DNA from: Syntrophaceae bacterium
Lineage (GTDB): Bacteria > Desulfobacterota > BSN033 > UBA1163
NCBI GenBank assembly: GCA_013388645.1
Contig: JACAEV010000197.1
Span: 1-62,059 of the forward strand
DNA length: 62,059 nucleotides
Direction of reading: 5' to 3'
The notes under the pieces were generated by a model. That model searched no databases. It was given only the letters and a program-made list of their open reading frames with translations, and was not told where the DNA came from. The position numbers were made by a program, and so were the translations under genes. This document shows, piece after piece, positions 1-62,059 of this stretch. Numbering within the stretch: position 1 is the stretch's first letter; each line of letters begins with the position of its first letter.

Positions 1-115
1 ATTGCATCTACCGCGGAGGTTTGTAAAGCGTAGTTTGTAGTGACACAATTTTTATTCGGGTTTCGTAAAATCAATAGGTTAGCATCAAAATAACCTTATA
101 ACTGCGGAAGTTGGG

Positions 116-335
116 CTAATAGAAATCTTCTGCCTGAGTGGGAGTGAGACCAGAGAGAGCAAAGTCATCGATGATCAACAGATCGGGGAGCAGGTATTTT
201 TTCATGCGCTTCTCTCAGGAGTGATTGGCGCGGCCGGCCAAGAGGAAACGGAAGAGTTTGACTCTAAAGTGCAGAAATTTCTGTCCATTGACACATACCT
301 GCAGAGTCTCCAGATACGTGGCCAAGACTTGATGA
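116..335 (-). pseudogene. IS21-family IstB-like helper ATPase remnant (C-terminal part only, in-frame TGA)
   Basis: The minus-strand frame reads ...FRVKLFRFLLAGRANHS*EKRMKKYLLPDLLIIDDFALSGLTPTQAEDFY*. This resembles the IstB Walker-B region 'DLLIIDDxG'. A TGA lies at 215-217, there is no recognisable P-loop or N-terminus, and no istA lies upstream. Confidence 0.4.
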
Positions 336-515
336 GAATATATCAGAAAATTGAGATTGGACCAAAATTTATGCCAAAAGGAGTTTGCTAAGATAACGGA
401 GGTTAATGAAACGGCCATACACTCAATAGAGAGAGGAGAAGGGTAAGGCGTCAAAGATGGTTCGAAAAGTACCAAAGAAAATTTGTTGAAGCTATTAAAT
501 TCCTTTGCCTTATGA
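336..515 (+). pseudogene. XRE-family helix-turn-helix protein remnant (no start codon, in-frame TAA at 444-446)
   Basis: The frame reads EYIRKLRLDQNLCQKEFAKITEVNETAIHSIERGEG*GVKDGSKSTKENLLKLLNSFAL*, a classic HTH_3 pattern (QxEFAxxxGVxxxxISxIERGE...LLKL). It opens directly after a TGA and has no ATG. Confidence 0.4.
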
Positions 516-861
516 TTTTCTGGAAGTAATTTGAAGGAATCTTTTTGGTTCTGAGTGATTTTATGAAACAGGAAACAAGTTAAAATTTATGATCCTGCCG
601 CTCGCAATATCATACAGCTTCTTGCTATTGACAATTTATTATTTAATTGTTAATTAACCATCGGTTTTAAGCAAACTATCCTGTTAGAATTGGAAATCGC
701 TGAGCCATTCTCGATAAATCCAACTGCAAAGAAGTAAATAGAACAAGAGAATCTACGATTGACTTTATTTGAGCAGATACGATTTAAAAGAATGAGACGC
801 AAGAAATTGTGAGGGAAAAATTTCATTCAATCACTACGAAGGAGAGGACAGAGGAATTATT

Positions 862-2100
862 ATGCCAAAAGCAAAGACTGAAAATCAGGGGATGCCGGGC
901 CCTCTGGATGGAATCCGTATTGTGGAATATGGAGTATTCCATGCAGGGCCAGGTGGAAATGCCATTCTGGGTGATCTGGGAGCAGAAATCATCAAAATTG
1001 AAACGTTTGCCGGCGATCCGGAGCGCTCTTGGACCAGAGTCGCCGGAGCGGATTTTTCCCTTAAAAACAGGGAGGGTATTTTTTTTGAGGCGTCGAATCG
1101 AAATAAGAAAAGCATTTGCCTCAATATCAAGCAAAGAAAAGGTCGTGAGGTTTTCAATCGGCTGATAAAAGATGCGGATGTCTTTCTGACCAACTTGCGT
1201 AAAAGCACCAAAGCCAAAATGCGTTTGGATTATGCTGCAATATCCAAATTGAACCCAAATATTATTTACGCCAGTGTCTCCGCGTATGGAACCGAAGGCC
1301 CGATGAGCGATCTGGGCGCCTTCGATCCTTTGGGACAGGCCCGCTCCGGCATGATGTATGTGGCAGGAAAGCAAGAGCCCCAACTGCTTCATCTTGGTAT
1401 TTTAGATCAAACCACAGCCATTACGATGAGCCATGCCATTCTGACGGCTCTCTTTGACAGGGAACGCAGAGGTATTGGTCAGGAAGTGCATCTCTCTCTT
1501 TACAGCGCAGGCCTATGGGTGCAGTATTTTAATATACTCATAGCCGGTTTTTTTTCTATAGACCCCTGTGTTCTCGTTGGGGATGCTACACAACATTCGC
1601 CATTGAGAAAGCAATTTCGCTGCAAAGACGGCAGATGGATTATTGGCACCCATCATCCAGAAGAAAAATACTGGGCGACCTTTTGCAAGGTAACAGGGCA
1701 AGACGCATTATTGCAAGATTCGCGATACACCACGGCCGCCGGAGGGCCTTCGAACTATATTGAACTCAACACAATCTTTGATAAAGTCTTTGCGAGCAAA
1801 TCAGCGGACGAATGGATGAAAATCCTTTTGCCCCATGGCCTAATGTTTTCCCCCATTCAACGTATTGTGGAGATAATCAAGGATCCACAGGCCCTGGCAA
1901 ATGATTTTTTCATACCGTTTGAGCATCCGGTACAGGGGAAAACCCTGATTCCAGCCTATCCGATACATTTTAGTGCCTGTATTGCAGGAATCAGAAGTGC
2001 GGCGCCGAAATTGGGAGAACACACTGATCTGGTCATGCACCAGATAGGTTATACAGATCAAGAAATCCAGGAACTAAAAAAGGAAGGAGTCATTAAATAG
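862..2100 (+). CDS. Family III (CaiB/BaiF-type) acyl-CoA transferase
   Basis: 412 aa. The N-terminal 'GPLDGIRIVEYGVFHAGPGGNAILGDLGAEIIKIE' is the family III CoA-transferase signature. A GAAGGAG RBS lies upstream. Confidence 0.88.
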   Translation: MPKAKTENQGMPGPLDGIRIVEYGVFHAGPGGNAILGDLGAEIIKIETFAGDPERSWTRVAGADFSLKNREGIFFEASNRNKKSICLNIKQRKGREVFNRLIKDADVFLTNLRKSTKAKMRLDYAAISKLNPNIIYASVSAYGTEGPMSDLGAFDPLGQARSGMMYVAGKQEPQLLHLGILDQTTAITMSHAILTALFDRERRGIGQEVHLSLYSAGLWVQYFNILIAGFFSIDPCVLVGDATQHSPLRKQFRCKDGRWIIGTHHPEEKYWATFCKVTGQDALLQDSRYTTAAGGPSNYIELNTIFDKVFASKSADEWMKILLPHGLMFSPIQRIVEIIKDPQALANDFFIPFEHPVQGKTLIPAYPIHFSACIAGIRSAAPKLGEHTDLVMHQIGYTDQEIQELKKEGVIK

Positions 2101-2141
2101 AGGAACGTTGAGTTGTAACAATTAAGGCAACCTGTAAAGAT

Positions 2142-2233
2142 GTCATTCCTGCGGAAGCAGGAATCCATAACCTTTTGAATTTACTGGTCTCCCGCTGGAG
2201 TTTACCCCGTACCTGATACGGGGCGGGAGTGAC
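2142..2233. repeat. Structured palindromic intergenic element (two perfect hairpins inside an imperfect terminal inverted repeat)
   Basis: Hairpin 1 is ATTCCTGC(2145-2152)-GGAA-GCAGGAAT(2157-2164). Hairpin 2 is CCCCGTA(2205-2211)-CCTGA-TACGGGG(2217-2223), nested in CTCCCG(2189-2194)/CGGGAG(2224-2229). The outer arms are GTCATTCC(2142-2149) and GGAGTGAC(2226-2233). Confidence 0.6.
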
Positions 2234-2836
2234 GGATTAGGAATTATTAGAGGTTCCCTTAAGACAAATAAGGCTTATTCCCAAAAGTGCGCATAAAAAA
2301 TGCGAATAAGAATTATCAGTAAGGATCCTGAAAAAAAGATTGTAATGGTAACCACAGCCCACTTCGATTCTGAATCTGTTCTATTAAAAAGATCAACTTA
2401 AGCTGAAATAATCCGCCATCCAAACTGAGTGCTACAATACATGGTATTCAAAGCTTATGGAAAAATTTTTGGCGGATCGTCCCAGCCTTAAAGATCCTTT
2501 AAGACTATAATAATAACCATAAATGTAAAAAATATCACTTTTGTTAGAGGATCCCAAAATATAGTCCATCTACCATCTATAGCTGCGTCTTCATATTTGT
2601 AACCTAAGGGATATCGGCGAACCGCTTTTTTAGTAGAAAGCGAAATACAATTTCGAAAAGGATGGAAGAGCTTTCCAATTTCGTGCTGGGATATTTATAT
2701 TAGAAATTGAACGAAAGATGAGTTGTTAGGATAGAAATTATATGTTGTTAAACGAAAAAACGAAATTAAAGAGGTTGAAATAATCTGATAAAGTTGCTAA
2801 CCTTATGTTAAAGATAGGAACAATAGGAGAGTATAC

Positions 2837-4222
2837 ATGCAAGTTAAAGTTTCGGGATCGAATAATTACTTAGAGAAGAACAACATAGTTTGTTTCTTTG
2901 AACCACAAAGCGTTGCAGTGGTTGGTACCTTAAGAGAAAGTTACTTCGGAAGTCATGCCATAATAAAAAACTTATTGGAGGTTGGTTTCATGGGGAAAAT
3001 TTATCCTATTGATGTTTCTTGCAGCGAGTTTATGGGATTGAAAGTGCATGCCTCGCTCAAAAATATATCCGAAAAAATTGATTTAGTTCTGGCTATCGTA
3101 AATTCCTCAATGATTTCCAATCTGATGATCGAATGTGTGGAAAAGGATGTTAAGGCTATAATTATCTTCTCGAATAGTTTCTTAGAAAGCGACGAGGGAA
3201 AATTTATACTGCAAAAGGAAGTACTTGAAATTGCTAAACGGTCAGGCATCCGTGTTATTGGGCCCAATACGGCAGGTATTATCAATACTGGAAACAGTTT
3301 TATCAGCCACCCATATATAATGGGGCATGGAAAAATTAAGTTAGGGGGTATATCACTTTGTGGACAAAATAGGATGATCAGTCCTCATACATATCCTTTT
3401 GCTGATTTCCATTATGGAATAAGCAAAGTGTGCGACTTGGGCAATAAGAGCGATGTCGATGAGTCCGATATACTTGAATATTTGGAGAATGATTCGTCAA
3501 CAAAAGTAATTGCCATGCATATTGAAAACATAAGAGACGGTAAGAGGTTCTTAAAAATTGCAAGGAGAGTGACTTACAAAAAGCCAGTTTTAGTTTTAAA
3601 ACCTGGTCGAACAAATGAACAGGTTTTTGATGCCGCCTGTAAACAAGCAGGCATTATTCTCCTTGAAAAATTCAGTGAACTTTTTGAAATCCCTAAATTT
3701 TTTGCCTTTCAGCCCCTACCGAAAGGAAATCAGTTTGGTATTATTAGCTATACCGGCATGGGGGCTGCTTTAGCAGCAGACGAGGGGGCAAAATACAATT
3801 TATCTATTGCCAAATTATCTCCTGATACCATCGCAAAGTTAAACGTTATTTCCCCTGGCCTTTGTAAATCGGTTGTAGATTTGGGTCCACTTATGGCCCT
3901 TAAGAATGATTACATTTCTGTCTATCCAGAAATTCTGAAAGTCGTTTTGGAGGATGATAATATTGATTGTTTATTCCATATTCTTTGGGCAGCTCCGATG
4001 GGACCATTTTTAGAAGACTATATAAAAATATTTAGAAACTTACGGAGTGTCTCACAAAAACCTGTAGTGATATGGGTATATGGTCCCCGACAACCAAATG
4101 TATATGACCTGACTTGTAACTTAGAAGATTTAGGCTTTCCAGTGTTTTCAGCGCTTGAAACAGCAATTAAAGCAATTGGTTTAGCCTATCAATACGCTAT
4201 CTGGAAGGGAAGAAAACCATAA
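2837..4222 (+). CDS. ADP-forming acyl-CoA synthetase alpha-subunit-like CoA-binding protein (AcdA-like) lacking the phosphohistidine loop
   Basis: 461 aa. It has a CoA-binding Rossmann N-terminus 'FFEPQSVAVVGTLRES...GKIYPI' and a ligase-CoA domain 'IGPNTAGIIN'. The region 'KPVLVLKPGRTNEQVFDAACKQAGI' lacks the expected '...[11 protein letters not shown]...' segment. An AGGAGA RBS is present. Confidence 0.7.
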   Translation: MQVKVSGSNNYLEKNNIVCFFEPQSVAVVGTLRESYFGSHAIIKNLLEVGFMGKIYPIDVSCSEFMGLKVHASLKNISEKIDLVLAIVNSSMISNLMIECVEKDVKAIIIFSNSFLESDEGKFILQKEVLEIAKRSGIRVIGPNTAGIINTGNSFISHPYIMGHGKIKLGGISLCGQNRMISPHTYPFADFHYGISKVCDLGNKSDVDESDILEYLENDSSTKVIAMHIENIRDGKRFLKIARRVTYKKPVLVLKPGRTNEQVFDAACKQAGIILLEKFSELFEIPKFFAFQPLPKGNQFGIISYTGMGAALAADEGAKYNLSIAKLSPDTIAKLNVISPGLCKSVVDLGPLMALKNDYISVYPEILKVVLEDDNIDCLFHILWAAPMGPFLEDYIKIFRNLRSVSQKPVVIWVYGPRQPNVYDLTCNLEDLGFPVFSALETAIKAIGLAYQYAIWKGRKP

Positions 4223-4512
4223 GGGAAGTTTTTGATCTTTGATAAATCAGAAAAGAAGGCGTTTCCCCTAACCCCTAAATGATTTACCGTTATTACTAAA
4301 ATAGCTATTCCAAATATAATTGATAAAAACGATTCTGGAGGGCAAAACTTTCGCCATTATAGAATATTATTTATATGGCAAGGGCTTACAACGACCTTAT
4401 CAAAATAATGTGTGTTATTATTATTTTCTAAAAATACAAATGCTAAAACTTTTTCCTTGGGTTAAGGTCCTTTTTCCTCCACTATCGAGTAACAATTTTA
4501 TATCTCAAACTC

Positions 4513-5793
4513 TTAGTATAATTTCTCTATTCTTTGGGCTTTAAATGTAACGCGTTCCAATTTGCCTTTAGGTACCAAATCTAACTCTGTATTTATACCT
4601 AAATTGTTAAAAAACATCTCTTCAACTTTTTCTTTAAGAACTTTTAATTGTTTAACTTCGCTTTTGTGTTCTATTCTCAATTTTAGAACCTCCATCTCTT
4701 GTTTGGAGCAAATAATTCGGAACTCATTTTCAAGATCCTCGAATCCGGCTATCACCTCTTCTACATCGATGGGTAAAATGTTCTTTCCTCTGATATTGAC
4801 GATCTGTGAAACACGGCCTTTTACATAAGACATCTTAGGCATGGTACGGCCACATGAGCAAATTTCGTAAGGGAGGATGCTGCCTACATCTCCTACTCTA
4901 TATCTAATAAGAGGCATTGCTTCCCTTTCAAACATCGTAACAACTAATTCTCCTTCCTCACCTTCTGGTAGAAGCTTACCAGTTTTAGGATCCACTACCT
5001 CCAAAATCCCTACGTCAGCATTAATATGCATCCCTTTCCTTGCCTCACACTCAGCAGCCGCAAAAGGAACTGTTTCTACGGCCCCATAAAGGGTCATAAA
5101 AGGTATTCCATATTTTCCCTCGATTTTTTTCTTATAAGATTCAGCCCATCCTTCACCTACTCCACTGACCATTCTAAGTTCCGTATCTTTAATATCAATT
5201 CCTATCTGTTCCATTCTTTCAAAGTAGTGAAGAAGCAAGGAGGGCATATGTTCAATTACTGTAACTCCGCTTTCTTTGGTCAACCGTATTTGATGATCAG
5301 TACTATATCTACCAGCTGATAATAAAACGATAGAAGCTCCCAATTTTTTATAGCCAAGTAAACAGCAGTCAAATCGTGTAAGAATCTGAATTGTATCCCA
5401 CGGTCTTACACCCATTGTCCAACGGCTTCTTGCCTCTCCATCTTTAAAAAAAGTTTCCATATCTTTTTCGCTAAAGGGAATTGGAACAACTGAACCTACA
5501 GTTCCAGAGGTAGAGTGATACATCTTGATCTTTTCTTCAGGGATAGCAAGTCTGTCTTTGAGGGGAATATCGGTTGCTACTTCTATGTCTGTAGTAAAAG
5601 GAATCTTTGACAAGTCTTCAATTGAAGATATATCTTGTGGCTTTACTTCGGCTTGGTCAAATAAGGCTCGGTAGAATTTGGTTTTTTTATAGGCCCAATC
5701 TATCGCGTTTTGAAGTCTTTCATTTTGTAATTTTTGTAACTTCTGTATGGGGAGAGTCTCATTTTCCTCATCCCAGAATTTTCTTTCTATCAT
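4513..5793 (-). CDS. Phenylacetate-CoA ligase (PaaK)/coenzyme F390 synthetase-family adenylate-forming ligase
   Basis: 426 aa. PaaK-type N-terminus 'FWDEENETLPIQKLQKLQNERLQNAIDWAYKKTKFYRALFDQAEVKP', 'YHSTSGTVGS', and the C-terminal 'VKGRVSQIVNIRGKNILPIDVEEVI'. Confidence 0.82.
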   Translation of the reverse strand: MIERKFWDEENETLPIQKLQKLQNERLQNAIDWAYKKTKFYRALFDQAEVKPQDISSIEDLSKIPFTTDIEVATDIPLKDRLAIPEEKIKMYHSTSGTVGSVVPIPFSEKDMETFFKDGEARSRWTMGVRPWDTIQILTRFDCCLLGYKKLGASIVLLSAGRYSTDHQIRLTKESGVTVIEHMPSLLLHYFERMEQIGIDIKDTELRMVSGVGEGWAESYKKKIEGKYGIPFMTLYGAVETVPFAAAECEARKGMHINADVGILEVVDPKTGKLLPEGEEGELVVTMFEREAMPLIRYRVGDVGSILPYEICSCGRTMPKMSYVKGRVSQIVNIRGKNILPIDVEEVIAGFEDLENEFRIICSKQEMEVLKLRIEHKSEVKQLKVLKEKVEEMFFNNLGINTELDLVPKGKLERVTFKAQRIEKLY

Positions 5794-5968
5794 ATTATTC
5801 TCCCTTTTTGTATTTCATTTTCTGTTCCAGAATTTGATTTTCTTCGCAAAGAATAAGTGGGAACCAACTTTTTCTAAATAATTCGTGATCTTGTACTTTC
5901 GAATAAAAATCTCAGCAGAAGATGGTTCATGTTCGATTTATACATGATAAATCATCTGGTGTTAAAAA

Positions 5969-6763
5969 TTAGATCCCTTGAAATTTAGATTTCCGTCTCT
6001 CTTTGAAAGCCACAATTCCCTCTCTGCAATCTTCAGTTTTGAAACATATACTTTGCATAGAAGCTGCCCAGTCTAATTCTCCCAACAGATGACCGGTCAA
6101 ACCTCGGTTAATTCCCTGTTTCGCAATTGAGGTTGCTATTGGAGGTCCGTTAGATAATCTCATTGCGAGGTCCATGGCTTTCTCCTGGAGTCGCTCAGCA
6201 GGAACCACCTTGTTCACGAGACCTATTTTGAAGGCCTCTTGGGCATCAATGATCTCCCCGGTTAAAATCATCTCAGAAGCCCTACCAAGACCGATGATTT
6301 TTGGAAGGAGAAACATGCCCCCTAGGGCTGGGATGATGCCAACTTTTACCCAGATCGATCCAAAAGTAGCTGTTTCTGAAGCAATACGAAGGTCAAAGTG
6401 GAGCAAGAGATCAAAGCCTGCCCCTAATGCAGCACCATTGATGGCACCAATCACCGGTTTATCTAGATTTCTTAAAGACAACACTGTAGTTCCATAATAC
6501 TCCTTTATAAGATTACGAATCTCCACAGAGGATTTAGGACATAAATCATTTAAAACGAAGTCAACATCGCCACCACTTGAGAATGTATCTCCTGCTCCTG
6601 TAATTACAAGCGATTTAATTTCATTATCTCTCGTCACATCATTAATAGCATTTGCTATTTCGACAAAAATTTGTACGTTAAGGGCGTTCTTTACCTCTGG
6701 CCGGTTCAATGTTATTCGGGCTACCTTATTAAATTTTTCAAAAAAAATATTATTATATTGCAT
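5969..6763 (-). CDS. Enoyl-CoA hydratase/isomerase (crotonase superfamily)
   Basis: Motifs 'ARITLNRPEVKNALN', 'GAGDTFSSGGD' and 'AINGAALGAGFDLLL'. I placed the start at ATG 6763 (MQYNN...), which is preceded by AGGAGG. The track ORF extends to 6793. Confidence 0.85.
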   Translation of the reverse strand: MQYNNIFFEKFNKVARITLNRPEVKNALNVQIFVEIANAINDVTRDNEIKSLVITGAGDTFSSGGDVDFVLNDLCPKSSVEIRNLIKEYYGTTVLSLRNLDKPVIGAINGAALGAGFDLLLHFDLRIASETATFGSIWVKVGIIPALGGMFLLPKIIGLGRASEMILTGEIIDAQEAFKIGLVNKVVPAERLQEKAMDLAMRLSNGPPIATSIAKQGINRGLTGHLLGELDWAASMQSICFKTEDCREGIVAFKERRKSKFQGI

Positions 6764-7020
6764 AACTTTCCTCCTATTCTGTCTAAACATCAAGGGGTTC
6801 TAAAATAAATAACATATAATATAGCATGGCAGGATTAGCAAAATTATTAGGGTAAAACGATATACTCTTAACTATTTTTTTGATGCTTGTGATGCTCTCA
6901 ATTGTGCTGATAACCATTGTCTAAGTTTCTATATATTTTCCTTTTCAGGTTAGACAGACAACAGGTTCTGTGCCAGGTTTTATAAGCATAAAAGGTCTCG
7001 AAGTCCAATAAAATATAAAT

Positions 7021-8193
7021 TTATCTTTTTTTAAAGGAACTTAGGATCAAAGTATTGATGGGATCTGATATGCTTGTAAGCCTCTCTGGCCTTCCGAATT
7101 TGAGTGAGGATAATAGAGAATGATCAATAACACCGAAGATCATTTTAGTGGCTACATATGGGTTAAGGGAAGGCCTAAACTCATCTTTGGCTATGCCATC
7201 AAGTATAGTGTTATAAAAAACTCGTGCAAAATCCCGAAAAAGATTATAGGCTTCTTTTTGGTAGAAGGTCATTTTGTATCGGAGGTCAAATAAGCATGTG
7301 GAGCTGTACTCCCTGTGAGATTCCAAGTAATGTAAATAATCGGTTATGAGGACTTTGAGTCTCAGGTCACCCCGCTTGATTCCATTGAGGTGCTCGGTTT
7401 GAATAGAAAGCAGCTCTTTTGTCTTTTCAATGGGGAGTGTAAAAAGAATATCCTCCTTGCTTGAAAAATAATTATATACGGTGGCATCCCCCAAACCTGC
7501 CAATTTGGCGATATCTTGTATGCGGGCCTTATTATAACCATACTCTGAAAAGACTTTGGCTGCCGCATCGAGTATTTTATTTCTTTTATCTTCACTTTCC
7601 TTTTTCAATGTATCCTTTGCTATGGCGTGTTTTATTAGATCGAACAGATCTTCAAACAAAGAGAGTGGATCAGATGGTTTGTTTTCCACAAGCCATGTTA
7701 TCAGGATCTGATCGATAGTGCCGAAGATAAGATTAAGAATTATTGATGGTCTAATATCGGATCGAAATTCGCCATTGTTTTGCCCTTCTACAATTACCTT
7801 CCTATATTCTTGAATGAACTGTCTTATAAGTTTCTGGTGGTCCGTATCGTAAAAATCCCTGTTGGGCCTAAGCTCGAAAATGAGGAGAGTGGTGTATTCC
7901 CTGTCATTGGCCAGGAAATCAAAATAATTCCAGATTAGCTTTCTAAGTTTGATCTCTGCTCCCACAAGTCCTTTGAGATGCTGTTCATTATTTTCAATGA
8001 GTTTTTGAGTTTTTTCTTCCGGGATGGCGAATAGAATATCCTCTTTGTTTTTAAAATGTTCATAAATGGTACTATCGGTTACCTCCACAAGAAAAGAGAT
8101 GTCGGATATTTTCGTCTCCAAGAATCCTTTTGTAGAGAATAACTTTCCTGCAACCTTTAAAATTAATTCTTTTGTTGACAATTTACTATTCAC
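7021..8193 (-). CDS. Tandem-domain (double) TetR-family transcriptional regulator
   Basis: 390 aa with two complete TetR N-terminal HTH modules. They are 'ELILKVAGKLFSTKGFLETKISDISFLVEVTDSTIYEHFKNKEDILF' and 'NKILDAAAKVFSEYGYNKARIQDIAKLAGLGDATVYNYFSSKEDILF', and each is followed by its own ligand-domain-length segment. Confidence 0.85.
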   Translation of the reverse strand: MNSKLSTKELILKVAGKLFSTKGFLETKISDISFLVEVTDSTIYEHFKNKEDILFAIPEEKTQKLIENNEQHLKGLVGAEIKLRKLIWNYFDFLANDREYTTLLIFELRPNRDFYDTDHQKLIRQFIQEYRKVIVEGQNNGEFRSDIRPSIILNLIFGTIDQILITWLVENKPSDPLSLFEDLFDLIKHAIAKDTLKKESEDKRNKILDAAAKVFSEYGYNKARIQDIAKLAGLGDATVYNYFSSKEDILFTLPIEKTKELLSIQTEHLNGIKRGDLRLKVLITDYLHYLESHREYSSTCLFDLRYKMTFYQKEAYNLFRDFARVFYNTILDGIAKDEFRPSLNPYVATKMIFGVIDHSLLSSLKFGRPERLTSISDPINTLILSSFKKR

Positions 8194-8288
8194 GATTCTT
8201 ATTCATTGAAATTATAAATATAGTTTAATTCGTTTTTATTTTTAATTTAAAATAGCATTTTTTTTTTAAATGTCAAGGTTTTATTTTA

Positions 8289-8483
8289 CTGGAGTTTCCT
8301 GACTTTTTAGGGAACTGGCACTTTTCGTGGGCTATTTTAGGAAAAGAACTTTCCTAAGTACTTGAAATACTTAGAACATGATTTTTAAAACTAAAAACAC
8401 AATAATTCTATGTCTTGATACCTTCAACATACCGATATTATTATACAAAAAAGCTTTTTTTTTAAAAACTCAGGAAACGCCAG
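8289..8483. promoter_or_regulatory. Candidate operator set in the divergent TetR/operon control region
   Basis: CTGGAGTTTCCTGAC (8289-8303) and CTCAGGAAACGCCAG (8469-8483) form a 13/15 inverted pair. Between them lie TTAGGAAA-N5-TTTCCTAA (8337-8357) and the overlapping CTAAGTA-N7-TACTTAG (8354-8374). The half-site TTTCCTNA recurs. Confidence 0.3.
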
Positions 8484-8692
8484 TATATTTTATTGATGAA
8501 CGAAATTTAACTGATTAGATTTTTGAAAAATTAAATAAAAACATAATAAAAACAAAATATTAAAAATTTAAAAAAACTTAAAACAATAAAAAATATATTT
8601 TTTTCTTGACACGAATTTAATTTTATGATAACGGTTTTGCAAATAAGATTCGTTAATTTAATTAATTAATAAAAAGGAAAGGGGGAAAAACT

Positions 8693-9475
8693 ATGAATTT
8701 TGAGGATATTTTATATGATAAGAATGGCGATATAGCCCGAATAACTATCAATAGGCCTGAAAAAGGGAATGCTTTTCGGACAAAAACTTTGGCCGAAATG
8801 ATTTCAGCTTTAGAAGATGCAAAGGATGACTATAGTGTTGGAGTTATTGTGTTGACCGGAGCTGGTAAAAAACATTTTTGCACTGGAGGGGATTCAGCAG
8901 ACATGATAGGAGGAAAAGCAGGCTATAGCCGAGGTGTGAAAAAGATTTTTGAAGTAGAGAGACTGATAAGGATGTCACAGAAACCTGTTATTGCAGCTGT
9001 GAATGGTTGGGCAGTAGGAGGTGGGCATATTATGCACGTTTTATGTGATTTGAGCATAGCCGCGGAGACGGCCAAATTTGCGCAGGTGGGGCCGAAAGTT
9101 GGTAGTTTTGAAGCTGGCTTTGGGGCAGCGTACTTGGCTAGGGTTATCGGCGAAAAAAAAGCAAGAGAAATGTGGTTCCTTTGCAGGACCTACACAGCCC
9201 AAGAAGCATTAGAAATGGGGTTAGTCAATAAAGTCGTTCCTCTCGAACAGTTATCTAATGAAGTGGAAGCATGGTGCAAAGAAATTCTTGCGCTTAGCCC
9301 CACGGCTCTAAGCTTCCTAAAAATATCTCTAAACGCTCCGACCGACTGGATATATTCTCTCCAGAGATTAGCCGGAGAGGGTTTATGGCAATACTATGCA
9401 GGTGATGAGGCATTGGAAGGAAGAAAGGCTTTTCTGGAGAAAAGAAAACCTGACTTCAAACAGTTCCGCAAATGA
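8693..9475 (+). CDS. MenB/BadI-family crotonase-fold enzyme, probably a 2-ketocyclohexanecarboxyl-CoA hydrolase-type ring-opening hydrolase
   Basis: 260 aa. Motifs 'FEDILYDKNGDIARITINRPEKGNAFR', 'GGGHIMHVLCDLSIAAETAKFAQVGPKVGSFEAGFGAAYLARVIGEKKAREMWFLCR' and the C-terminal 'EKRKPDFKQF' are MenB/BadI hallmarks. There are no men genes nearby, and the next gene is a BadH-like SDR. Confidence 0.75.
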   Translation: MNFEDILYDKNGDIARITINRPEKGNAFRTKTLAEMISALEDAKDDYSVGVIVLTGAGKKHFCTGGDSADMIGGKAGYSRGVKKIFEVERLIRMSQKPVIAAVNGWAVGGGHIMHVLCDLSIAAETAKFAQVGPKVGSFEAGFGAAYLARVIGEKKAREMWFLCRTYTAQEALEMGLVNKVVPLEQLSNEVEAWCKEILALSPTALSFLKISLNAPTDWIYSLQRLAGEGLWQYYAGDEALEGRKAFLEKRKPDFKQFRK

Positions 9476-9526
9476 ATAGACTTGAATAAAAGAAGTAATG
9501 CTCTTGAAGCAGAAGAAGGAGGTATC

Positions 9527-10279
9527 ATGGATATTAAAAAGAAAAATGCGATAGTCACAGGAGGTGCAAAGGGGATAGGGAAGGGGATTTCTTTAAAGTT
9601 GGCAGAATATGGTGCAAATCTCACAGTTGTTGACATCGACGAAGAACTTTTACTCATTACAGCTGAAGAAATAAAAAAATTATATGGAGTCGAGACCTTA
9701 GGTCTAAAAGTGGATGTAACAAGCCTCGATCAGACCAAGGTGATGGTTGAAAGGACTCTTGAGAAATTCGGTCAGATTGACATTCTCGTTAATAATGTCG
9801 GGTGGGATATAGCCCAACCTTTTTGGGAGACCACGGAGGAATTTAGACAAAAAATAATTGATATTAATTATAAGGGTCTTGTAAATTGCTGTTTTTGTAC
9901 TGTTCCACATATGATTAAGCGGGAAAGTGGCAAAATTGTAAATATTGCCAGCGATGCCGGTCGTGTTGGAAGCATGGGAGAGACAGTTTATGCTGGATGT
10001 AAAGGGGGTGTTATTGCTTTTACTAAATCTCTTGCAAGAGAAGTAGCACGCTATAAAATAAATGTGAATTGTGTATCACCAGGTCCAACCGAAACTCCTG
10101 GCCACATTGAAGGAACTACGCCAAAATTGCGCGAGGCTTTGAAGAAGGCAATTCCTTTGGGAAGAGTTGCAACACCAGAAGAACAAGCAAATGCAGTACT
10201 GTTTTTTGCATCACCACTATCAGACTTTATTACGGGTCAGGTATTGAGTGTCAGTGGGGGGCTTACGATGGTCGGATAA
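9527..10279 (+). CDS. Short-chain dehydrogenase/reductase, BadH-like (2-hydroxycyclohexanecarboxyl-CoA dehydrogenase type)
   Basis: Motifs 'AIVTGGAKGIGKG', 'ILVNNVGWDIAQPF', 'IVNIASDAGRVGSMGETVYAGCKGG' and 'FITGQVLSVSGGLTM'. The start is set at ATG 9527 after GAAGGAGG; the track ORF starts at TTG 9482. Confidence 0.75.
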   Translation: MDIKKKNAIVTGGAKGIGKGISLKLAEYGANLTVVDIDEELLLITAEEIKKLYGVETLGLKVDVTSLDQTKVMVERTLEKFGQIDILVNNVGWDIAQPFWETTEEFRQKIIDINYKGLVNCCFCTVPHMIKRESGKIVNIASDAGRVGSMGETVYAGCKGGVIAFTKSLAREVARYKINVNCVSPGPTETPGHIEGTTPKLREALKKAIPLGRVATPEEQANAVLFFASPLSDFITGQVLSVSGGLTMVG

Positions 10280-10313
10280 TTTGTCTTATTCCGTACCAAT
10301 AGGGTGAGGAAAT

Positions 10314-11459
10314 ATGTTGGATAATTTTAATGAAGAACACAAACTCGTACGTGAAATGATTCAGAAACTCTGTCGCGATAAAGTGGTGCGAAGAGCAGCA
10401 GAAGTGGACAAAACTGAAGAATACCCTTGGGATCTTCATCAGCTCTTCGTTGAAAATGGATTATTTAATATTCGAGTGTCAGAGAAGTACGGCGGTGCGG
10501 AAATGGATTATACCTCAGCCTGTATCGTCGTTGAAGAATTGGCAAAAGTCGATGGTGCTTGCGCCAATACTGTTGCTCACCATCAAGCGGGCATGTGTTG
10601 CTTTATGGATGGCGCCAATGAAGTCCAAAAGGAGAAATACCTTCCAAAGATCGGTCGGGGTGACTACCTCGTTGGATTCGCTATGACAGAACCGAATTCG
10701 GGTTCAGATGCATTCTCTTTGAAGACCCGTGCAACAATGGAAGGCGAGGAATATGTGATCAACGGCGGGAAATGCTTTATTTCTAATGGCGGCATCACTG
10801 ATCTATATGTCCTTTTCACGACTGTTAACCCAGCTCAGAGGCGTGAGGGGATTACTGCATTCCTTGTAGAGAAAGAAACCCCTGGACTTATCGTTGGAAA
10901 AAATGAGAATAAAATGGGTTTTCGGGCATCACCTACGCGTGAATTGACTTTTGATAACATGCGAGTACCTAAGGAAAACCTTTTAGGGAAGATTGGAAAA
11001 GGTTGGGAATTAGTTTTGCAGTCACTTACCGAGACGAGAGTCCTTGTTGCAGCAATGGCATTGGGGATCGCTCAGGGAGCAATGGAAACGGCGATTTTAT
11101 ATGCAAAGCAAAGAGAGCAGTTCGGACAGCCTATCATTAATTTTCAGGGTATATCTTTCATGCTGGCTGATATGGCGATACAGGTGGAGTGTGCAAGAGC
11201 ATTAATTTACAAGCTTGCCGCTATGGTGGATCAAGGTAAAAGAAAGCTTCATTATTATGCTTCAGTGGCTAAGTGTTTTGCATCAGACATGGCCATGAAA
11301 GTAACGACAGATGCCGTCCAAGTTCTTGGAGGATATGGCTATACATCAGAATTTCCTGTGGAAAAGATGATGCGGGATGCTAAGGCAACACAGATCATCG
11401 AAGGGACAAATCAGATTCAACGCATCCAGATAGCAAAAGGCCTCATAAAAATGTATTAA
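10314..11459 (+). CDS. Acyl-CoA dehydrogenase
   Basis: 381 aa. Motifs 'GFAMTEPNSGSDA', 'INGGKCFISNG' and the C-terminal 'MRDAKATQIIEGTNQIQRIQIAK' with the catalytic Glu present. Confidence 0.9.
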   Translation: MLDNFNEEHKLVREMIQKLCRDKVVRRAAEVDKTEEYPWDLHQLFVENGLFNIRVSEKYGGAEMDYTSACIVVEELAKVDGACANTVAHHQAGMCCFMDGANEVQKEKYLPKIGRGDYLVGFAMTEPNSGSDAFSLKTRATMEGEEYVINGGKCFISNGGITDLYVLFTTVNPAQRREGITAFLVEKETPGLIVGKNENKMGFRASPTRELTFDNMRVPKENLLGKIGKGWELVLQSLTETRVLVAAMALGIAQGAMETAILYAKQREQFGQPIINFQGISFMLADMAIQVECARALIYKLAAMVDQGKRKLHYYASVAKCFASDMAMKVTTDAVQVLGGYGYTSEFPVEKMMRDAKATQIIEGTNQIQRIQIAKGLIKMY

Positions 11460-11475
11460 TAGAAAGGAAAACAAA

Positions 11476-12699
11476 TTGGGAAAACCAAAATTGAAAGATG
11501 ATGTAGTAATCGTCAGTGCCGCAAGAACACCATTTGGACGATTTGGAGGTATATTAAAAGATGTACCGAGCCTTGAATTGGGCGTTGCTGTTGTCAACGA
11601 AGTCATGAAGAGGTGCGGCAGGAAAGATATTCACGTAGATGAGGTTATTTTTGGATGCTGTGCACAGTGTGAATTCAAAACCTTAGCACCAGTAGTAGCG
11701 CGCCAGATACTCCTTAAGGCCGGTTTACCATCTGAAACTGTAAGTATAACGCTAGACCGAGCCTGTTGCTCCTCATTAGCGGCAGTACAAATTGCCCAGA
11801 GAGATATCGAAACCAATAATGCAGATGTTGTCTTAGCCGGCGGCGTAGAAAATATGAGTCGATTGCCATACTTAATTCGAGAGTTACGTTGGGGCACGAG
11901 AATCGGCGATGTGAAGTTGGTGGACGATCTGTTTGGTATGGAATCTGCGCCTGGATATGGAGCTGTAGCAGTGGACGCTGGTGAGGTAGCATTAGAATAC
12001 GGTTTTAAACGGAAAGATCAAGATCAATGGGCCTATAATAGCCAAATGCTTTACCAGACAGCTTTAGCGCAGGGTAAATATGAAGAAGAGATTTTTCCAA
12101 TTAGCGTCCCTCAAAAAAAAGGGCCTCCGATAATATTCAATCGTGATGAATTCCCTAAGCCGGATACCACAATAGAAGGTTTAGCTAAACTTCCAACTGT
12201 TTATGGATCTCCAACTGTAACAGCCGGCAACGCTCCAGGCTTGGATGCCGGTGCTTCGGCAGTGGTTCTGATGAGGCGGAGCAGGGCTGAAGATTATGGC
12301 ATACGACCACTTGCACGGATATTAACTGTTCAAAGTGTGGCAGGAGAACCTCACTACATGGCCATGGTACCGGCTACAGCAATTAAAAAAGCATTGGCGA
12401 AAGTGCAACTCTCCTTGGAAGACTTGGATCTTATAGAGATCAATGAGGCATTTGCTGCAATGCCTTTAGTGAGCCTCAAAGTACTTGCTGAGATGGATGA
12501 TAAACGAATGAAGAGGCTTGTTGAGATTACAAACGTGAATGGAGATGCAATAGCGATAGGGCATCCTGTTGGTGCAAGTGGGTGCAGAGTTCTTATGACG
12601 TTGATGTACGAACTGAGGAGGAGAGGAGGCAAGTACGGAGCTGCGACACTTTGTGGTGGCCTTGCACAGGGTGATGCCGCCATTATTGAAGCTGAATAA
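11476..12699 (+). CDS. Acetyl-CoA C-acyltransferase (thiolase)
   Basis: 407 aa. Motifs 'VVIVSAARTPFGRFGG', the active-site Cys region 'LDRACCSSLAAV', 'NVNGDAIAIGHPVGASG' and 'CGGLAQG'. It has a TTG start. Confidence 0.9.
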   Translation: MGKPKLKDDVVIVSAARTPFGRFGGILKDVPSLELGVAVVNEVMKRCGRKDIHVDEVIFGCCAQCEFKTLAPVVARQILLKAGLPSETVSITLDRACCSSLAAVQIAQRDIETNNADVVLAGGVENMSRLPYLIRELRWGTRIGDVKLVDDLFGMESAPGYGAVAVDAGEVALEYGFKRKDQDQWAYNSQMLYQTALAQGKYEEEIFPISVPQKKGPPIIFNRDEFPKPDTTIEGLAKLPTVYGSPTVTAGNAPGLDAGASAVVLMRRSRAEDYGIRPLARILTVQSVAGEPHYMAMVPATAIKKALAKVQLSLEDLDLIEINEAFAAMPLVSLKVLAEMDDKRMKRLVEITNVNGDAIAIGHPVGASGCRVLMTLMYELRRRGGKYGAATLCGGLAQGDAAIIEAE

Positions 12700-12731
12700 G
12701 CAGAAAAACGAATTTTACAGAGGAGGAAATT

Positions 12732-13586
12732 GTGGAGATTAGAACGATCAGTGTTTTGGGGCTTGGTATTATGGGACACGGCATAGCACAGGTTGCAGCT
12801 CAATCAGGCTTTCTGGTTTCGGTTTATGATATTAATGAAGAAGCGATTCAAAAAGGGCTGGATAGCATTAGGTCAGGATTAGATCGACAGATTAAGAAAG
12901 GAAAGATAAGTGAATCCGAAGCAAAAACAATAATGTCGAAAATAGTCCCGTCCATACACTTAATTGAAACAGTGAAATTAGCTGATGTGGTTATAGAGGC
13001 CATTCCAGAAATATTAGAGATGAAAAAAGAGACATTTCGGAAGATTGATGAAGCCCTCAAATCTGAATCGATCATTGCCACCAACACATCTCAGTTCAGC
13101 ATTACGGAACTTGCCTCCAGCACAACTCGGGCAGATCGGTTCATAGGAATGCATTGGTTCAATCCACCACAGATTATGAGACTTGTAGAGTTAGTCCGCG
13201 GGTTGGAGACCTCTGATAGCACTGTCGAAACCATACTGAGATTGTGCCGACAGTTTGGCAAAGAAACCATTGTTTGTTTAAAGGATACACCCGGTTTCTT
13301 AACAACCCGTATACTGAACGCTTTCTTGGCAGAAGCGTACCGTGTTGTTGAGGAGGGTATTGCCACTGCAGAAGATGTGGATAAAGCGGCGAAGCTGGCA
13401 TTTAACCATCCCATGGGTCCTTTGGAACTCGCTGATTTTTCTGGATTAGATACCGCTTTGAGAACAGCGATGGCTCTTGAAGCGGTCTATGGTGACCGGT
13501 ACAAGCCAACCCATACGATGCGGAATCTGGTTCAGGCCGGTCATCTAGGCCGGAAAACAGGGCGTGGCTGGCACCATTACGCTTAG
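12732..13586 (+). CDS. 3-hydroxyacyl-CoA dehydrogenase (Hbd type)
   Basis: 284 aa. Motifs 'ISVLGLGIMGHGIAQVAA', 'IATNTSQFSITELA', 'GMHWFNPP' and 'KDTPGFLTTR'. A GTG start follows GGAGGA. Confidence 0.9.
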   Translation: MEIRTISVLGLGIMGHGIAQVAAQSGFLVSVYDINEEAIQKGLDSIRSGLDRQIKKGKISESEAKTIMSKIVPSIHLIETVKLADVVIEAIPEILEMKKETFRKIDEALKSESIIATNTSQFSITELASSTTRADRFIGMHWFNPPQIMRLVELVRGLETSDSTVETILRLCRQFGKETIVCLKDTPGFLTTRILNAFLAEAYRVVEEGIATAEDVDKAAKLAFNHPMGPLELADFSGLDTALRTAMALEAVYGDRYKPTHTMRNLVQAGHLGRKTGRGWHHYA

Positions 13587-13675
13587 CAGTTCCCCAGAGC
13601 CCTTTTTTTCGTGAACAAAATGAACAAACGATAAGTAAATAAGGACCTATGCATTAGATAAAGAAGGAGAAGAAA

Positions 13676-14545
13676 ATGGAATATGAAAAAATCCTTTTTG
13701 AAAAGCAGGGTCGGTTGGCCTTCATTACTCTTAATGAAGCTAATCGCATGAATCCGATCGGCATCCGGATGCAGAGAGAGATTGTACAGGCCATTGAAGA
13801 GATCAACAATGATGATGAAATCCGGGTCAGTATTATTCGGGGTAAAGGCAAACACTTTAGTGTAGGCTACGCCCTCACCGATATCGATCCTGCCAGCACC
13901 GTGGCATGGCAGCTGATTGAAGACCGAAAAGGCAATATGTTGGAAGACCGAAACCGGCTCTATACCATCTCAAAAAGGTGGATGAACATCTGGGAATCCC
14001 CGAAAAGTTTCATCTGCCAGGTCCAGGGCAACTGTCTTGCTGGAGCGAATGATATTGCCCTGGTGTGCGATATGGTTATCGCCGCCGAAGATTCCAGATT
14101 TGGGCATCCGGGCGTGCGAGGAATCGGTACTCCTATTAGCGCTCCTTGGACCTATCTGCTCGGTTCGATGCGGGCTAAAAGGCTTCTCCTGACGGGGGAT
14201 ACGATCAGCGGCAAGGAGGCGGCGGAATGGGGGCTGATTACCATGGCAGTTCCCAGAGACAAGTTGGAGGCCGAGGTACTGAGGATGGCCAAGAGAATGG
14301 CAGCCATTCCGAACGACATGAGAGCCATTAATAAGTACGCGAGCAACAAGGTCATAGAAATGATGGGATTCAGGGAATCGATTATAAGCTACTGCGAATT
14401 GAATGCCATTGGCCACTTCATGCCCACAGTGAAGGAATTCTGGGCAAGGGTCGGGAAAGACGGTCTGCGTGAGGCGTTAAAATGGAGAGATAGGGATTTT
14501 GAGGAGATTGAAGAATTTTCGAGCTATCAGAATAAGTCGGAATGA
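13676..14545 (+). CDS. Enoyl-CoA hydratase/isomerase family protein
   Basis: 289 aa with crotonase-fold motifs 'LAFITLNEANRMNP' and 'VQGNCLAGANDIALVCDMVIAAEDSRFGHP'. Confidence 0.82.
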   Translation: MEYEKILFEKQGRLAFITLNEANRMNPIGIRMQREIVQAIEEINNDDEIRVSIIRGKGKHFSVGYALTDIDPASTVAWQLIEDRKGNMLEDRNRLYTISKRWMNIWESPKSFICQVQGNCLAGANDIALVCDMVIAAEDSRFGHPGVRGIGTPISAPWTYLLGSMRAKRLLLTGDTISGKEAAEWGLITMAVPRDKLEAEVLRMAKRMAAIPNDMRAINKYASNKVIEMMGFRESIISYCELNAIGHFMPTVKEFWARVGKDGLREALKWRDRDFEEIEEFSSYQNKSE

Positions 14546-14753
14546 GGTTAGCAAGTATTTTGTTGGACAACTTTATCCTTGGAATTAGTGTATGAAACGA
14601 GTGGACGTTCAAATGCTTTACAACCGAACGTGCGTAGTATTTTCCTCGGGGAAAGAATCAAAACTCTGAAAGGTATAAAAGGGTTTGAAAGTTCTACAGA
14701 AATACTATTCATGAAATCCAAGTTTTAAATCGAAGTAAGTAGAAAGTGGAATA

Positions 14754-15548
14754 ATGCTTAAGATTACTAACATCGAGATTGTTTATAATGATGTCATTTT
14801 GGCTGTTAGAGGTATATCTTTAGAGGTTCCTCAAGGGGGAATTGTAGCCCTATTGGGGTCCAATGGGGCCGGTAAAAGTACAACTCTAAAGGCCATCTCT
14901 GGCGTCCTTGATAGCGAAGAGGGAGAAATTGTTGACGGGAAGATAGAATTTAAGGGTGTTCTCCTAAATAGGAAAAATTCCAAAGAGATTGTTCGGCTTG
15001 GAATTATCCAGGTTCCAGAGGGTAGACGAATATTCGATGAGTTAACAGTGGATGAGAATCTATGGGTTGGGGCTTATCACCGTTTGGATTCCAAGAAGGT
15101 GAAAGAAGATTACCAAAGGGTGATGGATTACTTCCCCATTCTTAGAGAGCGCCATGGCCAGTTAGCTGGCTACCTTAGCGGAGGCGAACAGCAGATGTTG
15201 GTAATCGGTCGTGGAATCATGGGGAAACCAGAATTGCTTATGCTGGATGAGCCCTCATTAGGATTAGCCCCATTGATTGTGGAGGAGATCTTCCAGATTA
15301 TTCAGAAGGTCAATCACGAAGAGAGAACATCTATCCTCCTGGTTGAGCAAAATGCGAATATTGCTTTGCAAATTGCTAGTTACGGTTACATTATGGAGAA
15401 TGGCAAAGTGGTACTGGATGGTCCCAGTCAGAAACTCGCGGCAAACGAAGACGTAAAAGAGTTTTATTTGGGTTTAACTGATGTGGGAAGCAGAAAGAGT
15501 TATCGCGATGTGAAACATTACAAGAGAAGAAAGCGCTGGCTCTCCTAA
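14754..15548 (+). CDS. ABC transporter ATP-binding protein, LivF-like, with a basic C-terminal tail
   Basis: Walker A 'GSNGAGKST', signature 'LSGGEQQML' and Walker B 'LLMLDEPS'. A 26-aa extension 'LGLTDVGSRKSYRDVKHYKRRKRWLS' follows. Confidence 0.9.
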   Translation: MLKITNIEIVYNDVILAVRGISLEVPQGGIVALLGSNGAGKSTTLKAISGVLDSEEGEIVDGKIEFKGVLLNRKNSKEIVRLGIIQVPEGRRIFDELTVDENLWVGAYHRLDSKKVKEDYQRVMDYFPILRERHGQLAGYLSGGEQQMLVIGRGIMGKPELLMLDEPSLGLAPLIVEEIFQIIQKVNHEERTSILLVEQNANIALQIASYGYIMENGKVVLDGPSQKLAANEDVKEFYLGLTDVGSRKSYRDVKHYKRRKRWLS

Positions 15549-15560
15549 GGAGAAAGACCA

Positions 15561-16319
15561 ATGCCTCAACTTGTAGTGAAAGATCTTTCAATCAATTTTG
15601 GTGGCATCACAGCTCTTGTGAATGTCAGTTTCCAAGTAGAGAAGGGAGAGATTTTTTCCATCATTGGTCCCAACGGTGCCGGAAAGACCACCATCTTTAA
15701 CTGCATCAATCGGATTTATACACCGCACCGAGGTACGATTCTCTTTCAGGATCAAGATCTCCTCAGGTATAAACCTTTTGAGGTATCCAAGCTGGGAATC
15801 GCTCGTGCTTTCCAGAATATCGCATTGTTTGAAAACATGACGGTATTGGAAAACTTACTCTTAGGCCGCCATCATCGAATGAAATCAGGGGTGATGGCCG
15901 GAGGTATTTTCTGGGGAAAAGCTAAGAGAGAAGAATTATCCCACCGTAAAAGAGTGGAGGAGATCATCGATTTCCTTGAGATCGAGGCTTATCGTTATCA
16001 AATTGTTAAGACATTGCCTTATGGAATTCAGAAGCGGGTGGAATTGGCTCGCGCCCTATGTATGGATCCTTTTTTACTTCTTTTAGATGAACCGGTTTCT
16101 GGGATGAATGTAGAGGAAACCGAAGATACAGCGCGCTTTATATTAGATATTAATGAAGAATTGGGAACAACCATTGTATTGGTGGAGCATGATATGCGTG
16201 TGGTGATGGACGTTTCAGACAGGATCTGTGTCCTTAATTTTGGAGAGAAGATTGCTGAAGGGAGACCACAAGAGATCAGGAACGACCCCCTTGTTATCCG
16301 GGCCTACCTTGGGAAATGA
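15561..16319 (+). CDS. ABC transporter ATP-binding protein, LivG-like
   Basis: Motifs 'GPNGAGKTT', 'LPYGIQKRVELARAL', 'LLLLDEPVSGMN' and the C-terminal 'VIRAYLG'. Confidence 0.9.
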   Translation: MPQLVVKDLSINFGGITALVNVSFQVEKGEIFSIIGPNGAGKTTIFNCINRIYTPHRGTILFQDQDLLRYKPFEVSKLGIARAFQNIALFENMTVLENLLLGRHHRMKSGVMAGGIFWGKAKREELSHRKRVEEIIDFLEIEAYRYQIVKTLPYGIQKRVELARALCMDPFLLLLDEPVSGMNVEETEDTARFILDINEELGTTIVLVEHDMRVVMDVSDRICVLNFGEKIAEGRPQEIRNDPLVIRAYLGK

Positions 16320-18163
16320 ATTACCTTGCGGTCCCAGTTGATTTTTTGGAGTTGAAGAAAATGGAATTGAAGACTTTTCCTGCTATTTTTCAGGATAAAG
16401 TGAAAAGATTTGGAAATCAGGTGGCCTTGAGAGAGAAAGAATTTGGAATCTGGAGGAATATTTCATGGGCGGAGTACAATGAACATGTAAAACATTTCTG
16501 TTTGGGACTTATCTCACTTGGGTTAGAGAAAAGAGACAGGGTTTCGATCTTGAGCGAGAATTGTCAGCAGTGGTTATATGCTGATCTGGCCATCCAGTCA
16601 GCCGGCGCTATTACTGTAGGGGTTTATCCCACCAACCCGGCGGCCCAAGTAAAATACATTCTGGGACATTCCGAGTCAAAATTTGTAATCGTGGAGGATC
16701 AGGAACAAGCAGATAAGGTTCTGGAGGTGAAAGAGGATCTTCCTTGCCTTCGAAAAGCAATCGTAATCGATATGAAGGGATTACGTTACTACAACGATCC
16801 ACTTTTAATTAGCTTCGAAGAAGTAGAGAATCTTGGTAAAGAATTACATTCTAAGGAGCCCAATCTATTTGATTCCCGCTGGCAATCCTGTCAACCCCAA
16901 GATACAGCGGTGATTATATATACTTCCGGGACAACTGGCCCGCCTAAGGGGGCTATGCTCTCTCAACATAATATGGTAAACATGGTGTCGAGCGTTCTCA
17001 AAGTCATGCCCGTGACAGAGAAGGATAGTATGGTCTCTTACCTTCCACTATGTCATGCAGCTGAACGAATCTTTTCCATCCTCATCCCTTTGATGACGGG
17101 ATGTGTTGTAAACTTTGCAGAAAGCCTCGATACAGTCCAACAAAGTTTAGTAGAGATTGGTCCTACCCTCTTTCTAGGAGTTCCTAGAATCTGGGAAAAG
17201 ATGCATTCCTCCATTGTGATAAAAATGAAGGATGCCACTCCTCTTAAAAGGGTTACTTATCGTTGCCTGATTCCAATCGGGATGAAGATTTGCGAGAAGA
17301 GGTTAGCAAAACAGTCCATTCCATTCTGGCTTCTTGCCCTCAATAAAATAGCTCATATTTTTCTATATCGGGGGCTAAAGGGGTTTTTGGGATTGTCCAG
17401 AGCCCGGATCGTGATCTCAGGAGCTGCCCCCATCTCTCCTAATATTTTGAAATTTTTCCATAGCATTGGATTGAAGATCCGGGAGGGATATGGCCAGACT
17501 GAAATTTCGGGTATTTCTTTTATCCATCATTTTGATGATGTAAAGATTGGCACGGTTGGAAAACCCGTCCCAGGGGTTGAATTTTTTCTGGCCGAAGATG
17601 GAGAGATCGTTGAAAAGAGCGAAAGCATCTTCCAAGGTTATTTTAAGGATCCTGAAGGAACTCAGAGGATCTATAGGGATGGATGGCTCTGGTCGGGGGA
17701 TATTGGTGAAGTGGATGAGGACGGCCATCTCCGGATAGTTGATCGCAGTAAGGATATCATTGTCACCGCCGGAGGGAAAAACATCGCTCCTTCTGAGATT
17801 GAAAATTCACTGAAATTTAGCCCTTATATCAAAGAAGCCATCGTTATCGGCGAGGGAAAGAAATTTCTCTCAGCCTTGATTCAGATTGAGTATGATAATG
17901 TGAGCAAATGGGCTCAGGATAACAAAATCCCTTTTACAACCTTCAAGAGCCTTGCTCAAAATCCTCAAGTCTATGAGTTAATCCGGAAAGAGGTGGATAA
18001 GACTAACGATCAATTCGCCCGTGTAGAAAACATTCGCAAATTTATCCTTTTGGAAAAAGAGCTTGACCACGACGACGAAGAGCTTACAGCGACACTAAAA
18101 GTTCGGAGGAAGATTGTCGAGAAGAAATATAAGAGTTTGATTGACGCGATCTATGGTAAGTAA
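16316..18163 (+). CDS. Long (615-aa) AMP-forming acyl-CoA ligase embedded in the ABC operon (FadD/long-chain type)
   Basis: Motifs 'IIYTSGTTGPPKGAMLS', 'GYGQTE' and 'GDIGEVDEDGHLRIVDRSKDII'. An ATGA overlap with the upstream stop suggests translational coupling. An alternative start is ATG 16361. Confidence 0.85.
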   Translation: MNYLAVPVDFLELKKMELKTFPAIFQDKVKRFGNQVALREKEFGIWRNISWAEYNEHVKHFCLGLISLGLEKRDRVSILSENCQQWLYADLAIQSAGAITVGVYPTNPAAQVKYILGHSESKFVIVEDQEQADKVLEVKEDLPCLRKAIVIDMKGLRYYNDPLLISFEEVENLGKELHSKEPNLFDSRWQSCQPQDTAVIIYTSGTTGPPKGAMLSQHNMVNMVSSVLKVMPVTEKDSMVSYLPLCHAAERIFSILIPLMTGCVVNFAESLDTVQQSLVEIGPTLFLGVPRIWEKMHSSIVIKMKDATPLKRVTYRCLIPIGMKICEKRLAKQSIPFWLLALNKIAHIFLYRGLKGFLGLSRARIVISGAAPISPNILKFFHSIGLKIREGYGQTEISGISFIHHFDDVKIGTVGKPVPGVEFFLAEDGEIVEKSESIFQGYFKDPEGTQRIYRDGWLWSGDIGEVDEDGHLRIVDRSKDIIVTAGGKNIAPSEIENSLKFSPYIKEAIVIGEGKKFLSALIQIEYDNVSKWAQDNKIPFTTFKSLAQNPQVYELIRKEVDKTNDQFARVENIRKFILLEKELDHDDEELTATLKVRRKIVEKKYKSLIDAIYGK

Positions 18164-18306
18164 CGTAATAATACTGCATTAAATGGACTTAGACAGTCGA
18201 TAGCTTAGGGGGGAGTGGCGATTAAAAGATGCTCTTCCCAGTGATAGACTATAGAGAGCTTTTTCTGGTTTAATGGTTGGCAAAATCTCTATGGAGATGA
18301 AGGGAA

Positions 18307-19203
18307 ATGAACGAATCGATCCAAACCTTCTTGCAACTTATGTTGAGCGGGATGTCCATAGGCGGGGTCTATGCCATGGTCGCCCTCGGTTTTGTGCTTA
18401 TCTATAAAGCTACGGGGGTTTTTAACTTCGCTCAAGGGGAATTGATGATGGTGGGAGCCTACTTTTCTTTTTATCTTATCACTCAATATCACCTTCATTT
18501 CTTCCAGGCTTTCCTCTTGGCTTTGATTATCTCCGCTTTTCTTGGGATAGTTGTGGAGTTCCTAATCCTAAAACCAATGGTAGGAGAACCTATTTTTTCA
18601 GTGGTTATGATCACAGTAGGGCTTGCTGTAATGCTGAAAGGGACTGTGAGTCTAGTATGGGGACATGACGTTCATCAATTTCCTTCTCCTTTTATCAGCA
18701 GTCCTTTGTCTTTAGGCGGAGTCACCATCTTTCGCTCCTCCTTCTGGACTATCGTGGCGACTTTTGCTTTGGTGGTAATCTTCATTCTGTTTTTTAGAGT
18801 TTCTAAAGTCGGCATTGCCATGCGAGCTGTGGCCAACGATCAAAGAGCGGCCCAGATCATTGGAATCAGTATTCGCAAAATCTTTTCCATCTCCTGGGCG
18901 ATTGCTGCGGTAGTGGCGACGATCGGAGGATTTTTCTTTGTCAACATTTTCTTTGTGACTCCAGATATCAGTTATATCGGCATGAAGGCCTTTCCTGCAG
19001 CCGTTTTAGGAGGGATGGATAGTGTTCCAGGAGCCATCATAGGAGGTTTGATCATAGGTATCATTGAAAATCTGGCTGGTGGATATTTGGACAAACTTCT
19101 TGGAGGAGGGATTAAAGAAATCAGTTCTTTTGTGGTTCTGATTTTGATCCTGATGATTAAACCCTATGGGCTATTTGGAAAGGAAGAAATTACGAGAGTA
19201 TAG
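18307..19203 (+). CDS. ABC permease, LivH family
   Basis: 298 aa and polytopic. Motifs 'GVFNFAQGELMMVGAY' and 'GGMDSVPGAIIGGLIIGIIE'. Confidence 0.9.
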   Translation: MNESIQTFLQLMLSGMSIGGVYAMVALGFVLIYKATGVFNFAQGELMMVGAYFSFYLITQYHLHFFQAFLLALIISAFLGIVVEFLILKPMVGEPIFSVVMITVGLAVMLKGTVSLVWGHDVHQFPSPFISSPLSLGGVTIFRSSFWTIVATFALVVIFILFFRVSKVGIAMRAVANDQRAAQIIGISIRKIFSISWAIAAVVATIGGFFFVNIFFVTPDISYIGMKAFPAAVLGGMDSVPGAIIGGLIIGIIENLAGGYLDKLLGGGIKEISSFVVLILILMIKPYGLFGKEEITRV

Positions 19204-19208
19204 AAAAC

Positions 19209-20252
19209 ATGATTAACGGAAATTTCAAAACGAATTATGAAGACGAAATCAAGATTTTCCAGACTACTTTTGTGAAGTTCTGGCTAGTGATACTCTTTGT
19301 TGGCCTGATAATTTTCCCTTTGGTTGCGGATCGGTACTTCATTTATCTTTGTAACCTTTGCGGAATTGCAATTATTGGGGCTTTAGGGCTTAACATTCTA
19401 ACTGGTTATACCGGACAGATTTCTTTGGGCCATGCGGGCTTTCTGGCCATCGGAGGTTATACTTCGGCTATTCTTTCTACTAAATTGGGAATTCCTTTCT
19501 GGTTGGCTATGCCGCTTTCAGGAATCATGGCGGCCATGGCAGGAATGATCGTGGCCATTCCTTCTTTGCGACTAAAAGGTCTATATATAGCCATTACCAC
19601 TTTCGCTTTTGGATTCATTGTAGATCACCTGATTATTCATTGGGAAAGTATGACCAACGGTCCTTCCGGCATCACCGCTCCACGGCCTTCCCTCGGTGTA
19701 TTCGTTTTCGATTCGGACAAAAGTTACTACTTTATCATCATCGTAATGGTCATCCTGGCAACAGGTTTTGCCCGAAATTTATTCAGGAGTAGAGTAGGAA
19801 GGGCTTTGATTGCTATACGGGACCGGGATATTGCTGCCGAGATCATCGGGATAAACCTCACCAAATATAAAATCCAGGCGTTTTCCATCAGTTCCTTTTA
19901 CGCGGGTATCGCTGGAAGCCTCATGGCTCATTATTTTGATGTCATCACTTTTGAGAATTTTACACTTATGCTGTCTATCCAGTATCTTGCAATGATCATC
20001 GTAGGAGGAGTGGGAAGCATCTTAGGTTCCATCTACGGTGCTATCTTTATTACTTTACTTCCTGAATTAATTCGGCTTCTAACTGACCTCTTTCGGCAAG
20101 AATATCCAAGCCTGACTACTCGGTTCGCCGATTTAAAGAGCGTGACCTTTGGATTAATTATTATCATCTTCCTCATTTTCGGCCCAAAGGGGCTTTATGG
20201 AGTGTGGAGGGATATCAAGGTTTATTGGAAAAACTGGCCTTTTACCTATTAA
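19209..20252 (+). CDS. ABC permease, LivM family
   Basis: 347 aa and polytopic. Motifs 'GYTGQISLGHAGFLAIGGY' and 'IAIRDRDIAAEIIGIN'. Confidence 0.9.
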   Translation: MINGNFKTNYEDEIKIFQTTFVKFWLVILFVGLIIFPLVADRYFIYLCNLCGIAIIGALGLNILTGYTGQISLGHAGFLAIGGYTSAILSTKLGIPFWLAMPLSGIMAAMAGMIVAIPSLRLKGLYIAITTFAFGFIVDHLIIHWESMTNGPSGITAPRPSLGVFVFDSDKSYYFIIIVMVILATGFARNLFRSRVGRALIAIRDRDIAAEIIGINLTKYKIQAFSISSFYAGIAGSLMAHYFDVITFENFTLMLSIQYLAMIIVGGVGSILGSIYGAIFITLLPELIRLLTDLFRQEYPSLTTRFADLKSVTFGLIIIIFLIFGPKGLYGVWRDIKVYWKNWPFTY

Positions 20253-20339
20253 CGAGGAATAGTGGGGAGATGGGAGGAGAGCTTTAGAAAAGGATAAAAA
20301 CAAGGAATTTGCAGGTAAAAGAGAAAGGAGGAAAAAGAA

Positions 20340-21551
20340 ATGGTTAAAAAAGTATCGGAGGTCCTCATATTGGTGGGAATAGTCTCGATCCTAGGCTTGT
20401 TAGGAGCAGAAGGAGCAGAAGTGGGTGTAACTGATTCTACAATAAAGGTTGGGGGAGTTATGTTGATAACAGGTCCTATCGCTCGATATGGAACTGCCGC
20501 TGCTGATGGGATAGCTATTTATTGTAAATACATTAACGAGATGGGAGGTATTAATGGAAGAAAGATTGACTTGATCATGGAAGATGATGGATATGATCCC
20601 GTACGTGCCTTAGCAGCGGCAAAAAAACTTATCGACCGAGATAGGGTGTTTGCCTTTATTACTACCTCAGGGACTCCCCAAACCCATCAAATTGTCCCTC
20701 TATTGGGGAAAGAGAATATCCCTTCTTTATCTGGGATCATTCCTCAGATGCCTGTGGCCGATCCTCCACGAACTGCTTTCACTTTTGGAATGCGTTATGG
20801 ACACCAGATGATCTTAGCTACTGATTACATCATGAAAGATCTTAAGGCCAAATCCCCAAAGATGGCCATCCTTTATCAGGATGATGAATACGGAAAGGAA
20901 GTAAAGTGGGGAGCCTTGCTGGCTTGCAAACATTATGGGTTGCAGATGGTAGCTGAAGAGACCTACAAGAGAGGAGCAGTAGACTTTAGCTCACAAGTAC
21001 TGAATTTGAAGAGAGCTAATCCAGATTATGTTTATTTGGCTACGGTAATTCGAGAAACCCCTATTGTCCTTAAGGAAGCTACGAAATTGGGATGGGCGCC
21101 TGTTTTTATTGGAAATTCATCCTACTGTGATGAGTCCACTATCGAGCTTTCCAGTCGGGATGCTCCGGAAGTCCTCAAGAAAATGATTCAGGTCCATTAC
21201 CTTTCCCGTTTCTTTGAAGAAAATCCCGAAATGTCTCAACTCAAAGCTGGCTTCAAAAAGATCAGGCCAGATATCGATACAAATAAACTCCTCCACTACC
21301 ATATCCTGGGTTGGGTCAATGGGTTAATATTTTGTGAAGGGGTTAAAAGAGCGGGGAAGGACCTAACGCGGGAAGGTTTGATTAAAGGATGGGAGAGTAT
21401 GTCTAATTTCAACACAGGGGGCCTGGCCGGAATTATCTCCTTTGGGCCAAATAAACACTTTGCTGACACTTCCGGCAGGATCTTTAAAGCAGATTTAGAT
21501 AAGAATATTTGGGTTCCAATTACCGATTGGAGAAAACCCAGCTTTGAATGA
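20340..21551 (+). CDS. Periplasmic/extracytoplasmic substrate-binding protein (LivK/Peripla_BP_6 type)
   Basis: 403 aa. It has a signal peptide and 'IKVGGVMLITGPIARYGTAAADGIAIYCKYINEMGGINGRKIDLIMEDDGYDP'. Confidence 0.85.
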   Translation: MVKKVSEVLILVGIVSILGLLGAEGAEVGVTDSTIKVGGVMLITGPIARYGTAAADGIAIYCKYINEMGGINGRKIDLIMEDDGYDPVRALAAAKKLIDRDRVFAFITTSGTPQTHQIVPLLGKENIPSLSGIIPQMPVADPPRTAFTFGMRYGHQMILATDYIMKDLKAKSPKMAILYQDDEYGKEVKWGALLACKHYGLQMVAEETYKRGAVDFSSQVLNLKRANPDYVYLATVIRETPIVLKEATKLGWAPVFIGNSSYCDESTIELSSRDAPEVLKKMIQVHYLSRFFEENPEMSQLKAGFKKIRPDIDTNKLLHYHILGWVNGLIFCEGVKRAGKDLTREGLIKGWESMSNFNTGGLAGIISFGPNKHFADTSGRIFKADLDKNIWVPITDWRKPSFE

Positions 21552-21752
21552 ACCCTTTTTCTCCTCCCTCCCCCCTGAAGAGAACTGTAAATAAGGCCAT
21601 TGGAGTTTTGCTCTTTTTGCTATGAGTAAAAGATTTTGTGGACTGGGCAAAACTCATCAGAAGGGCTTAAACCTGACCTATGTGGAAACGTAGGAATACT
21701 GAAAAAAATTTGAGAATTTTCAAGCTATAAAAAGATATTGGAATGATTATAA

Positions 21753-22553
21753 ATGAACTTAAAATATTTGCATTTTGAAATTATGGACAAAACGGGAGTT
21801 CTTTACTTTAACTCGCCCCCAGCAAATGGCTTTAACCAGGAGTTGGTGAATGAATTGACGACAATGGTGAATTCATTAAAGGCAAATGTGGGCGAGATAC
21901 GGAGCCTTATTATCACGAGCAAGATTGAGAATATATTTATTGCAGGGGCCGATATAAAAATGATCAAAAAGTTTATGGATGGTCCAAATCTGGTTGCTGA
22001 CCAAATCCATTTCAATACTGATCTTCAGCAAGTCATCAATGAAATCGAAGGCCTGCCATTTCCGGTGATAGCGGCAATAAACGGACATGCAATGGGAGGT
22101 GGGCTTGAACTCGCTTTGGCATGCGATTTTCGTTTTATGGCTAAGGGAAAAGCTCGGATAGGCCTTCCCGAGGTAAATTTAGGACTTCTTCCAGGCGCAG
22201 GAGGAACACAGCGCATCTCAAGATTAATCGGTAAGAGTCGGGCGAAAGATATGATCTTTAACAGCAAACTTTTTGATGCAGAGGGGGCCTTGGCCATAGG
22301 TATCGTAGATCAAATTTTTGATCCTGAGTCACTGATGGAAAAAAGTTTGGAATATGCTAACAAGTTGAAAGATCGTGCCGGGATATCCATTTCCGTAGTC
22401 AAAGGGTGTATTGATAAGGGATTGGAAATGTCGCTGAAAGAAGGTCTCGCCCTTGAGATGGAAGGACTTGAAAGGTTGTTAAAGACCAATGATGCCCAGG
22501 AAGGTGTTACAGCCTTTTTAGAAAAACGAAAACCGGTCTTTCAAAGCAAGTAG
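21753..22553 (+). CDS. Enoyl-CoA hydratase/isomerase
   Basis: 266 aa. Motifs 'AAINGHAMGGGLELALACDFR', 'GLPEVNLGLLPGAGGTQR' and 'EGVTAFLEKRKPVF'. Confidence 0.85.
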   Translation: MNLKYLHFEIMDKTGVLYFNSPPANGFNQELVNELTTMVNSLKANVGEIRSLIITSKIENIFIAGADIKMIKKFMDGPNLVADQIHFNTDLQQVINEIEGLPFPVIAAINGHAMGGGLELALACDFRFMAKGKARIGLPEVNLGLLPGAGGTQRISRLIGKSRAKDMIFNSKLFDAEGALAIGIVDQIFDPESLMEKSLEYANKLKDRAGISISVVKGCIDKGLEMSLKEGLALEMEGLERLLKTNDAQEGVTAFLEKRKPVFQSK

Positions 22554-22636
22554 AAATGTGAGTCAAGAATTTAGTGGGAGTGCTGTAGCAAACTCAAAAA
22601 ATGGAAAGGAAGCATTAAAATGGGGGAAGCTAAGAA

Positions 22637-24199
22637 ATGGGGCTATACGATTTCACCATTTATAACATTATAAAACATAATGCTATCGTTTATAAAGATC
22701 GAATTGCCTGGAAATTTGGAGACCAGGTTATCACCCATAGCCAATTCCATGAAAATATCAATCGATTGGCCCATGGCCTTGTAGATGCCGGTTTACAAAA
22801 AGGAGACCGCATTGGTATCTTGGCGCAAAACAGCCTTGATTACATCTATCTATATGGTGCGTCCGCCCAAATAGGTTCCATAGTGGTTCCAATAAGTTGG
22901 CGCCTGAAACCAAAAGAGATTGAATATATCATTTCCGACGCGCATCCTAAGATTCTTTTTATAGAGTCTGAATTTCAGGAAATGATAGGAAAGATGGCCT
23001 CAAGGTTTTGGTTTATTGAAAGGTGCTTTATTTTAGACAAACCAATGGAAGGTTTTGTTTTCTTCAAAGATTTATTAGGAAACAAAGGGGGTGAAATTCA
23101 ATCAGATGTTGGCTCCAATGATACCTTTGTCATTTTATATACTGCAGCCTCAAGTGGAGAGCCTAAGGGGGCTGCGCTCTCACATCAAAATTTAATCTAT
23201 TATAATCTTCAAACGATGTGTGTTTGGCGTCTGACACACGAGGACATAAATATCAATTTACTACCATTTTTCCATACACAAGGATTGGTTGTATGCCTAA
23301 GCGTAATGCAGGCAGGAGGATTGAACATCATTATCCCAAAGTTCGATGCCGACCTTGCTATTAAACATATTCAAGAAGATAGGGTGACCGTTTTTAGCGA
23401 ATTTGCGCCTATGTTGACTACCATATTAGACAAGGCAAGGGAGGGGAATTTTGATCTATCAAGTCTGAGGATCATAACGGGTTTGGATAGCTACGATACA
23501 ATAAGGAGATTAGAAGAATTGACTTCTGCAACCTTTTGGACTGGGTATGGGCAAACAGAAACCTCAGGAGGTTCTGTCAGCTTAGCTCCTTACTTAAAGA
23601 AACCTGGGTCTGCAGGAGTTTGTGCATTATTGAGTGAGGTAAAAATAGTTGATCACAGTGGAAAAAATGTGGAGACGGGGGAGGCTGGAGAGATAGTCGT
23701 TCGTGGCCCGATGGTATTCAAAGGCTATTGGAATCGAGAAAAAGAGACCGAATATACCTTTCGTGGTGGTTGGCATCATACCGGCGACAAAGGTTATCTT
23801 GATGCAGATGGGTATCTGTGGTTTATAGGGCGTCTTACCGAAAAGGATCTTATTAAAACGGGCGGTGAAAATGTCTATCCGGAAGAAGTTGAAAAAGTCA
23901 TCTTGGAACACCCCTTCGTTGAGCAGGTGGTTGTTTTTGGAGTTCCTGATTCCCAATGGGGAGAAGCTGTTAAGGCGGTCTGTGTTTTGAAAAAAGGGCA
24001 ATCGATGGATGAGGAAGACTTGATGAACTTTGTGGCGAATCGCATTGCGCGCTTCAAGAAACCCAAATATGTCAGTTTTGTCTCCAGCTTGCCTAAGAAT
24101 ATAGGAGGGGATATTAATCGGGAAAGAGTGAAAGCCCTTTATCGAGAAGAAATGGGTGTTAAGAAAGAAAAACAGCAGAGCGGAGTTGTTGAAGAGTGA
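22637..24199 (+). CDS. AMP-forming acyl-CoA synthetase (medium-chain class)
   Basis: 520 aa. Motifs 'LYTAASSGEPKGAALSH', 'GYGQTETSG', 'GWHHTGDKGYLDADGYLWFIGR' and 'GGENVYPEEVE'. Confidence 0.85.
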   Translation: MGLYDFTIYNIIKHNAIVYKDRIAWKFGDQVITHSQFHENINRLAHGLVDAGLQKGDRIGILAQNSLDYIYLYGASAQIGSIVVPISWRLKPKEIEYIISDAHPKILFIESEFQEMIGKMASRFWFIERCFILDKPMEGFVFFKDLLGNKGGEIQSDVGSNDTFVILYTAASSGEPKGAALSHQNLIYYNLQTMCVWRLTHEDININLLPFFHTQGLVVCLSVMQAGGLNIIIPKFDADLAIKHIQEDRVTVFSEFAPMLTTILDKAREGNFDLSSLRIITGLDSYDTIRRLEELTSATFWTGYGQTETSGGSVSLAPYLKKPGSAGVCALLSEVKIVDHSGKNVETGEAGEIVVRGPMVFKGYWNREKETEYTFRGGWHHTGDKGYLDADGYLWFIGRLTEKDLIKTGGENVYPEEVEKVILEHPFVEQVVVFGVPDSQWGEAVKAVCVLKKGQSMDEEDLMNFVANRIARFKKPKYVSFVSSLPKNIGGDINRERVKALYREEMGVKKEKQQSGVVEE

Positions 24200-24978
24200 C
24201 ACCAATGGAGAATAATTTGATTCATATTAAGAACATTCATTTGGCCTTCGGCGGTACTCAAGCCCTTCTGAATGTTAGTTTGGAGATTAAAGAAAAAGAA
24301 ATTCTGGCGATTATAGGCCCAAATGGGGCCGGAAAGACCTCTCTTCTAAATTGCATCAGTGGGTTCTACCGTCCCTATAAAGGTGAAATAATATATCAAA
24401 ATATGGATTTAACAAAGGTAGCGCCTCATAAAATTGCCAAATTGGGCATCGCTCGTACTTTTCAAAACATTGAACTCTATACCGGGCTGAATACTCTGGA
24501 CAACCTTATGGCGGCCAGGCACATCCACATGAAGCGAGGAGCTTTTTGGGACGGTATATATTTTGGCCCTAGACGAAGAGAAGATATCAAACACCGTAAG
24601 TTTGTGGAAGAGGTCATCGATCTTCTTGAGCTAGAACCAGTCCGGAAAAAAATTGTAGGTTCACTTCCTTATGGTCAACGCAAGAGGGTCGATTTAGCAA
24701 GAGCGCTTTGCATGAATCCAAAGATACTTTTGTTGGATGAGCCAATGGCCGGAATGAATGTTGAAGAAAAAGAGGATATGGCGCGATTTATTTTGGACAT
24801 CTTTGAGCTCAGGGAAATCGCAGTTGTTTTGGTAGAACATAATATGGACGTCGTTATGGATATCAGCGACAGGATTGCTGTACTTGATTTCGGGACGAAG
24901 ATTGCCGAAGGTAGTCCCGATGATATTAAGGGTGATCCAAAGGTCATTAGGGCTTACTTGGGAGCCGGGCAATCCTGA
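24196..24978 (+). CDS. ABC transporter ATP-binding protein, LivG-like (paralog of 15561..16319)
   Basis: Motifs 'GPNGAGKTS', 'LPYGQRKRVDLARAL' and 'LLLDEPMAGMN'. GTG 24196 overlaps the upstream stop. ATG 24205 is an alternative start. Confidence 0.88.
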   Translation: MTPMENNLIHIKNIHLAFGGTQALLNVSLEIKEKEILAIIGPNGAGKTSLLNCISGFYRPYKGEIIYQNMDLTKVAPHKIAKLGIARTFQNIELYTGLNTLDNLMAARHIHMKRGAFWDGIYFGPRRREDIKHRKFVEEVIDLLELEPVRKKIVGSLPYGQRKRVDLARALCMNPKILLLDEPMAGMNVEEKEDMARFILDIFELREIAVVLVEHNMDVVMDISDRIAVLDFGTKIAEGSPDDIKGDPKVIRAYLGAGQS

Positions 24979-25003
24979 CATCATCGAGTAATAAAGGTTC
25001 AAA

Positions 25004-26941
25004 ATGGACAACATTAGAGAGAGAGAAAAAGATCAGTTAGATACACTGCCCAAGCTATTGAAAAACATATATGAGGCAAATCCCAATGGAGTTGCTTTAA
25101 GAGTTAAGAACATGGGGATTTGGCAAAAATATACGTGGAGCGATTATTACAATAACGTTAAATACCTTGCATTGGGTTTAGTCTCCCTAGGCCTTAAGCG
25201 TGGGGATAAAATTTCCATTTTGGGAGAAAATAAACCTGAGTGGTATTATGCAGAACTTGCGGCCCAATCGGTGGGAGCGATTGCTGTGGGCATTTTTAGT
25301 GATTGTATAGCTTCTGAAGTCAAATTCTATGTAGAGCACTCCGACTCCGTTTTTGTCATTGCTCATGACCAGGAACAAGTAGATAAAGTATTAGATATAA
25401 TAGATGAAATTCCCTTGCTGAAAAAAATTGTATACTGGGATCCCAAAGGAATGTGGAGTTATCAGAATAAACTTTTGTGCAGCTTCGATGAAGTCGTTGA
25501 AATGGGTAGGAACTATGAAAAATTTAATCCTGAGTTTTTTGATAAAACGGTTGCTACAGGTAATGCTAATGATATCGGTGTTATCTGTTATACCTCTGGA
25601 ACCACCGGACAGCCCAGAGGAGCCATGTTAAGCCAAAGGTGGTTGGTGGATGGAACTAGGCATTGGGCTGAAAGGGATGATTGGAAAGATAAAGGATTCA
25701 ATTATGTTTCATTTCTCCCTGGGGCCTGGGCTGCTGAACAAGGATTCGGGATCGCTGGGAACCTTTGCGCCGGGGTAAGGGTTAATTTTCCTGAGTCAAC
25801 TGAAACTGTCCAAACCGACTTGCGGGAGATTGGTCCTGAACTACTTTTTTATGGCGCTCGCATGTGGGAGTTAGTCAATCGTAACATCCAGGCAAAGATG
25901 ATAGATTCCACGTTACCCCGCAGGCTTATCTATCGTATCTGCCTTCCCATCGGGTTAAAAGTAGCCAAACTACGTTCTGAGAGAAAAGTACTTAAAGTTT
26001 TTTGGCGACTTATATATTTTGGGGCTTATTATAGCTTCTTTAAGCAGTTACGCGACAACTTGGGCCTCAGCAAGGCAAGAATAGTATATTCTGCTGGAGC
26101 TGCTATCAGCCCGGATATCATTCACTTTTTTCAAGCAATGGGAATAGAAATCAAACTTTACTATGGTAGCACTGAATCAGGTGCTATCTCTGTCCCCGAG
26201 ACAGGGCATATCAGACCTGAGACAACGGGACCTCCACTTCCTTGGGTGAAAGTCAAAATCTCTGAAGAAGGAGAGATACTTGTCAAAAATGAATATATGA
26301 TGTTTGCAGGCTATTACAAGGACTCAAAGGCCACCGAAGATAAGATCAAGGATGGATGGTATCAAACAGGTGACTTTGGTTATGTAGATGATGAAGGGCA
26401 TCTGATTGTCATTGATCGGATGGGTGATCTCAAATCGTTAAAGTCAGGCAAAAAATTTTCGCCTCAATATACGGAGATAAGGTTACGCTTCAGTCCTTAT
26501 ATAAAAGACGCTTTAGTAATAGGGGATAAAGACCGTGAGTATGTGGTCTGTCTGATCAACATCGATATTGAAAATGTGGGACAGTTTGCAGAAAAAAAAC
26601 ACATCGAATATACAACCTTCTCTGATATCTCTCAAAAGCCCGAGGTAATTGAATTGATAAGGGGAGAGATCATCAAGGTCAATCGAACACTTCCAGATCA
26701 TGCGAGAATTAAGAAATTTGTGAATTTGGACAAAGAACTCGATCCTGATGATGAAGAATTAACCAGAACAAGGAAGTTGCGGAGGAGTTTCGTTGAGAAC
26801 CGTTACAGCGATTTAATTGAGGCTATATATAGCAGCAAGGAATATTACGAATCGCAAGAGTCGATCACTTATCGTGATGGGCGAAAAGGTTCCATAAAAA
26901 TGGCAGTCAAAGTGAACTGGGTTGAGGAGGAAGGGGTATGA
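25004..26941 (+). CDS. Long (645-aa) AMP-forming acyl-CoA ligase embedded in the ABC operon (paralog of 16316..18163)
   Basis: Motifs 'ICYTSGTTGQPRGAMLS', 'YYGSTE' and 'GDFGYVDDEGHLIVIDRMGD'. It shares the C-terminal 'LDPDDEELTRTRKLRR' architecture with the first copy. Confidence 0.85.
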   Translation: MDNIREREKDQLDTLPKLLKNIYEANPNGVALRVKNMGIWQKYTWSDYYNNVKYLALGLVSLGLKRGDKISILGENKPEWYYAELAAQSVGAIAVGIFSDCIASEVKFYVEHSDSVFVIAHDQEQVDKVLDIIDEIPLLKKIVYWDPKGMWSYQNKLLCSFDEVVEMGRNYEKFNPEFFDKTVATGNANDIGVICYTSGTTGQPRGAMLSQRWLVDGTRHWAERDDWKDKGFNYVSFLPGAWAAEQGFGIAGNLCAGVRVNFPESTETVQTDLREIGPELLFYGARMWELVNRNIQAKMIDSTLPRRLIYRICLPIGLKVAKLRSERKVLKVFWRLIYFGAYYSFFKQLRDNLGLSKARIVYSAGAAISPDIIHFFQAMGIEIKLYYGSTESGAISVPETGHIRPETTGPPLPWVKVKISEEGEILVKNEYMMFAGYYKDSKATEDKIKDGWYQTGDFGYVDDEGHLIVIDRMGDLKSLKSGKKFSPQYTEIRLRFSPYIKDALVIGDKDREYVVCLINIDIENVGQFAEKKHIEYTTFSDISQKPEVIELIRGEIIKVNRTLPDHARIKKFVNLDKELDPDDEELTRTRKLRRSFVENRYSDLIEAIYSSKEYYESQESITYRDGRKGSIKMAVKVNWVEEEGV

Positions 26942-27825
26942 CTTATTTCCTGCAATATCTTTTAATTGGTTTCTTGACAGGAGGGTTATATTCCGCCTTT
27001 GCGGTGACAGTTGTTTTAGTTTATAAGGCTACCCATGTCGCAAGTCTAGCCCATGGACAAATTCTGGCCTTTGGTGCTGTTTTTTTCTACTGGTGTATAG
27101 CGGTCTTACAGTTGCCAATATCGGTTAGTTTTCTCGTTGCATTGGCTTTGGCGGGGGTTTTAGGATTCATCATCGAACGGTTAACCATGCGCCCGTTAAT
27201 TGGAGAACCCCTCTTTACGAGTTTCCTTATGACCTTCGCGGTATTTATGTTTCTGGACGGAGTTTTCAATTTGTACGTGGCAGGCGAAACCCGTTTTATT
27301 CCCCCATTTCTTCCCCAAGGAAATATGGGTATAGGAAAACTGATTATTGCAGAACAAAGAGCCTCCAACTTTGTAATGACTCTGCTTCCAGCTTTGATTG
27401 TGATTGGTTTTTTTAAATACAGTAAGGTAGGGTTGCGCATGAGAGCAACCGCGGAAAATCATCGGTTGGCACAAAGTGCTGGAATTCGGGTAAAAAATAT
27501 CTTCTCCATTATTTGGATTTTCTCTTCGATATTGGCAGCAGTAGCCGGTATTGGTTGTGCGACGATCATGAATATTCACTATCCTTTGCCTTACAATGGT
27601 CTCAAAGGGCTTCTGGTAGCCCTGGTCGGTGGTTTAGATTCAATCGGGGGGGCAATTCTGGCGGGTTTGCTTGTGGGAGTGATTGAGAGCTTGGCTGCAG
27701 GCTATGTTGATCCTCTAACCGAAGTCGGAGGAACAAGTGAGGTGGTCGCCTATGTTCTACTCCTCTTTATCTTATTAGTGAAGCCCTATGGTTTATTTGG
27801 ATTAGCTCGTATTGAAAGAATATAG
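26938..27825 (+). CDS. ABC permease, LivH family
   Basis: 295 aa and polytopic. Motif 'GGLDSIGGAILAGLLVGVIE'. The ATGA overlaps the ligase stop. Confidence 0.9.
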   Translation: MTYFLQYLLIGFLTGGLYSAFAVTVVLVYKATHVASLAHGQILAFGAVFFYWCIAVLQLPISVSFLVALALAGVLGFIIERLTMRPLIGEPLFTSFLMTFAVFMFLDGVFNLYVAGETRFIPPFLPQGNMGIGKLIIAEQRASNFVMTLLPALIVIGFFKYSKVGLRMRATAENHRLAQSAGIRVKNIFSIIWIFSSILAAVAGIGCATIMNIHYPLPYNGLKGLLVALVGGLDSIGGAILAGLLVGVIESLAAGYVDPLTEVGGTSEVVAYVLLLFILLVKPYGLFGLARIERI

Positions 27826-27847
27826 TTAGAAAGGAAAGTTAGAAGTC

Positions 27848-28894
27848 ATGAGACCTTGCGGTGTTTTTGATGAAAGATACGAGACCGATATGGCTATTAT
27901 TAGGACATGGCAACACTGGACAATATTGCTTGGAACCATCGGTTTGCTTTTTTGTATTCCACTTTTTGCATCTTATTACTTTATTAGTTTGCTAAACGGT
28001 ATTTTCATTACCTCGGTTATGGTGTTAGGACTACAGATTATCATGGGGTATTGTGGACAGGTTTCTTTGGGTCAAGCAGCTTTTATGGCAGTAGGGGGGT
28101 TTGTTTCGGCTTTGCTTACACTAAAGCTCGGATTATCTTTCTGGCTTGCCTTACCTCTTTCAGGTCTGTCTGCTGGTTTAATCGGTCTCATTGGTGGAGC
28201 ACCCTCTCTTCGGGTAAAAGAGTTTTACCTGGCTATGAGTACAGTCGCCATACATTATGTGATTATCTGGCTCATTACGCATCTCAAGATTACTGGTTAT
28301 ACGCAAGGGTTGGTTGCCCCTCCCCCAGCGATCGGCAACTTTGTATTCAATACTGAAGAGCGAATGTACTATATTATTTTGATGGTCACACTGTTATTGA
28401 CCTTTTACGCACGAAATCTAATAAGAGGGAACGTCGGTAGGATATTTATTGCAATTCGGGATAATGACCTTGCCGCCGAGGTAATGGGAGTAAATATTTT
28501 TAAGTATAAGATGCTCGCATTTTTTGTTTCATGTTTTTATGCTGGCATTGCAGGAAGTCTTCTGGCTCACTGGTACCAGATTGTAAATGTAGAACAGTTT
28601 ACACTCAACCACGCCCTTCTCTATATCGGAATGATCATTGTAGGTGGCATGGGAAGCATTCCGGGCGCTTTCTTTGGAGTATTTCTTCTGCGCCTACTGG
28701 ATGAATTTGTGTTGACTGTTTCTCCAATGTTGGCCCACAAGTTTCCACAACTAGGTATGACTCCTGCCGCTTCCCTGGGTGTTATGTGCTTTGGCATCGT
28801 TCTCGTACTTTTTCTACTCTACGAGCCACGGGGGATAGCACATCGGTGGGAAATCTTTAAGGCATCTTATCGAATTTACCCTTATCGAAAGTAA
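27848..28894 (+). CDS. ABC permease, LivM family
   Basis: 348 aa. Motifs 'GYCGQVSLGQAAFMAVGGF' and 'IAIRDNDLAAEVMGVN'. Confidence 0.9.
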   Translation: MRPCGVFDERYETDMAIIRTWQHWTILLGTIGLLFCIPLFASYYFISLLNGIFITSVMVLGLQIIMGYCGQVSLGQAAFMAVGGFVSALLTLKLGLSFWLALPLSGLSAGLIGLIGGAPSLRVKEFYLAMSTVAIHYVIIWLITHLKITGYTQGLVAPPPAIGNFVFNTEERMYYIILMVTLLLTFYARNLIRGNVGRIFIAIRDNDLAAEVMGVNIFKYKMLAFFVSCFYAGIAGSLLAHWYQIVNVEQFTLNHALLYIGMIIVGGMGSIPGAFFGVFLLRLLDEFVLTVSPMLAHKFPQLGMTPAASLGVMCFGIVLVLFLLYEPRGIAHRWEIFKASYRIYPYRK

Positions 28895-29099
28895 GGCTGC
28901 GAATAACAGGTTTCCTAAAACAGGTGTTCTAAACATGATTGCGGATAAAGATGGTTTTTTACATTTGACATAAAGCTAAATACAAATTCGGAATTCTGAT
29001 GGAGAAAGGAGGGAGATAAAAAAGAAGATATAAAATCACATTGGATATGGAGGAATAGAAAGGGGTTAATTTTACTTATAAAAGAAAGGAGGTTCAAAC

Positions 29100-30314
29100 A
29101 TGAGGGCTCTTAAGATGATAGGATTGTCTATTGTATTTTTGGTTTTTGTATCTATATCTATTTCTTCCTTCGGAGCTGAGAGAGAGGTTGCTTATTTAAG
29201 CTTGGGAGACTACACTGGACCATCTGCTAATACTGGGATCCCCGCCGATAGCGGTTGTGAAGATGGGTTCAAGTATATTAACGACAAAGGAGGAATCCAG
29301 GGTGTAAAGGTAAAATTTATACCGGTGGACACACGTTATGAGGTCGCCAGAGCGGTATCGGCTTACAAACAATTGCGCAAGACACCTAAACTCTTGGTAG
29401 TCGGTTGCCCAGGTACTGCTGTTGGAAAGGGGATCGCGCCTCTGGCTAATGCGGACAAGTTGGTGCAGCTTGCCGTCGCAGATGGCGAATTTGTAGCCAA
29501 CGTTAGTCGTACCTTCATCTGGGGCCAGTGTTACCAAGATGTTTTTGGCAGCATGTTGGACTGGATGGTGAAGGACTGGAGGCAAAAGGGTAAGGCGGGG
29601 TCGCCCACCGTCGGGTATATTTCCTGGGATAATGCTTATGGGAGAGAGGCTCTTCGAGGTGGAAAAGAGTATGCAGAAAAGATTGGGGTTAAGCTTCTCC
29701 CGCCGAAGTTATTCCCCCCAGGAACAGCTGACCACAGTCAGTATTTGGCTTTTTTAAAGGATGCCGATTACATCTTTGCCGGGACGCCTGACCCCACTCC
29801 AGCCGCCGTAATAAGGGACGCTTACCGGCTTGGTATGACCAAGAACATTCAGTTTTTTTGTGACACGTTTGGGCCGACAATGTCCGGAGGAGTAAAAGCA
29901 TACAATAAAGAACTGCAGGGAACCATAGTGGTAAGCTGGTTCCTCAGAGGCCTTGAAGCTCGGAATCATCCATTAGCTAAAGAGCTATGGACGAAGTACC
30001 GTAAAAGACCAATGAGCGAGATGTCGCCTCTTTATCAAATAGGTATTGTTTGGGCTCTAAACTATGCAGCTGCCCTTGAGATCGCACTAAAGGAAGTCGG
30101 TTATGATAAAATAACACCAGATGATATGTATAAGGCATATCAGAAGCTCACAGGACGAAATATCTCTCAGGGGATGCAAGGATTATGCGCTTACAGTCCC
30201 ACCTCAAGACGTGGGAGTGAAGAAGTTAAATTCTACCAGGTGAAAGGGGAGGAACTAGTTCCTATCTCAGGATGGACTAAGTGCCCAGATACCGTCTCGC
30301 TTCATAAATTCTAA
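29100..30314 (+). CDS. Substrate-binding protein (LivK/Peripla_BP_6 type), highly diverged from the 20340..21551 copy
   Basis: 404 aa. It has a signal peptide, 'GFKYINDKGGIQGVKVKFIPVDTRYE' and a strong AAAGGAGG RBS. Confidence 0.8.
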   Translation: MRALKMIGLSIVFLVFVSISISSFGAEREVAYLSLGDYTGPSANTGIPADSGCEDGFKYINDKGGIQGVKVKFIPVDTRYEVARAVSAYKQLRKTPKLLVVGCPGTAVGKGIAPLANADKLVQLAVADGEFVANVSRTFIWGQCYQDVFGSMLDWMVKDWRQKGKAGSPTVGYISWDNAYGREALRGGKEYAEKIGVKLLPPKLFPPGTADHSQYLAFLKDADYIFAGTPDPTPAAVIRDAYRLGMTKNIQFFCDTFGPTMSGGVKAYNKELQGTIVVSWFLRGLEARNHPLAKELWTKYRKRPMSEMSPLYQIGIVWALNYAAALEIALKEVGYDKITPDDMYKAYQKLTGRNISQGMQGLCAYSPTSRRGSEEVKFYQVKGEELVPISGWTKCPDTVSLHKF

Positions 30315-30351
30315 CCAGTTGACCTAAGCAAAAGAGAAAGGAGGAAGCAAA

Positions 30352-30852
30352 ATGAATCTTTTTTCTGCGAAATGGATGGTGATTGTTTTAATGGTCCTAT
30401 TTTCTATCTCGTTCTCATCTGGCACATTGTCAGCTCAGGCGAAATTAACGATCAAACCTGACAAAACAGTTTTGTCCCAACAACTCCTTAAAGAACCTAT
30501 TAAGTTTTTCGGATCAGGTTGGGGAGCAGGGGAGACCGTAGTGATAGAATTGTTAATTCCCAAAGGGATAGAAATGAGAGGCCTTGGTAAAGAAGAAGAC
30601 AGGGTAGGCATTGCGGTTGGCACTTGTAATGAAAAGGGGGATTTCGAAACGACAATGGGTACCCTCGCCACACTAAATTGGTTTTTTCAGGTAGCCTGGA
30701 TATTTGATGATAAAACCACATCCATGAAGTCAAGTTTTGAAAAGGCTAATCCTCTCCCTCCTGGGGAATATGAAATTTTAGCGACCGGAGCAATCACTGA
30801 TAAGGAATGCCGTGTTTATTTCGAAATATTGCCACACACAAAAGGGCAATAG
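30352..30852 (+). CDS. Secreted hypothetical protein (166 aa) inside ABC module 2
   Basis: A strong GAAAGGAGGAAG RBS and a signal peptide 'MNLFSAKWMVIVLMVLFSISFSSGTLSAQA'. I recognised no family motif. Confidence 0.6.
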   Translation: MNLFSAKWMVIVLMVLFSISFSSGTLSAQAKLTIKPDKTVLSQQLLKEPIKFFGSGWGAGETVVIELLIPKGIEMRGLGKEEDRVGIAVGTCNEKGDFETTMGTLATLNWFFQVAWIFDDKTTSMKSSFEKANPLPPGEYEILATGAITDKECRVYFEILPHTKGQ

Positions 30853-31095
30853 GAACCAAGTAGAATTCAAGCTTAGGAAACTATAATACTGTCGAGTGAG
30901 GAGTTTTGGATAGTCCGGTCTTTATTGCTTTTGTATTAGCAAGAATATAATGTACGACCGAATTGCGAAACCTATTTTCTTTTAGTTTTCCTTCCGTCGA
31001 TAGATTATTCATAAAAATCGGGAGAATGAGCTTTAATCTAAAAAGCTTGAGTTAAGGTGGGTATCCTGTATTACTCCAATTTTGGAGGTTAGCGA

Positions 31096-31902
31096 ATGAG
31101 TGTTATCCTCAGCCTAAAAAATATCGAAGTGACATATAGCGAAGTCATCTTAGTCGTTAAAGGTGTGACCCTGGAGGTTCAAGAAGGAAGCATTGTCACA
31201 CTTTTAGGTGCAAATGGTGCTGGTAAAACTACAATCCTGAAGGCGATCTCTGGCCTTCTGGTCTCGGAACTGGGAAAAGTTACTGAGGGAAGTATTGAAT
31301 TTAGGGGAATTCCTATTCAGAGAGAAAGCCCGGAAAATATTGTCAAGATGGGAATAGTTCATGTAATGGAGGGACGTCCTTCATTTGATCAATTGACCGT
31401 GGAAGAAAATCTCATAGTGGGTGCGTCGTCTCGAACAAATAGACCGACAGAGATTAAGAAGGACCTTGAAAGGATCTATAGTTATTTTCCTAAGCTCAAG
31501 GCTTTGCGAAAAAAGATTAGTGGGTATATTTCCGGAGGGGAGAAGCAAATGCTGGTAGTTGGGCGGGGACTAATGGCACACCCCAAGATGATGTTATTAG
31601 ATGAGCCCTCTCTTGGTCTTGCTCCTCTTATTGTTAAGGAGATATTTGAGATTATTGAATTCGTTAATAAGGAAGCAGGTACTTCAATTCTTTTAGTCGA
31701 ACAGAATGCCTTGGCAGCTCTTTCCATTTCGAGTTATGGATACATCATGGAAAATGGAAGGATCGTAATGGATGGTGTGGCAGCTAACCTGAAAGATAAC
31801 GAGGATATTCGGGAATTCTATTTAGGACTCAGCAAAGTTGGAAAAAGGAAAAGCTATAGGCATGTCAAGCATTATCGTCGCAGAAAAAGATGGTTAGGTT
31901 AA
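31096..31902 (+). CDS. ABC transporter ATP-binding protein, LivF-like, with a basic C-terminal tail (paralog of 14754..15548)
   Basis: Motifs 'GANGAGKTT', 'ISGGEKQML' and 'MMLLDEPS'. The tail is 'LGLSKVGKRKSYRHVKHYRRRKRWLG'. Confidence 0.9.
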   Translation: MSVILSLKNIEVTYSEVILVVKGVTLEVQEGSIVTLLGANGAGKTTILKAISGLLVSELGKVTEGSIEFRGIPIQRESPENIVKMGIVHVMEGRPSFDQLTVEENLIVGASSRTNRPTEIKKDLERIYSYFPKLKALRKKISGYISGGEKQMLVVGRGLMAHPKMMLLDEPSLGLAPLIVKEIFEIIEFVNKEAGTSILLVEQNALAALSISSYGYIMENGRIVMDGVAANLKDNEDIREFYLGLSKVGKRKSYRHVKHYRRRKRWLG

Positions 31903-31956
31903 GTAAGTTTTTTCCGCGGTTATCTACTTCTATTCTTTTGAGAGGGGAGGGATAGG

Positions 31957-33561
31957 ATGGAGAGCAGTAAATGGGTAAATGTGGGGAAGATTTTGGAAAT
32001 GCATGCTAGCCACTTTCCAGATAAGCTTGGATGGAAGGACAAATACAAAAGTTTCAACTTTAGAAAATGGAACGAACGGGCATGCAGGCTTGCCCATGGG
32101 CTTACGAGCATCGGAATTGGTAGGCAAGATAGATTGGCTGTTTTAGCTTACAATAGAGGCGAGTGGATGGAATTCTATGCGGGGTGCGCAAAAGGATCAC
32201 TAATAGTCGTTCCTATATTGTTTCGCTTAGCACCGCCAGAGATTGAATATATTGTCACTCATGCAGAGTGTAAGGGATTTATAATTGAAAAGCCTTTTGT
32301 AGATACCGTGAATAGCCTTAAAGGGAAACTCCCCGTACCCAAGGATGCTTACATCTATTTGGGAGAGAAGCCCGTACCCAAGGGTTATATCTATTATGAG
32401 GACCTTATCTCTCAATCATCTCCTGCTGTGCCAGATTTAACCGTGCTTGGAGACGACACATGGACCATTATGTACACTTCCGGGACAACAGGAAAACCAA
32501 AAGGCGTGGTCATGACACATGAGACTTATCAAAGATGGTTTGCAGTGATGGGCATGAACATGCCTGTTGAGCCCACTGACAGACCCCTCATTGTAATGCC
32601 TATGTGCCATATTAACTCACTGTTCTTCTCTTTTCGACATACAATGGTATCTGCTCCAGTGTTTATTCATAACATGATCAGCTTTGATCCTGAGGAACTA
32701 CTCAGAACGATAGAAAAAAACCGCATTACTTTTACTTCTTTAGTTCCAACCCAATATGTCATGATTCTTGATCTCCCAGATGAGGTTAAAAAAAAATATG
32801 ATGTTTCATCCGTAAAACATCTTATGATCTCCTCGGCCCCAGCAGATAAAGATCTTAAGCGCGCTATTATGAATTTTTTTAAGAATGCCAAATTATGGGA
32901 GGGATATGGTTCAACTGAGACCTGTACTGTTACACTCCTAAGGCCTGAGGATCAGCTTGAGAAGTTGGGGACGATAGGGAGAGAGATTTTCGGTACCGAT
33001 AGAATCAAACTTCTTGATGAAAATAGAATGGAAGTGCCTGATGGCGAAGTAGGGGAATTGTTTTCAAGAACGCCTGCCTATTTCAAGGAGTATTTTAAAG
33101 ATCCAGAAAAAACAAAAGAGGGATTTGAGGGAGAGTGGTTTTCAGTGGGAGATATGGCTAGGAGGGATAAAGACAGCTACTATATTCTGGTTGACAGAAA
33201 GGCGAACATGATCATAACCGGAGGCGAAAATTTATATCCGTCCGAGGTAGAGCAGATTATTAGGGAGCATCCGGCTATTCAGGATGTTGTAGTCATAGGT
33301 GTCCCTGATAGGAAATGGGGCGAGGCCATAAAGGCTATTGTGGTTTTAAAAGAGAGCTGGGAAGCGAGCTCGGATCTGGAAAAAGAAATTATCGATTTCA
33401 GCAAGAATAAACTCGCCAGTTACAAAAGGCCGAAATCTATTGACTTCCTTAAAGCGGATGAGATGCCAAGAACGGCAACAGGCAAGATTAAGTATGCAAG
33501 TCTAAGGAAAAGATATGGAAGTTGGGGTGAAAAACATGAAAGTGGAGAAAACAATTTATAA
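31957..33561 (+). CDS. AMP-forming acyl-CoA synthetase
   Basis: 534 aa. Motifs 'IMYTSGTTGKPKGVVMTH', 'GYGSTET', 'GDMARRDKDSYYILVDRKANMI' and 'GGENLYPSEVE'. Confidence 0.85.
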   Translation: MESSKWVNVGKILEMHASHFPDKLGWKDKYKSFNFRKWNERACRLAHGLTSIGIGRQDRLAVLAYNRGEWMEFYAGCAKGSLIVVPILFRLAPPEIEYIVTHAECKGFIIEKPFVDTVNSLKGKLPVPKDAYIYLGEKPVPKGYIYYEDLISQSSPAVPDLTVLGDDTWTIMYTSGTTGKPKGVVMTHETYQRWFAVMGMNMPVEPTDRPLIVMPMCHINSLFFSFRHTMVSAPVFIHNMISFDPEELLRTIEKNRITFTSLVPTQYVMILDLPDEVKKKYDVSSVKHLMISSAPADKDLKRAIMNFFKNAKLWEGYGSTETCTVTLLRPEDQLEKLGTIGREIFGTDRIKLLDENRMEVPDGEVGELFSRTPAYFKEYFKDPEKTKEGFEGEWFSVGDMARRDKDSYYILVDRKANMIITGGENLYPSEVEQIIREHPAIQDVVVIGVPDRKWGEAIKAIVVLKESWEASSDLEKEIIDFSKNKLASYKRPKSIDFLKADEMPRTATGKIKYASLRKRYGSWGEKHESGENNL

Positions 33562-33582
33562 AAATGAACTTAAGGAAAGAAT

Positions 33583-35481
33583 ATGAGCGCCGAAACAATT
33601 GCAATGGCATCTCCAGGAACCGAGGGATATGTTTTGGGAAATGAAGCGGTCGCCAGAGGCGCAATTGAGTCAGGAGTATGGTTTGTTGCCTGCTATCCTG
33701 GGACACCATCTTCAGAGATATCGGATACCCTATGCAAGCTTTCTGGAGAATTTGGGTATGAATTCGAGTATTCCGCGAATGAAATCGTTGCAACTGAAGC
33801 CGCGGCAGGAGTTGCCTTATTTGGTGGTAAAAGCATGGTGATTTTCAAGGGGGCTGGGTTTTTCGTTGCCTCCGATGCATTGTTCCATCTGGTATTGGGT
33901 AGATTGTGTGGCCCCATGGTGATAGTCGCCTGTGATGATCCCTCGATGCACAGCTCAAGCGATGAAGTGGATCTGCGAATGCTCGCACAAGCCGGGTCAA
34001 TTATTACTTTGGTCCCGTCGAACGTAACCGACGCAAAAGAGATGACCATAGAGGCATTCAAGCTTTCCGAGCTGATGCGTGTGCCCGTATTGATACGTAT
34101 GAGCACACGCTTGTGCCATCAAAGGGGATTTATTAAGCTCGGCGATATACCCAAGAGAAGGGATAATAGGATGGATTGGGATCTCTTAAAAGGTAAATGG
34201 GAGCGCTTTGTTCCCATGGGGGGAGATCCCGTAAGGGGAGAGATGTTAAAGAGCATCGAAGTTATTAGGAGAACGAAAAACATTTTTGAAGACAATAAGT
34301 TAAATAAGCTTGTTAGGGCTAAGTCGGATATCGGTATATTGACCTGTGGCGTCACTTACGGTTACAGCCAAGAAGCAATAAAATTATTGGATATCGAAGC
34401 TTCTATGCTTAATGTGGGGACCATTTACCCACTTCCTGAAAAACTACTAAAAGAATTTATTCAAGAGCTAAAAACTCTCATTGTTGTCGAAGAATTGAGA
34501 CCCTATCTGGAGTCATACATCAGAGCTTTAGCCAAGGATGTAAAACCAGACCTACAGATCTTTGGGAAATGGAATGGCTATTTTCCACAGGCTTTTGAGT
34601 ATGATACGACAATAGTGATGAACTCCATCTCAAAGGCCATGAATATAAATGTGCCGATGGAGTACAAAGAGATAGAGAAGAGAACGGATTTCGTTAAAGA
34701 GTTTACTTTTCCACGAGATCCAGTATTTTGTCCCGGATGTCCGCACAGAGCTACATTTTACGCCGTTAAAAAAGTTACCAAAGATAAAGCGATCATTACG
34801 CAGGATGTTGGGTGTTATTCGATAGGGCTAACTCCTCCTTTCAAAATGGGAGACATTGTACTTTGCATGGGTGGATCCATAGGTGTCGCCTGCGGAATAA
34901 GTTATTTCAATGATAGACCTATCATCGGTTTTATTGGGGATTCAACTTTTTTCCATGCTGGTCTACCAGGCCTTATCAATGCCGTCCATAATCAAGCAGA
35001 TTTCACTCTAATTATTCTGGATAACGGAACAACTGGAATGACCGGATTCCAACCACATCCTGGGAATGATAGTCGAGGGAGAGAAAGGCTTGCCAAGAAG
35101 ATTGACATAGAAAATATTGTTAAGGCTATTGGTGTAGAAGATATAAAAGTGGTTGATAGCTATAATATAAAGGAGTTGATGGATGCGACTAGCGATGCAA
35201 TAGCTTTTAGAGGAGTATCCGTTATTATCTCCAGAAGGGCCTGTTCCATAATAAGTCGAAGAGAAAACCAGAGGAAAGGCCTAAAGGTTGTTGCTTATCA
35301 AATAGATTCGAATAAGTGTGAAGGTTGTTGGCTCTGTATTGAAAAATTCGGGTGTCCTGCTATTGAAAGGGATGGAGAAGTTGTAAAAATTCTTTCTGAA
35401 TCCTGTAATGGATGCAGCGTTTGTGCTCAAATTTGTCCATTCAATGCCATCTTTAAAGAGGATACCAATGGACAAATATGA
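33583..35481 (+). CDS. iorA: Indolepyruvate:ferredoxin oxidoreductase alpha subunit
   Basis: 632 aa. Motifs 'GNEAVARGAIESGVWFVACYPGTPSSEI' and the TPP region 'GDSTFFHAGLPGLINAVHN'. The C-terminal 2x[4Fe-4S] motifs are 'CEGCWLCIEKFGCP' and 'CNGCSVCAQICP'. Confidence 0.88.
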   Translation: MSAETIAMASPGTEGYVLGNEAVARGAIESGVWFVACYPGTPSSEISDTLCKLSGEFGYEFEYSANEIVATEAAAGVALFGGKSMVIFKGAGFFVASDALFHLVLGRLCGPMVIVACDDPSMHSSSDEVDLRMLAQAGSIITLVPSNVTDAKEMTIEAFKLSELMRVPVLIRMSTRLCHQRGFIKLGDIPKRRDNRMDWDLLKGKWERFVPMGGDPVRGEMLKSIEVIRRTKNIFEDNKLNKLVRAKSDIGILTCGVTYGYSQEAIKLLDIEASMLNVGTIYPLPEKLLKEFIQELKTLIVVEELRPYLESYIRALAKDVKPDLQIFGKWNGYFPQAFEYDTTIVMNSISKAMNINVPMEYKEIEKRTDFVKEFTFPRDPVFCPGCPHRATFYAVKKVTKDKAIITQDVGCYSIGLTPPFKMGDIVLCMGGSIGVACGISYFNDRPIIGFIGDSTFFHAGLPGLINAVHNQADFTLIILDNGTTGMTGFQPHPGNDSRGRERLAKKIDIENIVKAIGVEDIKVVDSYNIKELMDATSDAIAFRGVSVIISRRACSIISRRENQRKGLKVVAYQIDSNKCEGCWLCIEKFGCPAIERDGEVVKILSESCNGCSVCAQICPFNAIFKEDTNGQI

Positions 35482-36073
35482 GATATTAGTCGCTGGTGTT
35501 GGGGGACAAGGGGTTATTTTTATTAGCAATGTATTAGGATACGCAGCTCAACGTGCTGGTTATAAAAGAGTTGTGGGTGGAGAAATTCATGGCCTGGCCC
35601 AAAGGGGGGGGAGTGTCGCAAGCTACGTCAGGTTTGGAGAAGGTGTTTACGGACCGATTGTACCGTTGGGCTGTGCCGATATAATCATAGGTCTAGAGTT
35701 TATGGAAGGATTAAGACACATTAATCGATTGTCGAAAAATGGCGCACTTGTACTCTCCAATGTTAGGGTACCCACAATGGGTATGATGGTCAATAATCTT
35801 GCATACCCCAATTCGTTAAATGTTTTATCTAAATTACAGACGTTATTTGATAGAGTATTTTTATTCGAATCTCGGAACACCCCATGTCATTTTGGAAGTT
35901 TGGGTTTGGAAAATATGATCCTCTTGGGTGCAATCGTTAACCATTTTCTTGATTTCCCGATTGGAGAGGAAGATATCCAAGAAAGTATTAAAACGCTTAC
36001 TAAGAAAAATATGGTTGAAAGAAATTTAGAAGCTTTTCAAGCAGGGATGAAACTTCGCCCCTTAATAACATAA
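35468..36073 (+). CDS. iorB: Indolepyruvate:ferredoxin oxidoreductase beta subunit
   Basis: 'MDKYEILVAGVGGQGVIFISNVLGYAA...GEIHGLAQRGGSV'. ATG 35468 overlaps the iorA stop by 14 nt. The track ORF starts further upstream, inside iorA. Confidence 0.85.
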   Translation: MDKYEILVAGVGGQGVIFISNVLGYAAQRAGYKRVVGGEIHGLAQRGGSVASYVRFGEGVYGPIVPLGCADIIIGLEFMEGLRHINRLSKNGALVLSNVRVPTMGMMVNNLAYPNSLNVLSKLQTLFDRVFLFESRNTPCHFGSLGLENMILLGAIVNHFLDFPIGEEDIQESIKTLTKKNMVERNLEAFQAGMKLRPLIT

Positions 36074-36096
36074 ATGGAAATATTTGAATTGTCATA

Positions 36097-37251
36097 ATGC
36101 CAAGAAATAATGTTTTCAGCAAAGTTGAACGGTATTATAGAGACTATGGTGCCAGGGCGAAGGAACTGAAGGCTCAAGGGATAAAGGTAATCGCCTATCT
36201 TTGTTCTCTTACTCCCATAGAAATCATAACAGCAGCGGGATTCCTGCCTTTAAGAATAAGAGGTGACACCAGAGAACCTATAACCATAGGAGATACAAAA
36301 TTAGAGACTATAGCGTGTCCTTTTTTGAGAAGTTGCTTTGATGTTTCACTTAAAGGAAGATATGATTTTTGTGATGGTCTGATTATTCCGCATGCATGCG
36401 ATAGCATTACAAGAACGTATAGCGTCTGGCGTTATTCGATTGGAATAACTTATTCTCATTTTGTAAATCTACCTCATAAAGTCAGCGAGACATCGTTGAA
36501 ATTCTTTAAGGCGGAGCTGACAACATTCAAAAATAGCCTCGAAAGGTTTGCTGACAAGAAGATCTCAGATGAAGCCCTAGCGGAAGCGATAGATTTGAAT
36601 GTAGAAAATCGAAAGAAAGTAAAGGCTTTATATCAATCAAGGAAATCCAACCCACCCCCTATTTCAGGGGCTGAAATAGGAAAAATATTAACCGCTGGTA
36701 TGGGTTTACCTGTGTCTGAATCGAATGAGTTGTTTGATGAGTGTTTAAGGCAGATCAAGCTAAAAAAAGAGATTCCTTTGAAGAAAAGACCTCGGATCAT
36801 GATTTTAGGTAGTTGTTTGGACAATGTTGACCTTATTACTTTTGTTGAGGATGCCGGTGCTGATGTTGTTGTTGATAGCTTATGTATGGGAACGAGAGAT
36901 TACTGGCGCGATATCGGATCTGTGGATGATCCAATGCGTGCAATTGCGCTTCTATATCTGAATAAAATGAATTGTCCCAGGACCTACAGAGAGAAGGTGG
37001 GTAAGAAATTTAGGGAGGATGCAGAGGCAAGATTCGGTGATATCGGTTTGTTAATTAATGAATTCAAGGTCGAGGGTGTCATTCTGTATGTTTATAGAAA
37101 CTGCGACCCATTTGGTTTTGAAGTACCCGCAAGAAAGGAATATCTTTCTTCGCTTCATATCCCAGTTCTATACCTGGAAGGTGAATACTCTTCAGGAGCT
37201 ATTGGGCATTTAAAGACAAGGATCAAGGCATTTCTTGAGTTGATTGGATAG
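36097..37251 (+). CDS. HGD-D family protein (2-hydroxyacyl-CoA dehydratase / benzoyl-CoA reductase BcrC-BadD-HgdB family), smaller subunit
   Basis: 384 aa. Motifs 'YYRDYGARAKELKAQGIKVIAYLCSLTPIEIITAAGFLPLRIRG', 'ETIACPFLRSCFD', 'PHACDSITRTY' and 'RNCDPFGFE'. Confidence 0.8.
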   Translation: MPRNNVFSKVERYYRDYGARAKELKAQGIKVIAYLCSLTPIEIITAAGFLPLRIRGDTREPITIGDTKLETIACPFLRSCFDVSLKGRYDFCDGLIIPHACDSITRTYSVWRYSIGITYSHFVNLPHKVSETSLKFFKAELTTFKNSLERFADKKISDEALAEAIDLNVENRKKVKALYQSRKSNPPPISGAEIGKILTAGMGLPVSESNELFDECLRQIKLKKEIPLKKRPRIMILGSCLDNVDLITFVEDAGADVVVDSLCMGTRDYWRDIGSVDDPMRAIALLYLNKMNCPRTYREKVGKKFREDAEARFGDIGLLINEFKVEGVILYVYRNCDPFGFEVPARKEYLSSLHIPVLYLEGEYSSGAIGHLKTRIKAFLELIG

Positions 37252-37262
37252 GAAAAAGCGGA

Positions 37263-38615
37263 ATGACTGACATACAAAACAATGCTGGAAGAGGAAGAAG
37301 AAGAGGACATGCTACGCGAGCTGCGACTAAGATTCCCTACATGGTGAAAAGCTCCATCATCGATACTTTAAAGGCGAAAGAAAAGGGGAAAATCCTCGCC
37401 TACACATTTGTTTATTGTTGCTACGATGAAATTATAAGGGCCATGGATATAATACCTATTTGGACTGAGAATTACTCTGGAGTATGCGGCGCTAAGAGGG
37501 ATGCCGAAAGATTCCTTAGTAGGGCTGAATCATTGGGATTTTCACGTTCTCTTTGCACTTATGCATTATGTGGAATAGGCTTTGACCAATGGCGGGAAGA
37601 ACTCGGTACTATGCCTCAGGATGCTCCTTGGGGGGGGCAGATGAAGCCCGATCTTATGTTATCAAGTGGGCAGGTCATTTGTGATCCGAGGTATAAATGG
37701 TATCAGGCAGTACAACAATATATGCCAGATGTCCCCATTTATACTGTTGATTTACCATGGCCTGTTTATGAGGATGATTTGGATTTACCTTCTGTTGAAT
37801 CCTATTATATTGAATATCTTAAGGAAGAATTGCATGGGCTGGTTAAGTTTTTGGAGAAGCATACTGGAAGAAAGATGAATTGGGACAAGCTGAGTGAGTT
37901 AGTTGATTTGACCGAAAGGACATGGAATTTAATCTGGGAGACATATGAACTCAGACGGACTGTTCCTACACCTATGGATACAGGAGATGCGATGAACACG
38001 ATGGTGCCCATCCTTTATATGATGGGTACCCAGGAAGGATATGACTTCTTTTTAGAATTAAATAAAGAGCTAAAGGAGAAAATTAAGAGGAAAGAAGGGG
38101 TTATTTCGAATGAAAAATTTAGACTACTATGGGGTGGTGGATTACCCCCATGGTTCGCCTTAGGTGACTTTAATTATTTTAACAGTAAGGGAGCTGTTTT
38201 TCCGGTTGAGGTAACCTATCGCGTCATTGAACCTATCAATGACCTGAACATACCTAATACGAATGGTCCTGTTGAACGTATAGCCTGGAGGTGGCTTAGG
38301 TATTGGACGTATTGGTACAAGAAGGCAAAAAGTAGGCCAGGCTCTGAGCCAGACGTAGAACGTTTAATACAATACATTGAAGACTACCGAATCGATGGTG
38401 TTGTCGTGCACTTAGCCTCTTCGTGTCGAACAGCACATCTGAGTCTTATTTGGCAATTAAGTCAATTAAAAAAGATATACAAACAAATCCCTTGCTTATT
38501 TCTAGAGAGTGATATGATCGATATAAAGCAATATTCAAAATTACATACAAGAAATATGATAGATGCGTTCATTGAAATCTTGGAATCCAACAAAGAAAAA
38601 AGGGGAAATTGCTAA
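37263..38615 (+). CDS. HGD-D family protein (HgdA/BcrB-like), larger subunit
   Basis: 450 aa. Motifs 'ILAYTFVYCCYDEIIRAMDIIPIWTENYSGVCGAKRDAERFLSRAESLGFSRSLCTYALCGIG' and 'DGVVVHLASSCRTAHLS'. Confidence 0.78.
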   Translation: MTDIQNNAGRGRRRGHATRAATKIPYMVKSSIIDTLKAKEKGKILAYTFVYCCYDEIIRAMDIIPIWTENYSGVCGAKRDAERFLSRAESLGFSRSLCTYALCGIGFDQWREELGTMPQDAPWGGQMKPDLMLSSGQVICDPRYKWYQAVQQYMPDVPIYTVDLPWPVYEDDLDLPSVESYYIEYLKEELHGLVKFLEKHTGRKMNWDKLSELVDLTERTWNLIWETYELRRTVPTPMDTGDAMNTMVPILYMMGTQEGYDFFLELNKELKEKIKRKEGVISNEKFRLLWGGGLPPWFALGDFNYFNSKGAVFPVEVTYRVIEPINDLNIPNTNGPVERIAWRWLRYWTYWYKKAKSRPGSEPDVERLIQYIEDYRIDGVVVHLASSCRTAHLSLIWQLSQLKKIYKQIPCLFLESDMIDIKQYSKLHTRNMIDAFIEILESNKEKRGNC

Positions 38616-38634
38616 GTTTCAGTAGGAGAGTTAA

Positions 38635-39300
38635 ATGGATGCTCGAATAGCCGTTAGAGAAAGGAGAAGTATCCGCTGTTTCAGGCCAGATGAAGTTCCC
38701 GAAAATATTATTCGGGAAATCTTGGATGTGGCAAGATGGGCTCCTTCTTGGGGGAATACCCAACCTTGGGAGTTTTATGTAGTGACAGGGAATGCTCTAG
38801 AAAAATTTAAAAAACTGAATCGTCAACAGTATATGGACGGAATACCCCCATCACCAGAAATCCCTATGCCAAGGGTTTGGCCCGAGGTGTTAAAAAAGAG
38901 GTATACGAGCTTAGGGAAAAGGCTTTTAACCTCCATGTCGATTGCAAGAGAAGATACAGAAGGTCGCAGTAGATATTATGCAAAAATGTATGGTCTTTTT
39001 GGTGCTCCCTGCCTAATTCTCACATGCATCGAGAAAAGCCTCTCCATTGAATATGCTATGATAGATGTTGGGCTTATTAATCAGACAATCTGTTTATTGG
39101 GCCATGAAAGGAATCTCGGCACTTGTATGCTTGCAGCTTCTGTATCGTATCCAAAGCTTTTAAGAGAATTGTTACCTATTCCAAAAGATAAACTTATCGT
39201 CATTGGAACCGTTCTCGGTTATCCTGATTGGGATTCCCCAGAAAATCATTTTGAGCGGGAAAGGGCAACGATTGACGAACAGGTCACCTGGGTGAGTTAG
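38635..39300 (+). CDS. Nitroreductase-fold flavoprotein
   Basis: 221 aa with 'RRSIRCFRPDEVPENIIREILDVARWAPSWGNTQPWEFYVV'. Confidence 0.85.
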   Translation: MDARIAVRERRSIRCFRPDEVPENIIREILDVARWAPSWGNTQPWEFYVVTGNALEKFKKLNRQQYMDGIPPSPEIPMPRVWPEVLKKRYTSLGKRLLTSMSIAREDTEGRSRYYAKMYGLFGAPCLILTCIEKSLSIEYAMIDVGLINQTICLLGHERNLGTCMLAASVSYPKLLRELLPIPKDKLIVIGTVLGYPDWDSPENHFERERATIDEQVTWVS

Positions 39301-39423
39301 ATAAATGGATTTGCAACGATTTTCGAAAAAGGGGTCGCCACATGTTTTTTCAGGAGTGATCTGCGTGGTTTGATAATCTGATAAGAATAGTAAGTTTGTT
39401 TAGGAAACGGTTAAAGTGTTTCT

Positions 39424-40410
39424 ATGAGAAAAGAAAAGGTATTTATTACTGATCCCTTATTGAGTAGTATTCCAAAAATGGCACAAAAGAGGTTTCCGAA
39501 AGAGAACGACCAAATCGAATGGATGATTGCGAATAGTGGCGAAAAAGAAGAACTGTTGAAGGTAATACCCTGCGTAAATATTATTGTTGTTGGGAGGCAA
39601 CAAATAACGCGAGAACTCATCCAAAGGGCTGATAAGGCTTATTTTATCCAGCAATGTGGAATGGGATACGACAATATAGACATTGCAGCGGCACGCTCGA
39701 GAAACATCGTTGTTGCAACTGCTGGTCCGGCAGGAGTTATTTCGGTGGCTGAACATACCATTTTACTGATGCTGGCAGTGGCAAAGAGCCTTCCACTTGC
39801 TCATAATTCAACGATAAAGGGAGATTGGCTCTTTCCAAATCTTTTAGGGCATGTTTACGAAGTTTACGAGAAAACATTAGGTATTATCGGATTGGGGCAG
39901 ATTGGAACCCGGGTTGCAGTTCTCGCTCACGCCTTAGGAATGAAGATTCAATATTATGACCCATACCGCAAGAGTGTTAGTGACCTTGAGTTTCCTATTA
40001 AGTTCGGTTCTTTGGATGAACTTCTGGTTACTTCTGATTTCGTTTCCATACATACTATTTTAAACGAAGAAACTCGCCATATGATCAGTAAAGACAAATT
40101 GCGTATGATGAAATCGACTGCATACCTTATTAACACATCTCGAGGAGAAATTGTTGATGAAGATGCTCTTGCTGATTTTTTAGAAGAAGGGAGAATTGCA
40201 GGCGCAGGCTTGGATGTTTTCGGCGCGCACACGGAAGGTCCAAAAAGAGGGTCAAAGATTCTAAGCTTACCCAATGTAGTGCTTACCCCACATCTTGCTG
40301 GATCTACAGCAGAAGCCTTTTTTAGAAATTATTACGTTCATTCATTAGAAAATATTATGCGGACTGTAAGGAAAGAAGCACCGTTATATATCGTGAGACA
40401 AGGAGAGTAG
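39424..40410 (+). CDS. D-isomer-specific 2-hydroxyacid dehydrogenase (NAD-binding)
   Basis: 328 aa. Motifs 'LGIIGLGQIGTRVA', 'LINTSRGEIVDEDAL', 'GAGLDVF' and 'VVLTPHLAGST'. Confidence 0.85.
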   Translation: MRKEKVFITDPLLSSIPKMAQKRFPKENDQIEWMIANSGEKEELLKVIPCVNIIVVGRQQITRELIQRADKAYFIQQCGMGYDNIDIAAARSRNIVVATAGPAGVISVAEHTILLMLAVAKSLPLAHNSTIKGDWLFPNLLGHVYEVYEKTLGIIGLGQIGTRVAVLAHALGMKIQYYDPYRKSVSDLEFPIKFGSLDELLVTSDFVSIHTILNEETRHMISKDKLRMMKSTAYLINTSRGEIVDEDALADFLEEGRIAGAGLDVFGAHTEGPKRGSKILSLPNVVLTPHLAGSTAEAFFRNYYVHSLENIMRTVRKEAPLYIVRQGE

Positions 40411-40424
40411 GAGGAGACAGAAGT

Positions 40425-42089
40425 ATGGAAGAAAAGGAAAAGGATTCCGACGTGATGGATAGTTATCATGAGAAACCTACTGGGTTTAAAACTTGGTCTG
40501 GTCTTCCACTAAAGAATTGGTATGGTCCTGGGGATGTCTCAACAATTAATTATGGGAAGAATATAGGGGATCCTGGTAACTTCCCTTATACCAGGGGAAT
40601 CCATCAGGATATGTTTAGGGGCCGCTATTGGACACGTAGGGAGGTAACTGGATATGGGACCCCTGAAGAGACCAATCAGAGGTTAAAGTACTTGATCAAG
40701 GAAGGTTCTGGGGGACTCAATGTCATTCCTGATAATCCCAGCATCATGGGAATCGATTCTGATCATCCACGGGCGAAGGGTGAGGTAGGTGTGCAAGGAG
40801 TTCCAATGTGCACTCGCCAAGATATGGAACTGCTGATGGAAGACATACCTCTTGAAAAGATCAGTATGTCCCTTATAGTTTCTTCTACTCAAACACCAGT
40901 AGCGCTTTCCCAATATATTGCTCTCGCAGAGAGTAGAGGGTTGAAGCCGTCTGATTTGGCGGGAACCACTCAAAACGATCCCATTCACTGCCGATATGCT
41001 GGATTCGCCAATTCCTCACCCATCAACCTTGCATTAAAAACTGGAGTGGATGTCATTGAATACTGCACCCTGAATATGCCCCGATGGTACCCTATTAATG
41101 TAAATATGTATGACCTCAGAGAACAGGGTATTAACGCTGCACAAGAGCTTGCTTTCGGTTTCTCCATGGCCATGCTGTATATTCAGGGTGTACTTAACAG
41201 AGGTCTCGATATAGACTCATTTGCTCCCAGATTCGCTTTTTACTGTTCGGCTCATATTGATTTTTTTGAGGAAATTGCCAAGTTAAGGGCTGCACGTCGA
41301 ATTTGGGCAAGAATTATGAAGGAGCGGTTCGGAGCTAAGAATCCTAATTCATTAAAATTTAAGTTCGGTATACATACTGCAGGGTGTTCCCTCGTGCCTC
41401 AGCAACCATTGAACAATATTATTCGTGTTGCCTATGAAGCCATGGCCGCGGTGCTGGCCGGTGTTCAATCCCTTCATTGTTGTTCCTATGATGAACCTAT
41501 TGCACTACCTACTGAGGAGTCTGTGAGGCTGGCTATTAGAACTCAGCAAATCTTAGCTTACGAAACAGGTGTGGCTCTTGTTGCTGACCCCTTGGGAGGG
41601 AGCTATTTCATAGAAAACCTGACGGAAGAGATAGAGCAACAGGCGAATATTATCATGGAGAAAATAGAGACCCAAGGAGGGATGAAAAAGGCTCTTCAGA
41701 TGGGGTGGATAGATGCACAAATCGATGAGGCGGCATTGAAATACCAAAGAGAGGTGGAAAATGGGGAACACATTGTGGTGGGATTGAACAAATTTCGAAC
41801 GGATGAGGAGACTTCAGTAGGGAAGGTCCATCGAATTTCCCCGGATTCGGAGGAGAAACAGATTACAAGGCTGAAAAAGCTAAGAGAATCTCGGGACGAA
41901 AAGAAAGTGAAAGATGCTTTAAGGGCGCTCAAGTCAAGAGCGGAAGAAGGAGAAAAAGAAAATTTGATTCCAGCCATGATCGAGGCATCCCGTCAGTACG
42001 CAACAATTGCAGAAATCCTTGGAACTGTTCGGATTGTAATGGGGGAACCATATGATCCTTTGGGGGTATTGAGCCACCCATTTTTTTGA
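40425..42089 (+). CDS. Acyl-CoA mutase large (substrate-binding TIM-barrel) subunit, methylmalonyl-CoA mutase family, divergent
   Basis: 554 aa. Motifs 'FPYTRGIHQDMFRGRYWTRREVTGYGTPEETN', 'GLNVIPDNPS', 'GTTQND' and 'RIWARIM'. There is no C-terminal B12 domain. Confidence 0.8.
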   Translation: MEEKEKDSDVMDSYHEKPTGFKTWSGLPLKNWYGPGDVSTINYGKNIGDPGNFPYTRGIHQDMFRGRYWTRREVTGYGTPEETNQRLKYLIKEGSGGLNVIPDNPSIMGIDSDHPRAKGEVGVQGVPMCTRQDMELLMEDIPLEKISMSLIVSSTQTPVALSQYIALAESRGLKPSDLAGTTQNDPIHCRYAGFANSSPINLALKTGVDVIEYCTLNMPRWYPINVNMYDLREQGINAAQELAFGFSMAMLYIQGVLNRGLDIDSFAPRFAFYCSAHIDFFEEIAKLRAARRIWARIMKERFGAKNPNSLKFKFGIHTAGCSLVPQQPLNNIIRVAYEAMAAVLAGVQSLHCCSYDEPIALPTEESVRLAIRTQQILAYETGVALVADPLGGSYFIENLTEEIEQQANIIMEKIETQGGMKKALQMGWIDAQIDEAALKYQREVENGEHIVVGLNKFRTDEETSVGKVHRISPDSEEKQITRLKKLRESRDEKKVKDALRALKSRAEEGEKENLIPAMIEASRQYATIAEILGTVRIVMGEPYDPLGVLSHPFF

Positions 42090-42134
42090 ATAAGTTATCA
42101 ACATTTATAATGAAATTTCTGTACGGAGGGAATA

Positions 42135-43655
42135 ATGAAGAATGAGAAGTTTGATGCGATTGTGATTGGTGCGGGGGTGGGGGGACCCACAGCAGGAGCC
42201 ATCCTTGCGAAAAAAGAAGGGATGAAAGTCCTTGTACTTGAAAAGGCCTCTCGAGTTGGGGGAAGAGATATTTCCTTTAATTTCAGCGAGGAAGACCCAG
42301 AGACCTATAAACGATTGATTGCTAATGCGGCTCATACTTGGTATGTCAAGTCGGAACCGGATCTAACGGAACTTTTTAAGCAGGGGTATCTAAAGGGATA
42401 TAGTTTTGAAGCAGGAATTCATACTCTTCAAATCACCGAAAGAGGACGGACAAATGTTTGTCTCACCTACTTGGGGAAACCATTGACTCTCTTCCCTGCT
42501 GTGAGTGCAGGGTGGTGGCATGGCGGTGAATTATACCATTTCGAAAATGGCTCTGAGAGGGGGGGGAATTTCCCCTGGATGAATGAGAGAGACAAGGAGG
42601 AGTGTGGAAAGATCAACCGGTTGATGGTAAAAATTTCAGCTGATGAGGCTCATTCCTATGATCATATAAGTTTGAAGGAATGGATGGAGGTGAGAACTGA
42701 TAATCAAAATACCAAAGACTTCCACTACGTGAATGGTACGATGAACTGTACTATCAATGATCCCGCAAACATTTCTGCAGGGGATTGTATTCTTATGAAT
42801 CGGGCTGTGGCAAGAGCAGGTAAACGATTTTCATATGGTGGGTGTTCAACACCAGGCCTTCCAGGTTTCGTACAAATCCCGTTGAAATTATGTGAGGTAA
42901 TTGAGGAGCATGGCGGGAAAGTTGTAACTCGGGCAACGGTGAAGGAGGTATTAATTGAGAATAGAAAGGTGAAAGGAGTCCTTGTGGAGATTGAAGGAGC
43001 AGAAGAAAAGATCGAATGTCCAATTGTCATCAATTCTGGGATGGTTAATGAGATGTTCAATTACATTCCTGAAAACCACTTTCCTTATACTTTCGTCAAA
43101 CGGGTGAAAGGCTTTTGGCGGGCTGGAATAGGTGCGGTCTATTTTGGACTCGGCCACAAGATTGTAAAAGAACATTTGACTTTTGTTCCTAAAATTGCAG
43201 GCAAAGAAGACGGTTTCGACAGCGATGTCCGCATGGGGTTCTGGGATAGCTCAGGCATGGATCCAGGCCGCGCCCCGGAAGGCAAGCAGTTATTGGATGC
43301 GTATGTATCCCTTGTAGATATAGAGGCTCATAACCTGGAACTCGTAAATTTGGCATATGAGAAAATGAAAAAATTCATGGAAGATAATTATCAGGGCTTT
43401 AAACAGGCACTCGAATGGACTCTGTATACTGTTTCTGACAGTCTCGTACCAGTCGCCCAGGCACCTTATCAAGTTGGGGATGCAAGACCCAAAGCAAAAA
43501 GTCCTTTTATTGAAGGGCTCTATATGGCATCAGACAGTTCGGAGTGTTCTATGGCTGCAAATGATGCAGCCGTCCATGCCGGAATCATTGCAGCAAGCCG
43601 TATTAGTGGAAAGGATTATGTAAGCGAAATTCTACCTGAATATCTCAGAGATTAA
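42135..43655 (+). CDS. FAD-dependent oxidoreductase, phytoene-desaturase (CrtI)-like family
   Basis: 506 aa. The dinucleotide fold is 'KFDAIVIGAGVGGPTAGAILAKKEGMKVLVLEKASRVGGR'. A GGAGGG RBS is present. Confidence 0.75.
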   Translation: MKNEKFDAIVIGAGVGGPTAGAILAKKEGMKVLVLEKASRVGGRDISFNFSEEDPETYKRLIANAAHTWYVKSEPDLTELFKQGYLKGYSFEAGIHTLQITERGRTNVCLTYLGKPLTLFPAVSAGWWHGGELYHFENGSERGGNFPWMNERDKEECGKINRLMVKISADEAHSYDHISLKEWMEVRTDNQNTKDFHYVNGTMNCTINDPANISAGDCILMNRAVARAGKRFSYGGCSTPGLPGFVQIPLKLCEVIEEHGGKVVTRATVKEVLIENRKVKGVLVEIEGAEEKIECPIVINSGMVNEMFNYIPENHFPYTFVKRVKGFWRAGIGAVYFGLGHKIVKEHLTFVPKIAGKEDGFDSDVRMGFWDSSGMDPGRAPEGKQLLDAYVSLVDIEAHNLELVNLAYEKMKKFMEDNYQGFKQALEWTLYTVSDSLVPVAQAPYQVGDARPKAKSPFIEGLYMASDSSECSMAANDAAVHAGIIAASRISGKDYVSEILPEYLRD

Positions 43656-43681
43656 AAAGCAGGAAGGAAAAGGATTGGATA

Positions 43682-44077
43682 ATGGCACTTAAAAGAAAGG
43701 TTAGAATTCTAATTGCCAAAATTGGGCTTGATGGTCATGATAGGGGAGCAAAAGTCCTGGCCTCAATGTTGAGGGATAATGGTTACGAAGTCATTTATCT
43801 GGGTCTTTATAATACCCCCGAAATGGTTGTTCAAAGTGCCATCCAGGAAGCGGTTGATATCATTGGCATTAGCTTTCATTCGGGGGAACATTTAACATTG
43901 ACTCCGATATTAATGAATAAACTCCGCGAACATCAGCTGGGCGAAATTCCCGTTATTATAGGAGGTATCATCCCAATGGAGGATGAGAACATATTGATAG
44001 GAATGGGTGTCAAACGGGTTTTTCGGGGTTCACTGGTTAGTGAAGTCATAGAATATTTGAATCATTATTTCAAATGA
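43682..44077 (+). CDS. Cobalamin-binding small subunit of the acyl-CoA mutase
   Basis: 131 aa. 'RILIAKIGLDGHDRGAKVLASMLRDNGYEVIYLG' carries the DxHxxG motif, with 'IGISFHSG' and 'VIIGGIIP'. Confidence 0.85.
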   Translation: MALKRKVRILIAKIGLDGHDRGAKVLASMLRDNGYEVIYLGLYNTPEMVVQSAIQEAVDIIGISFHSGEHLTLTPILMNKLREHQLGEIPVIIGGIIPMEDENILIGMGVKRVFRGSLVSEVIEYLNHYFK

Positions 44078-44117
44078 AGAGGAATTTCCATTTGAATTTG
44101 ACGGAGAGGGAATAATC

Positions 44118-45284
44118 GTGGATTTTTCTTATACAAACGAACAAGAGATCTTAAAAGATATATTGCGAGAGTTCTGTGATAAGGAGATAACACCAAAAGT
44201 AGCGGAATACGACAGAAAACGAGAATTTGATTATAGCATCATTGAAAAGCTGCATAAACAAAAACTTTTAGGTGTCGTCATCCCTAAGGAATATGGAGGG
44301 GTAGGTGGCAGTTTAATTGATCAAGCAATTATTTGTGAAGAGATTGCCCGTAATTCATTTACAGCGATGGTAGTAACGAATTTTACTTGGTATATGCCCT
44401 ACGAGATACTAAGAGTGGGGACAGAGGAGAATAAGAAAAGGTGGATTTCCTATCTATTTGATGGGAAAAAATTGGGTGCGCATTCTGGTACAGAGGCCGA
44501 TGCCGGAACAGATGCAGCATCGGTTCGAACCTGGGCTAAACTGGAGGGGGATGAATGGGTCATTAATGGAACAAAATGGTTTGTCTCCAATCTTGGCAAA
44601 GCAGATTATTACTTCATTAGTTTACGTACTGCTGAAGACCGTTACAATGGAATGAGCACAATCTTAGTAGAAAAAAATACGCCTGGTATGACCATTGGAA
44701 GAAGGGTTGAACACATTAGCGTACGAGGAATAAATAATGGTGAGTTAATATTTGAGAATTGTCGGGTCCCTAAGGAGAACCTCATCGGTAGATTGAATAA
44801 GGGATTTTATGACATGTTGGTCCTATATGATGTAATAAGATTATTTTTCGCCATAGGGGCAGTTGGGATAGCAAGGGGTGCCTTGGAAAGCTCAATAAAA
44901 TTTGCTCAAGAACGGCAACAGTTTGGTAAGCCCATTGGGGATTTTCAGCTAATCAGAGCAATGATTGCTGACATGGCGACAGAGATCGATGCTGCAAGAT
45001 TGTTAATTTATAGAGCATTGGATATGGAGAGAAAAGGACTCAAACATACAAAAGAGACTTGCATGGCAAAACTCTATGCCACCGAAATGGCCGATAGAAC
45101 TACATACAAAGCTATACAAATACATGGAGGATATGGAGTTACTACGGATTTCCCTGTAGAACGTTATTGGAGAGATGCCCGTATCACCACTATAGGTGAA
45201 GGGACAAGCGAGATCCAAAGGTTGATTATCGCTTCTGAAATATTCAAGAGCGAAAAAATCGTGCTTGACTCAGCACTCGATTAA
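44118..45284 (+). CDS. Acyl-CoA dehydrogenase (adjacent to etfBA, Bcd-like arrangement)
   Basis: 388 aa. Motifs 'GTEADAGTDAAS', 'INGTKWFVSN' and 'YWRDARITTIGEGTSEIQRLIIA'. It has a GTG start. Confidence 0.88.
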   Translation: MDFSYTNEQEILKDILREFCDKEITPKVAEYDRKREFDYSIIEKLHKQKLLGVVIPKEYGGVGGSLIDQAIICEEIARNSFTAMVVTNFTWYMPYEILRVGTEENKKRWISYLFDGKKLGAHSGTEADAGTDAASVRTWAKLEGDEWVINGTKWFVSNLGKADYYFISLRTAEDRYNGMSTILVEKNTPGMTIGRRVEHISVRGINNGELIFENCRVPKENLIGRLNKGFYDMLVLYDVIRLFFAIGAVGIARGALESSIKFAQERQQFGKPIGDFQLIRAMIADMATEIDAARLLIYRALDMERKGLKHTKETCMAKLYATEMADRTTYKAIQIHGGYGVTTDFPVERYWRDARITTIGEGTSEIQRLIIASEIFKSEKIVLDSALD

Positions 45285-45294
45285 TTTGGGTATT

Positions 45295-46062
45295 ATGTTG
45301 AATATAGCAGTCTGTATCAAGGAAATACCCGAGGAAATTCGGGTAAATAAGAAAACATACACCTTGATTAGAGAAGGTATAAAGGGGGTTATTAATCCGT
45401 GCGATAAAAATGCGATAGAGCTATCCGTCACCTTAAAGGAGAAACATGGGGGGAAGGTAACGCTGATTTCCATGGGCCCTCAAAATGTGGAAAAGACTTT
45501 AATACATGGCTTGGCCATGGGGGCGGATCAAGCAGTATTTATTTGTGATAAGGCATTTGCTGGCGCTGATACACTTGCAACAGCATTTACCTTAGTAACA
45601 GCTATAAAAAAACTGGGTCATTTCCAATTAATACTTTGCGGTAAAGCAAGTGCAGACAGTGGCACGCAGCATATTGGACCCCAGATTGCCAATTTTTTAG
45701 GGATTACTCAAGTTACATACGCAGTCGGTCTTGCTGTTGAAAACAACAAGGTACGGGTGAAAAGGCAGTTGATGGATGAATACGAAACTGTGGAAGTGGA
45801 ATTTCCAGTTTTGATAAGCGTTGTTAAAGGAATGAATGAGCCAAGGATTCCATCGTACGTTGACATATATGAAGCATCCAAGAAGGACTTTTTCAGATGG
45901 TCCATTAATGATCTCGGTTTAAAGGAGGACCAGGTAGGTCTAACGGGATCCCCAACGAAAATTAGTAAAATCTTACCACCAGAGACGATTCGGCAGTGCA
46001 AGATGCTACAAGGTACATTAGAGGAAATATGTAATGATTTAGCCCAAATATTGAAGACTTGA
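45295..46062 (+). CDS. etfB: Electron transfer flavoprotein beta subunit
   Basis: 'MLNIAVCIKEIPEE...', 'ISMGPQNVEKTLIHGLAMGADQAVFI' and 'LILCGKASADSGT'. The start is set at ATG 45295, downstream of the ACAD stop. Confidence 0.88.
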   Translation: MLNIAVCIKEIPEEIRVNKKTYTLIREGIKGVINPCDKNAIELSVTLKEKHGGKVTLISMGPQNVEKTLIHGLAMGADQAVFICDKAFAGADTLATAFTLVTAIKKLGHFQLILCGKASADSGTQHIGPQIANFLGITQVTYAVGLAVENNKVRVKRQLMDEYETVEVEFPVLISVVKGMNEPRIPSYVDIYEASKKDFFRWSINDLGLKEDQVGLTGSPTKISKILPPETIRQCKMLQGTLEEICNDLAQILKT

Positions 46063-46073
46063 AGGGTTAAATA

Positions 46074-47051
46074 ATGGAGAACAACAATCAGTATCGAGGT
46101 GTCTGGGTATTTGTAGAGCATAAAGGCAGCCAAATAGAAAAGTGTAGTCTTGAGCTTTTATCTTTAGGGCGCAATCTTGCTAGCGAACTTCAGGTGGATC
46201 TTTCAACCCTTGTGATAGGGAATCTCATGGGACGATTATCTGAGGAATTGATGTACTATGGGGTGGATGTCGTATATGTCGTGGAAAACCCTGTTCTTGA
46301 AAGGTATACTACTTCTCCCTACCATAAAATTACTTGTGACTTAATCAAAGAATATAGGCCGGAGATAGTTCTATTTAGCTCTACACCTATAGGTATGGAT
46401 TTAGCCCCCAGAGTTGCTTGTGAACTAAAGACTGGCCTGGTTGCTCACTGTGTAGATTTGAAAATAGATAAGGGCAAGAGACAGTTACTTCAAATTTGTC
46501 CTTACGGTGATTATATGGCAACTATGATCACCACAGTGAAACCACAAATGGTTACAGTTCAGCCTGGGGTAACCCCTCTACCTCCAAGGGGAGAATTCAA
46601 ACAGGGACAAACAGTGCAGATTGAACGGGAAATAGATATTGGGAATATAAAAATCATAGAAGTGGTGAAGCCAGAAAAAGCTGATATGGGAAAGATCGAG
46701 GAATCGGATGTTATTATTGCAATCGGGCGGGGGGTGAAGAACATGAGCTTGGCTGAGAAACTGGCAGAATGCCTTGGAGGAATATTGGGTGCTACACAGC
46801 CAATTGTTGATGCTGGACTATTACCGGAATCACGTATGATCGGCCAGACAGGGAAAGCAGTCCGACCTAAGGTATATATTGCTTGCGGAATTTCTGGGGC
46901 AGGGCAACACATCGTAGGAATGAAAAATTCTGGGTTAATTGTAGCTATTAATACTGACGAAAAGGCTCCCATATTTAAAGTTGCTGATTACGGTATCATT
47001 GGAGATGTTTCTAAAGTGATCCCTGCATTAATTGCCGCTTTAAACCGCTGA
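46074..47051 (+). CDS. etfA: Electron transfer flavoprotein alpha subunit
   Basis: 325 aa. Motifs 'VWVFVEHKGSQIEKCSLELL' and 'VYIACGISGAGQHIVGMKNSGLIVAINTDEKAPIF'. Confidence 0.9.
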   Translation: MENNNQYRGVWVFVEHKGSQIEKCSLELLSLGRNLASELQVDLSTLVIGNLMGRLSEELMYYGVDVVYVVENPVLERYTTSPYHKITCDLIKEYRPEIVLFSSTPIGMDLAPRVACELKTGLVAHCVDLKIDKGKRQLLQICPYGDYMATMITTVKPQMVTVQPGVTPLPPRGEFKQGQTVQIEREIDIGNIKIIEVVKPEKADMGKIEESDVIIAIGRGVKNMSLAEKLAECLGGILGATQPIVDAGLLPESRMIGQTGKAVRPKVYIACGISGAGQHIVGMKNSGLIVAINTDEKAPIFKVADYGIIGDVSKVIPALIAALNR

Positions 47052-47146
47052 TGTTATTTAAAATCTTGATTAATATTTCTTTCGCTCAATGCGTTGCAGT
47101 AATATCCATAAGATGAGAATTGGTCAAGGGAAGGAGGAAATTTATA

Positions 47147-48679
47147 ATGAGAAATTTCGGTTCCCTTATAAGAGAGAAGGCGTTGAAACATCAAAATAAG
47201 ACTCTCTTTATTTTTAGGGACGGCGAGATAAGCTTTAAAGATTTCCACGAAAAGACCAGCCGTATGGCCGCCAGTTTGGTGGGATATGGCTTGAACATTA
47301 GTGATCGGGTAATAGTCCATTTTGGTAACGGGTTAGAAATTGTCGAATCATATTTTGCTGTAGGGAAGGCTGGAGCTATTTCTATTCCCCTAAACACAAT
47401 GTTCACTGCCCGAGAGATGAAATACATCATCAATAATGCGGAGGCTAAATTTATTATCACTTCGGAAGATTCTCTTGCCAAGATTCTGTCGATAAGAGAT
47501 GAAATACCAACCGTCCAAAAGATATTTGTGGCAGGAAAAGGAAGGCAATCTGACGTCATTCCATACCGTCAGCTTTATGAAGGAACTACACAAGAGGTAC
47601 ATGGATTAGATGTGGATCCAGAAAGTATTTCGATGGTGTTTTATACTTCCGGTACCACTGGAAATCCAAAAGGGGCAATGCTCACGCACAACGGCTTAAT
47701 CACAAATGCCGAGGTGATGGTAAAGACGCTGGGTTTTACCGAAAACGACAGGTCACTCTGCATTTTACCTTTTTTCCACCTCTTTGCGACCATGTTTAGT
47801 TTACTGCAAATGATGTTTGCGGGAGGAAGTACGGTCATTGTTGAAGGGAAGTTTGATGAAGAGATAGCTTGCCGATTTATTGAAAAGTACAAGGTAACGG
47901 TATTGTTGGGAGTGCCAACTATATTTATTTATCTGATCAATTACCCAGGGAGAAAAAAGTATGATTTATCATCTCTTAGAATTGGGGTGACTGGAAGTGG
48001 GCCAGTTCCCATTACATTAAAGGAGCAATTTGAAAAAGAAGTTGGTATCGTTGTCGTTGAAGGTTATGGCTTAACAGAGGGTGGACCAATTGTCTGTATC
48101 GAGAGGCCTGGGGGAGAAAGGCGGCTTGGTTCTTGCGGGTTGACTTTGCCAGGGTTAGAGACCCGTGTTGTGGATCAAAATGGTAAGGATGTTCCACCAG
48201 GAGAAATTGGAGAACTTATCATCAAAGGATATCCTTATATCATGAAAGGTTATTGGAAAATGCCAAAGGAGACTTCTGAGACTCTGCGCAATGGGTGGCT
48301 TTTTACAGGCGATTTAGTGAAAAAAGACAAGGATGGATATATCTATATCGTTGATAGGATAAAGGATATGATAGTTCGTGGTGGGTATAATATCTATCCT
48401 AAGGAGGTCGAAATGGTTCTTTACTCTCATCCCTCGGTTTTAGAAACTGCTGTGGTGGGAATATTTGATGAAGTACTGGGCGAGGTACCGAAGGCATACA
48501 TTGTTCTCAAGCCAGGGGAGAATATATCTGTGGAAGAATTAAATAAGTATTGCAGAGAAAATTTAGCAGCATACAAGGTACCGCGGGAGATCGTTTTAGT
48601 AAATGAGTTACCTAAAACAGGATCTGGGAAAATAAGTAAGGTTGAAATACGGGAAAGAGAGAAAATGAAAGGGAACTAA
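47147..48679 (+). CDS. AMP-forming acyl-CoA synthetase
   Basis: Motifs 'FYTSGTTGNPKGAMLTH', 'GYGLTEG', 'GDLVKKDKDGYIYIVDRIKDMI' and 'PKTGSGKI'. The start is ATG 47147 after GGAAGGAGG. Confidence 0.88.
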   Translation: MRNFGSLIREKALKHQNKTLFIFRDGEISFKDFHEKTSRMAASLVGYGLNISDRVIVHFGNGLEIVESYFAVGKAGAISIPLNTMFTAREMKYIINNAEAKFIITSEDSLAKILSIRDEIPTVQKIFVAGKGRQSDVIPYRQLYEGTTQEVHGLDVDPESISMVFYTSGTTGNPKGAMLTHNGLITNAEVMVKTLGFTENDRSLCILPFFHLFATMFSLLQMMFAGGSTVIVEGKFDEEIACRFIEKYKVTVLLGVPTIFIYLINYPGRKKYDLSSLRIGVTGSGPVPITLKEQFEKEVGIVVVEGYGLTEGGPIVCIERPGGERRLGSCGLTLPGLETRVVDQNGKDVPPGEIGELIIKGYPYIMKGYWKMPKETSETLRNGWLFTGDLVKKDKDGYIYIVDRIKDMIVRGGYNIYPKEVEMVLYSHPSVLETAVVGIFDEVLGEVPKAYIVLKPGENISVEELNKYCRENLAAYKVPREIVLVNELPKTGSGKISKVEIREREKMKGN

Positions 48680-48814
48680 AAAGGAAGGCTCAATAAATGG
48701 AAAGGGAGAAATTGTATGTTGGAATTTGTCAAGTGAATTTGGAGTTGCCTGTACCATTGAAGAGGTTTCAAAGCCCAGTTTCTTTAGTAAAGTCAAAAAC
48801 AGGAAGAGATAAGA

Positions 48815-49885
48815 ATGCAAGATCTTTATGAGAAATTACGCAAGAAACTTGATAGACATCCGATGGGTACCCCTGCGCACCCAACTATTTTAAATATCCT
48901 TAAGGAACTATTCACACCTGATGAGGTTCGTCTGGCGTTAAGTATGAGCTTTAAGAGTTTAGAGATAGAAGAGATTGCAAAAAGGGCTGGCGTTCCAACA
49001 CTTGAAGCTTCTTCTTTGTTAGAGAGCATGGCTGACAAGGGGCTAATATACTGCACGAAAAACAAGGGGCGAATCCGATACACTCTTATTCCACCCATGC
49101 CAGGTTTCTTTGAATTTAGTCTTGTCAAGGGAGAGGAGACGGCCCAGACTCGACGACTCGGTGCGCTTTGGGAAGATTATTTTAAAAGTGCCTTGGGCCA
49201 TTCTATGCACAATACAAGAATCCCTATGAGCAGGGTGATATCTGTGAACAAGAAAATATCTTATGGGGTGGCTATACTTCCCTATGAAGAGTCACTTGAA
49301 ATTGTTAAAAAAGCCAATAAGGTGGCTTTAGGCCAATGTCAATGCCGATTTTCAGCTCGAAACTGTGATGCTCCGCTTGATGTTTGCATCTTATTAGAAG
49401 GTTGGGCAGAATTCTTGGTCGATAGGAAGTTGGCGCAATCCATTTCGGTTGAGGAGGCGATTGATGCCTTACAGAGAGCTGAAGCAGCGGGTCTTGTTCA
49501 TATGACAACCAATACGAAAACGCCGGTTCCCTATATTTGTAATTGCTGTTCTTGTTGCTGTTATATGCTTCGTGGAGTTGTTGAGCTTGGGTACAGAGAC
49601 CTGGCTTCCTCCAGATTCATCGCCTTTGTAGATGAAGAAACTTGCACGGGATGTAATGCATGTGTTGAGATTTGCAAGTTTAAAGGTGTAGAAGTTAATG
49701 AAGAGGGGGTAGCTAAGGTGATAAAAGATTATTGTATGGGTTGCGGTCTTTGCAGCTCGGCATGCCCGGAGGATGCAATCTCGATGGTTCAACGGAGTGA
49801 TTACCACGAACCGTATAATTCGGGTAGAGACCTATTGCTAGATATTGCCAAAGATAAAAATAAGCTGAACTTTGAATTATCTTAG
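48815..49885 (+). CDS. Cys-rich Fe-S protein with a C-terminal 2x[4Fe-4S] ferredoxin domain (putative electron-transfer partner)
   Basis: 356 aa. Motifs 'CQCRFSARNCDAPLDVC', 'YICNCCSCCCYMLRG', 'CTGCNACVEICKF' and 'CMGCGLCSSACPEDAI'. There is no TM segment. Confidence 0.7.
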   Translation: MQDLYEKLRKKLDRHPMGTPAHPTILNILKELFTPDEVRLALSMSFKSLEIEEIAKRAGVPTLEASSLLESMADKGLIYCTKNKGRIRYTLIPPMPGFFEFSLVKGEETAQTRRLGALWEDYFKSALGHSMHNTRIPMSRVISVNKKISYGVAILPYEESLEIVKKANKVALGQCQCRFSARNCDAPLDVCILLEGWAEFLVDRKLAQSISVEEAIDALQRAEAAGLVHMTTNTKTPVPYICNCCSCCCYMLRGVVELGYRDLASSRFIAFVDEETCTGCNACVEICKFKGVEVNEEGVAKVIKDYCMGCGLCSSACPEDAISMVQRSDYHEPYNSGRDLLLDIAKDKNKLNFELS

Positions 49886-49915
49886 AGATTAAAACAACAG
49901 ATAGAGGGGGAAGAG

Positions 49916-50698
49916 ATGAATTACAAATACATACTATTTTCAAGAATGGACCGTGTGGGCAGAATAGAGGTTAATCGTCCTGAAAGTTTGAATTCTGTGA
50001 CGATCGATGTCATGAGAGAGCTTGATTATGCCATCAAAGAGATTGAAGATGATGAGCATCTTAGAGGGGTCATCATAACGGGGGCTGGGGACAAAGCGTT
50101 CATTTCAGGCGGTGATATAAAGTATATGGAAAAGATTACAGCGAGAGAGCTGCTCAATGAACAAACAGAGGGGCAAGAGATTATACAGAGGATGGAGGAG
50201 CTTAGAAAACCAATGATTGCTCGAATCAATGGAATTGCTCTGGGTGCCGGCACTGAGATCGCCCTTGCCTGCGATATTAGGATTGCCTCTGAAAAGGCGC
50301 GCTTTGGGTTGCCAGAGATAACGCTTGGGATCATCCCTGGTTATGGCGGGACCCAACGATTACCTCGTTTGATTGGTAGCGGTAAAGCTAAGGAGTTAAT
50401 GATGACAGGCGACATTATCTCTGCCGAGGAGGCTTATAGGATAGGCTTGGTTAACAGGGTGGTCCCCCATAATCAATTGGACGCAGAAGTGGATAGTGTG
50501 GCCAAGAAGTTGTGTGAACGGCCACCCCTTGGTCTGCAAATGGTTAAGGAAGCTATAAATTACGGCATGCAGATGGATCTTCATAGTGCAATCCGCATGG
50601 AAGCACGCCTCTTTAACATCCTTTTTAACTCTGAGGACAAAAAAGAAGGTATGGCAGCTTTTTGGGAGAAGCGGAAGCCCGCTTTTAAAGGGCGATAA
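49916..50698 (+). CDS. Enoyl-CoA hydratase (crotonase)
   Basis: 260 aa. Motifs 'GRIEVNRPESLNS', 'GAGDKAFISGGD', 'INGIALGAGTEIALACDIR', 'GLPEITLGIIPGYGGTQR' and 'EKRKPAFKG'. Confidence 0.9.
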   Translation: MNYKYILFSRMDRVGRIEVNRPESLNSVTIDVMRELDYAIKEIEDDEHLRGVIITGAGDKAFISGGDIKYMEKITARELLNEQTEGQEIIQRMEELRKPMIARINGIALGAGTEIALACDIRIASEKARFGLPEITLGIIPGYGGTQRLPRLIGSGKAKELMMTGDIISAEEAYRIGLVNRVVPHNQLDAEVDSVAKKLCERPPLGLQMVKEAINYGMQMDLHSAIRMEARLFNILFNSEDKKEGMAAFWEKRKPAFKGR

Positions 50699-50749
50699 TA
50701 GTTAAATGCTTAAGCATGTTGCAAAATAATTCTTTGTAGGAGGAGACTA

Positions 50750-51898
50750 ATGGATTTTACTCTCACCAAAGAACAACAAGATATTATTAATGCAGCGAAA
50801 GAGTTTGCTCGGAAAGAATTTCCAGATCGTGCTCAGGAATTCGACCGCGACGAGACGTTTGACTTCGAGATCTGGAAGAAAGCATGCAATCTTGGATTTG
50901 TAGGCTTAAACATTAAAGAAGAATATGGTGGTCAAGGATTGGGAATTTTTGAGCATTGTTTGGTAACTGAGGAATTCTGGGCTGTAGACGCTGGTATTGG
51001 AACTGCGATTATTTCGACAGCCTTCGGTTCCGAGCTTTTGAGTTTATACGGGACGGAAGAACATAAAAGGAAATATTTACCCCCTCTTGTTTCTGGTAAG
51101 TCAATCATGGGAACTGCAATTACCGAACCGGATGCAGGCTCTGATGTAACTCAGGCCGTTACGACTGCGGTTAGAGATAAAGACGAATATGTTATTAATG
51201 GTTCAAAAATTTTTATTACTAACGGAGATAAGGCGGACTTTCTCGTTGTATTTTGCCGAACAGAACCCGATAACCCTAATAAGTATAACCGGTATAGTTT
51301 TATTATAGTTGAAACGAACAGAAAGGGGTTTGAGGCCAACAAGTTGCGTGGAAAACTTGGCATACGCGCCAGTGATACTGCTGAGGTATCCTTTTCAGAT
51401 GTCAGGGTACCGATTTCCAATCTCATTGGAAAAGAAGGCGAAGGGTTCAAAGAATTAATGATGTTCTTTGATTTGACAAGATTAATAGTTTGTGCTGAAG
51501 CTGTGGGAATCGCTCGGGCCGCGCTTGAAGAGGCAATAAACTACACAAAAAAGAGATGTCAGTTTGGGCAACCCATTGCATCCTTTCAAGTCACTCAATT
51601 CAAGATTGCCGAAATGGCTACGCTCATCCAAGCGGCCAAAAACCTCTATTATGAGGCCGCATGGAAAGTGGATCATGGCATGGTAGATCCGAAATTGATC
51701 GCCATGGCAAAGTGGTTTTCGGGCGAGGCGGCTGTCCGTTGCGCTGATGAAGCCTTGCAGATGCATGGAGGATACGGATATTTAGATGAATATAAGGTAC
51801 AACGTATTTATCGGGACGCTAAGGTGGTTGAGATTTATGAAGGAACAAAGGAGGTAGAGAAGATTATTGTGGCAAGAGCTTATTTACCTAAGTATTAA
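50750..51898 (+). CDS. Acyl-CoA dehydrogenase (canonical)
   Basis: 382 aa. Motifs 'AITEPDAGSDV', 'INGSKIFITNG' and 'IYRDAKVVEIYEGTKEVEKIIVA'. Confidence 0.9.
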   Translation: MDFTLTKEQQDIINAAKEFARKEFPDRAQEFDRDETFDFEIWKKACNLGFVGLNIKEEYGGQGLGIFEHCLVTEEFWAVDAGIGTAIISTAFGSELLSLYGTEEHKRKYLPPLVSGKSIMGTAITEPDAGSDVTQAVTTAVRDKDEYVINGSKIFITNGDKADFLVVFCRTEPDNPNKYNRYSFIIVETNRKGFEANKLRGKLGIRASDTAEVSFSDVRVPISNLIGKEGEGFKELMMFFDLTRLIVCAEAVGIARAALEEAINYTKKRCQFGQPIASFQVTQFKIAEMATLIQAAKNLYYEAAWKVDHGMVDPKLIAMAKWFSGEAAVRCADEALQMHGGYGYLDEYKVQRIYRDAKVVEIYEGTKEVEKIIVARAYLPKY

Positions 51899-51948
51899 TT
51901 AAAAAATACATGGTTTTAAGACTTGATTTGGAGAAGCACGAGGTTTTT

Positions 51949-53091
51949 ATGGAAATTTATTTCAAAGAGGAACATGAAATCTTCAGAAAAACAATCCAAT
52001 CATTTATTGAAAAGGAAATACTTCCTTTAGTCGATGAGGCTGAAGAAAAGGAGAAATTCCCAGTAGAACTTTTTCCAAAGATGGGGAGCCAGGGATTTTT
52101 GTGTATTAGAGTCCCTAAAACCTATGGGGGGAGAGATGGGGACAAGATTATGGAATGCATTGCTATTGAGGAGCTTACAAAGGGCAGTTCCGGGATCACA
52201 AGTGCCTTTACAACCCATGGAGGTCTGGCAACAGATCCTATTTTGCGCTTTGGAAGCGAGGATCAAAAACAAAGATATCTTGTTCCCGCTGTAAAAGGAG
52301 AAAAAATTGGAGCTTTTGGATTGACGGAGCCAGATGCTGGGTCTGATGCAGCAAGCCTTCGAGCGACAGCCGAAAAGAGGCTTGGCGGCTATCTCATCAA
52401 TGGAACAAAGACTTTTATTACAAATGGCCCCATTTGTCATTACGTGATTGTTGCTGCTTATACGGATGTGACAAAAAAAGGAAGTGGGATTAACCTCTTT
52501 ATCGTGGATAGAGAGAATCCAGGTTTCTCTGTAGTTAAGAAGTTGACTAAACTTGGACATCGCTCTACAGAGACCGGTGAGTTATCCTTTGATGACTGCT
52601 GGGTTCCTAAAGAGCAGATGATCGGCGATCAGGAGGGTGGGGGATTTAATCAGATCGAGTACACACTTCGGTCTGGAAGAATCTCAACAGGAGCCAGGTG
52701 CATTGGGTTGGCAAGGTCCATCCTCGAAGAGTCGATGTACTATGTGAGGAATGCTAAAAAACAAGGAAGGATGGTAGGAAGAAGTCAATCCGTACGTTTT
52801 TCCCTCGCCGAAATGGCTATGTACTTGGATGTCATGAAGGCCATCACCTATCGTTGCGCATGGTTGTATGACTGCGGTAAAGTTACCATGAAAGATGCTG
52901 CGATTGTGAAACTTTTCTGTACCGAAACGCTTTGTAAGATGGCATATGATGGTTTGCGATTGCAAGGCGGAGAGGCTTATTTGAATAGTAACCTCATGCA
53001 AAGGCTTCTGAGAGATTCCCGCCTGCACAGAATTCCCGAGGGAACCTCGGAAATTCAACACCTTTTGATCTTCAATGAACTTGGAATCTAA
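51949..53091 (+). CDS. Acyl-CoA dehydrogenase
   Basis: Motifs 'GLTEPDAGSDAAS', 'INGTKTFITNG' and 'LLRDSRLHRIPEGTSEIQHLLI'. The start is set at ATG 51949 (MEIYFKEEHEIF...); the track ORF starts at 51910. Confidence 0.85.
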   Translation: MEIYFKEEHEIFRKTIQSFIEKEILPLVDEAEEKEKFPVELFPKMGSQGFLCIRVPKTYGGRDGDKIMECIAIEELTKGSSGITSAFTTHGGLATDPILRFGSEDQKQRYLVPAVKGEKIGAFGLTEPDAGSDAASLRATAEKRLGGYLINGTKTFITNGPICHYVIVAAYTDVTKKGSGINLFIVDRENPGFSVVKKLTKLGHRSTETGELSFDDCWVPKEQMIGDQEGGGFNQIEYTLRSGRISTGARCIGLARSILEESMYYVRNAKKQGRMVGRSQSVRFSLAEMAMYLDVMKAITYRCAWLYDCGKVTMKDAAIVKLFCTETLCKMAYDGLRLQGGEAYLNSNLMQRLLRDSRLHRIPEGTSEIQHLLIFNELGI

Positions 53092-53110
53092 TAAGTGAAG
53101 AGGATTTTAT

Positions 53111-54211
53111 ATGGACTTTGAACTGAGCGAAGAGCAAAAAGATGTTAAAAAAGCGGCTCGGGAATTTGCGCGAGGAGAGTTCGATAATGACCGAGCTTCT
53201 GAGCTTGAACTCCAGCTGGGATTCCCTACGGAGATATGGAAGAAAGCATGCCGTCTTGGGTTCATAGGAATCTATATTCCGGAGGAGTATGGAGGACAAG
53301 GTTTGGGTTTCCTTGAAAATATCCTTGTGATAGAGGAGTTTTGTCGGAAGGATTCGAGAATTGGAAGCGCTTTAGGTTTTGCTGATTTAGGCACTGAGAT
53401 TTTATGTGCGTATGGTTCTGAAGAACAGAAGAAATTTTATCTTGTTCCCGTAGTAAGAGGTGAAAGTCTTTCAACGGTAGCATTTGATGAGCCAGAGACA
53501 TTGCCTACAGAAGGGATAAAACATGGGGAAAATATTTTGATTTGTGGGGTAAAACGGTTTGTATTGAATGGAGGGAATGCAGGTTACTATTTGGTGCCTT
53601 TCCAAATGGATGGGAGGGTATCGATTATTCTGATAGAGAAAGATAGACAAGGGATTGAGTTTATCCCCCAGGAGAAGATGGGGATGAAGATGGTATCTAC
53701 AGGGGAACTTCAGTTTAAAAATGTTTCTGTTCCGATGGATCACCTCATTGGGGAAGAAGAAAAAGATTTCTATATCTTAGAGAATTTTATTAGCCAGACC
53801 CATCTTAGGCTTGGTGCCCAGGGTTTGGGGATCGCCCAGGGAGCTTTTGACAGAGGGTTGGATTATGGCAAACAGAGGGAGCAGTTTAGCCGGAAATTGA
53901 TTCAGTTTCAAATTATTCGGCATCGGTTAGCGGAGATGGCAACGCGGATTGAGATGGTGCGTTTATTAGTTTATAAAGCTGCGTGGCTAATAGATATAGG
54001 TCGGATGGATCCAAAGCTTTGCGCAATGGCGAGGGCGAGTTCAGGGGATCTGGTTGTAGATGTGGTAGATGAGGCACTTCAGATATTTGGGGGCTATGGA
54101 TATATGAGAGAAACGGAGATTGAGCATTTTTATCGAGATGCGTGGTTGGTAGATATTTTTGGAGGGAAGAGCAATTTGAGGGACAGTATTGCCAAATGGG
54201 TAACAGGTTAA
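53111..54211 (+). CDS. Acyl-CoA dehydrogenase-like protein lacking the catalytic Glu and the FAD motif (probable non-catalytic partner subunit)
   Basis: 366 aa with overall ACAD architecture. 'VAFDEPETLPTEG' replaces 'TEPxAGSD', and 'FYRDAWLVDIFGGKSNLRD' replaces 'YRDAKxxxIYEGTxEIQ', so Glu becomes Gly. Confidence 0.75.
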   Translation: MDFELSEEQKDVKKAAREFARGEFDNDRASELELQLGFPTEIWKKACRLGFIGIYIPEEYGGQGLGFLENILVIEEFCRKDSRIGSALGFADLGTEILCAYGSEEQKKFYLVPVVRGESLSTVAFDEPETLPTEGIKHGENILICGVKRFVLNGGNAGYYLVPFQMDGRVSIILIEKDRQGIEFIPQEKMGMKMVSTGELQFKNVSVPMDHLIGEEEKDFYILENFISQTHLRLGAQGLGIAQGAFDRGLDYGKQREQFSRKLIQFQIIRHRLAEMATRIEMVRLLVYKAAWLIDIGRMDPKLCAMARASSGDLVVDVVDEALQIFGGYGYMRETEIEHFYRDAWLVDIFGGKSNLRDSIAKWVTG

Positions 54212-54566
54212 GAAATAAACAACCGATCCTAAGTTTGTTAACAGGAATGGATGAATTCGATTTTGTCCACGAGAAATAATTAAAAGCCCTTCTCCCTTTA
54301 TCATGGTTTCCGCCTTGTCTGCATTTAGTTCTTTAATAGGTTATTCAGGACTCACCATATTTGCCTTTCCTCCTGGAGAATATTTTTTCTCCGTCTACTC
54401 CCAATTTGTGGGCCCCTCTACACATTGGCGAGATGCAAGACTGCTAAGACTTTTATTAAGATAAGGAGAGGTGCTCTCTGTCAGAATCCAAGAAGACATC
54501 TATGGAAGTCGGTGTAAAAATAAATTCAATAAATTTGAAAATCTAATTCAATCAATGGAGGATGGG

Positions 54567-55709
54567 ATGGGTCCTTTAATTGGTTACAGGGTCGTGGAAA
54601 TAGTAGGGGTGGGTCCTGGGCCCATGTGTGCCATGTTACTGTCCGACATGGGGGCAGAAGTTTTGCGGATTGAGCGTATTGGAGCTGGAGGTCTCGATAT
54701 AGGAATCCCAGCTAAGTTCAATCTCTTAAATCGGGGTCGACAATCCGTAGCCATCGACTTAACAAAAAAGGAAGGAGCTGAGACTGTCCTTCGTTTGGTG
54801 GAGCGAGCAGATGCCCTGATTGAAGGCTTCCGTCCTGGTGTTGCCGAGCGACTTGGGATTGGTCCAGAGGCATGCTTCGTTCGGAACCCAAAATTGATTT
54901 ATGGTCGTATGACCGGCTGGGGACAAGAAGGCCCACTCGCTCATACCGCAGGTCATGACATTAATTATATTTCTTTGGTCGGCGCACTGCATGCCATTGG
55001 ACGAGAGGGAGAGAGGCCGGTGCCACCGCTTAATCTTGTAGGTGATTTCGGAGGGGGTGCATTGTACCTTGCATTTGGAATTGTTTGCGGCCTTCTGGAG
55101 ACTTCGAAGTCTGGTAAAGGACAGGTAGTGGATGCTGCAATGGTAGATGGAGTTGCCTCGTTGATGACTTTATTTTTTGGCCTCAAGGCTGCAGGCATCT
55201 GGACAAGCCAGCGAGGTGAAAACCTCTTAGATACAGGTGCCCATTTTTACGACGTCTATGAAACTGCAGATGGAAAATATATCTCTATTGGTTCAATAGA
55301 ACCCAAGTTTTATGCAGAACTTTTACGACTTCTTGATATAGGTGAGGAGGACCTCAGCCATCAAATGGATCGTAAGAGGTGGCCAGAGATGCATGAACGT
55401 CTCAAGGTTGTATTTAAAACAAAAACCCGCGATGAATGGTGTGCCATTATGGAAACGTCTGATGCCTGCTTCGCCCCGGTCCTATCAATGGATGAATCCC
55501 CAAACCATCCCCACAATAAAGCGCGTGGCACGTTTATAGAGATCGATGGGGTGATTCAACCAGCTCCTGCACCACGTTTCAGCCGGACTAGACCTGAAAT
55601 CCAAGGTCCGCCATCCGAGCCTGGTCAGAATACAAATGAGGCTCTTGCTGACTGGGGGTTTTCTAAGGAGGAAATCATTAAGTTGCGGAAAGCAGGAGTA
55701 ATCCAATAA
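54567..55709 (+). CDS. Alpha-methylacyl-CoA racemase-type family III CoA-transferase fold enzyme
   Basis: Motifs 'GPLIGYRVVEIVGVGPGPMCAMLLSDMGAEVLRIER', 'GHDINYISLVGALHAIGREGERPVPPLNLVGDFGGGALYLAFG'. The start is ATG 54567 after GGAGGA, or alternatively 54555. The track ORF starts at 54471. Confidence 0.8.
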   Translation: MGPLIGYRVVEIVGVGPGPMCAMLLSDMGAEVLRIERIGAGGLDIGIPAKFNLLNRGRQSVAIDLTKKEGAETVLRLVERADALIEGFRPGVAERLGIGPEACFVRNPKLIYGRMTGWGQEGPLAHTAGHDINYISLVGALHAIGREGERPVPPLNLVGDFGGGALYLAFGIVCGLLETSKSGKGQVVDAAMVDGVASLMTLFFGLKAAGIWTSQRGENLLDTGAHFYDVYETADGKYISIGSIEPKFYAELLRLLDIGEEDLSHQMDRKRWPEMHERLKVVFKTKTRDEWCAIMETSDACFAPVLSMDESPNHPHNKARGTFIEIDGVIQPAPAPRFSRTRPEIQGPPSEPGQNTNEALADWGFSKEEIIKLRKAGVIQ

Positions 55710-55792
55710 GAGTATAAAAGATCAGAGAAAAATTGGAATCTTATGTTTGAAAGCTAATTCCAAAAAATGGGAGTGGAAAGCAAAGGAGACTG

Positions 55793-56326
55793 ATGAAGAA
55801 GCTTGTTCATACCAGAGAAATCTCAATACAAACTTCCGATATGGGAGACCATCGCATCCTTTTGGAGGGTAGCCTCATAGACCACCGGTTTCAGCCAACG
55901 CATAACGAGGCCTCAGAGGAGTCCGGGCTTGTTCACCATATGGTTATTCGATTGAAGGTCAAGGGGCCTGGGTTGTTGATCGAACAAGCAGAAGCGACCA
56001 TGCCTCATCATCCGAGAGAAGAATGCCCAGAGGTGCTTCCTTAAATCCGGAATTTGGAAGGATTGGGGATCGCCCCAGGTTACATTATGAAGGTAAAGAG
56101 AGTCATTGGAGGCGCAAAGGGGTGTGCACACCTGACGAGCCTCGTCATCGCCATGGGGGAGTCTGTTGTCCAGGGATACTGGTCTGCCTATGGGGAGAAA
56201 AGAAGAAGGGGTCTTAGTGAACAGGCCATAAAAAAATTCATCAATACCTGTCATCTTTGGAAGGAGGATGGTCCTATCGTAAAGGAGCTACGTGAGAGTT
56301 GGAGACCTCAGGGATCATCAGAATAA
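55793..56326 (+). pseudogene. DUF2889-family gene interrupted by an in-frame TAA (56042-56044)
   Basis: The two track ORFs (55793..56044 and 56054..56326) are in the same frame. The joined sequence reads '...HHMVIRLKVKGPGLLIEQAEATMPHHPREECPEVLP*IRNLEGLGIAPGYIMKVKRVIGGAKGCAHLTSL...', which is continuous with the DUF2889 pattern (H.M...P...C....L.G..I..G.....GG..GC.HL). Confidence 0.65.
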
Positions 56327-56523
56327 AGAAGGCCTGCCGGTGAAGTTTTCAGCAAAAATTTAGCCAGACGCCAACTATTATCTATATTATTTAAATTATG
56401 AAAGTCACAACCTCTGCAGAAAGTTTTTGTTAAAATAAATAAATTTCCAACACATGGACTGATTTTTTGGTGTCGGAGGAAATCACAAAATTATGTTAAT
56501 GGGGGTCAAGGAAAGTAGATATC

Positions 56524-57067
56524 ATGCGTAAGTTGAGAGATTACAGCGGGCAATTAAATCCTAACATAAAGCTTGGGAATTTTTCTAAGGACGGCCTTGT
56601 AAGGTTGCTCAAGATGTATAGTAGGTTGTATTTAGCGGTAGACGGTTTTTGGTATCTCGCAGTTAAGGAAAAGGTGAATAATGACATGGCATTGACTTGT
56701 GGGTCTGGGAGAAACAGTGTAGGAATGAAATAAGGAGAATCACTAAACTACTTAATATCCAGGGAAAGGACGTTATATCGTTTTTCCAAGCTTATCAGTT
56801 CAGTCCATGGATTTGGAATATGCAATATGAGATTGAGGTCAAAAGCAGTAACTTAGGTATACTAACCGTTACTCAATGGTCTACATTGGAGGCGTTGGAG
56901 AAGGAGGGTGAAGGAAGAGAAAAGACGTTCCATAAGGACGTGGAGCCTATAATGTTTAAGGTGTACGTCGATTGGTTCAACACCCCAAAATTGGAGCGAA
57001 CTACATAAAGTTGCCGCCACGAAAAAACAATGATGAAATTGCTTGCCAGTGGGGATTTAAAATGTAG
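56524..57067 (+). pseudogene. DUF6125-like gene with two frameshifts and lost Cys positions
   Basis: It reads in three frames: '...LYLAVDGFWYLAVKEKVNNDMA', then 'IDLWVWEKQCRNEIRRITK...DWFNTPK', then 'IGANYIKLPPRKNNDEIACQWGFKM*'. The shifts lie near 56688-56697 and in CCCCAAAA at 56983-56990. Confidence 0.55.
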
Positions 57068-57290
57068 ACTCTGGATATGAAATCTCTCACTATTTGTAAT
57101 GGAAGAGTAAGTGATTTGAAAGAGGGAAGTCGTAACAGGGCATAGGAAAATTTAAGATGGTTCGGCAAAGGAACTCGAAGAGATGTTTAAGGAGATTGTA
57201 GGGGGGTGGCTTGAGATAAATACGATGGGAGTAAAAAATAATTTAAGTCATCTTGTTCTGGTTTGAAAATCTAAGGAAGGAGGAAACTGA

Positions 57291-58082
57291 ATGAACATTG
57301 TCGTCTGTATTAAAAGGGTCCCGGAAACAGCTGATGCAGATGTCTCCATCGGCAAATCAGGAAAGGACATCGATAAAAGTGGGCTAGCATTCGATCTGAA
57401 CGAGTGGGACAGCTATGCGATTGAAGAAGCCATCCTGCTCAAAGAGAAATTGGGCGGAACCGTAACGGTCCTTTCTATCGGGGGAGAAGATTCGAACGAA
57501 TCCCTCAGAAAATGTTTAGCCATGGGGGCAGATGATGCCATCCGGTTGACCGATCCTGCTTTTGAAGGGTCAGATGGTTTCGTCACGGCAAAGATTTTGG
57601 CAGAGGCGATTCGAAAAATCCCTTATGACCTCATCCTCACAGGCACTCAAGCCGAAGACGATGGATATGGGCAGGTGGGGGTGGTCTTGGCCGCACTGCT
57701 TGGAATCCCTCATGCCGCTTTAGTCAACCGTCTCGGTGTCCAAGATAAGAATGTAAAGGTTCATCGAGAGTTGGAAGGGGGGGTAGAGGAAGTATTTGAA
57801 CTGGATCTTCCTGCGGTGCTCACTATCCAAACTGGAATCAATGAACCCCGATATGTCTCCATCATGGGAATCCGAAAGGTGGCCAAAAAAGAGATTAAGA
57901 CTTTGGGCACTTCAGATCTCAATCTAAAGGTTGAGGAAGTGGGTCTCACTGGGTCAGATATCCAGCTAGAAAAGATCTTCCTTCCACCGGTTGGTGAAGG
58001 AGCCGAGATGTTAGAGGGAAAACCAGAAGAGATCGCATCGAAAGTATTTGATATTCTGAAAGAAAAAGGAGGGCTCGCCTAA
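57291..58082 (+). CDS. etfB: Electron transfer flavoprotein beta subunit (second copy)
   Basis: 263 aa. Motifs 'MNIVVCIKRVPETAD', 'LSIGGEDSNESLRKCLAMGADDAIRL' and 'LILTGTQAEDDGYGQ'. An AAGGAAGGAGG RBS is present. Confidence 0.9.
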   Translation: MNIVVCIKRVPETADADVSIGKSGKDIDKSGLAFDLNEWDSYAIEEAILLKEKLGGTVTVLSIGGEDSNESLRKCLAMGADDAIRLTDPAFEGSDGFVTAKILAEAIRKIPYDLILTGTQAEDDGYGQVGVVLAALLGIPHAALVNRLGVQDKNVKVHRELEGGVEEVFELDLPAVLTIQTGINEPRYVSIMGIRKVAKKEIKTLGTSDLNLKVEEVGLTGSDIQLEKIFLPPVGEGAEMLEGKPEEIASKVFDILKEKGGLA

Positions 58083-59074
58083 TGAAAGAGATCATCGTCC
58101 TTGCGGAACATCGACGTGGAGAATTGAGAGATGTGACATGGGAGATACTCTCCAAAGGCAGACAATTGTCAGAGAGCATGGGGGCAGAGATAGGAGTCGC
58201 TCTTTTGGGCAAAGGAGTGAGCAAGATCGCCGAGGTTCTCAAACCGAAAGCCCACAGAGTCTTTCTGATCGAGGATGATCGACTCGAGTTTTACAACTCT
58301 GAGACCTATGAAAAAGTTCTGACCCAGCTGATCACAGAAAGGAAACCACCCCTAACCCTAATCGGACATACGGCGATGGGTATGGACTTTGCCCCCAGCC
58401 TTGCAGCTCATTTAAAGATGCCCCTGGCTACGGATTGTATTGGAATCGATGCAGCAGGAGAAGCCTTTTCCCTGACTCGCCAACTCTATGGAGGAAAAGT
58501 GAATGCGAAAGTTTCCTTTTTGAAGAAAGGGCCGTACATGGTAACCGTTCGTTCTGGGGCCTTTCCTGTAATAGAAAAAGAAGCTCTTCTGGGTGAATTG
58601 GTGAAGCTTCCTTCACCCCTGACCGATGAAGGTCTGGCCAAACGGTTTCTCCAGTATGTGGAAGCTGCTGTAGGAGAAGTTGATATTACACAAGCTGATA
58701 TCTTGGTTTCTATAGGAAGAGGAATTAAAGAAGCCGAAAATATTCCGATGGTCAGAGAATTTGCTGATGCCATAGGAGGAACCCTTGCATGCTCCAGGCC
58801 TGTGGTGGATAAGAAATGGTTGCCCAAGGACCGCCAAGTAGGAACATCTGGTAAAACAGTGAAACCAAAGGTTTACATTGCTATTGGTATCAGCGGCGCT
58901 TTCCAGCATATTGCAGGGATGAAAGGTGCAGGCACAGTGATCGCTATTAATAAAGACCCAAAAGCTCCTATCTTCAGCGCCGCGACTTACGGGATTGTGG
59001 CAGACTTATTCAAAATCGTTCCTGTCCTGAAAGATAAGGTTAAAGGCCTTAAGAAAATAAGAGTTACGAGTTAA
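58082..59074 (+). CDS. etfA: Electron transfer flavoprotein alpha subunit (second copy)
   Basis: 330 aa. Motifs 'IIVLAEHRRGELRDVTWEIL' and 'VYIAIGISGAFQHIAGMKGAGTVIAINKDPKAPIF'. Confidence 0.9.
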   Translation: MKEIIVLAEHRRGELRDVTWEILSKGRQLSESMGAEIGVALLGKGVSKIAEVLKPKAHRVFLIEDDRLEFYNSETYEKVLTQLITERKPPLTLIGHTAMGMDFAPSLAAHLKMPLATDCIGIDAAGEAFSLTRQLYGGKVNAKVSFLKKGPYMVTVRSGAFPVIEKEALLGELVKLPSPLTDEGLAKRFLQYVEAAVGEVDITQADILVSIGRGIKEAENIPMVREFADAIGGTLACSRPVVDKKWLPKDRQVGTSGKTVKPKVYIAIGISGAFQHIAGMKGAGTVIAINKDPKAPIFSAATYGIVADLFKIVPVLKDKVKGLKKIRVTS

Positions 59075-59233
59075 GAACTTTGTGAGAGACTAATCATGAA
59101 CACCCAGATAGATAAAGAGCGGCGTTTATATCTGTCAAGTGGAAGGATTTAGAGGCAATTTTAAAGCAAAGATAAAACATAGTCCACGTTATGTATAACC
59201 AATAACCAGAGAAATACAACCGTTGTAAAAAGC

Positions 59234-59476
59234 GTGAATAGATCTGACCGGTTAAAGTTTCGAGTAAGTTTGATATGGGGCTTGGAGAGAGAAAGGCCAT
59301 TTGTATCTCCTCTTCCCATTCGGTTCCTTTCAGCTATATCATCGATTCAAAAAACTGCCTCTTTCTGCAGAAGGGGGGAATGTGGGAAATGCAGGGAGGT
59401 CTGTCCCTCGGGTGCCATCAGTCTCAGGCACTTTAAGACGGAACAAATCATCGCCCAGATTAGAGAAGTCTGTTGA
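59234..59476 (+). other. Orphan ORF carrying a single ferredoxin-like Cys motif; possible gene fragment
   Basis: The 80-aa ORF ends '...SFCRRGECGKCREVCPSGAISLRHFKTEQIIAQIREVC*'. It has no RBS and no flanking domain context. Confidence 0.2.
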
Positions 59477-59580
59477 CCCCAGGTTCGGGTAGGAAACGCC
59501 TACCTGTCCGATAGGCAGGGTTTGAAACCGTTCCCTACAATTGCTAATTGTTGATTGACTATTTTGCATTGAGCCGTTTT

Positions 59581-60103
59581 ATGAAAAAAGGTCTTGTCCA
59601 GGTCTATACGGGAAACGGGAAGGGTAAAATAACGGCAGCATTAGGACTTACCCTCAGGACAGTTGGTCATGGGTAGAAGGTGTTGATGATTCAATTTATG
59701 AAAGGGAATGTCCAATACGGGGAACTGGAGTCCGCTAAGAAACTCCCCCTTATCTGACGATAAAACAGGTCGGTCGAGAAACATTTATCTCAAAACTAAT
59801 CCGGATCCAAAGGAGTTGCAGTTGGCTCAAGAGGGATTTGGAATGGCGAAAAAAGCGATCCGAAACAAAGAATATAACATCGTGATCCTTGGTGAGATCA
59901 ACCTGGCTGTCGATTATGGCCTCATTCCCACCACCGAAATTCTACATCTGATCGATTCCAAACCGGAAGAAATAGAACTCATTCTTACAGGTCGAAATGT
60001 GAAGCACGAAATTCTGGAGAAAGCCGATTTGGTAATAGAAATGGTAGACCAAAAACACTACTACGACAAAGGGGGCCTGGCCCGGAGAGGAATAGATATA
60101 TAA
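59581..60103 (+). pseudogene. cobO: Cob(I)alamin adenosyltransferase (CobO/BtuR type) pseudogene: one nonsense codon plus two frameshifts
   Basis: 'MKKGLVQVYTGNGKGKITAALGLTLRTVGHG*KVLMIQFMKGNVQYGELESAKKLP' has a TAG at 59674-59676. It shifts in C5 (59745-59749) to 'YLTIKQVGRETFISK'. It then shifts in A4 (59792-59795) to 'TNPDPKELQLAQEGFGMAKKAIRNKEYNIVILGEINLAV...LILTGRNVKHEILEKADLVIEMVDQKHYYDKGGLARRGIDI*'. Confidence 0.75.
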
Positions 60104-60274
60104 AAAAGATTAGAATTTATTTTCTTCATAACACTTGACCATTCAAACCCTTAAAAAGCCTTCCACGGTCATGTGGATTGAAGAGAATGCTTGTGTTCTA
60201 TTTAATATGTTACACCTCTGAGAAGCGGAGACTTGAATGGAGGTTATCGTTGCGTCAAGAGATGGAGGAAAGTA

Positions 60275-60949
60275 ATGAAGATTATCAAATCAAAAAGATC
60301 CGAAATATTCGATATTGAATTGAATAAGGACCTTTTGGCCAGGAACAGGAGGTTAGCTAAAGAAAACAGAAAGAGGTTTGATCATTCAAACATATTGGCT
60401 ATCGATATTATGGGTTCGATTGGATCAGGGAAGACTTCTTTGATCAAAAGTATTTTAAAAAGACTTGGGTTGGGGAAGAAAGTGGCTGTTATAGCAGGGG
60501 ACCTTACCACAACTATCGATGCAGAAAGAATCGAGAAGGAAGGAGCCCGTGTGATTCAGGTCAATACTGGAAAAGAGTGCCATCTTGATGCCAACTTGAT
60601 CCGTCAAGCGATAGAGAGGATGAAATTGGGTGGTGTCAAAGTGCTCTTCGTTGAAAACGTGGGGAACCTCATCTGTCCAGGGGAATTTCCTTTAGGAGCT
60701 CATAAAAGGGTTGTCGTGATCTCTGTAACCGAAGGGGCTTATACACTTATAAAACATCCTTATATTTTTAGAGAAGCTGATGTGATTGTTCTCAACAAGA
60801 TCGATCTGGCTAAAGCAATGAAAGTGAACTCCTTCCAGTTGGAAAAGGATGCCAAAAAGATCAATCCTAATGTTCCTTTTATTAAAACGAATGCTCTGAG
60901 TGGAATGGGTGTATCTAAAATCATCAATGTTTTGGGGTTGAGGACCTAA
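60275..60949 (+). CDS. hypB: Hydrogenase nickel-incorporation GTPase HypB
   Basis: Motifs 'MGSIGSGKTSL', 'GKECHLDA', 'VENVGNLICP' and 'LNKIDL'. The start is ATG 60275 after GGAGGA. Confidence 0.88.
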   Translation: MKIIKSKRSEIFDIELNKDLLARNRRLAKENRKRFDHSNILAIDIMGSIGSGKTSLIKSILKRLGLGKKVAVIAGDLTTTIDAERIEKEGARVIQVNTGKECHLDANLIRQAIERMKLGGVKVLFVENVGNLICPGEFPLGAHKRVVVISVTEGAYTLIKHPYIFREADVIVLNKIDLAKAMKVNSFQLEKDAKKINPNVPFIKTNALSGMGVSKIINVLGLRT

Positions 60950-60952
60950 ATC

Positions 60953-61324
60953 ATGCACGAGTTTTCCGTTTCCAGCGAAATTGTAAAAAATGTTCTCGAC
61001 GCAACTCAAAAGAATAAAGGGGGAAAAGTTCTTTCCATCCAATTAGAGATTGGTGAATTGACATTTCTCAATGTGGAACAGGTCACTTTTTGGATTATAG
61101 AATTATTTAAAGGTTCAGTAGCTGAAGGCGCAGAGGTGAAGATTAAAACAATCAATGCCCGAATCCATTGCAAGGTCTGTGGATATAAAGGTGGAATCAG
61201 ATCTGGGCAAAAGAACTCTTTACGGCACTTAGCCCTTTGTAGTTGTCCCAAATGCAATTCTTTCCAATTTAAGACTGAAAGGGGTCAGGAGTGTGTGCTC
61301 CGGAGAATTAAAGCAGTGAAATAG
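60953..61324 (+). CDS. hypA: Hydrogenase nickel-insertion protein HypA
   Basis: 123 aa. It has 'MHEFSVSSEIV' and the zinc site 'CKVCGYKG...CPKCNS'. Confidence 0.88.
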   Translation: MHEFSVSSEIVKNVLDATQKNKGGKVLSIQLEIGELTFLNVEQVTFWIIELFKGSVAEGAEVKIKTINARIHCKVCGYKGGIRSGQKNSLRHLALCSCPKCNSFQFKTERGQECVLRRIKAVK

Positions 61325-61405
61325 ATTTTAAGTTGCACCTCTCTTCACTTTGCTACCAGGGTCATGAAATCGATTCTTCTTAGATCTTATTTTTTGGGGG
61401 ATAAA

Positions 61406-61756
61406 ATGAAATTCGAAAGTTATGGAAACGGTTTTGTGTGTGGTCAAAACAATCCGAAAGGGTTGAAATTGAGTTTTGAGATCGATAAAGAAAAGCAAAC
61501 CCTTAAGTCAAGCTTCGTTGCCGGAGCTACGTTTCAAGGGGCCGATGGCACCGTCCAAAAAAGGGTTCTAACTATTCTGTCAGATGAAGCTGCATCCAAA
61601 TTAGTTTTTGAATTGGGGTATCATGCCCTCACCGCTTCTTTAAAAGTCAGATTCAATAGGCCGGCTCTAATTTTCAAACCTCTTTTTGTTTATGGAGAAA
61701 TTACTGAGATAACCAAGAGATTGATATGGATAGGTTCCTTGAACAAAGGACGCTGA
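61406..61756 (+). CDS. PaaI/4HBT-type hotdog-fold thioesterase, atypical and probably 3'-truncated
   Basis: It has 'FVCGQNNPKGLKLSFEI...' and 'LSDEAASK...TASLKVRFNRP'. The usual 'HGG' is 'QKR', and the protein ends about 20 aa early. The start is ATG 61406. Confidence 0.55.
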   Translation: MKFESYGNGFVCGQNNPKGLKLSFEIDKEKQTLKSSFVAGATFQGADGTVQKRVLTILSDEAASKLVFELGYHALTASLKVRFNRPALIFKPLFVYGEITEITKRLIWIGSLNKGR

Positions 61757-61759
61757 AAC

Positions 61760-61945
61760 ACAGTCCAGAAGAAGTGGTCCATCTTCTCCAATAGGGGGTT
61801 TTGAAGCAGGAGTCGTTCAGAATTCGGAAGACATTGCAAATGATCCTTATCTGAAGGCAAGAGATTTTTTGTGTCATTGGAGCATCCAGTTCTCGGGAAA
61901 ACCTTTACAGATGCCTCCTATATATATATGTTATGTAGACCGTAA
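61760..61945 (+). pseudogene. C-terminal fragment of a family III CoA-transferase with a frameshift in a T6 run
   Basis: '...IGGFEAGVVQNSEDIANDPYLKARDF' shifts at T6 (61865-61870) to 'FVSLEHPVLGKTFTDAS...'. This matches the C-terminal 'DPxLxARxFFxxxxHPxxG' region only; no N-terminal part is present. Confidence 0.5.
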
Positions 61946-62059
61946 AATAGAATTGACCCCGGATCGTCATTTAAAATTGACCCCCTGATCAGATACAATC
62001 TCCTTCAAAAAAGGAAGGAGAAGAGAGGGGATGGTCAGTATGTATGTGTGGCATCAAAT
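61934..62059 (+). mobile_element. Left end of an IS21-family-like insertion sequence (terminal TGT, subterminal direct repeats, start of an istA-like ORF running off the window)
   Basis: TGTAGACCG starts at 61934. The direct repeat AATTGACCCC occurs at 61951-61960 and 61975-61984. GGAAGGAG is followed by ATG 62031 'MVSMYVWHQ...'. This is a short sequence, so the call is tentative. Confidence 0.35.

What the first reader, a model, noticed from the sequence alone, without database searches (positions are those of the whole stretch)
50750..54211. Three tandem acyl-CoA dehydrogenase genes, the last a pseudo-enzyme: possible heteromeric ACAD for bulky substrates
ACADs at 50750 and 51949 keep 'TEPDAGSD' and the catalytic Glu ('YEGT' and 'PEGT'). 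The third (53111) keeps the fold but reads 'DEPETLPTEG' and 'IFGGKSNL', so it has no FAD-phosphate motif and Gly in place of the catalytic Glu. It has an excellent RBS and an uninterrupted frame, so it is maintained. In Mycobacterium tuberculosis cholesterol catabolism, adjacent fadE pairs (ChsE1-ChsE2, ChsE4-ChsE5) form alpha2beta2 ACADs. In those enzymes only one subunit type supplies the catalytic base, and the tetramer binds only half the usual number of FAD. This gives an enlarged pocket for polycyclic acyl-CoAs. The same logic may apply here in an anaerobe.
Basis: partly seen in the sequence, partly recalled or inferred. Interest (0 to 1): 0.62.

Follow-up and report, generated by a model that had tools for sequence, protein, structure and literature searches.

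The report
Two-subunit acyl-CoA dehydrogenase with dead partner
Two neighbouring fatty-acid-oxidising enzyme genes have each lost the opposite half of a shared cofactor site, so they most likely work only as a pair, a design known from cholesterol-degrading bacteria that seems to have arisen separately in oxygen-avoiding bacteria.

Summary
Three tandem ACAD genes sit at 50750-51898, 51949-53091 and 53111-54211. The third keeps the fold (AF2 pLDDT 86; TM 0.92 to SCAD/Bcd structures). It lacks the TEPxAGSD loop, the flavin-N5 Thr and the catalytic Glu, and it has no IVD-type substitute Glu. It is not decaying: dN/dS is 0.08-0.16.

The partner is the second gene, not the first. The second protein ("alpha") keeps every same-subunit FAD contact and the Glu. 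It has lost the residues an ACAD lends to its neighbour's FAD (Arg297 to Ala, Gln365 to Arg). The third protein ("beta") keeps exactly those residues. Both losses destroy the same site and spare the other, which fits an obligate alpha-beta dimer with half the usual FAD.

Beta belongs to a well-supported clade of 55 cis-degenerate ACADs; 53/53 distinct members keep the trans Arg. Alpha belongs to a clade of 13 with the reverse pattern. In all nine independent loci examined, the two types are adjacent.

By sequence both proteins are Bcd/SCAD-type. They are not ChsE/Ipd/Pim members, so this looks like an independent origin.

A bulky substrate is not supported. An adjacent alpha-methylacyl-CoA racemase suggests 2-methyl-branched acyl-CoAs. 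No biochemistry exists.

The parts
51949..53091 (+). Alpha subunit (380 aa). This is the catalytic ACAD. It keeps TEPDAGSD, FITNG and the Glu in PEGT, but has lost the trans FAD contacts (RxxFG becomes A-KKQG; QxxGGxGY becomes RLQGGEAY).
   Evidence: It lies in a clade of 13 with support 1.0. dN/dS is 0.05-0.07. AF2 pLDDT is 85.9.
53111..54211 (+). Beta subunit (366 aa). This is a non-catalytic ACAD paralogue. The FAD loop is deleted, FITNG reads FVLNG, the catalytic Glu is Gly, and the helix-G Arg is His. It retains the trans contacts REQFSRKLIQFQ and QIFGGYGY.
   Evidence: It lies in a clade of 55 with support 1.0. dN/dS is 0.08-0.16. AF2 pLDDT is 85.8 and TM is 0.92 to SCAD/Bcd.
50750..51898 (+). 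ACAD-1 (382 aa). It is fully canonical (all cis and trans motifs, YEGT) and is probably an ordinary homotetramer acting at another step.
   Evidence: It is present in L002/L003 but not next to the pair in L001, L004, L011, L089 or L090.
54567..55709 (+). Alpha-methylacyl-CoA racemase (family III CoA-transferase fold).
   Evidence: E = 1e-120 to M. tuberculosis MCR 1X74 over residues 34-395 of the long ORF. The orthologue directly follows beta in L002/L003.
49916..50698 (+). Crotonase-type enoyl-CoA hydratase directly upstream of the ACAD trio.
   Evidence: Pfam ECH_1, 5.5e-70. The same position is occupied in L002/L003, L004/5, L011 and L089.
48815..49885 (+). TrmB-like HTH plus 2x[4Fe-4S] protein. 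It heads the conserved block with ECH, the ACADs and MCR.
   Evidence: The orthologue heads the same block in L002.
45265..47051 (+). EtfB and EtfA, the probable electron acceptor for the ACADs. A second EtfBA set lies at 57291-59074.

Best explanation
Genes 51949-53091 (alpha) and 53111-54211 (beta) most likely encode the two subunits of an obligate heteromeric acyl-CoA dehydrogenase. The probable form is an (alpha-beta)2 tetramer with two FAD and two active sites instead of four.

In any ACAD dimer, each FAD is held by 'cis' residues of its own subunit (isoalloxazine, ribityl, catalytic Glu) and by 'trans' residues of the neighbour (ADP part). Alpha keeps all cis residues and the Glu but has lost the trans residues. 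Beta has lost the cis residues and the Glu but keeps the trans residues. Both losses hit one and the same site, the one in beta. The site in alpha stays complete only if beta is the neighbour.

Shown here: the residue pattern, its conservation, purifying selection, invariable gene adjacency, and descent from Bcd/SCAD-type ACADs. Inferred: physical association, FAD stoichiometry, and electron transfer to the EtfBA encoded nearby.

The pair sits in a beta-oxidation block (hydratase, canonical ACAD, alpha, beta, alpha-methylacyl-CoA racemase). The substrate is therefore tentatively a 2-methyl-branched acyl-CoA, with odds of about 0.35.
For: - **Residue map.** Using the human SCAD contact list (PMC13027082), the window proteins read as follows.
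  - Cis contacts: S155 is T in alpha and D in beta. G160/S161 are GS in alpha and deleted in beta. T187 is T in alpha and L in beta. E392 is E in alpha and G in beta.
  - Trans contacts: R297 is A in alpha and R in beta. Q365 is R in alpha and Q in beta. G369 is G in the window's alpha (but E in its orthologues) and G in beta.
- **Clade-wide pattern.**
  - Beta clade, n=53 distinct: R297 in 53/53, Phe in 53/53, Q365 in 48/53, the GGxG glycines in 50-51/53. T187 is kept in 0/53 and the catalytic Glu in 4/53.
  - Alpha clade, n=11 distinct: all cis residues and the Glu in 11/11. R297, Phe and Q365 in 0/11.
- **Adjacency.** Alpha and beta are direct neighbours, from a possible overlap (L011, start uncertain) to a 56-nt gap. 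This holds in the window, L001, L002/3, L004/5, L011, L012, L089 and L090, and with other alpha lineages in L015, L017 and L018. The canonical sisters of alpha (P0131, P0140) have no beta neighbour. Among 80 genome loci the Fisher p is 6e-4.
- **Selection.** Beta dN/dS is 0.08-0.16.
- **Fold.** Intact in both subunits.
- **Fusions.** Natural two-domain fusions with the same complementary pattern exist in other ACAD lineages: P0283, P0345 and P0353.
- **Precedent.** The same division of labour is described for ChsE4-ChsE5 (PMC11153573; PMC8399759).
Against: - There is no protein-level evidence of any kind. No complex prediction could be run.
- Expression could not be checked, because the only RNA runs of the study hold none of the sequence.
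- ACAD-1 has intact cis contacts and could in principle also pair with beta.
- The window's alpha keeps G368/G369 and the FQ-motif Gln, so some residual trans binding is not excluded.
- The cis/trans assignment rests on one published contact list for a homologue, not on a structure of this protein.
- The substrate proposal rests on adjacency to the racemase alone. That adjacency is limited to the closest relatives (window, L002/3); a weaker family-III homologue appears in L017.
Confidence: 0.72

Rival explanations
1. Beta pairs with the canonical ACAD-1 (50750), or promiscuously with several ACADs, and not specifically with alpha.
For: ACAD-1 has all cis contacts, and beta could supply the trans contacts. 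ACAD-1 is in the same operon in the window and in L002/L003. Beta is closer in sequence to ACAD-1 (42%) than to alpha (28%).
Against: The pair occurs without an adjacent ACAD-1-type gene in L001, L004, L011, L089 and L090. ACAD-1 keeps its own trans contacts, so it needs no partner. Alpha's loss of trans contacts would be unexplained.
Confidence: 0.1
2. Beta is a stand-alone non-catalytic protein, for example an acyl-CoA sensor, a chaperone for alpha, or a docking scaffold for ETF. It would not be a stoichiometric subunit.
For: It is a maintained pseudoenzyme with an intact fold. ACAD-fold proteins with non-dehydrogenase roles are known, for example the complex I assembly factor ACAD9, which appears among the PDB hits.
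Against: The residues conserved best in the beta clade are exactly the ones that bind a neighbour's FAD (53/53 Arg, 53/53 Phe, GGxGY). A free-standing role gives no reason to keep these residues, or for alpha to lose them.
Confidence: 0.1
3. Beta is still an active dehydrogenase that uses other residues for FAD binding and proton abstraction.
For: 4 of 53 clade members have Glu at the canonical position. ACADs are known to relocate the base to helix G; the alpha subunits of L015/L017 do this.
Against: In the window's beta, the helix-G position is Thr and the canonical position is Gly. The FAD loop is deleted, the N5 Thr is Leu and the conserved helix-G Arg is His.
Confidence: 0.05
4. Beta is a recently inactivated gene on its way to loss.
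Against: The frame is uninterrupted. dN/dS is 0.08-0.16 at dS up to 1.8. The same degenerate state is shared by a deep clade of 55 representatives at 50% identity or less.
Confidence: 0.02

Closest known systems
ChsE4-ChsE5 (FadE26-FadE27) and ChsE1-ChsE2 (FadE28-FadE29), the alpha2beta2 ACADs of Mycobacterium tuberculosis cholesterol side-chain degradation
   Same: These are two adjacent ACAD genes in which only one subunit has the catalytic Glu. Alpha binds the isoalloxazine and the substrate, and beta binds the ADP-ribose part of FAD. The tetramer carries two FAD (PMC11153573, PMC8399759).
   Different: Sequence lineage differs. The window proteins score best against Bcd/AcrC/SCAD-type enzymes, and no ChsE chain is among the best 60 PDB sequence hits or the best 50 fold hits. 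The catalytic Glu is at the C-terminal (MCAD/SCAD) position, whereas the Mtb ACADs conserve the LCAD/IVD position (PMC11153573). Alpha shows no helix-E proline signature. There is no steroid gene context, and the host is an anaerobe from a hot-spring metagenome.
IpdE1-IpdE2 and PimC-PimD (pimeloyl-CoA dehydrogenase large and small subunits, Rhodopseudomonas palustris; suspected heterotetramer)
   Same: Both are paired ACAD genes within beta-oxidation-like operons. PimCD acts in an anaerobic aromatic/dicarboxylate pathway (bioRxiv 10.1101/2025.02.21.639450).
   Different: The NCBIfam equivalog scores are far below cut-off. For beta: pimD_small 91.5 against 652.7, IpdE2 67.5 against 450. For alpha: pimC_large 92 against 623.85.
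Homotetrameric butyryl-CoA / short-chain acyl-CoA dehydrogenases (Bcd of Acidaminococcus 4L1F, Megasphaera 1BUC, human SCAD 2VIG)
   Same: These are the closest in sequence and fold (E = 4e-57; TM 0.92). Alpha uses the same catalytic Glu position. EtfBA genes are nearby.
   Different: Those enzymes have four identical subunits, each with a full set of cis and trans FAD contacts. Here the contacts are split between two gene products.

Membership tests
Alpha2beta2 heteromeric ACAD (architectural class defined by ChsE1-2, ChsE4-5, IpdE1-2) | Two ACAD-fold proteins encoded by adjacent, co-oriented genes | tested here: met
   The spacer is 19 nt in the window. Adjacency is conserved in 9 independent loci.
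Alpha2beta2 heteromeric ACAD (architectural class defined by ChsE1-2, ChsE4-5, IpdE1-2) | Only one subunit carries a catalytic Glu | tested here: met
   Alpha has PEGT. Beta has FGGK, with Thr at the helix-G position.
Alpha2beta2 heteromeric ACAD (architectural class defined by ChsE1-2, ChsE4-5, IpdE1-2) | FAD contacts divided: alpha supplies the isoalloxazine side, beta the ADP-ribose side | tested here: met
   Met at sequence level only, by the reciprocal conservation table mapped on the SCAD contact list.
Alpha2beta2 heteromeric ACAD (architectural class defined by ChsE1-2, ChsE4-5, IpdE1-2) | Physical alpha2beta2 assembly with 2 FAD per tetramer | not testable with these tools
   No multimer prediction and no biochemistry is available. 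Concatenated sequences are not accepted by the folding tool.
ChsE / IpdE / PimCD sequence families (common descent) | Score above the curated cut-off of the NCBIfam equivalogs (IpdE2 NF050027, PimC TIGR03204, PimD TIGR03203) | tested here: not met
   Scores were 67-92 bits against cut-offs of 450-653. In the tree, beta and alpha fall among Bcd-type ACADs.
ChsE / IpdE / PimCD sequence families (common descent) | Steroid or dicarboxylate catabolic gene context | tested here: not met
   The neighbours are ECH, ACAD, MCR, DUF2889, Etf, acyl-CoA ligases and a B12 mutase. No steroid ring-degrading genes were seen.
Acyl-CoA dehydrogenase superfamily (Pfam PF02771/PF02770/PF00441) | Three-domain ACAD fold | tested here: met
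   All three domains score above the gathering threshold in all three proteins. See also the AF2 models and the Foldseek search.
Catalytically competent ACAD | Catalytic Glu plus own FAD-binding loop and N5 Thr | tested here: not met
   This applies to beta (53111) only: Gly, a deleted loop and Leu. ACAD-1 and alpha meet the feature.

The most novel reading that the evidence does not exclude
The window's pair would be one member of a large, so far undescribed class of obligate alpha-beta acyl-CoA dehydrogenases. This class arose independently of the steroid-type enzymes, inside the butyryl-CoA dehydrogenase lineage. It is widespread in anaerobic Thermodesulfobacteriota (Syntrophorhabdus, Syntrophobacter, Desulfobacteraceae and relatives), with dozens of clusters at 50% identity. 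Under this reading, half-site ACADs are a recurrent evolutionary solution: they appear again in fused two-domain forms and possibly in Bacillota pairs. They would then be a hidden component of anaerobic beta-oxidation of branched or otherwise awkward acids, not a peculiarity of steroid degraders.
Probability: 0.5. Interest if true: 0.68.

Novelty: new variant of a known kind. Interest (0 to 1): 0.58.

Why it matters
Heteromeric ACADs are currently treated as a hallmark of steroid (and perhaps pimelate) degradation in Actinobacteria and Proteobacteria.

If the pairs found here are real complexes, the same half-site architecture evolved at least once more, from ordinary butyryl-CoA dehydrogenases in strict anaerobes. 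Dozens of sequence clusters now annotated as generic 'acyl-CoA dehydrogenase' would then be non-catalytic subunits, and genome-based counts of beta-oxidation capacity would overcount enzymes.

The reciprocal-loss pattern (cis in one gene, trans in the neighbour) is a simple sequence rule for recognising such pairs. It is also a clean natural example of how a homomer becomes an obligate heteromer by complementary degeneration.

It would also point to a dedicated enzyme for methyl-branched acyl-CoAs in syntrophic or sulfate-reducing communities.

Tried and rejected
- **Own genome.** I could not count ACADs genome-wide or confirm taxonomy. 'Syntrophaceae' comes only from an earlier unchecked note.
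- **Genome scan.** Close orthologues came only from metagenome contigs.
- **Expression.** No RNA run holds the gene. The three metatranscriptomes of the same study are tiny.
- **Papers.** The primary papers on heteromeric ACADs (Wipperman 2013, Yang 2015, Gadbery 2020) and Kim 1993 are not held. I used secondary open descriptions instead.
- **Literature search.** Searches for an anaerobic or Bcd-type heteromeric ACAD or an ACAD pseudoenzyme found nothing relevant. This is weak negative evidence, because the library is partial.
- **Fused proteins as direct relatives.** Rejected. Their beta-type domains fall outside the 55-member beta clade, so they are independent cases.
- **Pseudogene reading.** Rejected on dN/dS and clade depth.
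- **The 355-nt beta-MCR spacer.** It has no repeat elsewhere in the window or loci, no Rfam family, and no convincing promoter or terminator.
- **Organism names.** The cluster look-up gave none.
Full report
**1. Observation**

ORFs at 50750-51898 (382 aa), 51910/51949-53091 (393/380 aa) and 53111-54211 (366 aa) lie head to tail on the + strand. Each matches the N-terminal, middle and C-terminal ACAD domains of Pfam. The quoted motifs are all present:
- The first gene has TEPDAGSD and YEGT.
- The second has TEPDAGSD and PEGT.
- The third has DEPETLPTEG and IFGGKSNL.

HMMER alignments of the third protein to solved Bcd-type enzymes put Gly under the catalytic Glu and show a 6-residue gap in the FAD loop.

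The second gene starts at 51949. That start has a GAGG Shine-Dalgarno, and the orthologues begin MEIYFKEEHE/MDPYFKEEHE.

Ribosome-binding sites are GGAGGA before 50750 and AGAGGA before 53111.

The trio is part of a one-stranded catabolic island. It holds several beta-oxidation sets, three ABC uptake systems, acyl-CoA ligases, a B12 mutase and two EtfBA pairs.

**2. The third protein is maintained, folded and inactive**

Only nine close relatives exist among 5.8 billion clustered proteins (68-92% identity). All share FGGK/YGGK, FVLNG and the deleted loop.

Against the orthologues in L001 and L002, dN/dS is 0.08-0.16 at dS of 0.6-1.8. The neighbouring genes give 0.05-0.07.

AlphaFold2 gives a confident ACAD fold (pLDDT 85.8, pTM 0.87). 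Foldseek places the model at TM 0.92 on homotetrameric SCAD/Bcd/MCAD structures.

The IVD/LCAD-type alternative base position on helix G is Thr (ISQTHL). The Arg that follows it in 155/155 canonical sequences is His.

**3. The second protein is degenerate in the complementary way**

The cryo-EM description of human SCAD lists the FAD contacts (PMC13027082). From the same subunit it names F152, L154, S155, T187, G160, S161, T364 and E396. From the adjacent monomer it names R297, Q365 and G369.

The table maps the informative subset of these, plus the catalytic Glu E392, onto the window proteins:

| SCAD residue | Type | ACAD-1 | Alpha (51949) | Beta (53111) |
|---|---|---|---|---|
| S155 | cis | T | T | D |
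| G160/S161 | cis | GS | GS | deleted |
| T187 | cis | T | T | L |
| E392 | catalytic | E | E | G |
| E396 | cis | E | E | N |
| R297 | trans | R | A | R |
| Q365 | trans | Q | R | Q |
| G369 | trans | G | G (E in orthologues) | G |

In a dimer, alpha's trans residues and beta's cis residues build the same FAD site. Alpha's cis residues and beta's trans residues build the other site. Both genes have therefore lost one site and kept the other. This makes sense only if alpha sits next to beta. An alpha homodimer would lack the trans contacts at both sites.

**4. The pattern is clade-wide**

A full HMMER scan of 1.84 billion representatives found 1735 proteins with E of 1e-30 or better. I classified the best 150, together with all ACADs in the fetched loci, by motif state.

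In a FastTree phylogeny:
- Beta lies in a clade of 55 (support 1.0) in which every member is cis-degenerate. The sister group is canonical 384-aa ACADs of Desulfobacterota.
- Alpha lies in a clade of 13 (support 1.0) that is entirely trans-degenerate. Its sisters P0131 and P0140 are canonical.

Site counts:

| Site | Beta clade (n=53 distinct) | Alpha clade (n=11 distinct) |
|---|---|---|
| R297 (trans) | 53/53 | 0/11 |
| Phe of RxxF (trans) | 53/53 | 0/11 |
| Q365 (trans) | 48/53 | 0/11 |
| GGxG glycines (trans) | 50-51/53 | G368 4/11, G369 ≤1/11, G371 7/11 |
| T187 (cis) | 0/53 | 10 Thr + 1 Ser |
| Catalytic Glu | 4/53 | 11/11 |
| Other cis residues | variable | 11/11 |

Caveat: the representatives were chosen by similarity to beta, so the share of beta-like sequences among them is not a population frequency.

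**5. Adjacency**

Every alpha-clade gene with readable flanks is followed directly by a beta-clade gene. The gap ranges from a possible overlap in L011, where the beta start is uncertain, to 35 nt:
- The window.
- L001, a 466-kb contig where the pair stands alone between a thiolase and a hydratase.
- L002/L003.
- L004/L005.
- L011 (Syntrophorhabdus).
- L012, where the alpha C-terminus lies at the contig edge.
- L089 and L090.

Beta-clade genes also pair with other alpha lineages. One case is L018 (Syntrophobacter). In L015 and L017 (Desulfobacteraceae) the order is beta then alpha. That alpha reads IFAGT but has Glu at the helix-G position (LQQERL), which is an IVD-type base.

The canonical sisters P0140 and P0131 have no ACAD next to them.

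In the 80 genome loci, beta-like and trans-degenerate ACADs co-occur with Fisher p = 6e-4 as scripted. The p-value is lower if the truncated L012 alpha is counted.

**6. Relation to the known heteromeric ACADs**

The open literature describes ChsE4-ChsE5 and ChsE1-ChsE2 exactly in these terms. Alpha binds the isoalloxazine and holds the Glu and the substrate. Beta contacts the ADP-ribose. There are two FAD per tetramer (PMC11153573; PMC8399759). PimCD-like pairs are suspected to be the same (bioRxiv 10.1101/2025.02.21.639450).

The window pair works like these enzymes but is not a member of their families:
- NCBIfam equivalogs for IpdE2, PimC and PimD score 67-92 bits against cut-offs of 450-653.
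- The best family is the Bcd-like AcrC, at 261-317 bits.
- PDB sequence and fold searches rank only homotetrameric Bcd/SCAD-type chains on top.
- The tree derives both subunits from canonical Bcd-type ancestors.

Fused two-domain ACADs with complementary degeneracy (P0283, P0345, P0353) fall in other clades. The split has therefore evolved repeatedly.

**7. Substrate**

The 'bulky substrate' idea could not be supported. The expanded pocket of LCAD/ChsE4 is attributed to a proline at the start of helix E (PMC11153573).

I inferred the equivalent position from the LCAD residues named in that paper (C129-S-G-P132-G-F). No direct alignment to LCAD was made. At that position alpha has SSG-I-TS, and its AF2 model keeps helix 81-93 intact.

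The gene after beta is an alpha-methylacyl-CoA racemase, with E = 1e-120 to Mtb MCR. The same arrangement is found in L002/L003.

More distant pairs sit in ordinary beta-oxidation blocks with ECH, 3-hydroxyacyl-CoA dehydrogenase, thiolase, ligases and uptake systems.

I therefore propose (2S)-2-methyl-branched acyl-CoAs for the window's enzyme. My confidence is low, about 0.35.

**8. Limits**

Nothing here shows a physical complex, FAD content, expression or activity. No multimer prediction was possible. The absence of papers on Bcd-type heteromeric ACADs comes from a partial library.

**9. Verdict**

- Observation: confirmed.
- Interpretation: supported in its core, corrected as to partner and lineage, and unsupported as to substrate.
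- Novelty: a new variant of a known kind, namely an independently evolved and apparently widespread alpha-beta ACAD family in anaerobes.
- Confidence in the heteromer: 0.72.
- Interest: 0.58.

Noticed in passing
window 54212-54566: A 355-nt non-coding spacer separates beta from the racemase gene, whereas the orthologous spacer in L002 is about 20 nt. The extra sequence has no copy elsewhere in the window or loci, no Rfam match and no clear promoter or terminator.
   Followed up: partly
L015 3345-4490; L017 5211-6353 (Desulfobacteraceae MAGs): The alpha-type partners of these beta-clade genes lack the C-terminal Glu (IFAGT) but have Glu at the helix-G position (LQQERL). The catalytic base has therefore moved to the IVD/LCAD site within the same kind of pair. 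The gene order is beta then alpha.
   Followed up: partly
L083 4716-7143 (Bacillus safensis), L042 (Bacillota), L054 (Syntrophomonadaceae), L029: These are tandem ACAD pairs. The upstream protein has lost the trans FAD motifs (for example KQH-PAGLETTI, LHLLGMDGY), but the downstream partner is fully canonical. They could be an intermediate or different kind of heteromer.
   Followed up: no
P0283, P0345, P0353, P0294, P0302, P0344 (740-800 aa): These are natural fusions of two ACAD domains with complementary degeneracy: one domain is alpha-type and the other beta-type, in either order. They fall outside the window's alpha and beta clades, so they are independent origins.
   Followed up: partly
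window 55793-56326: DUF2889 is split into two ORFs (83 and 90 aa), while the L002 orthologue is one 178-aa protein.
   Followed up: partly
window 44118-47051: A further canonical ACAD (GEGT, trans motifs intact) overlaps the start of etfB by 20 nt (ACAD stop at 45284, etfB start at 45265). This is a Bcd-EtfBA type unit and a likely source of the ETF that would serve the alpha-beta enzyme.
   Followed up: no
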